Shown here: one piece after another, positions 1 through 36,168 of the stretch | Numbering within the stretch: position 1 is the stretch's first letter | How the letters are laid out: every line of letters starts with the position of its first letter | Source: a bacterium | Lineage (GTDB): Bacteria > Zhuqueibacterota > Zhuqueibacteria > Oceanimicrobiales > Oceanimicrobiaceae | DNA: 36,168 nt | Reading direction: 5' to 3' | Assembly: GCA_046757025.1 (NCBI GenBank) | Contig: JBHHXN010000038.1 | Coordinates: forward strand, 1 to 36,168 | The notes under the pieces: generated by a model | Told to the model about the DNA's origin: nothing | What the model saw: only the letters and a program-made list of their open reading frames with translations | Databases searched by the model: none | Program-made: the position numbers and the translations under genes

Positions 1-3
1 GCG

Positions 4-921
4 ATGTGCCTGGGATACCTTGCCGGCATGTGGGAACAGACGGTCATAATGAATTCTCCAAATGGAGATGCGGCTTTCAGTGACCGGGGCACCGTTCTGG
101 CGGAGGCAATCCGTTTGCTGACAGAAGCGAGGGACGCAATCAATGCGAATGCGATATCAGATGATTTCAAAAACAACGTGTTGGGAGATAATATTAACTT
201 GCTGAAGTGTATCAATGCACGTCTGTCGCGCTACAGTCTTATGGCAGGGAACTTTAACGATGCCATTACTCACGCGGATGCCGTGCTAAATGATGCTAGT
301 ACGCCGGTGAGTTCAGTGTACAACTACGATGCAAACAATGTCAACCCTATATGGTTTCGAATAAATCCTGGGGCCTCTGACCTGAAGCCACAAAAGAATT
401 TTGGATTGTTGGGCGCTTATGTTCCAGAACCGGGTGATGGCAGGATTGCATTTTACCTGGGAGAAGATGCCGGGACCGCCAATGCCGATGCCGGTGGGCA
501 ACCCTTAAGTCAAGCGCTGGGATTCTGGACCACTCAGACTTCGCCCATTCCAGTTTATCTTCAGGGTGAAATGCTACTCAACAAGGCCGAAGCATACGCG
601 CGGCTCAATCAACTCCCTGAAGCCGTCAACAATTTGAACCTGGTTAGAGAGAAAACCAATGACCCACTCGGTGTCAATGCGGGTTTGGCAGCCTGGACTG
701 GTGATGCAAACAGTCAGACAGATATCCTGGAAGAAATCTACAAGAATCGGGCCATTGAATTGTTTCTCACCGGAATGCGATTTGAAGACAGCCGGAGATT
801 TCATCCCGACCTGAATCCTGCGGTTGATAACATGACAAACGAGCGCAATAGGAATTTTTACCCTTATCCCTCCATTGAACGGGATAACAATCCAAAGACT
901 CCGCCGGATCCGGCCATTTAA
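4..921 (+). CDS. SusD/RagB-family outer-membrane nutrient-binding protein (5'-truncated by window edge)
   Basis: Contains TPR-like helices (EMLLNKAEAYARLNQLPEAVNNLNLVRE) and the SusD C-terminal signature NRAIELFLTGMRFEDSRR...YPYPSIERDNNP. There is no signal peptide at the ORF start, so the true start probably lies upstream of the window. Confidence 0.85.
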   Translation: MCLGYLAGMWEQTVIMNSPNGDAAFSDRGTVLAEAIRLLTEARDAINANAISDDFKNNVLGDNINLLKCINARLSRYSLMAGNFNDAITHADAVLNDASTPVSSVYNYDANNVNPIWFRINPGASDLKPQKNFGLLGAYVPEPGDGRIAFYLGEDAGTANADAGGQPLSQALGFWTTQTSPIPVYLQGEMLLNKAEAYARLNQLPEAVNNLNLVREKTNDPLGVNAGLAAWTGDANSQTDILEEIYKNRAIELFLTGMRFEDSRRFHPDLNPAVDNMTNERNRNFYPYPSIERDNNPKTPPDPAI

Positions 922-945
922 AATCTAATTGTCAGATATTTAACA

Positions 946-997
946 GAAAAAGCCTTGCTTTGGTCTTGGAAATGGCCATGGCAAGGCTTTCTATTTA
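946..997 (+). terminator. Probable intrinsic terminator after the SusD-like gene
   Basis: Stem AAAGCCTTGC...GCAAGGCTTT followed by CTATTT, about 25 nt after the stop codon. Confidence 0.6.
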
Positions 998-1185
998 TAG
1001 GAAAAAATTAGGGAAATAACACCTGAGCTGAAAACTAAAAAGATTCCTTCAGCTTGTCCGGTAGGGCGGGGAATGTGCGAGGCGAATTTTTACAGGTTTT
1101 CACGCAGTCTCTTTCTTAGTGAACGAAAGGTTACCCCTCTAAGAACGAGGTTTTTACGAAATTTTTCAGGAATTTTCTCCAAAAT

Positions 1186-1221
1186 AAAAAAGGCGCGTCA
1201 TTAGGAAATGACACGCCTTTC
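1186..1221 (-). terminator. Intrinsic terminator of the cytochrome b6 operon
   Basis: The minus strand reads AAAGGCGTGTCATTTCCTAATGACGCGCCTTTTTT: a GC-rich stem plus U-tract about 35 nt after the last gene. Confidence 0.75.
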
Positions 1222-1254
1222 TATATTTAAATGAAATAAGTGATACGAGGAGAG

Positions 1255-2043
1255 TTAACTGCCGACTGTAAATTCCATGTTGGCTTCCGCAGCCGCACCG
1301 GCGGTCACGGTGACTTCCATGGATTTTTTCCCCAACGATTCCTGCCAGAATTCGACGGAATAGGTGCCCGCAGGCACATCTATTAATTCAAAATTACCTT
1401 CGGAATCGGTTACGACATAATAAGGATGATCAACCACGCAAACATACGCACCCATCCAGTTATGCACATCGCAGGTTACGCGGATGAATTCCGCCTGGTC
1501 GAATGTTTGTTTCATTTCTTTATTAAATCCCGGTTGGGCTACGTTGACTGGTGAATTGAGCTCGCTGTAAGTGTGAATGTTGTGCAAAATACCGTCGCTG
1601 TTTTTGATGGTTAATTCAGCGCCGGTGGGAATCAATACCACGTGCGGTTTGAACGCGCAGCCATTCTGATCGATGGCAAACGTCGTGCCCAGAGAGGACA
1701 GATCTTTACCGGCGCTGATATTGGAGATACTAACTACGACGTTGGCCAGACCGTTTGAGCTGGAAACGACGAGGTCTTCTTTGTAATGCGGTTCTTTGCT
1801 GCAAACCGCCACATCTTTGGTCACTTCTAATTTTTGTTTTGGCGGCACCGCGCCGGAAAAAGTCACTCTTCCAGTGATGGAGCCGCCATCGGTGACCGCT
1901 ACCGCTTTGTAAGCTCCGGTTTCGGCTGCGGATTCGGTTTTTGGAGCCGTTTGTTTAGTTTGATCGGTCTCTCCCCCGCCTCCGCATGAAAATGCCAAGG
2001 CCGCTATCAACTGCGCTAATGCTATGGTAATTATTTTTTTCAT
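1255..2043 (-). CDS. Lipoprotein with cupredoxin-like core and carboxypeptidase-regulatory-like beta-sandwich
   Basis: Lipobox LAFS-C. Motifs DQNGCAFKPH, LHNIH and CDVHNWM supply a His/Cys/His/Met set resembling a type-1 Cu site. The C-terminal TDSEGNFELIDVPAGTY is CarboxypepD_reg-like. RBS GAGGAGG precedes the start. Confidence 0.75.
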   Translation of the reverse strand: MKKIITIALAQLIAALAFSCGGGGETDQTKQTAPKTESAAETGAYKAVAVTDGGSITGRVTFSGAVPPKQKLEVTKDVAVCSKEPHYKEDLVVSSSNGLANVVVSISNISAGKDLSSLGTTFAIDQNGCAFKPHVVLIPTGAELTIKNSDGILHNIHTYSELNSPVNVAQPGFNKEMKQTFDQAEFIRVTCDVHNWMGAYVCVVDHPYYVVTDSEGNFELIDVPAGTYSVEFWQESLGKKSMEVTVTAGAAAEANMEFTVGS

Positions 2044-2089
2044 GGATTCCTCCTCAAAAAAGATTTTGTTATGAAATGTCGAATAAGCA

Positions 2090-4723
2090 TTAATTTTTTA
2101 CAAATCTGTGTATGTTCATGAGATAATCGGTTAAGGCTTCAATTTGTTTCTCCGGATTGCCTTCAAAAATATTCGGCGGTGCCGCATCCGGATAGAATCC
2201 CGGCATTTTGGTACCAGGCTGCTGTGCTTGCGGATTGGCAATCCAATCAAATACCCAGTCTGGATTCAGCCGGTCAGGCGCCAATAGAAAATCCGGCGCC
2301 CACCCAGCCGGCGGCCCTTCGGGTTTTTTCTTGCCAACTTGGTGACAACTGTAGCAGCTCAAATAGTCGGTTGAAAACAGCGTTTCGGCGGCTTTTATTT
2401 CTTCGCTGGTCAAATCCACATCGATTTCCATGAACGCCTCGCTCATCCCTTCTAATGCCTGAAAATACTCGATGAGCTGGTTGACTTCTTCGTCACTGAG
2501 GTCAAAAGACGGCATGCGGATATTCAGCCATGGCCGAATGTTGATGGTGGGGTTTTTCAGAAATCCGAATAGCCAGTCCGGTTGCACTTTGCGTCCCTCG
2601 CCGATGAGATCGGGCGGAGCAAAGGAGATGGCTTCTTCAGGAGCACGCCCTTCGACTTTGAAGGATTCAGCAAGGATTGACCGGATGAATCCACCCTGAC
2701 CTTCAATGATATGACAGCCGATACAATTATATTGTCTAACCAATCGGCGGCCTTTTTCGATGGCGTCGCCCAATCGCCCCATATCGTGAAGATACTCTTT
2801 ACCGATGACCCGGCCATCCCAGCTTTTCAGGATCAAAGTCATGGTATTGGCTTCTTCCTCTGAAAAGGCGAAGTTCGGCATGCGTTGCGCCACGGCTTCG
2901 GTTTCATACATGCGGGAATTGAGCATCTTGCCTTTGGTCCAGGCGTACCAGGTTTCTTCAGGTACTCGGCCATCTGCCAGGGCGTCACCGAAAAAGAGTT
3001 CTTCAGGAGTTTTGGCGCCAAATTCATTCAACGCGACACTCACCTTGCCTTCTTTTTCCATGCCCGGAATATCATGACAACCGTGGCATCCAAAATTTCG
3101 AATAATGGCCTGGCCTTCTGCAACGAGCTCTTTGGAGTTCAAATCCACAGTCTGCAATTGGTTTTCCGCAAGACTCGAGTCGGTATTGGACATGAGGTAG
3201 GCTACGATATCCCGGGCTTCGGTGTCGTTCAGTCGAAGATTGGGCATAGTCGTGTTGGGGTTGTACTGTTTCGGATTTTTTATCCAGGCATAAAGCCAAT
3301 CTCGATTAACTTTACTGCCAATTTTTGTCAATTCGGGGGCGATGTCATAACTGACGTCGGTTCTATTTACCTGCCGGTCTTGTTCAGTTATCACATGACA
3401 GCCTTTGCAACCCACGCTTTCAACCAGTTTTTCTCCCCGACTGGCCGAACCACCTGCCGGCACTTTTGCCGGTTTGTACTCATGGTTTTTACTTACACTG
3501 TATAAGTACGCTGTGACAGCCGCTGCTTCATCGTGGGAATATTGCGGGTTAGGCATGCGGCTATGTTGTCTAAACGATTTAGTATCTTTCACCCACTGAT
3601 AAATAAAATTGGGGGTGGTTTTTGAAAGAATTTTACTCAATGGCGGACCAATTTTACGAGCCTTTTCATAACCCGCTATTTCATGGCAGCCAAAACAACC
3701 CAGGTCGAAAACCATGCGCTTCGCACGGGACAAATTGGGCGCGTGGTCCAAAGACAACTCTTTGTTGTGACATTTGTTGCAGCCGGCTTCCACGAGTTCA
3801 TTTTTTAAAAGCGGGTGTTCCCAGTGTTTGTCATAGCCATGAGCGTGAAATTCCTGCAGAGCGGGGCCCTGACCTTCATGGCAGGAGGAGCAGGCAAATT
3901 TATTGACGGGATGGGTCTTAAAAAACCATTCCCGATCGGGATGCGATTGAAAAGGTGCAGGATAGTCTTCGTATCCTCTTTTGTCGGCGTTTACGTGGCA
4001 GCTGGTACAGCGGTCAACTTTATCCAGAAAACTCTCAAAATTACCACGTACAAAATTAGGCAGCACCACCTGTTTAATAGAAATTTTTCTGTGATCGATC
4101 AGTGTTAATTTTTCTTGGTGATCTTTGACGGGTTCTACCAGGGCTTCGTATTCTTTTTGCAAGCTATCCACTGCCGACCGATAGCGCAGCAAGCGGGCTT
4201 CTAATTCTTCTTTCTGAACTTCGGCTTCATCCCATTTTATTTTCAAACTGGCCACTTCTGAAATCAATGCATCCACTTTTTTACGGAGCTTCTGGGCTTT
4301 GGAATCCTGGCCGGCGTGTTCAGCATGTTTATATTCATACCAAAGAGCGTCGTATTCGCTTTTTGCGAAACGATAAGCCTGCATCGCTTTATCGATTTCC
4401 ACGTCGGCTTGATGCAGATCGGCTTGCAAATCTTCGTAAGCCTGGCCCTGGAGATGGGCTTTGGCTTGCTGGAGCTGTTCCGTTAATTGCGCCAAATGGT
4501 CCGCGTATTGCAAGTTCAACTCTTCTCGTACCTCAGCTAATTTTTGAGCTACGTTTTGGTATTCAATTTCGTTGAATTTTTTTTGATGTCGTTGCCAGGG
4601 TGCTCTAAAACTGATCATGTCTAAAATGGCCCAGAAAGTCGTTAGAGCTAACAACCCTGCGAGAATTAAATAATACACACTGTATTCTCTTTCTTCGATT
4701 GGCGTTTCTGAACGTTTGGGCAA
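2090..4723 (-). CDS. Membrane-anchored octaheme cytochrome c
   Basis: Eight CxxCH motifs (CTSCH, CSSCH, CNKCH, CFGCH, CKGCH, CHGCH, CIGCH, CYSCH), an N-terminal TM helix and a long coiled coil. TTG start with AGGAGG RBS. Confidence 0.92.
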   Translation of the reverse strand: MPKRSETPIEEREYSVYYLILAGLLALTTFWAILDMISFRAPWQRHQKKFNEIEYQNVAQKLAEVREELNLQYADHLAQLTEQLQQAKAHLQGQAYEDLQADLHQADVEIDKAMQAYRFAKSEYDALWYEYKHAEHAGQDSKAQKLRKKVDALISEVASLKIKWDEAEVQKEELEARLLRYRSAVDSLQKEYEALVEPVKDHQEKLTLIDHRKISIKQVVLPNFVRGNFESFLDKVDRCTSCHVNADKRGYEDYPAPFQSHPDREWFFKTHPVNKFACSSCHEGQGPALQEFHAHGYDKHWEHPLLKNELVEAGCNKCHNKELSLDHAPNLSRAKRMVFDLGCFGCHEIAGYEKARKIGPPLSKILSKTTPNFIYQWVKDTKSFRQHSRMPNPQYSHDEAAAVTAYLYSVSKNHEYKPAKVPAGGSASRGEKLVESVGCKGCHVITEQDRQVNRTDVSYDIAPELTKIGSKVNRDWLYAWIKNPKQYNPNTTMPNLRLNDTEARDIVAYLMSNTDSSLAENQLQTVDLNSKELVAEGQAIIRNFGCHGCHDIPGMEKEGKVSVALNEFGAKTPEELFFGDALADGRVPEETWYAWTKGKMLNSRMYETEAVAQRMPNFAFSEEEANTMTLILKSWDGRVIGKEYLHDMGRLGDAIEKGRRLVRQYNCIGCHIIEGQGGFIRSILAESFKVEGRAPEEAISFAPPDLIGEGRKVQPDWLFGFLKNPTINIRPWLNIRMPSFDLSDEEVNQLIEYFQALEGMSEAFMEIDVDLTSEEIKAAETLFSTDYLSCYSCHQVGKKKPEGPPAGWAPDFLLAPDRLNPDWVFDWIANPQAQQPGTKMPGFYPDAAPPNIFEGNPEKQIEALTDYLMNIHRFVKN

Positions 4724-4784
4724 GGATGCCTCCTTTACGATTTAATTAACGAAAAAAATAGATCCACATTAATTAAATTGATTG

Positions 4785-5663
4785 TCAGATATTGAACCAC
4801 GGTGTTACCCATACATATTTGATATTGAGTGTCCATCTTAATATCATTTTAATGGGGAGTCCCATCATGGTTAAAAATAAAAAGGCCAGGATGGCGTATC
4901 GAACGCCACCCAGAGTTTTGATGAAATCGGAATTTTTCTTCCAAAAATAATAGATCAAGCCCAGTGAGTAGTAGAGGAAAACGACGAATCCGCCGAAGAA
5001 AAACGCACCCACGGGACTGCGAATGCCAAATTTTTCATGCAGATCGACGTTGGTCATGGCCACGACTTTATGCACATCCCATCTTTCCCAGGGCATAAAG
5101 AAATTCCAACCCGGTCCTCGCATAAAGGTACCCACTAGAATCAGCGAAATCCATAAAATAAAAAATCCGAATAAAAAGGTACCGATGGCAAATTTTCGCT
5201 CCTGCCAAGTGTAATAGCCGTTTCCCTTTGGATTTTTGTCGATGTACGGAATGGCCATGAGTCCGATGATGATGAGAGTGGGAAAGATGACGCCAGCGAT
5301 CCAGGGATCAAAATACACCAGCATTTCTTGCAGCCCGAGAAAGTACCAGGGCGCTTTGGAAGGATTCGGTGTGCGCGTAGGATTTGCCGGTTCCTCTAAG
5401 GGAGCGTTGATGACAATGGACCAGACGGTCAAAATAACCATGATCAGGATGGCCGCCAAGAATTCGTTGCGAGTAAGATAGGGCCAGGTGAAAATCCGAT
5501 CCTTACCTTCTTCCTGCAACTGGCTGTATTTACCCGCTGCGATCAAGCGATCATTTTTAGCGGCCTCTCGCATGGACAACCAGGTATAATAACCGATGAG
5601 AAAAATCATGGCAATGATGGGAATGTTGTCAGCTTTGGATAAGATGGCTAAAAATTGTTCCAT
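4785..5663 (-). CDS. Cytochrome b6f subunit IV-like / cytochrome b C-terminal protein (PetD/QcrC-like)
   Basis: APLEEPANPTRTPNPSKAPWYFLGLQE aligns to the PetD ANP...PEWYF region, followed by LMAIPYIDKNP. Several TM helices; lies directly downstream of cytochrome b6. Confidence 0.85.
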   Translation of the reverse strand: MEQFLAILSKADNIPIIAMIFLIGYYTWLSMREAAKNDRLIAAGKYSQLQEEGKDRIFTWPYLTRNEFLAAILIMVILTVWSIVINAPLEEPANPTRTPNPSKAPWYFLGLQEMLVYFDPWIAGVIFPTLIIIGLMAIPYIDKNPKGNGYYTWQERKFAIGTFLFGFFILWISLILVGTFMRGPGWNFFMPWERWDVHKVVAMTNVDLHEKFGIRSPVGAFFFGGFVVFLYYSLGLIYYFWKKNSDFIKTLGGVRYAILAFLFLTMMGLPIKMILRWTLNIKYVWVTPWFNI

Positions 5664-5725
5664 AGTTCTCCTGTCATTCGATTGGTAGAATTAAAACTCT
5701 GTGTGAAAATGTCAATTAAAAATCA

Positions 5726-5805
5726 GAATGACCCGTGGAAAAAATAGTCTTTCCCGTACTTGTTTCGGGATTCAGGCTAAAGCGTATTTTTTCAACTGGT
5801 CATTC
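5726..5805. repeat. 80-bp palindromic element (21-bp inverted repeat, 2 mismatches) in the petB-petD spacer
   Basis: GAATGACCCGTGGAAAAAATA (5726-5746) pairs with TATTTTTTCAACTGGTCATTC (5785-5805). Confidence 0.7.
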
Positions 5806-5951
5806 ATACTACTAATCATGATGCGTGAAAAGAACGCTTCGAACTTTTTGAGAATATTAAAATGAACCACCGGCTTGTTTTATGATAATTATTTGAAAAT
5901 TTCAACTAAAACAGCCGGCTCAGTTTGGTTTTTATCTTAAAAAATCTACGA

Positions 5952-6725
5952 TTAGAGTGGTCCGGAAATGCCGCCGTCTTTACGCACACGCCAGAAATGC
6001 ACAGCAATGAATACTGCCAAAAACAACGGGAAGAAGATACAATGCAGCACGTAAAATCGCAGCAGCGTCGGTGGTCCGACCTGGGTTCCACCCAGCAGCA
6101 CAAATCGCACATCGTTGTCGGGCCGCATTCCGAGCTCGGGCCCAAAAGGCCCTTCGTGACCGAGGAGGGGCGTGGCGCGCGCCATATTGGTTCCAACTGT
6201 CACCGCCCATATCGAAAGTTGATCCCAGGGCAGGAGATAGCCTGTAAAACTCAACAGCAAGGTCACGGTGAGCAAAATGACGCCCACAACCCAGTTGAAT
6301 TCTCGAGGGGGTTTGTAGGAACCGGTTAGAAATACTCTGAACATGTGCAGCCACACGGTAATGACCATACCGTGAGCAGCCCACCGATGCATGTTGCGTA
6401 AAAACATGCCAAACGGGACATCAAACTGCAAATATTTCATGTCGTTAAAAGCGTACTCTGCTGTGGGCCGGTAGTAAAACATCAGGAGAACGCCGGTAAC
6501 GGCTGTTACCAAAAAAAGCAAAAAAGTAATCCCCCCCATGCACCAGGTAAATCGAATGTAACCGGCGTGCCGGGGAATGCGAGTGGGATGGAGATGCAGC
6601 CAGACATTGTCCAGAACCTGAAGATAACGATTTCTGGGGCTGTCTTCATACCCGTGCCGAAACATGGATTTCCAGACCTGAGATTTGAGTAAACCGTCTT
6701 TCATTTTATTGAAAAAAGCTTGCAT
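5952..6725 (-). CDS. petB: Cytochrome b6 (split cytochrome b N-terminal subunit)
   Basis: FTWCMGG carries the heme-ci Cys position. Heme-ligand His pairs are [16 protein letters not shown] and [17 protein letters not shown]. Also [11 protein letters not shown] and [10 protein letters not shown]; ends GGISGPL as b6 proteins do. Confidence 0.93.
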
Positions 6726-6781
6726 CCTATCTCCTTATATTGTAGTCAGATACTGAATATCGTGGGGTTTAAAATGTGAGG

Positions 6782-6810
6782 AATATAACCACATTTTTAT
6801 AAAATGTCAA
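6782..6810 (-). promoter_or_regulatory. Sigma70-type promoter of the cytochrome b6 operon
   Basis: Minus strand TTGACA-17 nt-TATATT, about 55 nt upstream of the petB ATG. Confidence 0.75.
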
Positions 6811-6977
6811 GGGAATTCAAATTAAAATAAAACGGTTTTGTCTGCTTTTTTTTGTGTCTGCAAAAGGGAAATTCAAAATAACCACAGTCAAGGAAGGGTC
6901 AAAGCCCATAGTCAAACTGTATTAAATTTTTCGAGGGATTAGCTGAAGTCATAAAGATGAAATTTTTTTAAAAAAGG

Positions 6978-7016
6978 TTGCTTTTTTTGATTTTAAGGAA
7001 TACATTGTGGTATAAA
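6978..7016 (+). promoter_or_regulatory. Sigma70-type promoter(s) upstream of the candidate ncRNA
   Basis: TTGCTT-17-TACATT (6978-7006), with an overlapping TTGATT-18-TATAAA carrying an extended TGn (6987-7016). Confidence 0.55.
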
Positions 7017-7250
7017 AATCCTGGTACGTTGGGAATTCAACCAGGGGAATTCCGGACGGTAAAGTGGTACCCTGCTGAAAGGAGGTGATCCTATATCTAG
7101 CATAGAAATAGGAGCCTCCGAAAAGCTTTGTTAATCCAGTTGCTTTACGAGTAATCAAATCCAATTAGAGTTAACTAGGATAATTTCAGGGTTTTCGGAG
7201 CTCTTGCAAGCCGTAAAAGCCTTACTTCAACTGAAGTGAGGCTTTTGTAT
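7013..7250 (+). ncRNA. Candidate structured small RNA or leader RNA of unknown family
   Basis: Bounded by a promoter and a strong terminator, with no plus-strand ATG ORF. Nested helices: CGTTGGGAATTC/GAATTCCGGACG, GTAAAGT/GCTTTAC, GGAGGT/GCCTCC, TCCTAT/ATAGGA and AAAATCCTG/CAGGGTTTT. Confidence 0.55.
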
Positions 7251-7253
7251 TTT
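7215..7253 (+). terminator. Strong intrinsic terminator
   Basis: AAAAGCCTTACTTCA-AC-TGAAGTGAGGCTTTT followed by GTATTTT. Confidence 0.8.
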
Positions 7254-7354
7254 ACAGTCAGTTTTATAGTAAAATTACTTTTTTTTGAAAAGATAATTCT
7301 GTATATTAGAGCATCTTTTATTGAAACCATGTTTAAATTTAAGGAGGATTTTGC

Positions 7355-7855
7355 ATGTTGAATGAAACCGTTGAAAAAGCCATTAATGAACAGATCAAGA
7401 ACGAATTTTATTCAGCTTATTTGTATCTTTCCATGTCTGCATATTGTGAAAGAATAAATCTTGGTGGTTTTGCAAATTGGATGCGCTTACAATATGAAGA
7501 AGAAACCGCGCACGCGCTGCGTTTGTTCGATTTTCTCAACGACCGCGAAGGCAACGTGAAATTGCTAACTATCCAGCAGCCGCCTTCGGAATTTAGCTCC
7601 CCCTTGGAAATTTTCCAGGAAGTCCTGGCCCATGAAAAAAAAGTCACCGCTATGATACATGAATTATACGCGCTTTCCGTTAAGGAAAATGATTATCCCA
7701 CGCAGGTGGAAATGCAATGGTTCATCACCGAGCAAGTCGAGGAAGAGAAAAGTGCCAGCGAAATTGTTGAACAATTAAAAATGGTAGGCGATGATAACAC
7801 GGCTTTGCTCATGCTGGATCGGCAATTGGCGGCCAGAACTGCAGAGGTGGAATAA
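7355..7855 (+). CDS. ftnA: Non-heme ferritin
   Basis: Ferroxidase-centre motifs NEFYSAYLY, EEETAHA, HEKKVT and QWFITEQVEEE; 166 aa; AAGGAGG RBS. Confidence 0.95.
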   Translation: MLNETVEKAINEQIKNEFYSAYLYLSMSAYCERINLGGFANWMRLQYEEETAHALRLFDFLNDREGNVKLLTIQQPPSEFSSPLEIFQEVLAHEKKVTAMIHELYALSVKENDYPTQVEMQWFITEQVEEEKSASEIVEQLKMVGDDNTALLMLDRQLAARTAEVE

Positions 7856-8101
7856 TAGGCTAAGCCATGCTCTCTTCCCTGTTGCAGGCATAAATTACCT
7901 AAATCAAGTCATTCGAAACGTGTTCTTTATCAATTTCTGCCTGTCTGAATTGCAAGATTTTTTGACGCTAGGTTTAACTCAGAATCCCATTAATACGAAA
8001 AGACGATTTCAGAAGGAATTGCATTCTTTTTGGAACAACTCAGCAAGCTCAAGGCATCCCAATGTCCGCCTGCTGGAATATTCCTTAAATTGTCACATAT
8101 T

Positions 8102-8262
8102 TAGTGTCTGAACGAAAACGATTCTATCTTCCCGAAGGCCTCCTGGCCGAGGGTGAATTCCTGTTTGGGGCTCGGCGGGGCCAGTCCTGAGCTTTGTCGA
8201 AGGGACGCCTTAGCGAAGAGGTTTAGAAGTCGCGCATTTCTCGAGTTTTCGGTCAGACATTA
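8102..8262. mobile_element. MITE-like element with 18-bp terminal inverted repeats
   Basis: TAGTGTCTGAACGAAAAC (8102-8119) versus GTTTTCGGTCAGACATTA (8245-8262), 2 mismatches. The interior is GC-rich and non-coding and contains a REP-like hairpin GTCCTGAGCTTTGTCGAAGGGAC. Confidence 0.6.
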
Positions 8263-8632
8263 TTTAACTTGTCACCACGACCGGTGAGCTCGGTGCATAA
8301 AACGAATGGCCGCTTTCATGAGATGGTGAATGAGGGACGGAGCGCGTTCATTTCGGCATATTCCTCTACATGGCGATTGCTTAAACGAGCTTTTTGCTGC
8401 GTTCTTGGGACAATGGAGGCAGCTTTGAATTCACTTTAAGTTTCCCTCCAAATCAGACATTTTGCGAGCCATCCTGCATGGATCCGGGCCAAATTGGATT
8501 TATTCAAGGCCAGAATTTGTAAGTGTTCAGCCTGTCAATCTGCAATTGCGGGATGGTAAAACAGGCTGAACAGCTACCAGAATTTAAACGCAATCTGTTG
8601 TATTAAAAGGAATTAATTCAGGAGAAATCACC

Positions 8633-9382
8633 ATGACTAAACTCGTTTTGCTGCGACACGGTGAAAGTGTCTGGAACAAAGAAAACCGGTTCACCGGCTG
8701 GACCGATGTCGATCTTTCGGAAAAGGGTATTGAGGAAGCTAAAAATGCCGGCAGAATATTAAAAGAAAAAGGGTTTGTGTTTGATATCGCCTATACTTCG
8801 GTTTTGAAAAGAGCCATCCGAACTTTGTGGATCGCGCTGGATGAAATGGATTTGATGTGGATACCAGTGAAGCGCTCCTGGCGGTTGAATGAGCGCCATT
8901 ATGGCGATTTGCAGGGTTTAAACAAGGCTGAGATGGCGGTCAAATTTGGCGAAGAACAGGTTTTGGTCTGGCGAAGAAGTTACGACACGCCGCCGCCGGC
9001 TTTGAGCAAGTCCGATTTGCGATACCCCGGTAATGATCCAAGGTACCGTGAGCTGAACGAAAATGAGATTCCACTATCTGAGTGCCTGAAAGATACCGTA
9101 GCTCGATTTTTACCCTACTGGCACGACGAAATCGTGCCCACGATTCAAGCGGGGAAGCGGGTGTTGATTGCCGCACACGGCAACAGTTTGCGTGCGTTGG
9201 TAAAATATCTAGACAACATATCCGACGAGGAGATCGTGTCTTTGAACATCCCCACCGGCATGCCGCTGGTTTATGAGCTTAATGATGATTTGAAAGCTCT
9301 TCGCAACTATTATCTCGGTGATCCGGAAGAGGTAAAAAAAGCCATGGAGGCGGTGGCGAGACAGGGCAAAGCCGGCGGTTAG
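8633..9382 (+). CDS. gpmA: 2,3-bisphosphoglycerate-dependent phosphoglycerate mutase
   Basis: [42 protein letters not shown] and LNIPTG. Confidence 0.97.
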
Positions 9383-9693
9383 AGAAAGGGGTGGTGCATC
9401 TCATGGCAAGGCATGGCTTGGCCGCCATTTTTTACCTGGCTAACTGAGTAAGTGGGTATGCAGGGTGCGCAAACCATGTGGGGCTTTTTTCTACGGGGGC
9501 GAGTTTAAATTGAATAATCCATGTTTTTAAAATCAGATCTGAGTAAACTAAAAATAGTCGTCTTCTGTTGTAGGCACGTTTGAGGTTTATTCACCATATT
9601 CATCCTGAACCTTTGCAAGGGCTCTTAGGGGATGGACAATCGCGGTTACATTTTAATCAATCATGATTCTTTTAAAAAAGTTGGAGGGAGCTT

Positions 9694-11310
9694 ATGTATG
9701 GATTAATGATGGATTACCCACTCACGATTGACCGTATTTTGGAGCATGCCAAAAATATCTATCCGCATAAACAGGTGGTAACGAAACTACCGGATGGCAG
9801 CTTTCATCGCTATGCCTTCAAAGAGTTTTATTTGCGCGTAAAAAAAATGGCCAAGGTATTGGTTAAATTGGGGGTGAAGCCCGGAGATAGAGTTGCCACA
9901 TTTGCCTGGAATAATTATCAACATCTGGAGTTGTATTACGCCATTCCTGGCTGCGGCGCCGTTTGCCATACCCTGAACATTCGACTTTTCCCGCAACAGC
10001 TCGCTTATGTCATCAACCACGCTGAAGATAAAGTCATTTTTATCGATGCGACTCTGCTGCCGGCATTTGAGCGCATCGCTGAACAGGTTGACGAGGTTAA
10101 ACATTTTGTGCTTTACAACACCGATGAGAAAGTGACAACCAAACTGCCCAACGTCTCTTTTTATGAACAGCTCATGAAAGAGGTTGATGACGATTTCAAT
10201 TGGTCGGTGCCAGATGAAAACTTGGCCATGGGATTGTGCTACACCAGCGGCACCACCGGCCATCCCAAGGGAGTGTTGTATTCGCACCGTTCCATGTATC
10301 TGCACACCCTGGGTTCCATGCAAGGCAATGCGCTGGGGTTAACAGAAGCGGATGTGGTTTTGCCCGTGGTTCCCATGTTTCATGCCATGGCCTGGGGATT
10401 TCCGTATTCCACTTTGTTTTCAGGCTCCGGCCTGGTGCTGCCCGGACCACATCTGAATCCTGCGGCGCTGGCTGAAATGATTGAAACCCACAAAGTCACC
10501 ATTCCGGCGGGGGTTCCGACAATTTGGGCCGGACTGTTTCAGGAGCTCAAAGCGCATCCGCGCGAAATTTCCTCCATTCGTAATTTAGTAGTCGGTGGAG
10601 CTGCCATGCCACAGGCGTTGATTCAGGCGTATGAAAATGAGCTGGGTGTAAACGTTTTGCATGCCTGGGGAATGACCGAAACATCGCCCCTGGGAACGGC
10701 GTCGGTGCTGCAAAGCCATCATCGCGACTTACCCCAGGAGAAAAAGTGCCAGGTCAAAGCCACACAGGGATTTGCAGTGGCAGGTATCGAAATGCGCATC
10801 ACCGACGATGCAGGCAGGGTGCTGCCCTGGGATGGACAAGCCATGGGCGAACTGCAAGTGCGCGGTGCCTGGGTGGCAAAAAGTTACTATAAATTACAAC
10901 CCACGGCGGAGCAATTTACCGCCGACGGCTGGTTTCGCACCGGCGATGTCGCCACCATCAGCGAAGATGGCTTTATGAATATAACCGATCGCACTAAAGA
11001 CCTGGTCAAAAGCGGCGGAGAGTGGATATCCAGCGTGGCACTGGAAAATTCCTTGATGGCGCATCCCAAAGTGAGTGAAGCCGCGGTCATCGCCATCCCA
11101 GATGAAAAATGGAATGAACGACCGCTGGCGGTAGTAGTGGCTGACGAGACCGTTGAGGCAAGCGATTTACGTGAATTTTTAGCTGAAAAACATGAAAAAT
11201 TCTGGCTACCTGATAAATTCGTTTTTATTGAAGAAATTCCCAAAACCAGCGTTGGCAAATATGACAAGAAAGTGCTGCGTGAATACTACAAAAAGGGTCA
11301 ACTGGTTTGA
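9694..11310 (+). CDS. Medium/long-chain fatty acid--CoA ligase (AlkK/DmdB-like ANL-family adenylating enzyme)
   Basis: AMP-binding [41 protein letters not shown] and PKTSVGK. Confidence 0.92.
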
Positions 11311-12755
11311 TGATAGAACGCATCAAAATGTTAGAAAAAATATCCCGCCAATTGGAGCTGGATGCCGAAGACCGGGCGGATTTATTCGCGAAAGTTCAGG
11401 CCTACACAGACGATTTTATTCATCAGATTTTCAACTCACCGGCCTATCAGGTGAGTCAGGACAAAGGCCTGGGATTGCTCGATTCCCCCATTTCCGAGTC
11501 TCCCATCGATATGGACGCCGCTCTGCAGCTCTTAAAAGAGCATGTGGATGGGCCTGGCTTGAACCCTGCTTCAGCAGGGCATTTGGGGTACATCCCCGGC
11601 GGCGGTATCGTGCACTCGGCTTTCGGCGATTTTCTGGCTGATTTTACGAACCGATATGCCGGGGTGTTTTATGCCGGACCAGGCGCCGTACGCATGGAAA
11701 ACATGCTGCTGGATTGGATGGCGGAAATCATCGGCTACCCAAAAGAGGCAGCCGGTAATTTGACTTCCGGCGGTAGCATCGCCAATTTAGTCGCCATTGT
11801 GACTGCCCGAGACGCTCACAACCTGCAGGCACAGGAATTTGACAAATCGGTGGTTTACCTGTCTGAACAAGTGCATCATTCCGTGGAAAAGGCATTGCGA
11901 ATTGCGGGACTCAAATCGTGTATAAAACGCTATGTTCCGCTGGACGAAAAATTTCGTATGCGAGCAGACGCTTTGGAGCAGATTATTCTCAGAGATAAAA
12001 AAGCCAGCTTGTATCCCTGGCTGGTCGTCGCTTCCGCTGGCACTACGGATTCCGGCGCCGTGGATCCGCTGACGGCCCTTGGTGAAATTGCCGACCATTA
12101 TAATTTGTGGTACCATGTGGATGGCGCCTACGGGGCGTTTTTTGTTTTGTGCGACGAAGGCAAAAAAATGGTTCAGGGGATGGACAAGGCGCATTCTGTG
12201 GTCATGGATCCGCACAAAGGTTTGTTTTTGCCTTATGGCAGCGGAGCGGTACTGGTAAAAGACCGCTACGCATTGTTTGATGCCCATTATTATATGCCAA
12301 ATTATCTGCAGGATTCACTCAATACCCGCGATGAGCTCTCACCTGCCGATCTTTCTCCCGAGCTCACCAAACCCTTTCGTGGATTGCGATTATGGCTGCC
12401 GTTGAAGCTGCTGGGACTGGCGCCGTTTCGCGCAGCCCTGGAGGAAAAAATGATGCTGGCGCGCTATTTTCATGAAAAAATTCAGAAAATCGACGGCTTT
12501 GAAGTCGGACCTTATCCCGACCTCTCGGTGGTAACTTACCGCTATTGTCCCAAACGCGGCGATGCCAACGAGTTTAATCAAAAGCTCGTGCAGGAAGTCT
12601 TGAACGATGGGCGGGTGTTTCTGTCTTCCACCATGCTCGAAGGAAAGTTTACCCTGCGTTTAGCGGTGCTGGCATTCCGAACGCATTTGCAGACCATTGA
12701 CCTGACGCTGGAAATTCTGGAAAAATCAGTTAAAAAAATCGAATGTCAGGGTTAA
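11310..12755 (+). CDS. Group II PLP-dependent decarboxylase (aromatic L-amino-acid decarboxylase-like)
   Basis: TSGGSIANL, AGTTDSGAVD, HVDGAYG and the PLP lysine in DPHKGLF. The ATG at 11310 overlaps the upstream TGA (TGATG); the ORF track starts one codon earlier at TTG 11307. Confidence 0.9.
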   Translation: MIERIKMLEKISRQLELDAEDRADLFAKVQAYTDDFIHQIFNSPAYQVSQDKGLGLLDSPISESPIDMDAALQLLKEHVDGPGLNPASAGHLGYIPGGGIVHSAFGDFLADFTNRYAGVFYAGPGAVRMENMLLDWMAEIIGYPKEAAGNLTSGGSIANLVAIVTARDAHNLQAQEFDKSVVYLSEQVHHSVEKALRIAGLKSCIKRYVPLDEKFRMRADALEQIILRDKKASLYPWLVVASAGTTDSGAVDPLTALGEIADHYNLWYHVDGAYGAFFVLCDEGKKMVQGMDKAHSVVMDPHKGLFLPYGSGAVLVKDRYALFDAHYYMPNYLQDSLNTRDELSPADLSPELTKPFRGLRLWLPLKLLGLAPFRAALEEKMMLARYFHEKIQKIDGFEVGPYPDLSVVTYRYCPKRGDANEFNQKLVQEVLNDGRVFLSSTMLEGKFTLRLAVLAFRTHLQTIDLTLEILEKSVKKIECQG

Positions 12756-12854
12756 AATACGATACAACTGTTCGTTTACTTTACCAGCATCCATAAACGG
12801 AACCCCGCAATTGCGCTTAAATCGGCGTTACCAACTTTCTATTTAACCCCTCAC

Positions 12855-15800
12855 CTATTTCACCAGCATTAATTTTTTAACGATCTGCTGATCTCCCATC
12901 TGAATTTTGTAGAGGTACAAACCCGATGCGACGATGCGGCCGTGTTGATCGCGACCGTCCCACGACCGGCTGTAAATTCCAGGAGACAGATGCCCTTGGT
13001 AGAGTGTGGCGATCTTTTCGCCGCGAGTGTTGAACAGGGTCAAAGTGATGTCAGAAGCTTCTGGAACGGCAAATTGGATTTTGGTTTCTAAATTGAACGG
13101 ATTGGGAAAGTTTTGAAAGAGCTCGAATTTCTCCGGTTTCAGGTCCGACTCAGAATCAACCGAAACGTCCGATACCATCATATTGATCTTGAACATTTCA
13201 TCGCTTACGTCTGGAGGAAACACGCCATTGACATCGGATATGCGTACCCGGGCGCTGTCTGATTTGAGGACCGGCACGGTCCACGGGTGACGGCCGTTGT
13301 TTGGCAGATTGTCTGCGATGAGCTGCCAGCTTTTACCGTTGTCCAGTGTAAATTCTAGCTTGACTTGTTCGATGACGCCGGTGGAGTGCCAGGTTATGAA
13401 ATACTCCTCTTCGCTATTCCAGACCTCTCCGCCGTTGGGAGCGGTGATGGTCAGACTGGAGTTAATAATGCTGAAAACCGCATCAGAAGTATCCTTTGGC
13501 GTACCATCTTTTGCGTCAGAAATTATTAAACGTGCTTGGTTGGTTTTAACGTTAGGCACCTGCCAGTTAAATCTGCTGGTATTGGGCAGTGCGTTTTTTA
13601 CAACCGACCAGGTGCCGCCATTATCGGCAGAGAATTCGATTTTTACGGAATCGACGGCGCCGGATGTATTCCATTTCACCTCCGTATGCATCCCTCCGAG
13701 CAAGATTTCGTTGCCGTTGGGATAGCTGAGAGCAAGGGTGGATTTTTCTATGGTAAAAACTGTCTGGCTTTCATCCAACGGAAACCCGTCACTGGCTCGT
13801 GAGATGCGGACCTTTGCGCTGTCGGTTTGAATTTCTGGCACCAGCCAGGGGTAGCTGCCTGCGTTTACAACTGCGGCTGCGATGGTGGTCCAATTTGCGC
13901 CGTTGTTTTGGGAAAAATCAATTTTTACAGAATCGATGGGGCCTTGCCAGGTCCAGCTGATCATTTGTGTACTGCCGCCAAACCACATTTCTCCGCCGTC
14001 AGGCGAAATCAGGGATAGCTCTGGTTGTAGAATGACGAAAGAGCCATTGGAGGTGTCCGCTGGCGTTCCATCCTGGGCATCCGAAATGCGCACCAGCGCT
14101 TCCGATGCTAATAAATCCGGCGCAATGCTCCAAAGGTATTTGCCGTTGTTGGGAGTTTTGGTGGAGATGGACGCCCAGTTTGTTCCGTTGTCTGGCGAAT
14201 ATTCTATTTGCACGGAATCGATGGAGCCAGTGGCTAACCAGACGATTTCGTGCGTGCTCCCGGCATACCAAGCTTCACCGCCGTTGGGCGAAATTAAGGT
14301 AAGATTGGCGCCTAAAATGGTAAACACGTCGTCGCTGACGTCGGATGGTGCACCGTCCGCAGCGTCTGAAATACGGACCAGGGCGGTGGTGGAATGAAGA
14401 TGGGGGAGCTGCCAGAAATAACTGCCGTTGTTTGGAGCATTGGTCGTTTCAGTAACCCAGTTGGCGCCGTTGTCTAAGGAGTATTCAATTTTAATTTCGT
14501 TGATTTGACCATACGACGTCCAACTGATTTTTTGCGTGCTCCCCTCGGGCCAGGCTTCGGGTCCGTTGGGAGTGAGCAGAGTTAGCCTGGCGCCTTCAAC
14601 TTGAAATGTGGCATCGCTTTCATCGGAGGGTGCTCCGTCGGTGGCGTCCGAGACGCGTATCTTACTGCTGTCCGCTTTGGCGTCCGGAACAGTCCAGGAA
14701 TAGCTACCCGTATTTGAAACCGCCGACTCGACAATCTGCCAGTTTTGGCCATTGTCTGTCGAGAACTCGATTTTTATGAAATCTATCAAACCTTGGGCCT
14801 GCCAGGAAATGGTTTGCGTGCTCCCACCTGTCCAGATCTCACCGCCGTTGGGAGTTAGTAGCACAATGATTGATTTTACGATGAAAAAAACGTCGTTTGA
14901 AGCATCGACCACCGCCGGGTCATCTGAAGCAGAAATGCGAATCAGCCCGTTTTCGGTTGCCGTACTGGAAACACTCCAGGAGTAGCTGCCGTTATTGGGA
15001 GCATTAAATGCAAGAGTTTGCCAGGTGCTGCCATTGTCAGGGGAGTATTCAATCTTGACATTGGCAATGTCGCCTGTATGCTCCCACTGAATAGTTTGTG
15101 CAGAGCCGGCTTCGTATTTTTCACCGCCATTGGGTTCAAGTACTGTGATAGATTTGGGAACGATGGGCGATGTTAGGATTTCATACCAAATCACTTTGTC
15201 GTTGCGGGTGACAATGGCGATGTCGTCATCCCCATCTTTGTCAAAGTCGGCCACGGCCGTTCCCCGCGGCCGGGTTTCGTTGCCATCTAAAATAAAAGCG
15301 GTGAAGTTTTCATTGCCGTCGTTCAGCCAGTAGCTGATTTTATTCGGTACGAAACCAGCGGCCACGATATCCTGATCACCATCCAGATCAAAATCACCGA
15401 CAGCGGCGGACCAGGTTTCACCGTACTCTGCGTGCACGTTGCGCTCCGAAAAATTCGAACCGCTATTGTTTTTGAACCAATCGATGTCGCCATTATTGCG
15501 CTGGTTTCTCAACACATCCTTATAACCATCGCCGTTGACATCCGCAGCATAAACAAAAAAAGTTCCAAAAGAGCCAATGTCATTTCTGGTGAAATTTCCG
15601 TTTCCGCGATTTTTCCACCAGGAAGTTTTGCCGCCGCCGCCAGCGAGAATGTCGATGTCGCCATCGTTGTCCAGATCCGCTGCGTGCACCGAGTGCGCCG
15701 CATTAAAACCGTTATCGAGCACGTGGCGGGTGAAGGCTTGCTGACCGTTGTTTTCCAACCAGAATATTTCTTTGCTGCCCCAGGCTGCGGCGAGAATGTC

Positions 15801-16277
15801 GATATCGTTATCGTTATCGAGATCCACGGAATAAATGGATTGCGGTTCCACACTGGCGTTATCTACCAGGCGTTTGCGAAAATTGTTGCTGCCGCGGTTT
15901 TCCCACCAGGTCACCTCATTCAGGTCGGCGGAACAGGCGACCACGTCCAGGTCGCCGTCGTTGTCAACGTCATTGGCGTGTACCGACCAGGCGCCGTCAA
16001 AATTATCGGTGATGTTTTGTCTGGTAAAATTACCGCTACCGTCGTTTTCATACCATTTCAAGTCCGACCGCAAAGCCGCGGCAACGATATCGACGTCGCC
16101 ATCCTGATCAAAATCGATGGCGTGAATCCAATACCCCCCGTCAAAGACAGTGTCGATGACATGTTTGTCTTTTTGAATTTGCGAGTAAGCCTGGTAATTT
16201 GTCCCCGCAATGATCAGAGTGCACAAAATAACGTTACTGGCAAAATTCATATTCATGGTACCAATCCCTTTCATCAC
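12855..16277 (-). CDS. Secreted FG-GAP/VCBS beta-propeller protein with seven Ig-like repeats and an FlgD-Ig/T9SS-type C-terminal sorting domain
   Basis: Signal peptide; repeated D-[FLV]-D-x-D-G-D-x-D-I motifs; seven ~94-aa PNGGE...DNG..W repeats; C-terminal QNFPNPFN...WDGRD..G..VASGLYLY. The exact start is uncertain and may be a few codons later. Confidence 0.88.
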   Translation of the reverse strand: MMKGIGTMNMNFASNVILCTLIIAGTNYQAYSQIQKDKHVIDTVFDGGYWIHAIDFDQDGDVDIVAAALRSDLKWYENDGSGNFTRQNITDNFDGAWSVHANDVDNDGDLDVVACSADLNEVTWWENRGSNNFRKRLVDNASVEPQSIYSVDLDNDNDIDILAAAWGSKEIFWLENNGQQAFTRHVLDNGFNAAHSVHAADLDNDGDIDILAGGGGKTSWWKNRGNGNFTRNDIGSFGTFFVYAADVNGDGYKDVLRNQRNNGDIDWFKNNSGSNFSERNVHAEYGETWSAAVGDFDLDGDQDIVAAGFVPNKISYWLNDGNENFTAFILDGNETRPRGTAVADFDKDGDDDIAIVTRNDKVIWYEILTSPIVPKSITVLEPNGGEKYEAGSAQTIQWEHTGDIANVKIEYSPDNGSTWQTLAFNAPNNGSYSWSVSSTATENGLIRISASDDPAVVDASNDVFFIVKSIIVLLTPNGGEIWTGGSTQTISWQAQGLIDFIKIEFSTDNGQNWQIVESAVSNTGSYSWTVPDAKADSSKIRVSDATDGAPSDESDATFQVEGARLTLLTPNGPEAWPEGSTQKISWTSYGQINEIKIEYSLDNGANWVTETTNAPNNGSYFWQLPHLHSTTALVRISDAADGAPSDVSDDVFTILGANLTLISPNGGEAWYAGSTHEIVWLATGSIDSVQIEYSPDNGTNWASISTKTPNNGKYLWSIAPDLLASEALVRISDAQDGTPADTSNGSFVILQPELSLISPDGGEMWFGGSTQMISWTWQGPIDSVKIDFSQNNGANWTTIAAAVVNAGSYPWLVPEIQTDSAKVRISRASDGFPLDESQTVFTIEKSTLALSYPNGNEILLGGMHTEVKWNTSGAVDSVKIEFSADNGGTWSVVKNALPNTSRFNWQVPNVKTNQARLIISDAKDGTPKDTSDAVFSIINSSLTITAPNGGEVWNSEEEYFITWHSTGVIEQVKLEFTLDNGKSWQLIADNLPNNGRHPWTVPVLKSDSARVRISDVNGVFPPDVSDEMFKINMMVSDVSVDSESDLKPEKFELFQNFPNPFNLETKIQFAVPEASDITLTLFNTRGEKIATLYQGHLSPGIYSRSWDGRDQHGRIVASGLYLYKIQMGDQQIVKKLMLVK

Positions 16278-16550
16278 CTCAAATACAAGTTCGTTATGAC
16301 ATCTTCATCTTTTGATCACTTTGATATTCGTTAAAATCCTATTTATTATACCTGCAAATGATTTTATGTGCTGACACGGCAGCATCAAGAGTACGTTTGA
16401 ATCTCCTTCATCTATTAGGGCCTGCTATTTTTATCGACCGAAGATTTAAAAAAATAAAACACTTAACCAAGATTGATTTACTGGCGCGGATACCGAGGAA
16501 CACGATACGAAACCACATTATGAAGTTCAACCCAAAACGAGACAGAACGA

Positions 16551-16769
16551 TTGGCTTTTAGCTTTTAACCATTGGTAATTAATTTTTTGATATTTACGTT
16601 GAGACTATCATTTCATCCGGTCGGCTGGTCTGCGTCTGCCTATGCCGGCACGGCAGACAGGTGTAACGTACAGGCAGATGCGTTACAAAAACCATTTTAG
16701 CTAATTGGGTTTTATGAGCTAACTGACAACGGCTAATAGCGAATCGCTTAATTTAGGGCTGAAAAAATC
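16551..16769 (+). repeat. Dispersed ~220-bp palindrome-rich repeat, copy 1
   Basis: Aligns to the reverse complement of 31541-31758 with about 33 differences in ~219 columns by manual alignment. Core hairpin GTCTGCCTATGCCGGCACGGCAGAC. Confidence 0.92.
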
Positions 16770-16914
16770 ATTGCTTTCTATTTCAGGCTTTCTAAATTAA
16801 CCATTACCCAACTTTCTGAAATAAAACTCCAGCTTCTGACTTTAACTGCTCCCAGTCAACCTTTTTTCTAACAGACGTTTTGGAAAATTGTGAATAAACG
16901 GGTTATTCAAAAAA

Positions 16915-18255
16915 TTGATTAATTCAAGAGGGCGTTCCTTTGTGCGAAAAAAGATGTTCATCAAAGTCTATTTTCTGATTTTCATTTCATGCGGACTGAG
17001 CAGCCAATTGCTTTTTAGCCAGCAGGTACGGCCTTCTCTTTACGGGAAAATATTAAAAGAAATCAAAATCATCGGAGCCAAATATACCAAACGCGACATC
17101 ATCACGCGTGAGCTCGCTTCAAAAATTGGGAAACCATACTTGCAAGAAAATGCCGAAAAAGATTTTGCCAGATTAGATAATCTGGATATTTGTAGTTACA
17201 TTCAAATCACACCGGTAGAAATGAATGATGGCGTTGCGCTGCAAATTGAAGTCAAGGAAATATTTCCGTATTTACCATTTTTTAGCTACGAAGTGACCGA
17301 CGAAAACGGCTTTGCTGCCGGCCCCGGTTTTCAATCGGTGAACATGCTCGGTCGAGATATTTTTTTTACCGGCTCGGTTAGGATTGGCGGCGCCACCAAT
17401 ATCAATGTTTTTGTCGATCATCCCTGGATCACCGGCAATCATCTCTCCTTCACCGGCGCGTTTTTTCAAAGAGATAGATTTAATGAGCTGGATAAATTCA
17501 ACGAAACCGCCACCGAGCTCCACGTTCAAATGGGCGGCTACGTCGGAGAAAAAGGCCGAGCGGGCGTACGCCTTGCTTTTATATCCATAAAAAGCGATTC
17601 AGCCGGGCGAACTTTATCCGCGGATAACGGAGATTTTTTACCAACCCTGGGAGTGTTTCTGGGCTTTGACAGCCGCGACCTCTGGTCTAATCCGCATCGC
17701 GGTTGGTGGAACGAGTTTGAAATTTCCCGAAGCGGGGGCTTTTTAGGCGGAGACGGAGATTTCTGGTCGTTTAGTCTGGATGTCAGAAAGTATATTCCCA
17801 TCGTTAACAACCACACTTTGGCTTTATTTTCACTCACTACCCTCAGGACCGGCGCGGTGGGCAAAGAGATTCCACCGCATCAGGATTTTCACATTGGCGG
17901 CACCAACAGTGTGCGCGGCTGGGAATTGGATGCAAAACGCGGTAAAAATCAGTTTATCAATACGGCCGAATACCGAGTCACTGTCATAAAACCAAACGTA
18001 TTAAATTTATATGGCTTGACGGCGGACGTGGGACTTCAGGTGGCTTTATTCGGCGATTTGGGGCTGGCATGGAATAAATCCGCTGAGATAGAAAAAAGCC
18101 GATTCATTGGGGGATACGGCTTCGGTATTCGATTCCTGGTGCCGTTTGTAAATATGTTTCGTTTTGATTTTGGACTGGGGGCGCCGGGCCAGAGTTTCCG
18201 GCTGCATATCGGTTCCTTTGAAAAACCGGTCGCTCAGCGATTTCGAGTTAGATGA
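16915..18255 (+). CDS. Omp85 (BamA/TamA)-family outer-membrane protein with a single POTRA domain
   Basis: Signal peptide; POTRA-like IKIIGAKYTKRDIITREL...VKE; GFDSRD...PHRG; lid-loop motif IGGTNSVRGW; terminal strands GYGFGIRF...FRFDFG. The start may be ATG 16954. Confidence 0.85.
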   Translation: MINSRGRSFVRKKMFIKVYFLIFISCGLSSQLLFSQQVRPSLYGKILKEIKIIGAKYTKRDIITRELASKIGKPYLQENAEKDFARLDNLDICSYIQITPVEMNDGVALQIEVKEIFPYLPFFSYEVTDENGFAAGPGFQSVNMLGRDIFFTGSVRIGGATNINVFVDHPWITGNHLSFTGAFFQRDRFNELDKFNETATELHVQMGGYVGEKGRAGVRLAFISIKSDSAGRTLSADNGDFLPTLGVFLGFDSRDLWSNPHRGWWNEFEISRSGGFLGGDGDFWSFSLDVRKYIPIVNNHTLALFSLTTLRTGAVGKEIPPHQDFHIGGTNSVRGWELDAKRGKNQFINTAEYRVTVIKPNVLNLYGLTADVGLQVALFGDLGLAWNKSAEIEKSRFIGGYGFGIRFLVPFVNMFRFDFGLGAPGQSFRLHIGSFEKPVAQRFRVR

Positions 18256-18307
18256 ACCGCAAGAAGTGTGAGGAGATTGTATTGCTGATGAAACTTAAAG
18301 GGTTCTT

Positions 18308-18574
18308 TCATTTCATAAATTTTCGATACTTGTTTTTGATGTGATCTGAATGGCCGTTTTTTGATTCAGAAAGGTTTTTGACTGAAATGATGCGGTTGTC
18401 TTCTAAGTCTATGTGAATTTTTATCGATTGATTTTTTATTTGTTCGATGAAAATAGCCTGAGTATGTGGTGTATAAAATTCGACGGTTAAATTGTTGGGG
18501 TCTAAGCTGAATTGTTTAGCAATCTGCTGAAAATCTTTCTTATAATTCTTGTACTGGGGAACTGAAAATTCCAT
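18308..18574 (-). CDS. Hypothetical protein (88 aa)
   Basis: ATG with a good GGAGG RBS, filling an intergenic gap; no recognised motif. Confidence 0.6.
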   Translation of the reverse strand: MEFSVPQYKNYKKDFQQIAKQFSLDPNNLTVEFYTPHTQAIFIEQIKNQSIKIHIDLEDNRIISVKNLSESKNGHSDHIKNKYRKFMK

Positions 18575-18810
18575 TTTACTATTTCCTCCGTGTTAGATTT
18601 TTATGATTAGGATGCCATTGGTAGTACCTGAAAATTAGCGCATTTGCAGAAAAGGTTGTTTTAGTGTCAAACGCAAATTAATACTTATTTTCGTTAGAAG
18701 CAATCGAAAAAAAAGAAAGTTGGTGTTTCCTCAGCTCTGGTGGATTCACTCGTTGTGGACGCATGTCAAAAAATATTGCATTTTTTTTGGTGAGTCTTTT
18801 GAAATTATTT

Positions 18811-19440
18811 TTACAAATCCCCCATATTTTTTTTAAAATCCGCAATGATTTTTTCAACATTTTCGGCCTGCATGACGGCTGAAATCACGGCCACGCCGGC
18901 GGCGCCGTGTTCCAAACACCATTTGGCTTTTTCGGGATCGATCCCTCCCACCGCAAAAATCGGCGCCTGCAGATTTGTTGTTATTTCGGAAAGCACACTT
19001 AATCCCTGCGGAGGTCCGTATTTCATTTTAGAGTGGGTCTGAAAAATGGGTCCGAACAAAATGAAATCGCAGCCGGCGTTTTCGGCGAGGTAGGCTTCTG
19101 CCAGAGAATGGGTGGAAACGCCGATTAATTTTTCGGAGGATAAACATTTTCGGGCGGCCTCCGCAGGAAGACTTTGCGAGGTCAATTGCACACCGTGCAG
19201 GTCGAGCGCCCGGGCGATGTCCACGCGATCATTTATCAGCAGTTTGGTTTGAGATTTTTTGCAGATTTCTTTGATTTCTTTTGCTAAATGGAAAAAAGCC
19301 ACCGGTGACAAATCTTTTTCACGCAATTGTATCGCTTTTACCCCGAGACTAACAACCTCTCGCAGGCGATCAGGTAAAGAAGCATTTTTTATTTGCCGAC
19401 GGTCGGTGATGAGGTAGAGTTTGAAATCGACTGAAGACAT
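18811..19440 (-). CDS. thiE: Thiamine-phosphate synthase (ThiE/TenI family)
   Basis: LYLITDR, IQLREK, LINDRVDIA, GVSTHS, FGPIFQTHSK and AVGGI; co-oriented with thiS and thiG. Confidence 0.85.
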   Translation of the reverse strand: MSSVDFKLYLITDRRQIKNASLPDRLREVVSLGVKAIQLREKDLSPVAFFHLAKEIKEICKKSQTKLLINDRVDIARALDLHGVQLTSQSLPAEAARKCLSSEKLIGVSTHSLAEAYLAENAGCDFILFGPIFQTHSKMKYGPPQGLSVLSEITTNLQAPIFAVGGIDPEKAKWCLEHGAAGVAVISAVMQAENVEKIIADFKKNMGDL

Positions 19441-19471
19441 TTGTTTTTTGTGTGCTGGAAAGCCAGAGCCG

Positions 19472-22411
19472 TTAGGGTCTGTCTAGGACTTTTCTCACGG
19501 CATTGGCCAGGTCATTGAGCTGAATGGGTTTGGAAAGAAACGTGTCAGCCCCTAAACTCAAAGCTTCTTGAACTCTTTCAGACATGGCATAGCCCGATAA
19601 AATGATGGTTTTTTGCTCCGGCTTAAATTCTAATATCTGGCGGTAAGTTTCAGTGCCATCGATGCCATCCATGACCATGTCCAGAATCAACAGATCGTAG
19701 CCTTTCTGTTTTACATGTTTTGTGGCCTTTTCTCCACAATCCAGAGTTTCCACTTTGTAACCTAAACGATGGAGAAGTTGTTTGACCACTCTTCTTTGTA
19801 CGGGATCGTCGTCCACAAATAGTATTTTCTCTGTGCCGCCTTTGGATTTTATGATAAAGCTTTCGTCTTCCAGCAGGAGATCTTTTGAAGTTGGAAAATA
19901 AACGGTAAAAGTCGTTCCCTGGCCAAATTTGCTGTCAATCGTGATATAGCCGTGATGGTCTTCGACGATGCCGTGCACCACACTCAATCCCAATCCCGAA
20001 CCGCGCATGCGATCCATCTTCTTAGTGGTAAAAAAGGGGTCAAAAATTCTATGAAAAATTTCGGGTTCAATGCCTATGCCGTTGTCTGATATTTCGAGTT
20101 TAGCGTATTCTCCTCGTTCCACGGTTTGGTAGCCTTTGAGCGGTTCATCCAGATAGATATTTTCGGTTTTGATTTTGAGCGTACCGATATCTTCCATGGC
20201 TTCCCGGGCGTTGACGATGATGTTGGTCAGGGCTCGGGTAATTTGAGCCGTCCCGCCTTTGATACGCAACAGGTCTTCGCTCAGCTCCTTTTCCACAATA
20301 ATTTGTTTGGGTAAATTTTGTGACAGCAAAACATTGTCGACGGCCAGGTTCAAATCGATGACTTCCAGCGAGTAGTGGCCTCTTCTTCCCAACGCTAACA
20401 ATTGTTGGTTGATCTCGGCTATTTCGATGGCAGCCGTTTCCATTTCCATTACCATATCTAAAACCGGATGATCATCCTGTAAGTCTTCTCGTATCAGAGC
20501 AGGATACGCCGTCAGTGGGGCTAACAAATTGTTGAAATCGTGTGCAATTTGTGCGGCAACTTTGCCAGCGGTTTCCAATCGCTGAGAACGAGCCAATTCT
20601 TCTTTCAGGCGTTTACTTTCGGTGATGTCTCGCAACACACCTTCGTAATAGATGGGCTGATTTTTTTTGTTGAACACCATTCTGCCGTGATCTTCCACCC
20701 ACAGCTCGCTGCCGTCTTTCTTTTTCAGTCTGAAAATATTGGATTTGTTTTTGTCTTTACGAAGTTTATCCAGGGCTTCGTTTCTCTCTTCGGGTTTGAA
20801 ATAGACTTCTCGTGGAATATCTAATTTCAAGAGCTCCTCATGACTGTCATACCCTAACATGTTCACCATAGCGGAATTAACCATGAGAAATTTCCCCTCC
20901 GGTGTAGAGCGGTAAATGCCATCGGGCACGCTTTCCAATAACTGGCGGTATTTCATTTCGCTTGCACGTAATGCGTCATTCGCCTTTTTATGCGCGATGG
21001 ATTCGGCCAACACGTTGGCCACCGATTGAATGAAATGGACGTCGTTATTTGTGAACGTTCGTGTGGAAGTCGTGTGCGCCCCTAAAACGCCGTAAGGCCG
21101 GTTTTCACCGGCGATGATCACGCTCATACCGCTGACTACACCGTGATCGAATAACAATTTCGGGCCGCGAAAACGCGTTTCTTTTTGCAGATTTTCCACG
21201 ATCACCGGTTCGTTGGATAGCAGCGTGTAGCCGGCCTGCGAGCCCGTATCCGCGCTGACTTTTGCGTGGCCCACCAGGCCATTCTGCCAGCCCACACCGG
21301 CTTGCAGCAGGAGCTCCTTTCCGTCCGGGAGAAGCTCCAATATTTTGCACAATTCTATTTGCAGGGTTTGGGAAATGAGGTTAACGGCATGGTGCATAAG
21401 TTCATCCAGTCCAATTCCGGTTAAGGCCAGATGGCCTAAATTAGCCACCGCTTCTTGTTGTTGTATGCGTTTTTTTATTTCAGATTCCGTCCGTTTGCGC
21501 TCTGAAATATCTCTGACAACGCTCTGAATATGAACAGGTTGATTGTTTTGATCGTAAACCAGGGCGGCATTGATTTCAACGGGTAGTTTTGTTCCGTCTT
21601 TTTTTATCAAGTTGCGCTCATAGACCGGTAGCGATTCACCGGCCAGAAGCTTTTTTAATTTTTGTTTTGCATCTGCTAAGTGAGAAGGAGCCGCGATATC
21701 TTTTAATGATTTATTTTTCAATTCCTCTATGGAATAGCCTAGCATGTCAGCGGCTTGCTGGTTAACCATGATGTGGTTACCGCTCAGATCGAGAATAAAT
21801 ACCGCATCGCTTGTTCGCTCAAAAAGTGAACGATAGAGAAGCTCTTTTTCTTTTAAAGCGATTTCCGCTAATTTGCGTTCCGTGATATCGGTGTGCAAGC
21901 CGATGGAGCCCACCACATTTCCAACCTGGTCTTCTATTGGTGCTCCGCTTATTTGAACCCAGATGGCTTCGCCCGATTTTTTTTTCATACAAATTTCATA
22001 GATATCGGACTGTTTTTTTTGTCGCAAATTTATTTTTTCATTGATGAGATCGTACTCGCTTTTGCTGTGAAGCAGCATGTTGGCATTTTTACCAAGAATC
22101 TCCTCTCTTTTGTACCCTACTATTTCACAAAAACGGTCGTTGACAAATTCGATGACGTTTTCGTTGTTCACTTGCATGACGCCTTCGTGCATACTTTCGA
22201 CAAGTGCCCGAAAGGTTTGCTCATCTTGTTTTAATTGCGAGTGTGTGCGCTTGCTTTGATCGATTTGTTCTTGCTGGGTTTGAATGGTCTGGGAAAGCTC
22301 TTGTATGGTTTTTTGCTGGTCGCGGTCGACCTTTTTTAAGTGGGCAATGGTTTTTTGAAGGTGCTCTAATGCGTCGATGAGTTCCGATTTTGATTTCTGG
22401 TGGTAGTGCAT
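19472..22411 (-). CDS. Cytoplasmic hybrid sensor histidine kinase (PAS-PAS-GAF-PAS-HisKA-HATPase-REC)
   Basis: Three PAS domains ending DITERK, DISERK and DITESK; GAF (SQAGYTL...YGVLGAH); H-box AHDFNNLL; N/G1/F/G2 boxes (NAREAM, DNGIGI, FDPFFTTK, GSGLGL); receiver VDDD...LILDMVM...SKP. Start placed at ATG 22411, downstream of GGAGG. Confidence 0.93.
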   Translation of the reverse strand: MHYHQKSKSELIDALEHLQKTIAHLKKVDRDQQKTIQELSQTIQTQQEQIDQSKRTHSQLKQDEQTFRALVESMHEGVMQVNNENVIEFVNDRFCEIVGYKREEILGKNANMLLHSKSEYDLINEKINLRQKKQSDIYEICMKKKSGEAIWVQISGAPIEDQVGNVVGSIGLHTDITERKLAEIALKEKELLYRSLFERTSDAVFILDLSGNHIMVNQQAADMLGYSIEELKNKSLKDIAAPSHLADAKQKLKKLLAGESLPVYERNLIKKDGTKLPVEINAALVYDQNNQPVHIQSVVRDISERKRTESEIKKRIQQQEAVANLGHLALTGIGLDELMHHAVNLISQTLQIELCKILELLPDGKELLLQAGVGWQNGLVGHAKVSADTGSQAGYTLLSNEPVIVENLQKETRFRGPKLLFDHGVVSGMSVIIAGENRPYGVLGAHTTSTRTFTNNDVHFIQSVANVLAESIAHKKANDALRASEMKYRQLLESVPDGIYRSTPEGKFLMVNSAMVNMLGYDSHEELLKLDIPREVYFKPEERNEALDKLRKDKNKSNIFRLKKKDGSELWVEDHGRMVFNKKNQPIYYEGVLRDITESKRLKEELARSQRLETAGKVAAQIAHDFNNLLAPLTAYPALIREDLQDDHPVLDMVMEMETAAIEIAEINQQLLALGRRGHYSLEVIDLNLAVDNVLLSQNLPKQIIVEKELSEDLLRIKGGTAQITRALTNIIVNAREAMEDIGTLKIKTENIYLDEPLKGYQTVERGEYAKLEISDNGIGIEPEIFHRIFDPFFTTKKMDRMRGSGLGLSVVHGIVEDHHGYITIDSKFGQGTTFTVYFPTSKDLLLEDESFIIKSKGGTEKILFVDDDPVQRRVVKQLLHRLGYKVETLDCGEKATKHVKQKGYDLLILDMVMDGIDGTETYRQILEFKPEQKTIILSGYAMSERVQEALSLGADTFLSKPIQLNDLANAVRKVLDRP

Positions 22412-22511
22412 TTTGCCTCCAATCATTGGCAGCAAATTCAGCCGGCTAAAAAATTGCTCAACGTTTTTTTTGAGGGCAGATTTGAATTAAAATTATTGGA
22501 GAGCTCAGGGA

Positions 22512-23294
22512 TTAGTCTCCCGTCGCAATGACGCCTTCCAGAGGACTGGATGCAGTGGCGTAAAGTTTCTTTTGAATGCGACCGGCTTCATAAGCTAACC
22601 GACCCGCTTCCACGGCTTTGCGCATGGCTTCTGCCATTTTCACGGGATTATTGGCCGCCGCAATGGCCGTGTTCATCAACACCCCATCACAGCCGAGCTC
22701 CATGGCGATGGCAGCGTCGGAAGCCGTGCCCACTCCCGCATCCACAATGACGGGAATATCTATTTGCTCTAAAATAATTTTGATGTTATAAGGATTGCGA
22801 ATTCCCAATCCTGACCCTATGGGCGCGGCCAGCGGCATGACGGCGGCGCAGCCGATATCCTGTAATTTTTTGCAGGTGATGACGTCGTCATTTGTGTACG
22901 GCAGCACCGTAAATCCTCGCTTAACCAATTCTCTGGCGGCCACCAACAAAGATTCGTTGTCCGGAAAAAGGGTCTTTTCGTCGCCGATAACCTCTAATTT
23001 GACCAATTGGGTTCCCAACGCTTCCCGAGCTAACTCGCAAGTTAAAATGGCGTCTTTTGCCGTGTAACAACCGGCGGTGTTGGGCAGCAGCTCGTATTTG
23101 TTTTTGTCGATATAATCCAGCAGCGATTCGCCTGATTGGTCGTGTAAATTCACCCGGCGAATGGCCACGGTGACGATCTGGGTGCCGCTGACTTCAAGCG
23201 CGCGCGCCATGGTCTGAAAATCGGGGTATTTGCCGGTACCTAAAATCAAACGGGACTGATAGTTTTTCCCTCCTAATGTGATTTCCTCGGACAT
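22512..23294 (-). CDS. thiG: Thiazole synthase
   Basis: [42 protein letters not shown] and A(T)ASSP. Confidence 0.97.
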
Positions 23295-23406
23295 TTTTTA
23301 CCTCAGAAAAAAATTAATAAAATTCGGTTTTGGAAACAGTTACTAAATACCATATTGATGGACACGGAACATCTCGCTGATTTCGTGAGCAGAATAGCTT
23401 GTTTGT

Positions 23407-23613
23407 CTAACCACCCGCTGTGGCATGAATGATTTCCAGCCGGTCGCCATCTTTAATAAAGGTCTGGGAAAACTTTGATTTTAATACGATGGTATCATTG
23501 AGCGCCACGGCCACACCGTGATCCTGTGATATTTGCAATTGTTGTAAAAGCGTTTCAATACTGAGCGGCTCTTCAAATTGATGTGCTTGACCGTTTATTA
23601 CCACTTGCAACAT
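23407..23613 (-). CDS. thiS: Sulfur carrier protein ThiS
   Basis: 68-aa ubiquitin-like protein (INGQ, VAVALN, DGDRLEII) ending in Gly-Gly, upstream of thiG. Confidence 0.95.
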   Translation of the reverse strand: MLQVVINGQAHQFEEPLSIETLLQQLQISQDHGVAVALNDTIVLKSKFSQTFIKDGDRLEIIHATAGG

Positions 23614-23752
23614 GAAAATTCAAATTTCAGGAGACAGTTTTATTATATTCATTCTCTGATGTTTCACTTAATCAAATAAACGTGAAATTATCAATGAGTT
23701 TCTTTTATTTAAGCACGTTGCAGAAGTCTTCACTTCAATCTTTTTAAAAGTT

Positions 23753-23781
23753 AATATAAAAACAAATTTAGCACTTTGCAA
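23753..23781 (-). promoter_or_regulatory. Sigma70-type promoter for thiS-thiG
   Basis: Minus strand TTGCAA-17-TATATT. Confidence 0.55.
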
Positions 23782-23807
23782 CACATAATTCAATTTCTTA
23801 AAATCTC

Positions 23808-23836
23808 TTGTTAGTAAATTGAAAATACCTTATATT
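23808..23836 (+). promoter_or_regulatory. Sigma70-type promoter for the GGR-family gene
   Basis: TTGTTA-17-TATATT, divergent from the thiS promoter. Confidence 0.45.
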
Positions 23837-23949
23837 GAATGATTCTATTAGCGGTTAGTTACCATGGCTCTGGGCAACCGCCAGAAATATCCCCCATTGC
23901 TTTTTCAATTTAAAGGTCATATTTGAACGATTAACTGGAAGTGAAATAG

Positions 23950-25029
23950 ATGGCGAATTCTGAACACTATGATGTAATAATTATCGGAGCGGGACCTGCG
24001 GGAAGCGCTACCGCCATCTATATCAATCCTGAGCGATCTGGCTTACGCGTACTGTTGCTGGAGGGTAAAAAAGAAGTTGGTGTGCCCCTGCAGTGCGGAG
24101 AAGCTATGCCCACTTACGACGATTTGTTGACGGTTTTTCCCAAGGCAGATTGCCGGGAGCTCTTCGATTTGCCAGATGAAGTGCAGGCTGGTGCCATTGA
24201 AGGGCTCAAATTTAAAGCGCCGTCCGGAAGAATTTACACCGCAGATTTGAAAGGCCAGATGTACCACCGGGACAAGCTGGATCAGCACTTATTCAAGCGG
24301 GCGCTGGCGTGCGGCGCTGAATATCGTCTTAATAGCCGGGTTAAAAAAATTGCCAAAAATCAAGTTTGGACCTCGGATGACACCTTCACTGCGGATTTCA
24401 TTGTCGGCGCCGACGGCGTTTTTTCTGTGGTGTCGAAGGCTTTTCCAGCGTTTGTTCCGAATCGCGATATTTGCGCATGCGCCTTTGTGCTGGCCAGCGG
24501 GGATTTCAAAGAAAATGTCATCCAGCTTTGGTATGAATCTCGTTTTACCGGCGGGTATTTCTGGCTGTTTCCGAAAAGTAAAGCAAGTGAAGCCAACATT
24601 GGTTTGGGTGTGCGGGGACGGGCTAATGTGCGCACCTTGCTCGAAAGAGAACTGCAGCAATTATCCGAACAAGGTCCTTTTTTGATCAAATACCGAGGCG
24701 GAGGCGCGGTTCCACTGAGCGGACTAAAACCCAAAATCGTCTCTGAAAATATCGCGTTAGTAGGCGATGCCGCTGGCATGGTTTTCCCAACTAACGGCGG
24801 CGGTACGGGATTAGCCATGATGGCCGGTAAGTGGCTCGGAGAAATCATCGCCAAGCGTCAAGCATTAATTGAATATGAAAAAAAAGTGCAGGCCATTTTA
24901 GGGCCGGTGTTAAAAAAGTCTCTCCGAACGCGCCGCCAGATGGATTTGTTTCGAAAAAAACCGTCTGTGTTTTCGGCAGTCATGTGGTTAGCAAATTTGA
25001 AAGGCTGGCGTCAATTTATTGTGGGCTAA
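23950..25029 (+). CDS. Geranylgeranyl reductase-family FAD-dependent oxidoreductase
   Basis: Rossmann motif IIGAGPAGS, PLQCGEA, VGADG, GYFWLFP, ANIGLG and LVGDAAG..FPTNGGG. Confidence 0.88.
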   Translation: MANSEHYDVIIIGAGPAGSATAIYINPERSGLRVLLLEGKKEVGVPLQCGEAMPTYDDLLTVFPKADCRELFDLPDEVQAGAIEGLKFKAPSGRIYTADLKGQMYHRDKLDQHLFKRALACGAEYRLNSRVKKIAKNQVWTSDDTFTADFIVGADGVFSVVSKAFPAFVPNRDICACAFVLASGDFKENVIQLWYESRFTGGYFWLFPKSKASEANIGLGVRGRANVRTLLERELQQLSEQGPFLIKYRGGGAVPLSGLKPKIVSENIALVGDAAGMVFPTNGGGTGLAMMAGKWLGEIIAKRQALIEYEKKVQAILGPVLKKSLRTRRQMDLFRKKPSVFSAVMWLANLKGWRQFIVG

Positions 25030-25091
25030 TCAGAATGTTGAACATATTTTGTTGGTGACCTAAAGCGCATTAATCAAAGAAATCTTCCGCA

Positions 25092-27662
25092 ATGATATTT
25101 TATAATCTATTTGAAGGCAAAATGAAACGGAGAGTGGGCTGTCTTAAAATCATGATTCATCTGGCATTATTTCTTTTTTTCACACAAGCGTTTTTACTTG
25201 CTCAACCGACTGCAACGTATCTCATTCCGTTCCCTCAGCACGTCACTTTTTTTAACGAAACCTTTAAGTGCGATTCCACCTCACGCATTGTTTTGGGCGC
25301 CGGTTCCGGAACGGCTGAAAATTTCGTCGCAGCGCTCATTAATGATCACCTGCTGAGTACCTGCGGTTTTAAACTGTCGGTTGTTCAGGAGGAAAACAGC
25401 ACAGAGCGAAAGAATATTCTATTTTTGGGCAGTTTGAAAACCAGCGAATTTGCGCGAGAATTCAGCGCTCAATTCGATGCAGCCACCCGCGCCAGGATCG
25501 GAAAAGAGGGTTATCTGCTGCAAGCAAAATCCGACATGGTCGCTATCACAGCAAATACGTCTGCTGGCCTGTTTTATGGATGCATGACCTTAAAACAGAT
25601 GCTGCGGCCAGATGGCTCTGGAGTGCAAATACCGGGAGCCACGATTTACGATTGGCCGGCCTATCCGTTTCGCGGCATCCGCTTTGACATTCGCAACGGG
25701 CCGCTTCCCAATTTGGACTTTTTTAAAAAAATGATTCGATATCTGGGCGAGCTCAAGCTGAACACTTGCTTGCTTTATCTAGGCAATTGTTTTCGTTTTG
25801 AAGGGTTGCCACAAATTGTGAAATCCGGCACGACGCTTTCACACGAAGAAGTCGCTGAGCTGCAAACGTATGCAGCTCAATTACATATCCAAATCATTCC
25901 GGAGATGGAAACCCTCACCGATCTGGATGAAATTTTATTGCTGCCACAGTTTGCCCACCTGACAGAGTTTCCAGGCGCCCTCACTATTTCGCCTGAAAAT
26001 GAAAAAGCCTATCCGTTGCTGGATATGACCATTACAGAAATTGCTACCGCTTTTTCTGCTCCGTATCTACATGTTGGCCAAAGTGTGGCCCACGAAATTG
26101 GACGGGGAGCCAGCGAGAACACGGTCACGAACCGCGGTCTGGCAAATATCATCGCCGAGCATTTCCAGCGGGTTTATTCAACCGTAAAAAAGAATAACAA
26201 ACAAGTCCTCGTCAACGCCGATTTGATTTTCAATTTTCCTGAAATTCTATTTCAACTACCCGAGGATGTGATTTTTATTGCGACCTCAGGTTTAGAAAAA
26301 ATCCCCTCCCCACTACTCACAGCGATCATGAAAAAGCGATTAAACTTGATTCTCGCACCCCAACTGTGGACGGGTGAGAGTATTTTTGCGGACAGCTATG
26401 CAAAATTTTTTCAATTACAAAAAATGTTGCAAACCGAGCTGGCAGCCGGCGTTACTGGCGTTGTGGCAACCCATCGACAAAGGCCACTGGGCTTTGTGTT
26501 CCATGAGTATAACTATCAGGGATATGCCTTCACCGCTCAAAGTGCCTGGTACCCACAGGCCCGGGATATTGAACAATTTAACAAAGCTTTTTTCGCGCTG
26601 TATTATGGTACTGAGAAATTTGAATTCGAATTGATTTATAATTTGTTGTCGGATTTACAGCGGCTTGCTCCTTGGAAGGAAATGTGGCGGCACCCGCTTC
26701 TTTTTTTTCAGAATCCACAATGGGGAAAATACCAATCCATCCATAATCTGAAATCCCGAATGCAGGCGGTGGTACAATTGATTGAATCGAATTCACCAAC
26801 CATTACTCGCAACAAGGATCAATTGGATTACCTTAAATTTGCCGCACAGCAGGGCATCTGGTTTGCCAACAAAATTCAAACCCTGCATGAAATCGAGCAA
26901 ATGAAAAACCATTTTCATGATGAATCCGGCAATAATCAGGCAAAAAAAATAATGGATACGTGTTTCCAATTAATAGAAGAGCTCAATCAACTTCAGGAGA
27001 CTTTGCAATTGCTCTGGATGCGCGACTACCGTGCAGAGGACTTGCGCCGGTTCATGGAATTCTATCTGGTGCAAATCGATTACTGGCAGGAAATTATCGG
27101 CTATCTTCAAAGTGGCCAGCTATTTAAAAACCATTTGTTAGCCAGCCAATGGATTTACCATCCTGGTTCAGGCGAAAGCCAATTGCAATCCGAGGGGGGC
27201 GCCCATGTTTTTTTTCGCAAAACGTTTGACATTCGGGCTGGATTTCAGAGAGCTTACATTCAGGCCTTAGCCGATACCCATTTGAAATTATATCTCAATG
27301 GCGGGTATTTGGGCGAGGTAATTAATTTTGATTCAAACTCTGAGAATAATCCAAGTGTCAGTATCTGGGATGTGACGCCGCTGCTGCAACCAGGAAAAAA
27401 CGTGATCGCTGTTGAAGCCTGGAATTATCAGCCGGCAGCGCAAGCAGGAATCAATGTTTACGGACAAACCGTATATGAATTTGGTCGTACGTCCGAGGTG
27501 TTTTCAAATACTTATTGGAAAACGTCGCAACAGGAAACACAAAACTGGCAAAATTTGGGCTTTTACGATGTGCAGTGGTTGAATGCTGAAGTGCACAAAA
27601 AGCAAAAGTTAATTTTAAAGCCCAATTTTAAACTGGCGCGACCTTCCATAATTGATGAATGA
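25092..27662 (+). CDS. GH20 beta-N-acetylhexosaminidase-fold protein (catalytic residues degenerate) with C-terminal beta-sandwich
   Basis: Signal peptide; GH20 zincin-like domain (LIPFPQ, EGYLL, GLFYGCMTLKQ); IYDWPAYPFRG; TIM-barrel motifs; C-terminal ADTHLKLYLNG...DVTPLLQPGKNVIAVEAWN resembling the alpha-rhamnosidase N-terminal domain. Confidence 0.85.
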   Translation: MIFYNLFEGKMKRRVGCLKIMIHLALFLFFTQAFLLAQPTATYLIPFPQHVTFFNETFKCDSTSRIVLGAGSGTAENFVAALINDHLLSTCGFKLSVVQEENSTERKNILFLGSLKTSEFAREFSAQFDAATRARIGKEGYLLQAKSDMVAITANTSAGLFYGCMTLKQMLRPDGSGVQIPGATIYDWPAYPFRGIRFDIRNGPLPNLDFFKKMIRYLGELKLNTCLLYLGNCFRFEGLPQIVKSGTTLSHEEVAELQTYAAQLHIQIIPEMETLTDLDEILLLPQFAHLTEFPGALTISPENEKAYPLLDMTITEIATAFSAPYLHVGQSVAHEIGRGASENTVTNRGLANIIAEHFQRVYSTVKKNNKQVLVNADLIFNFPEILFQLPEDVIFIATSGLEKIPSPLLTAIMKKRLNLILAPQLWTGESIFADSYAKFFQLQKMLQTELAAGVTGVVATHRQRPLGFVFHEYNYQGYAFTAQSAWYPQARDIEQFNKAFFALYYGTEKFEFELIYNLLSDLQRLAPWKEMWRHPLLFFQNPQWGKYQSIHNLKSRMQAVVQLIESNSPTITRNKDQLDYLKFAAQQGIWFANKIQTLHEIEQMKNHFHDESGNNQAKKIMDTCFQLIEELNQLQETLQLLWMRDYRAEDLRRFMEFYLVQIDYWQEIIGYLQSGQLFKNHLLASQWIYHPGSGESQLQSEGGAHVFFRKTFDIRAGFQRAYIQALADTHLKLYLNGGYLGEVINFDSNSENNPSVSIWDVTPLLQPGKNVIAVEAWNYQPAAQAGINVYGQTVYEFGRTSEVFSNTYWKTSQQETQNWQNLGFYDVQWLNAEVHKKQKLILKPNFKLARPSIIDE

Positions 27663-28463
27663 ATGATGATCATAGAAAATGTTCATGGACCGGTTCATCA
27701 ATATCAATTAGTCCGGCGAATATTCAAACGCGATGTTTATACCACCGCGGCTTATTTTGTGGATGGTTTGCTCATCGACACCGGCTTCAAACATATCGCA
27801 AATAGGTTTTTTCAGACCCTTCGGCTTCAACCAATCGAGCAAATTGCGCACACTCATGCACATGAAGATCATATCGGCGCGAATTTTCTATTTCAAAAAT
27901 ATATGGGAATCAAAGCCCACGCGCACGAAATGGCTGTTGATCGGATTGTCCATCCACCCGACCGATTAAGAATGTACCGAAGGGTAGTTTGGGGTTTGCC
28001 CAAATCGGCTGAAACTGTGCCGATAACGGAACAACTTCTTACCAATAAATATGCCTTTCAAGTCTTAAAATTACCCGGGCATTCAGACGATCATATTGGT
28101 TTTTATGAGCCGGACGAAGGGTGGTTGTTTGGTGGAGATTTGTTTTTAAGCGTGAAAGTGAAAGTGTTAAAATATGATGAAAATATTCACGATTGGATCG
28201 ACTCATTAAAAAAAGTGGTGGATTTACCGATGAGCTGTTATTTTTGCAGTAGCGGTAAAATAATCAACCACCCTGGCAGACTGCTTAAATTAAAGCTGGA
28301 ATATTATGAAGATGTTAAACAAAAGGTTTTGCAATTGTACTATCATGGTTGGAAACTCCGAGAAATTCGTGATCAGGTTTTGGGTAAAGAGCCTGCCTTA
28401 ACCTATCTTTCTCAGGGCGAGTTTTCTAAATTAAACTTAGTAAAAGCTGTGGCTTGTCCATGA
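27663..28463 (+). CDS. Metallo-beta-lactamase-fold hydrolase
   Basis: LIDTG, THAHEDHIG (HxHxDH), PGHSDDH and FGGD; starts immediately after the GH20 stop. Confidence 0.9.
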   Translation: MMIIENVHGPVHQYQLVRRIFKRDVYTTAAYFVDGLLIDTGFKHIANRFFQTLRLQPIEQIAHTHAHEDHIGANFLFQKYMGIKAHAHEMAVDRIVHPPDRLRMYRRVVWGLPKSAETVPITEQLLTNKYAFQVLKLPGHSDDHIGFYEPDEGWLFGGDLFLSVKVKVLKYDENIHDWIDSLKKVVDLPMSCYFCSSGKIINHPGRLLKLKLEYYEDVKQKVLQLYYHGWKLREIRDQVLGKEPALTYLSQGEFSKLNLVKAVACP

Positions 28464-28599
28464 AAAAGAAATAAAAAAAATATTTAGCATTTTCTGACAT
28501 TTGCAGGTACTTTTCTATTGATGTACTTTATTTTTATTCAAGTTGCCTTTATTCATGTCTATTATCAAAAAGAAAACCCACTCCAAAGAAAATAGCTTT

Positions 28600-28638
28600 A
28601 AAAAAGAAAAGCTCGCCAAAAAATCGACGAGCTTTTCT
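28600..28638. terminator. Intrinsic terminator, probably bidirectional
   Basis: AGAAAAGCTCG...CGAGCTTTTCT, with an A6 tract on the left (U-tract for the minus strand) and TTTT on the right. Confidence 0.75.
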
Positions 28639-28729
28639 CCTTTGGAGGTGGTGGTTTTTGATTTTGATTATCGCAATCCAGCAGAAATAGGGTAAAAAAG
28701 TCATACATTTTTTATATTACTATTGCGAT
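28600..28729 (-). ncRNA. Candidate ~130-nt small RNA
   Basis: Has a near-consensus promoter whose predicted +1 falls at the base of the stem ATCGCAAT/ATTGCGAT. A C-rich ACCACCACCTCC tract and a terminator follow; no ORF with an RBS. Confidence 0.6.
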
Positions 28730-28735
28730 GCAATG

Positions 28736-28764
28736 AGTATAGAAAATTTATACAAATAAGTCAA
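28736..28764 (-). promoter_or_regulatory. Near-consensus sigma70 promoter driving the candidate sRNA
   Basis: Minus strand TTGACT-17-TATACT, with no minus-strand CDS downstream. Confidence 0.7.
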
Positions 28765-28848
28765 GTATTTTTCACTTAATTAGTAAAATGTAAAATTGTT
28801 GTATAAATATTACCCACAATTTTCGTCATTTCAAACTGTGTTACTCGT

Positions 28849-31443
28849 ATGTATTTAAAAGAGTACCAAATTTCAAATAGACTTTATGAGGATCTCATTG
28901 GAAGCTGGTTTATGGGCAGCGTCAGGGATTCTACCAAAACCGTGAGCATAAAGGTCTTACATGAAAAGTATAGTCAAGACAAGGAACTGGTGGCGGCTTT
29001 TCATAAATGCGCCGAGAATTGCGGTTCAATTACGGGGCAAAATCAAATACGTGCTCTGGAACATGGTCAACGGGAAAATAGACATTATGTGATTTATAAA
29101 TATTACGACCTTCTGCCGCTTGAAAAATTGCTTGGCAATAACGAAGTGTTTGATCTAAACGAGGCACTGGAATTTATTGAGAACGCGGCTCGAATTTTGA
29201 GAAATTTTCATATCGAGGGCATGGTACATGGGTTTTTGACTCCTCAGAATATTTTTGTTGACAGCGATTGCAAGACGATCAGAATCAGCGATTTTGGTTT
29301 TCAGGATTTTTTGCGATTACTGATTTCAAAAAAAATAAAGTCAAATATGCACACCTATTTCTCGCCTGAAACCCTTGCTGGCCTGTCCGTTGCAGATCGC
29401 CGAAGTGATATATTTTCTTTGGGAGTTTTGTTTTATCAGATGGTTGTTGGGGATGTACCATGGCAGGCGACCGATCATTTTGAGGCGTCGTTGCAGTCCA
29501 GTCCGCTGTCGATGGTTCCACCGAGTCTGCATCGGCTGGAAATACCAGATTTTTTTGATGATTTGATTTTCGAGATGTTAGAAGCGGATGTTGAAAAGCG
29601 GTTTCAAAATATCAGCCAGATGATCGATAAAATTTACGAAATGAAAGCCGCTTTGCTTGCCAGCATTACTCCGGTGTCAGCTGAGCTCATTGACGAAGAA
29701 CCAAATTCCAGCAGCAAACCCGTAACTCAGAACAAATTATATATCCCAATACCTCCTTCGGTTGATATTGAGCTTAAAAATGAATTGGCACAGAATGACA
29801 CGCTGCCGGAAGCCGAATTCATTGAACAGAAACAAGATCTCATAAAAAATACTTTGTCAGCCAATTCCGAACGGACAAGTCTCAATTCAAACGAGGTTGA
29901 AAAGGACCTGAAATCAGTTGATGAAGAGTTTGTGAATGAAACCGCTGAAAAACCTTTCGATTCATCCAAAGAGAAAAACGAAAGGGCGATTTCCACTGAA
30001 ACGGTAGATTCACCGGAAATTTTTTCCGATCAAAATGAAGAGTTTGATGTTTTGCTGACAACCGACAATGAGATCATTGAAAACGCAAAACAAAATATTT
30101 TGAATCACCAGGAAAAAGTGGAGCCGGCGTTTCAATTTGATGATAATGAACCGGCTGTGCAGGCTACTTCTGAAAAGGAAGCCGTTGCGCAGGAAAACCT
30201 TGTGAGCGCCCAAAGGACCTCTCTTGATGAGACACCCGCACAGGTCGAAGCGTTGACATCCCGTTCCACCGAACCGTCCAATAGCCATTCAAGTGAGTCA
30301 TTTACACCATCAACCGGGGAAAATGTTCGGGATGATGAACCTGAAGAAAAATCGAACTCTGAAATTACGGCAACCGTTGAGGCGCCGGTTGAAAACCCGG
30401 CCGATTCCCATCCCGAGGAATCTGCTGACAAGTTACCCGCCCAATCTGTTTCTGAAGACAGTGCACCGTCACCTGCGGCGGATACTTTCAATTCAAATTC
30501 GACTTCCAGTCTAACCAGCGACAGTGAATTCAGCACACCTAATGAGTATGTCCCGCCGGTCGCGCACTCGGAGACCGGCGTTTCTGCAGAATCGCCAGTG
30601 GATGATTACGCAGCGGAAGATCCCTTTTTATCGTTTGCAAATGATCATAATTTTATGGAAGACACGGCCACGCAAACAGAGGAGTTTGCTACCACGCAAA
30701 CATTAAATTTGTATCGCGCGCCTTTGAATCGCAGCAATTTGTTGTTGACGCTGAAAATACTGCTGCTGACATTCATCCCGTTGTTCATTATCTTTATCCT
30801 GGTTTTCTTTGCTTTTGATTTTAACTGGACAACCAAATTTCCAAACTTCAAACGCAGCCGCATGTATCGCCTCATTCAATCCTTTAAAACACCCCAGACA
30901 AATCAGACTATTTCTTTAGGTGAAAAACAAAATAACGTCGTGCAGAAGCGTAATCCAGCCAAATCAAATAAACTTAGCTCTCCGGCCAAGGCGGCTTCGG
31001 AAAATAAAATACCAGAATTTAAATCCACAACACAGACGAAGGATGGTTTAATAGACCCGCGTTTGAAAAAAAGCGATGAAATGGCCTCGAAACCTTTCGT
31101 GAAGCAAGAAACGTCTGGAAGGCTGCTTCCAACTGAAACCAACGGCGGTAATTTAAAATCGAACCCCCGGGGGAATTTGCCGGCCAGCCGGGTTAGAACG
31201 GTGAAATTGAATATCATCGTTCGACGTCGACAGGTTCCCCAGACGGCAGATGTTTACATTAATGGTCAATTTATTGGCAAAACCAACAGGAACGGGATTC
31301 TTACGATTCCAGAACTCAAACCACGCGTGGCATATTTAATCAAGGTGCAAAGTCAAGGATTTGAAATGTGGGCAAAAGAAGTGACCTTAAATCGAACTCG
31401 TTCTGTGAATTTGTTGGTTGAATTGATGTCCCCCCAGCCATAA
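28849..31443 (+). CDS. Membrane-anchored Hanks-type Ser/Thr kinase-like protein (probable pseudokinase) with C-terminal PEGA domain
   Basis: Kinase fold motifs VSIK, SDFG, SPE, DIFSLG and KRFQ; long acidic linker; TM helix ILLLTFIPLFIIFILVFFAF; PEGA-like ADVYINGQFIGKT...VQSQGF. Confidence 0.85.
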   Translation: MYLKEYQISNRLYEDLIGSWFMGSVRDSTKTVSIKVLHEKYSQDKELVAAFHKCAENCGSITGQNQIRALEHGQRENRHYVIYKYYDLLPLEKLLGNNEVFDLNEALEFIENAARILRNFHIEGMVHGFLTPQNIFVDSDCKTIRISDFGFQDFLRLLISKKIKSNMHTYFSPETLAGLSVADRRSDIFSLGVLFYQMVVGDVPWQATDHFEASLQSSPLSMVPPSLHRLEIPDFFDDLIFEMLEADVEKRFQNISQMIDKIYEMKAALLASITPVSAELIDEEPNSSSKPVTQNKLYIPIPPSVDIELKNELAQNDTLPEAEFIEQKQDLIKNTLSANSERTSLNSNEVEKDLKSVDEEFVNETAEKPFDSSKEKNERAISTETVDSPEIFSDQNEEFDVLLTTDNEIIENAKQNILNHQEKVEPAFQFDDNEPAVQATSEKEAVAQENLVSAQRTSLDETPAQVEALTSRSTEPSNSHSSESFTPSTGENVRDDEPEEKSNSEITATVEAPVENPADSHPEESADKLPAQSVSEDSAPSPAADTFNSNSTSSLTSDSEFSTPNEYVPPVAHSETGVSAESPVDDYAAEDPFLSFANDHNFMEDTATQTEEFATTQTLNLYRAPLNRSNLLLTLKILLLTFIPLFIIFILVFFAFDFNWTTKFPNFKRSRMYRLIQSFKTPQTNQTISLGEKQNNVVQKRNPAKSNKLSSPAKAASENKIPEFKSTTQTKDGLIDPRLKKSDEMASKPFVKQETSGRLLPTETNGGNLKSNPRGNLPASRVRTVKLNIIVRRRQVPQTADVYINGQFIGKTNRNGILTIPELKPRVAYLIKVQSQGFEMWAKEVTLNRTRSVNLLVELMSPQP

Positions 31444-31540
31444 GACAAAAAATCTACTCCGGTTTCAAAACGTTCCTTTTTCTGCTTCCAGTGAAAACAA
31501 AATTTGAATTATTAAATTGGCCGTTGGTGAAGACCCCTTC

Positions 31541-31758
31541 GACTTTCTCAAACCTGAATTGTGCGATTCGCTATTAGCCTTTGCCTGTTAGCTAATAAAA
31601 CACAATCAGCTAAAATGGTTTTGTAACTCATCTGCCTGTGCGTTGCACCAGTCTGCCCTGCCGGCATAGGCAGATGCAGACAGGCCGACCGGCTGAAATG
31701 ATAGTCTCAAAGTAAGTACCAAAAATTTATATGCCAATGGCCAAAAGCTAAATGCCAA
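31541..31758 (-). repeat. Dispersed ~220-bp palindrome-rich repeat, copy 2 (inverted relative to copy 1)
   Basis: Reverse complement matches 16551-16769, for example TTGAGACTATCATTTCA, TCTGCCTATGCCGGCA and GGCTAATAGCGAATCGC. Confidence 0.92.
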
Positions 31759-31843
31759 GTGCCGTCCTGAAAAAAGTTATCGATGTTGGGCGCTAAACGC
31801 TAAATAATCCTTCCTTTCATTTTACTCGATGTGAAGAAAATTC

Positions 31844-31872
31844 TTGACTAATTTGATTTAAATAGCTATATT
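31844..31872 (+). promoter_or_regulatory. Sigma70-type promoter
   Basis: TTGACT-17-TATATT upstream of the small charged ORF. Confidence 0.6.
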
Positions 31873-31960
31873 TTTTGTCATTAAGTAAATTCTTCTACTT
31901 TTCCCGATGATTTACTTGTTTTAATATCCCCATCAAATATCACTTTATCTTTTATTAGTC

Positions 31961-32197
31961 TTGAGTAGTGACGATAAACATTTGCACGAAGAAGAGGACT
32001 CTAAAGATATCAACTCTTCTGAACGGGATAGCGAAGGTGATTTTTTTCACCTGAGTGAAGATGACGAAGAGGAGAACGTTTCAGATGAGCTGCGATACTG
32101 GCAAAAGTATTTTGAAGAAAGGGATGAGGAATTGAGATTTCGGAATAAAAAGAAAATCAGGAAAAAGGGAAAATTTAAAGACCAGGATTTAGATTGA
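31961..32197 (+). CDS. Small highly charged hypothetical protein (78 aa)
   Basis: TTG start with no clear RBS, flanked by a promoter and a terminator. Acidic N-terminal two-thirds and a Lys/Arg-rich C-terminus. Confidence 0.5.
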   Translation: MSSDDKHLHEEEDSKDINSSERDSEGDFFHLSEDDEEENVSDELRYWQKYFEERDEELRFRNKKKIRKKGKFKDQDLD

Positions 32198-32229
32198 TTT
32201 AAATAATTTAAATAGTTGAAACTGTTTGT

Positions 32230-32260
32230 AAAAACCCCTATTTTTATAGGGGTTTTTGTT
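32230..32260 (+). terminator. Intrinsic terminator between the small ORF and proS
   Basis: AAAAACCCCTAT-TTTT-ATAGGGGTTTTT followed by GTT. Confidence 0.7.
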
Positions 32261-32288
32261 ATGAATCGAAATATAGGTAACGAGTAAA

Positions 32289-33719
32289 ATGTCAAAAGGG
32301 ATAACCAAAAGATCAGATGATTATGCAAGATGGTATTTAGATGTGATTTCCATGGCGAAATTAGCGGATTATTCGCCAGTGAAAGGATGTATGGTTATTC
32401 GTCCCAACGGCTATGCGATATGGGAAAAAATGCAAGCCGTACTAGATAAAATGTTTAAAGACACCGGCCACAGAAATGCGTATTTTCCGCTGTTCATTCC
32501 TGAAAGTTTCATTAAGAAAGAAGCCGAGCATGTGGAAGGGTTTGCGCCAGAGTGTGCGGTGGTCACCCAGGGTGGCGGCAAAAAATTGGAGGAAGCGCTG
32601 GTTATCAGACCGACCTCCGAAACCATCATCTGGGCGATGTACAAAAATTGGATTCAATCTTATCGAGATTTGCCCTTGTTGATCAATCAGTGGGCAAACG
32701 TGGTACGCTGGGAAATGCGTACGCGTCTGTTTTTACGCACCATGGAATTTTTGTGGCAGGAAGGGCACACTGCCCACGCTTCGGAAAAAGAAGCGCAGGA
32801 AGAAACCGTGCAAATGCTGGAAATTTACCGCACTTTTGCAGAAAATTATCTAGCGCTGCCGGTTATTGCCGGTTTAAAAACGGACAAAGAGCGGTTTGCC
32901 GGCGCAGTCCGAACTTATTCTATCGAGGGCATGATGCAGGATAAACGCGCCCTGCAAGCCGGTACGTCCCACAACCTCGGCCAGAATTTTGCTAAAGCTT
33001 TTGATGTTCGATATCAAGATGAAAAAGGCGAATTGAAATTTGTCTGGGCCACAAGCTGGGGCGTTTCTACCCGATTAGTGGGAGCGCTGATCATGGCGCA
33101 CAGCGACGACCGCGGACTGGTTTTGCCTCCCAACCTCGCTCCCACGCAGGTGGTGGTCATCCCCATCTGGAAAAACGATGAAGAGAAACAAGCTATTTTA
33201 GCCAAATTTTCGGCAATTTCAATGAATTGGTCTCACGACTTTTCCTTTGTTTTGGACGACCGTGAAAACTATCGTCCGGGATGGAAATTCAATGAATGGG
33301 AGCAGCAGGGCATCCCGGTCAGAATTGAAATCGGGCCGAAAGATTTGCAAAACGAGCAAGCCATCGTGGTTCGGCGGGATACCGGTGAAAAAATGAATGT
33401 GAATTTGGACGATCTTCAAACCACCCTGAAGGCGTTGCTGCCCAAAATTCAGCAAGACCTGTTTGAAAAGGCGCGAGCGTTCCGAGAGGAAAATACCCAT
33501 TTTTGTGACGACTACCCGCAGTTTCAAAAAGAAATTGCCGAATCGGGCGGCTTTTTTTTAATTCACTGGTGTGGTAGCCGCACCTGCGAAGATCGACTGC
33601 AGGATGAGACCCGGGCGACCATTCGTTGTATTCCATTAAATAACCAGCCGGAAAAAGGCGTTTGTCTGTTGTGCGGTGGAGAATCAAAGGAACGGGTGAT
33701 CGCGGCAAAAGCGTACTAA
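32289..33719 (+). CDS. proS: Proline--tRNA ligase, archaeal/eukaryote-like type
   Basis: [48 protein letters not shown] and SWGVSTRL. No editing insertion; C-terminal Cys-rich Zn domain ending AKAY. Confidence 0.97.
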
Positions 33720-33869
33720 TTCCTGAATTGAGGGGCTCATCACGGTGGGAAATGACCGTAATGGCGCACAGGGGGTTTTTGGCAGATATATCGCGTTTTC
33801 AGGCGGGTCTAAAGCTTGAACACCCTATTTTGCAGAATGCGAAATTCCATTTAAAAACGGAGGGAGAAC

Positions 33870-35225
33870 TTGGAACTATTGCTGAGTGATTTTTTTGGTG
33901 ATTTGAGCAACCTCGTTTGGGGTCCCCCCATGCTCATTCTGTTGGTCGGCACCGGTATCTTTTTGACGATTCTTTTGCGCGGTCTGCAATTTCGCGGGCT
34001 GATGCACTCGCTCCATTTAGCGCTGATCAAGCGCAAAGAGAAAGAAAGTTCGGAAGGGGATATCACGCATTTTCAGGCGTTGATGACGGCGCTGGCCGCA
34101 ACCGTGGGTACCGGAAATATCGCCGGTGTAGCCACGGCCATCACGCTCGGCGGTCCCGGCGCCTTGTTTTGGATGTGGGTGACGGGTCTTTTCGGCATGG
34201 CCACCAAATATGCAGAAGCGGTTTTGGCGGTGAAGTATCGTGAAGCCGATGAGTTTGGCGCCATGAGCGGTGGGCCCATGTACTATATTTCAAAAGGTCT
34301 CGGATGGCGCTGGCTTGGGGCCTTGTTCGCCATTTTTGCCGCCATCTCGGCCTTTGGCATTGGCAACATGGTGCAATCCAACTCCGTGGCCGAAGCGGTG
34401 CACTCGAACTTCGGAGTACCGTTCTGGGTTACTGGAGTGATTTTGGCTTTAGCCACGGCCATGGTCATTCTGGGCGGAATCAAGAGTATTGCCCGGGTTA
34501 CGCAGGTTTTTGTGCCGTTTATGATCGTGTTTTACGTGGCAGCCGCCATCGTGATTCTGATCAACAATTATGCCGCCATTCCCGATACGATTGCGCTGGT
34601 TTTTAAAAGCGCCTTTTCGCCAACCGCAGCCAGTGGCGGCTTTGCTGGAGCCATCGTCATGCAGACCGTTCGCTGGGGCGTGGCGCGAGGGGTGTTTTCC
34701 AACGAAAGCGGTTTGGGCAGCTCACCCATTGCCGCCGCTGCCGCCCAAACAAAAAATCCGGTCACTCAAGCCCTGGTTTCGATGACACAAACGTTTATCG
34801 ATACCATCGTGGTTTGTTCATTTACGGGTTTTGTCATCCTTTCGACCGGTGTTTGGGACAACGGCGAAACCGGTGCCAGACTCACCACCGCGGCTTTTAG
34901 TGCAGGACTGCCGGGTGGATGGGGCGGAGTTATCGTGGCGATGGGATTGATTTTTTTCGCCTACTCCACGATTTTGGGTTGGAGTTATTATGGTGAAAAG
35001 TCCCTGGAATATTTATTTGGCGGTAAAACGGTGAAACCGTACCGGATAGTATTCTGCGTGTTTGTAGGCATTGGCGCCGTAGCGAAATTAGAGCTGGTCT
35101 GGAGCATTGCCGATGTTTTTAACGGCCTGATGGCGCTGCCAAATTTAATTGGACTCATTTTTCTATCAAAAGTCATCGCTTCCGAAACTCAAAAATATTT
35201 TTACTCAAAAGAAAACATTGATTGA
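33870..35225 (+). CDS. Alanine/glycine:cation symporter (AGCS family)
   Basis: [44 protein letters not shown] and MALPNL; TTG start with GGAGGGAG RBS. Confidence 0.95.
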
Positions 35226-36123
35226 AAAAATAAATCAAACCTTTAAAGCCGGGTACGTGGCGATTGTGGGGTGTCCAAATGTCGGTAAGTCCACCTTGTT
35301 GAATCATCTTCTCAATTTTAAGGTTTCCGCTGTCACGAGAAAGAAACAGACCACCAGACATCAAATTCGAGGGATTTTAAATGGACCGAATTACCAGGTC
35401 ATATTTTTCGACACCCCCGGCTTGCTAACTCCCAAAAATCAACTACATCGCGCCATGTTACAAGCGGCATACCGATCCTTAAAAGATGCGGATCTGCTCC
35501 TTTATATGGTAGAAGCGGCCAGGGTAGCGGACCCAAAGGACGTGCAGCTCTTAAAGGAAATCGCGCAAATCAATTCCACGATTCTTTTGGTTATCAACAA
35601 AGTCGATAAAGTCAATAGAACAGACGTTCTTCCGTTGATGGATTTTTACAAGGACTTTGCCGGCATCAAAAACATCTTGCCTGTTTCGGCTTTAAAAAGG
35701 GATGGTTTGGATATTTTGACCCGCGAAATTTTGAACAACTTACCCGAGGGCTTACCCTTTTATTCGCAGGATCAAGTAGTTGATCACCCTGAGAGGTTTA
35801 TCGCTTCCGAGATCATTCGTGAAAAAATCTTCCAGCGCTATGGCGAAGAAATTCCGTATGCCACCACGGTTGAAATAGAGGAATTTAACGAACATGCGGG
35901 CAAAAAGGATTTCATTAAAGCCGTTATTTATGTTGAAAAATCAAGTCAAAAAGGTATCTTGATTGGCAAAAAAGGGGAATCGTTGAAAAAGCTGGGGCAG
36001 GCAGCCAGGGAAGCGATGGAAACGATTTTGGGGCGCTCGGTCTTTCTAGAGCTCTGGGTCAAAGTCATGGAGAAATGGCGACAGAACGAAGAGCTGTTGA
36101 AAAAATTTGGCTATTTTTCCTAG
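35218..36123 (+). CDS. era: GTPase Era
   Basis: G1 [23 protein letters not shown]-domain motifs EEIPYA and LIGKKG. Start placed at the in-frame TTG 35218, which overlaps the symporter 3' end. Confidence 0.95.
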
Positions 36124-36168
36124 CGCGGCGGAGCCGCAAATGTTTAAATGACTTGCTTTGTTGTGGTC

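Follow-up and report, generated by a model that had tools for sequence, protein, structure and literature searches.

A cytochrome b6, octaheme cytochrome c and blue-copper operon that probably draws its Rieske subunit from a detached gene

Introduction

The b6f complex is built around a four-helix cytochrome b6 and a separate subunit IV of 160 amino acids with the Qo-site motif PEWY; it contains cytochrome f and passes electrons to the blue-copper protein plastocyanin. In cyanobacteria, the gene for the Rieske subunit lies outside the petB-petD operon. Quinol oxidoreductases that combine b-type and multiheme c-type cytochromes and lack a Rieske subunit are annotated in Geobacter (the Cbc complexes). 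Also in Geobacter, ExtP, ExtQ and ExtS (NF040969-71) are a b-type cytochrome, a membrane protein and a cytochrome c lipoprotein of a selenite/tellurite reduction operon, with rhodanese and porin genes in its context.

For Nitrospina gracilis, passages of Luecker et al. (2013, PMC3578206) describe a cytochrome bc-like operon with an FeS subunit, cytochrome b split into b6 and subunit IV, and an atypical octaheme cytochrome c; operons of this type are also reported there for Ca. Kuenenia stuttgartiensis and Ca. Methylomirabilis oxyfera. An APWY clade of cytochrome b/Rieske complexes is named in passages of Kao and Hunte (2014, PMC4122944), which report an S-F ("Mid+") class for Rieske proteins paired with APWY cytochromes b and state that the organisms concerned typically hold several Rieske/cytochrome b complexes.

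The window analysed here, a whole stretch of 36,168 nucleotides (contig C38 of draft genome G000, from a KSB1 family), contains a four-gene operon with no adjoining Rieske gene; its products are cytochrome b6, a long subunit IV, an octaheme cytochrome c and a blue-copper lipoprotein. A sequence-only reading had left two explanations: a relocated Rieske gene, or a quinol:cytochrome c module working without one. We conclude that the operon very probably supplies four of the five subunits of a Rieske/cytochrome b6-type quinol oxidoreductase, the fifth, the Rieske protein, coming from a detached gene at G000:C115:14480-15094. Since the matching Rieske gene stands alone on another contig, the operon probably belongs to a widespread family of respiratory complex III, as an ordinary member whose genes are unusually arranged; the detached gene is the only new point.

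Comparison with described complexes

In the window's operon, as in that of Nitrospina, cytochrome b is split and an octaheme cytochrome c comes next, and four Nitrospinota loci (L081, L090, L108 and L122) are among its homologues, with subunits IV 59-63% identical. The Rieske (FeS) gene lies inside the operon in Nitrospina, whereas in the window's genome it stands by itself on another contig. The copper lipoprotein gene follows the octaheme gene in the window and in many other phyla, but was not found in the four Nitrospinota loci. By the motif APWY alone, which is invariant in the homologues, the operon would belong to the APWY clade; the S-F signature of the detached Rieske protein falls in the range reported for that clade in the passages cited, and the genome, with seven cytochrome b genes, resembles those of its members. 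The lineages named for the clade in the main-text passages of Kao and Hunte (PMC4122944) do not include KSB1, Zixibacteria, Poribacteria or Bacteroidota.

With the b6f complex, the window's operon shares the four-helix cytochrome b6, the separate subunit IV, a conserved Cys at the heme c(n) ligand position and a blue-copper electron acceptor. Cytochrome f is absent, with the octaheme cytochrome c in its place; subunit IV is nearly twofold longer (292 amino acids) and has APWY instead of PEWY; and the copper protein, a lipoprotein, has an additional beta-sandwich domain. Scores against the NCBIfam models for b6 and subunit IV are under the cut-offs (206 versus 325 and 25.9 versus 127). The top NCBIfam scores of the first two proteins are to the Ext models (275 and 60.5 bits), but all three Ext scores are under the curated cut-offs (290, 150 and 100) and the window's proteins are therefore not Ext equivalogs. 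Rhodanese and porin genes, as in the Ext context, were not seen at the operon.

Organisation of the operon

Open reading frame, Pfam and motif scans place the four genes and their flanking signals at 1187-6810, all on the reverse strand. The promoter claimed ahead of petB is present as a candidate sigma-70-like site, TTGACA-17-TATATT (6782..6810), which agrees with the consensus at 11 of 12 positions. It is the best of 14 sites within the scanned region, a number not above chance (shuffled sequence gave a mean of 10.1). The -10 hexamer ends 56 nt before the ATG of cytochrome b6, and a GGAG ribosome-binding site lies in between. A near-identical promoter-like site precedes a second cytochrome b6 copy on contig C365 and a similar one, TTGACT-17-TATATT, the detached Rieske gene; the form common to operon and Rieske gene, TTGAC.-17-TATATT, is a generic consensus. 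The terminator described after the fourth gene was also recovered, as an intrinsic-terminator-like hairpin of 16 pairs (six of them G-C) with a T run (1187..1222), beginning 33 nt past the stop of the lipoprotein gene. Cytochrome b6 and subunit IV are separated by a 288-nt spacer (5664..5951) containing no credible open reading frame; in ten related genomes this spacer measures about 30-308 nt.

The window contains no Rieske domain, as the earlier reading had stated from motifs: of the 11 matches to PF00355 in the whole genome, none lies on contig C38. A six-frame search of the window for C.H-x(12-30)-C..H yielded one chance match, in an antisense frame at about 11.8-12.3 kb.

Cytochrome b6 and subunit IV

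Cytochrome b6 (5952-6725; 257 amino acids; PF00033, E 1.9e-43) has all four heme-ligand histidines, His113, His127, His228 and His243; among 18 orthologues, His228 is nearly invariant and the other three are invariant. Cys62, within the motif TWCMGG, may be the covalent attachment site of a third heme, as in b6f. The nearest solved structures are the b6 chains of b6f complexes (E 5.1e-54), and identity within the window's KSB1 family is 84-96%.

Subunit IV (4785-5663; 292 amino acids; PF00032, E 2.2e-07) has about six hydrophobic segments, and its residues 55-172 match b6f subunit IV chains (E 5e-05). Its Qo-site motif APWY replaces PEWY, and the stretch TPNPSKAPWYFL.LQEMLVYFDPW is invariant in 14 homologues from several phyla save for Gly110, which is nearly so. 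High b6 identity, the conserved heme ligands and this stretch suggest an operon free of decay.

Octaheme cytochrome c and copper lipoprotein

The third gene (2090-4723) encodes an 877-residue protein that matches several cytochrome c Pfam families and has exactly eight CxxCH motifs, at residues 239, 278, 315, 343, 439, 546, 667 and 790. A membrane helix (residues 19-37) lies at its amino-terminus, and about 200 residues with weak matches to coiled-coil-type families separate this helix from the CxxCH region. No close match was found among solved structures. Homologues with eight CxxCH motifs come after subunit IV in nearly all related loci.

The fourth protein (1255-2043; 262 amino acids; PF13620, E 1.5e-09; halocyanin domain, E 5.4e-04) has the lipobox LAFSC and combines a type 1 (blue) copper cupredoxin domain with a carboxy-terminal CarboxypepD_reg-like beta-sandwich. 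Its predicted copper loop is Cys191-x2-His194-x2-Met197; the predicted ligands His154, Cys191, His194 and Met197 are invariant in 20 orthologues. The AlphaFold2 model (mean pLDDT 87.6) resembles purple cupredoxin, amicyanin, plastocyanin and pseudoazurin (Foldseek, E 5.7e-06 and weaker). Ligands and predicted fold together bear out the "blue-copper-like" assignment made earlier.

A stand-alone Rieske gene

One of the 11 PF00355 matches is the gene at G000:C115:14480-15094, encoding a protein of 204 amino acids. It has a Tat-like SRRNFF motif, a single hydrophobic helix (residues 59-77) and the cluster-binding boxes CTHLGC and CPCHGS, the CPCH being followed by the S-F residues of the "Mid+" signature. 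Its best family matches are of the bc/b6f type, PetC (71.7 bits) and proteobacterial Rieske (63.8 bits), both under the equivalog cut-offs. It is 66% and 60.5% identical to the Rieske proteins of the KSB1 relatives G021 and G032, in which the gene is linked downstream of the operon, and 49% identical to the operon-linked Rieske of G014. Each of the genome's five other Rieske genes adjoins its own cytochrome b gene; the orphan is therefore without another cytochrome b partner.

A complex of cytochrome b6, subunit IV and residues 40-204 of the orphan Rieske was predicted with a score of 0.56, against 0.03 for the best of three controls; at least 97% of contacts are shared between the runs, and partner pLDDT is at least 82. 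The mark that this score passes is also passed by 116 of 157 solved complexes and two of 215 mismatched pairs; among those passing, only 18 of the 157 solved complexes score 0.60 or less, as do both passing mismatches. The model gives weak support. Likeness to the solved b6f and bc1 complexes may be all that the pass reflects, and since the controls were unrelated proteins, the prediction cannot tell the orphan from its five paralogues.

Electron path

By homology, (mena)quinol would be oxidised at a Qo site to which cytochrome b6, subunit IV (through its APWY loop) and the head of the Rieske protein all contribute. From the Rieske cluster, one electron would go to the octaheme cytochrome c, anchored in the membrane and replacing cytochrome c1 or f, and then via the blue-copper lipoprotein to a terminal oxidase or some other acceptor in the periplasm. 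The second electron would traverse the membrane via the two b hemes to the Qi site, in a Q cycle. Net flow in the complex could be forward or reverse.

Reverse flow through the same subunits, in which a high-potential periplasmic donor feeds the cupredoxin, the octaheme cytochrome and, uphill, the quinone pool, seems unlikely, though it is the best of the alternatives considered. Passages of Kao and Hunte (2014, PMC4122944) propose it for APWY-type complexes, arguing from a gene cluster of Geobacter metallireducens, and passages of Luecker et al. (2013, PMC3578206) assign reverse electron transport to the Nitrospina complex, whose operon is of the same type; the former paper also states that, as of 2014, APWY-type complexes were without biochemical characterisation. 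Against it, no gene for a donor-oxidising enzyme lies in the window, and in 17 of 93 related loci a gene for heme-copper oxidase subunit I (COX1) lies close to the operon; in several lineages it comes immediately after the copper lipoprotein gene, consistent with forward electron flow to oxygen. Genome G000 has two COX1 genes.

Synteny and co-occurrence

The synteny comparison suggested in the sequence-only reading separates the window's family from other lineages. In 74 of 80 loci found with a long subunit IV, a Rieske gene immediately precedes cytochrome b6, and its product shares 46-68% identity with the orphan; of the six remaining loci, two belong to the KSB1 family itself, and four end at a contig edge at or before cytochrome b6. 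The statement that the Rieske subunit is usually encoded in the same operon thus holds for 74 of 74 informative loci outside the window's family. Within that family, no Rieske gene was found in the operon or the fetched stretches at ten of ten loci. In a tree of 93 Rieske rows, the family's 12 orphans form one clade (SH-aLRT 93), which nests with the linked Rieske proteins of G021, G032 and a Zixibacteria locus (SH-aLRT 93). Judged by sequence, the orphan is an orthologue of the Rieske proteins linked to homologous operons in other lineages.

Its occurrence follows that of the operon. Among 41 related genomes, an orthologue was found in 19 of the 23 with the operon type (in one case a fragment at a contig edge) and in none of the 17 without it. 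As evidence against its proposal the earlier reading had named a Tat-exported Rieske gene elsewhere that is both co-occurring and co-expressed with the operon; of this, the Tat-type, membrane-anchored gene and its co-occurrence have been found. The four operon-bearing genomes in which no orthologue was found, only paralogues at most 44% identical, are fragmented assemblies (G007, 76% complete; G019, 80%; G018, 97%, 490 contigs; G013, 100%, 950 contigs), though some of these genomes may truly lack the gene.

These results leave very little room for an oxidoreductase in which cytochrome b6 and subunit IV hand quinol electrons straight to the octaheme cytochrome, the orphan serving elsewhere. The ten unlinked loci, the four genomes without an orthologue and an APWY motif that lacks an acidic residue would all suit such a module, for which the Cbc complexes offer a precedent. 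However, the same APWY motif and octaheme partner occur in the 74 loci with a Rieske gene directly upstream, the orphan is the orthologue of precisely those Rieske proteins, and it was found in none of the 17 genomes without the operon and has no other cytochrome b to serve. The module reading is thus not supported.

Slightly less probable still is that the complex borrows one of the five other Rieske proteins, instead of or besides the orphan. Three of the five also have S-F after the CxCH box, and the complex prediction cannot separate such close cousins. Four of them are only 28-41% identical to the orphan, the fifth gave no match to it, and identity to operon-type Rieske proteins is at most about 41%; a branch with support 99 sets all 88 operon-type proteins apart from the five. 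Besides adjoining its own cytochrome b gene in every case, the paralogues do not track the operon, whereas the orphan does.

Loss of the Rieske gene from the contig by misassembly, or a contig from another organism, is barely credible, although G000 is a draft of 374 contigs with an 81-96% identical second copy of the first two genes on a 2-kb contig: ten independent family genomes have the same gene order, with several kilobases of unrelated sequence and no Rieske gene upstream of b6, one of them (G012) has the same upstream genes as the window (for ferritin, phosphoglycerate mutase and acyl-CoA synthetase), and the promoter-like site occupies the place where the Rieske gene would otherwise be.

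With a relocated Rieske gene, the favoured explanation, the gene history may be read as follows. Ancestrally, the Rieske gene would have sat immediately before cytochrome b6; within the KSB1 class it would have come to lie downstream of the operon, beside a glgC-like gene; and in the window's family the Rieske and operon blocks would have come apart. Genomes with a linked operon (G021 and G032) and genomes with an unlinked one (G012 and G005) alike retain the Rieske gene beside a glgC-like gene. The second cytochrome b6/subunit IV pair, on the 2-kb contig C365, would, if both copies are real, have to share the single orphan Rieske protein with the pair described here.

Organization of the operon

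The operon consists of four genes on the minus strand of the window. The cytochrome b6 gene (5952-6725, minus strand; 257 residues, Pfam PF00033, E = 1.9e-43) is followed by those for a subunit IV homologue (4785-5663, minus strand; 292 residues, PF00032, E = 2.2e-07), an octaheme cytochrome c (2090-4723, minus strand; 877 residues, matching several Pfam cytochrome c families) and a copper lipoprotein (1255-2043, minus strand; 262 residues), the sole Pfam domain of which is a C-terminal CarboxypepD_reg. A promoter-like site, TTGACA-17-TATATT (6810..6782, minus strand), matches at 11 of 12 positions, and a terminator-like hairpin of 16 pairs with a T run is located at 1222..1187 (minus strand). 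The promoter scan returned 14 promoter-like sites where 10.1 were expected from shuffled sequences, so only quality and position argue for this site. The four-gene operon with these two signals, proposed in the sequence-only reading, was confirmed by protein families, motif counts and the hairpin and promoter scan.

Cytochrome b6 is of the four-helix type with two pairs of heme-ligand His, with His113, His127 and His243 invariant and His228 nearly so among 18 orthologues; its identity within the KSB1 family is 84-96%. Subunit IV, encoded by a separate gene, carries the Qo-site motif APWY (PEWY in b6f), invariant in 14 homologues. Eight CxxCH motifs were counted in the octaheme cytochrome c, along with a single hydrophobic helix near the N-terminus (residues 19-37) as its predicted membrane anchor, and homologues with eight CxxCH motifs are present in related loci. 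In the orthologue alignments, both the stretch around APWY and the cytochrome b6 heme ligands are conserved; nothing in these alignments suggests that the Qo site has lost its partner.

The spacer between the cytochrome b6 and subunit IV genes (5664-5951) is unusually long at 288 nt, and ranges from about 30 to 308 nt across 10 related genomes. A small gene hidden in it was considered and dropped, given the lack of a credible open reading frame and the variable spacer length among relatives. Elsewhere in the window, and unrelated to the operon, are genes for a 1140-residue FG-GAP repeat protein with a Por secretion (T9SS) tail (12855-16277, minus strand) and a 987-residue hybrid histidine kinase with PAS and GAF domains (19472-22435, minus strand); a SusD-like gene fragment occupies positions 1-921.

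Rieske and cytochrome b genes of the genome

The draft genome comprises 5.96 Mb in 374 contigs and is 94.8% complete. A PF00355 search of the whole genome gave 11 Rieske matches, none of them on contig C38, which bears out the earlier observation that the window has no Rieske gene. Five of the seven cytochrome b matches adjoin a Rieske gene (two on C12 and one each on C292, C103 and C170); the two exceptions are the gene in the window and another copy, on the 2-kb contig C365. One bc-type Rieske match without a cytochrome b neighbour is a stand-alone gene for a protein of 204 residues (G000:C115:14480-15094), hereafter the orphan Rieske. The remaining matches are on C4, C100 and C278.

The orphan Rieske has a Tat-like motif (SRRNFF), one hydrophobic helix (residues 59-77) that would anchor it in the membrane and both cluster boxes, CTHLGC and CPCHGS, as expected of a cognate [2Fe-2S] subunit. 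Among the NCBIfam models it best fits the Rieske families of b6f and bc1, with scores under their equivalog cut-offs. A promoter-like site, TTGACT-17-TATATT, is located about 65 nt upstream of its start, with a possible terminator of the preceding gene further upstream, and the gene therefore looks monocistronic. Its neighbours, a downstream response regulator and an upstream 635-residue protein, are not conserved across the family, the latter giving only partial matches in 3 of 11 loci. A regulatory motif common to the operon and the orphan Rieske was looked for and rejected: their upstream regions share only generic promoter hexamers and one distant upstream 9-mer.

The orphan Rieske as the probable subunit of the operon

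Thirteen loci were fetched from relatives. The ten from the same family have the cytochrome b6, subunit IV and octaheme genes, nine of them also the copper lipoprotein gene, and none has a Rieske gene within the fetched stretch. In genomes of the same order (G021) and the same class (G032) a Rieske gene is found downstream of the operon, and in G014, where the operon is more distantly related (subunit IV 52% identical), one lies directly upstream. The orphan Rieske is 66%, 60.5% and 49% identical to these operon-linked proteins of G021, G032 and G014, respectively, versus 28-41% or less to its five paralogues, the Rieske proteins encoded beside other cytochromes b in its own genome.

A scan with the subunit IV alignment, one genome per species, yielded at least 591 confirmed relatives among the 600 stretches examined, of which the best 80 were kept. 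These include loci from Zixibacteria, Poribacteria, Bacteroidota, Ignavibacteriota, Acidobacteriota, Nitrospinota, Binatota, Myxococcota and Bdellovibrionota. Of the 80 loci, 74 have, immediately upstream of cytochrome b6, a Rieske gene whose product shares 46-68% identity with the orphan. Of the remaining six, two belong to the KSB1 family and four are on contigs that end at or before cytochrome b6. The Rieske gene thus adjoins cytochrome b6 in all 74 informative loci from other phyla, in agreement with the prior statement that it is usually encoded in the same operon, and its missing adjacency in this KSB1 family concerns how the genes are arranged rather than which subunits make up the complex.

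In a quick IQ-TREE analysis (93 rows, last 150 residues), the 12 orphan Rieskes of the KSB1 family form one clade (SH-aLRT 93), which in turn groups with the rows from G021, G032 and Zixibacteria (SH-aLRT 93). All 88 operon-type Rieskes are split from the five paralogues by a branch of support 99; the paralogue branches are long and drew a warning from the program, and the identities show the same separation plainly.

The operon type of the window, with subunit IV at least 66% identical, is present in 23 of 41 related genomes; G014 has only the distant, Rieske-linked type and 17 genomes have neither. An orthologue of the orphan was found in 19 of the 23 operon genomes, once as a fragment at a contig edge, and in none of the 17 without the operon. 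A Tat-exported Rieske gene elsewhere, co-occurring and co-expressed with the operon, had been named beforehand as what would speak against a complex lacking this subunit; the orphan agrees with this in its Tat-like motif and its co-occurrence. Relatives of the same class, other phyla, the tree and co-occurrence are four lines that agree in pointing to the orphan Rieske as the operon's own predicted subunit. Of the two explanations offered at the outset, relocation of the Rieske gene is therefore the one upheld, by identities, gene order and tree: the observation was real, and is explained by detachment of the gene from the operon in one KSB1 family.

The four operon genomes in which no orthologue was found (G007, G013, G018 and G019), and for which a second search gave only paralogues at most 44% identical, are all fragmented assemblies, and two of them have a relative in the same genus that carries it. 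Together with the separate promoter-like site of the orphan, they leave room for a functional detachment, in which independent expression would produce the module with or without its FeS subunit, so that it could alternate between bifurcation in a Q cycle and, in a simpler form free of the Rieske protein, action as a quinol:cytochrome c/cupredoxin oxidoreductase, the latter being the only mode of these four. We regard such a switch as very unlikely. The other initial explanation, a quinol:cytochrome c module without any Rieske protein, now rests on the same four fragmented genomes, has the co-occurring orthologue against it and stands only a slim chance of being right. Simple detachment of the gene is the reading we retain. 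An apparently Rieske-less cytochrome b operon needs a whole-genome search before it is annotated as such; here, one added genome search reduced what had looked novel to a variant in gene order.

The predicted complex of cytochrome b6, subunit IV and the orphan Rieske (residues 40-204) scored 0.56, against 0.03 for the best of three controls, which supports the assembly weakly, as the solved b6f and bc1 structures may explain the pass. Of 157 solved complexes, 116 pass the mark applied, as do 2 of 215 mismatches; at values up to 0.60, only 18 of the 157 solved complexes attain it, together with both passing mismatches. At least 97% of contacts agree between runs, and the pLDDT of the partner is 82 or higher. 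Since b6f and bc1 structures exist, the prediction shows likeness rather than proof, and it cannot tell the orphan Rieske from the paralogues.

Proposed history of the gene order

In the widespread order, the Rieske gene precedes the others. It comes after the operon in G021 and G032, with a putative glgC-like gene, named from its N-terminal sequence, next in line; the same neighbour still follows the orphan Rieske of G012 and G005, where the operon is on another contig. In the simplest reading, the Rieske gene would have moved downstream first, and the four-gene block and the Rieske-glgC block would have separated later, in the KSB1 family. The adjacency of the Rieske and glgC-like genes (loci L038, L039, L045 and L052) would then mark the break point of the rearrangement. 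The passage of the gene from upstream to downstream to unlinked is a small, clean case of the break-up of a respiratory-complex operon.

In G021, a copper-type P-type ATPase gene (L038:14457-16715) is situated between the copper lipoprotein and Rieske genes. Its product matches PF00122, PF00702 and PF12156 (cation-ATPase metal-binding domain) and might supply copper to the cupredoxin. Similar P-type ATPase genes follow the operon in the Acidobacteriota loci L082 and L085.

Comparison with known systems

The operon is a member of a known, widespread and uncharacterised family, composed of a Rieske protein, cytochrome b6, a long APWY subunit IV and an octaheme cytochrome c, which occurs in at least ten phyla, including Acidobacteriota, Bacteroidota, Nitrospinota, Poribacteria and KSB1. 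A copper lipoprotein gene is often, and a heme-copper oxidase gene sometimes, found alongside.

Cytochrome b6 and subunit IV do not reach the equivalog level of b6f (NF002990, 206 bits versus a cut-off of 325; TIGR01156, 25.9 versus 127), and where b6f has cytochrome f, the c-type subunit here is an octaheme protein instead. The operon likewise scores below the NCBIfam equivalog cut-offs for Geobacter ExtP, ExtQ and ExtS (275 versus 290, 60.5 versus 150 and 46.2 versus 100, respectively). Quinol oxidoreductases built from cytochrome b and multiheme cytochrome c without a Rieske protein are annotated in Geobacter, as the Cbc type. These have no cognate Rieske, whereas the genome studied here has an orthologous one that co-occurs with the operon.

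The closest description we found is that of a Nitrospina gracilis operon in which genes for an FeS subunit and a split cytochrome b are accompanied by one for an atypical octaheme cytochrome c, with the same operon structure in Kuenenia and Methylomirabilis, according to Luecker et al. 2013 (PMC3578206); Nitrospinota loci are among the homologues of the window operon. An APWY clade of cytochromes b has been defined, with no member characterised as of 2014, and the Rieskes paired with it have Mid+ to high-potential signatures, according to Kao and Hunte 2014 (PMC4122944). The signature of the orphan Rieske, S-F, corresponds to Mid+. PDB sequence searches turned up nothing close to the long subunit IV or the octaheme protein; together with the statement of the 2014 paper that no APWY complex had been characterised, this is a weightier gap than the detached gene. 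In the literature outside subscription journals and supplements, no paper on this operon in KSB1 was found. Caldithrix abyssi was considered as a cultured reference and set aside: it appears to be without the operon, and in the excerpts of published text available the only Rieske/cytochrome b pair reported is that of the nap cluster, along with an alternative complex III.

The copper lipoprotein

No Pfam cupredoxin family passed for the copper lipoprotein, and a match to a halocyanin domain had an E-value of only 5.4e-04. An alignment of 20 orthologues, drawn from several phyla, shows no variation at His154, Cys191, His194 and Met197, nor at Asn155, the residue after the first of these histidines. 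The AlphaFold2 model has a mean pLDDT of 87.6, and its best PDB matches in Foldseek are purple cupredoxin, amicyanin, the cupredoxin domain of NirK, plastocyanin and pseudoazurin, each with a probability of 1.00. From its fold and its His, Cys, His and Met ligands, the protein is predicted to be a type 1 (blue) copper cupredoxin. Its N-terminus ends in LAFSC, which we take to be a putative lipobox, and then continues with GGGG. The genome encodes paralogues that are 30-58% identical (C63:9244-9990, C3:18721-19551, C334:1-306 and C200:6115-6858); the gene on C3 overlaps the end of that of a 337-residue multiheme cytochrome c.

Proposed electron path and direction of flow

Judging by homologous complexes, cytochrome b6, the APWY loop of subunit IV and the head of the Rieske protein would together form a Qo site that oxidises quinol. 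One electron would pass from the Rieske cluster via the octaheme cytochrome c and the copper lipoprotein to a terminal acceptor, and the other would cross the membrane via the b hemes.

Kao and Hunte 2014 (PMC4122944) and Luecker et al. 2013 (PMC3578206) suggest reverse operation for complexes of this kind, so the flow might run either way. Of 93 related loci, 17 have a heme-copper oxidase subunit I gene close to the operon, and the genome has two such genes outside the window, as would suit a forward flow that ends at oxygen. The oxidase gene directly follows that of the copper lipoprotein in G014 and in loci of Bacteroidota and Ignavibacteriota; this arrangement, present in several phyla, suggests a complex III-complex IV gene unit. 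An example is L040:15412-17160 (PF00115, E = 1.4e-134), and others are in L064, L065, L069, L070, L071, L125 and L088.

Other Rieske/cytochrome b loci of the genome

The copy on C365 (G000:C365:1-2000, a 2-kb contig) consists of a second cytochrome b6 gene (96.5% identical) and a long subunit IV gene (81% identical), preceded by a promoter-like site nearly identical to that of the window, with no Rieske gene in the 160 nt upstream. No second octaheme gene was found in the genome, and no second orphan Rieske. The copy is either a real duplicate, with its remaining genes missing from the assembly, or a piece of DNA from a related population that was binned with the genome.

Three clusters (C103:11106-18370, C170:3903-10045 and C12:45000-52886; loci L133-L135) begin with a gene for a protein of 627-650 residues with Pyr_redox_2, Fer4_20 and 4Fe-4S domains, followed by genes for a Rieske protein, a cytochrome b and multiheme cytochromes c (8, 8 and 5 CxxCH motifs); one cluster also encodes a molybdopterin oxidoreductase. 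This layout, now met with in a KSB1-like genome, is one discussed for anammox bacteria (PMC5600118). The other two Rieske/cytochrome b pairs are located at C12:24104-25786 and on C292.

Follow-up and report, generated by a model that had tools for sequence, protein, structure and literature searches.

We find that the predicted RNA of about 235 nt encoded at positions ~7013-7250 of the window (the whole 36,168-nt stretch of DNA analysed here) is very probably an rre-type RNA. The reading that we favour, with fair confidence, is that of a small mRNA that would dock on the 30S subunit through an extended Shine-Dalgarno (SD) sequence and be weakly translated from an AUA codon; what counts would then be the RNA and its translation as such, not the peptide. 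Small mRNAs with an extended SD have been described as rreB in Bradyrhizobiaceae and rreR in Rhodobacterales (Hahn et al., RNA Biol 14:1353, PMC5711450, cited here and below as far as its available part goes). With 15 nt of complementarity to the 16S tail of its family the window element falls short of the at least 16 nt that served as the search criterion for the rre genes, and it also stays below the cut-off of the Rfam family CC2171; it is therefore filed as an rre-type variant and not as a member. The original prediction had proposed an undescribed non-coding RNA. No Rfam family reaches its gathering threshold in the window, and around the locus there are chance-level matches only, which agrees with that proposal; however, the kind of RNA has been described before (rreB/rreR, CC2171), and an open reading frame is present. 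The element comprises the following features, all on the plus strand:

6978..7006, +, predicted sigma70-type promoter (-35 TTGCTT, 17 nt, -10 TACATT)
~7013-7250, +, the element, a stand-alone small gene for the ~235-nt predicted RNA
7018..7025, +, 5' leader with a predicted long-range 5'-3' helix, pairing with 7174-7181 (8-bp duplex, -10.1 kcal/mol)
7027..7058, +, hairpin P1, stem 1 of an H-type pseudoknot (7027-7038 pairs with 7047-7058)
7042..7074, +, pseudoknot stem 2 (loop CAGGG 7042-7046 with CCCTG 7070-7074)
7077-7091, +, extended SD GAAAGGAGGTGATCC, complementary over 15 nt to the 16S 3' tail
7081..7119, +, hairpin P2, caging SD and start codon (anti-SD GCCTCC at 7114-7119)
7093..7134, +, 13-codon micro-ORF, ATA start, TAA stop, translated ISSIEIGASEKLC, with Met first if initiated
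7112..7203, +, long helix P3, whose outer stem pairs the anti-SD strand with 7192-7203; family-specific extension
7214..7250, +, intrinsic terminator hairpin (7214-7247, fold z -6.6) and U-rich tail

The extended Shine-Dalgarno sequence and the micro-ORF

The sequence GAAAGGAGGTGATCC is present as a sole copy in the 5.96-Mb assembly, while its 11-mer core occurs 11 times. It is a perfect 15-nt complement of the 16S tail in three same-family genomes (3/21 with an assembled 16S 3' end), which serve as the reference, the source assembly itself missing its 16S 3' end; against these tails, the exact complement of the original prediction is confirmed. Among the 124 members compared, the complement is 7-17 nt long with a mode of 14 and usually 13-15, and it reaches 16-17 nt in just 11. 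Other long SD-like sites with no ATG, GTG or TTG at normal spacing were seen on five further contigs of the assembly (C3, C29, C68, C92 and C134). Contig C73 carries two such sites on its minus strand near 335 and 284, at a distance of 51 nt, of which the second has a 16-codon frame opening with ATT, and contig C165 (minus strand, near 1891) has one with an ATT 70-codon frame.

The element had been described as having no start codon, only an ATA opening a 13-codon frame. The frame is as described, but its ATA sits at normal spacing behind the SD and at a conserved start position. Metagenomes were searched with a pattern of pseudoknot and SD alone that left the start codon unconstrained and gave at least 121 loci, at least 114 of them distinct hits. 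Among the matches listed, a start-type codon stands 7 nt after GGAGG in 72/72 model-confirmed and in 0/42 unconfirmed hits. Although only ATH members had gone into the confirming model, 25 members with ATG, GTG or TTG were recovered by it among these matches. The 72 listed homologues use ATC (33), TTG (13), ATT (12), ATG (9), GTG (3) and ATA (2), so that ATH accounts for 47. The pattern applied to GTDB genomes had fixed ATH, which makes this test impossible on the GTDB hits. Two of the 42 unconfirmed listed hits resemble diverged members in which ATT is displaced outwards by 1-2 nt and opens a 14-codon frame. Three loci (L351, L363 and L381) are diverged pseudoknot-plus-SD elements of this appearance, again with ATT 1-2 nt out and 14-codon frames, and have a weak model score or none. 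Sixteen further members were found by the model only. Every one of them shows a start-type codon. Its spacing is 7 in 12 of the 16 and 6 or 8 nt in the other four, where the ATH codon shifts along and the frame is kept. The SD core is weakened in five of the 16.

The frame itself is similarly constrained. The span of the P2 hairpin is a multiple of 3 in 123/124 members, indels coming in threes; the spacer between pseudoknot and SD takes all lengths from 4 to 9. A stop is found at codon 13-15 in 122/124 members (full range 12-16 codons), whereas the stops of the other frames scatter, and TAA, TAG and TGA swap across members. Comparison of the homologous sequences thus shows start, frame and stop to be under selection. 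A GTG-started frame inside the SD was dropped because of the scattered stops of the other frames, and a selenocysteine-containing reading through the TGA at 7076 because this TGA is not conserved. The infC gene of the source genome apparently begins with ATT, which makes AUH initiation plausible in this organism, and the 13-codon frame is likely read from its AUA as judged from these comparisons. At the level of conservation, a micro-ORF that explains the SD is present, which speaks against a non-coding RNA; the original prediction itself had named a translated, conserved micro-ORF of this kind as a finding that would remove the novelty.

If the frame is read, the 13-residue peptide could be the product, with the structure merely keeping its synthesis low. 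We consider this unlikely. In 38 independent close pairs, 48/72 single-base codon changes are non-synonymous and 24/72 synonymous, against an expected synonymous share of 0.24 (P=0.046, with no correction for transitions). The anti-SD forces the near-invariant Gly-Ala-Ser, and the length varies from 12 to 16 codons. On the other side, the synonymous excess is there, if slight, and codons 2, 3 and 5 often specify Ser, by TCN as well as by AGY; these two observations leave room for selection at the peptide level. The RreB and RreR peptides, too, are conserved within their own clades (PMC5711450). The peptide sequence appears mostly to drift, the synonymous share being only slightly above neutral.

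Still less probable is an untranslated decoy for the 30S subunit, in which the frame would be a by-product of the structure. The very long SD and the weak start codons would suit a decoy, and an rreB mutant with the start codon changed to a stop was still found in the ribosome fraction (PMC5711450). However, a pure decoy needs neither start-type codons at the site (the only kind in the 72 listed homologues), nor indels in threes, nor interchangeable stops. The 30S-binding decoy of the original prediction is retained in part: the RNA is predicted to be built for 30S binding, while the conserved start, frame and stop speak against its untranslated reading.

RNA structure, gene context and distribution

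The 5' domain and the SD hairpin are supported by covariation. P1 has two-sided changes at 12/13 pairs with 87.6% of cells paired in 64 sequences, and at 10/12 pairs in 18 sequences. Pseudoknot stem 2 is paired in 97.2% of cells, with a single covarying pair of 5 and 4 compensatory cells. P2 is the SD hairpin of the original prediction (the GGAGGT/GCCTCC arm) and is paired in 99.1% of cells with two-sided changes at 2 pairs in the 64 sequences, its anti-SD being part of the search pattern. Together, P1, pseudoknot and P2 are paired in 93.9% of cells with two-sided changes in 15/30 pairs, the 64 alignment rows having been chosen by a pattern that contains P2 and including kin that are not independent. 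None of 500 shuffles reached this covariation score, and slid controls drop to 42-54% paired. One member with insertions (L015/L072) was excluded from alignments A1 and A3, and L019 from the alignments altogether. In L015 (1354-1641, minus strand), GC-rich palindromes are inserted at two places, in the connecting strand of the pseudoknot and before the terminator; its SD, frame and P3 are intact.

Not all helices drawn earlier survived this comparison. From the two competing 5' helices, GGAATTC/GAATTCC is retained as part of a 12-bp covarying stem, while CCTGGT/ACCAGG is paired in 55% of cells. Along with the latter, the closing helix GTAAAGT/GCTTTAC (58% of cells, jointly with CCTGGT/ACCAGG within the shuffle range) and the ~180-nt closing stem AAAATCCTG/CAGGGTTTT (50%, within shuffles) had to be given up as conserved features.

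P3 covaries beyond shuffles as well. In 18 sequences it is paired in 93.2% of cells, with two-sided changes in 7/23 pairs equalled by 0/500 shuffles, and it folds with a z of -3.9. Since its outer stem uses the anti-SD strand, it excludes the lower stem of P2. Folding models, which omitted the 5' domain, have pseudoknots outside their scope and dropped 8/124 members for a long ORF or a missing terminator call, pair the anti-SD with the SD at nascent length in 116/116 members. At full length the anti-SD is paired mainly downstream in 64/116 and with the SD in 46/116. For the window copy at full length, the model without pseudoknots favours the caged fold (0.73 vs 0.21). In the apical loop of the P3 extension, AATCA at 7149-7153 is kept across family homologues despite variable flanks; a protein or RNA contact is possible.

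The 5' end may pair with the 3' part of the RNA. Its CCT[A/G] motif and the 3' TAGG motif are both present in 14/18 and both missing in 4/18 family-type members, kin among these not being independent. In short members the stop codon lies in the P3 loop and is often complementary to the 5' leader. Pairing of leader and P3 loop scores -3.8 kcal/mol within own and -2.9 kcal/mol across members (0/2000 permutations, 123 members); it is weak or missing in many members, including most of the window's family and the OM182 type. The leader of the window's family is complementary to 7174-7181 instead.

The locus is a conserved stand-alone gene and is likely transcribed, from a start predicted near 7012-7014. 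TTGAC stands at the -35 place in most of the family members compared, and a promoter-like match lies upstream in 54/123 members, compared to 1/119 and 2/119 in two controls. A promoter/terminator scanner called neither element, the promoter being below its threshold. A terminator-like hairpin is found in 116/124 members, and the whole element folds with a z of -5.6, more stable than 200/200 shuffles. These predicted elements and the covariation support a discrete, structured RNA bounded by a promoter and a strong terminator, as originally proposed. In one genome (G050), a terminator-like hairpin is present in three copies (L020, L022 and L023) within 340 bp, which matched the terminator of the query only.

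The element is flanked by a divergent cytochrome b gene and by ferritin, which lies at 7355, about 100 nt past the terminator as noted before. The divergent cluster (1255-6725, minus strand) comprises a split cytochrome b, a subunit IV-like protein, a multi-domain cytochrome c of 877 aa and a protein of 262 aa; its near-consensus promoter lies at 6810-6782. Ferritin is found directly downstream and on the same strand in 9/17 family loci. Together with the two alternative folds, this might suggest that the element is a leader that attenuates ferritin (ftnA) by read-through, the switch-like attenuator of the original prediction. We regard this as very improbable. Ferritin is further downstream in one of the other family loci, upstream in one and not nearby in the rest. 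Among the non-family loci scanned (64/116 flanking ORFs) none has ferritin, and the genes downstream are unrelated and often convergent. Moreover, P3 and terminator do not overlap, and no antiterminator was found on inspection. Ferritin in part of the family and variable neighbours elsewhere fit a stand-alone gene with family-level synteny.

The element is widely but patchily distributed, and its absence from draft genomes is no proof of loss. BLAST finds single copies in 15/20 family genomes. A hairpin pattern matched 31/167 genomes of the phylum (control pattern 0) and 74 loci among GTDB species genomes, with hit titles from KSB1, Calditrichota, Ignavibacteria/Bacteroidota, Fibrobacterota and OM182 gammaproteobacteria, the labels of the submitters being inconsistent. 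From 78 distinct pattern hits, 63 pass a pseudoknot filter, 2 are members by eye and 13 are chance-like. A covariance model built from 64 members detects one copy each in 38/151 KSB1-phylum genomes and in 27/81 genomes of the class to which a Calditrichota record belongs. In the gammaproteobacterial class a pattern matched 6/401 genomes (3 member-like, 1 diverged, 2 chance). Conservation in relatives, which had been proposed as a check, is thus borne out in the KSB1 phylum, Calditrichota and other phyla. On viral contigs the strict pattern gave 0 matches, and of 122 loci matching a loose pattern just 3 had weak model scores (13-15 bits); plasmids gave no match to the one homologue used as query. 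Two viral contigs (L414 and L418) show an extended SD followed by TTG or GTG and then TCT, with 13- or 11-codon frames. A locus from another family of the KSB1 phylum (L019, 1444-1648) has an extended SD, ATT and a 14-codon frame with no pseudoknot or anti-SD; it is possibly a simpler rre-like gene and is missed by the covariance model.

The source assembly has no match to the ribosome hibernation factor HPF, for which the RNA might be a stand-in. The chance of this appears slight: all 37 other carriers of the phylum have HPF, and the gap may lie in the assembly, which is 94.8% complete. HPF is matched in 157/167 phylum genomes, and the source assembly is the sole HPF-less genome among 105 that are at least 90% complete; the absence is likely an assembly gap. 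The size of ~200 nt, the seven GGA and the 15-nt 16S complement might point to a divergent 6S RNA, to a sponge for CsrA or to a stray fragment of 16S rRNA. These readings can practically be dismissed, as no 6S, Csr or rRNA family is among the Rfam matches listed. The locus has no RF00013 match, and the true 6S RNA of the genome lies above cut-off on another contig (C5:74896-75086). The seven GGA triplets noted before are present, but they are at chance level (shuffle mean 4.7, 111/1000 shuffles reaching 7), and most lie in stems of the fold that is supported, so that a CsrB/Rsm sponge was rejected.

Relation to rre genes, CC2171 and other systems

The closest described relative in design is rreB, a 165-nt RNA with a 17-nt SD, a GTG start and 14 codons that is 30S-bound and weakly translated. 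Turning its start codon into a stop lengthens the half-life from 10 to 37 min, so that its decay is start-codon-dependent. Overexpression had no growth effect according to the available part of the paper, and the authors argue against simple ribosome sequestration. As far as that part goes, rre genes were described in Alphaproteobacteria only, in 2016, with no function assigned (PMC5711450). The window element resembles rreB as a stand-alone promoter-terminator unit of similar size with an extended SD and variable neighbours, in which SD and a weak start codon are predicted to lie in a hairpin ahead of a short ORF; promoter and terminator are predicted elements only. As in the rre genes, the extended SD runs up to the start of a small ORF (14-18 codons there, 13 in the window). 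The suboptimal start of the rre genes is GTG; the window start is suboptimal, but GTG is found in only 3/72 of the listed homologues, against 47 with ATH, 13 with TTG and 9 with ATG. In contrast to rreB, where 8 nt precede the 17-nt complement, a pseudoknot domain of ~60 nt precedes the SD, the starts are mostly ATT, ATC or ATA, and the complement is usually 13-15 nt. The window type also differs in the second conserved partner of the anti-SD (P3), in the 5' end that can pair near the stop, and in occurring in other phyla.

CC2171 (RF01867) corresponds to Caulobacter CCNA_R0051, which is listed as the translated CCNA_03965 in supplementary file 4 of PMC4117421, and was confirmed by Northern in Methylorubrum (bioRxiv 2022.01.24.477521), both as far as the available parts of these sources go. 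The window locus is the best CC2171 match of its genome, at 25.1 bits (E 0.006), where gathering would require 75. Of 20 homologues compared with Rfam, 11 show a CC2171 match below threshold that begins at the SD, with homologue scores reaching 31-35 bits. The CC2171 consensus shares the extended SD at its beginning, followed by a start codon and a TCN codon, and finishes with a terminator; however, there is no alignment over the middle part of the model, and the CC2171-type members compared have no 5' pseudoknot. In 151 sampled proteobacterial genomes, 16/24 CC2171 matches show the same SD and GTG/ATG-TCN at equal spacing, with 14-25 codons; these 16 ORF loci have a short leader and no pseudoknot. 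The covariance model R1 found 0/18 alphaproteobacterial CC2171-like loci. Most of the score, itself well under the cut-off, comes from the SD, so that common ancestry does not follow from it. Three pseudoknot-bearing members (L307, L379 and L380) open with ATG-TCT as CC2171 does and are possible bridges between the two forms.

In S. aureus, AUA and AUU starts with an extended SD support ~10-30% of AUG translation at infC, cvfC1 and ccpN, according to the available part of PMC13009471. The low yield from such a start, aided by an extended SD, is a likeness to the window ORF; those are, however, ordinary protein genes, whereas here 13 codons lie in a dedicated structured RNA. For the pseudoknotted form, the AUH starts, the switch and the range outside Alphaproteobacteria, we found no description in print, most subscription literature being outside the search and the supplements of Hahn et al. 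possibly bearing on the range. The available parts of PMC11701678 and PMC10117765 added nothing on function.

In the mRNA-like domain of tmRNA, a short ORF is closely preceded by a pseudoknot and has its stop codon in a hairpin loop. The upstream pseudoknot and, in short members, the stop codon in a loop are shared with the element, which differs by having no tRNA-like domain and by a real SD and start. The window contains no tRNA or tmRNA, and the tmRNA of the genome lies elsewhere.

A possible mechanism and its implications

Joining these features, we can outline a mechanism for the rre-type mRNA, from caging to translation-triggered turnover, which in its full form is tentative and somewhat short of an even chance. 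During transcription, P2 would cage the SD. Once made, the 3' strand of P3 would compete for the anti-SD and could free the SD, so that the 30S subunit might bind by a duplex of up to 15 bp, the pseudoknot lying close upstream. IF3 would discriminate against the AUH start, as at infC, and the over-long duplex together with the AUH codon would hold most complexes from elongating. A ribosome that does initiate would read 13 codons, open P3 and the 5'-3' pairing and terminate, after which the RNA may be committed to decay, by analogy with rreB. The net result would be a self-resetting RNA that parks 30S subunits and whose level tracks the initiation state of the cell. We infer docking of the pseudoknot on the platform and the link to IF3 from general knowledge and, by analogy, from the available part of PMC13009471. 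Lineages with ATG, GTG and TTG exist, and gating by IF3 can therefore not be universal.

The rre design recurs in at least five lineages beyond Alphaproteobacteria, here combined with a pseudoknot that covaries, an SD cage of two states and six start codons naturally used at one homologous site. These precise, mutable features offer a way to distinguish a ribosome sensor from a peptide gene. The orphan Rfam family CC2171 is tied to the rre design, and a model is supplied for a family with no Rfam entry. It is conceivable, if rather doubtful, that rreB, rreR, CC2171 and the pseudoknotted form belong together in a single old class of RNAs that are directed at the ribosome and extend across phyla, in which the pseudoknot would dock on the 30S platform, the duplex would read the whole 16S 3' tail and AUH would make release dependent on IF3. 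If this were true, the RNA would serve specifically as a checkpoint or gauge of 30S subunits that are mature and competent for initiation, and a housekeeping RNA class would have been overlooked because it resembles a tiny gene.
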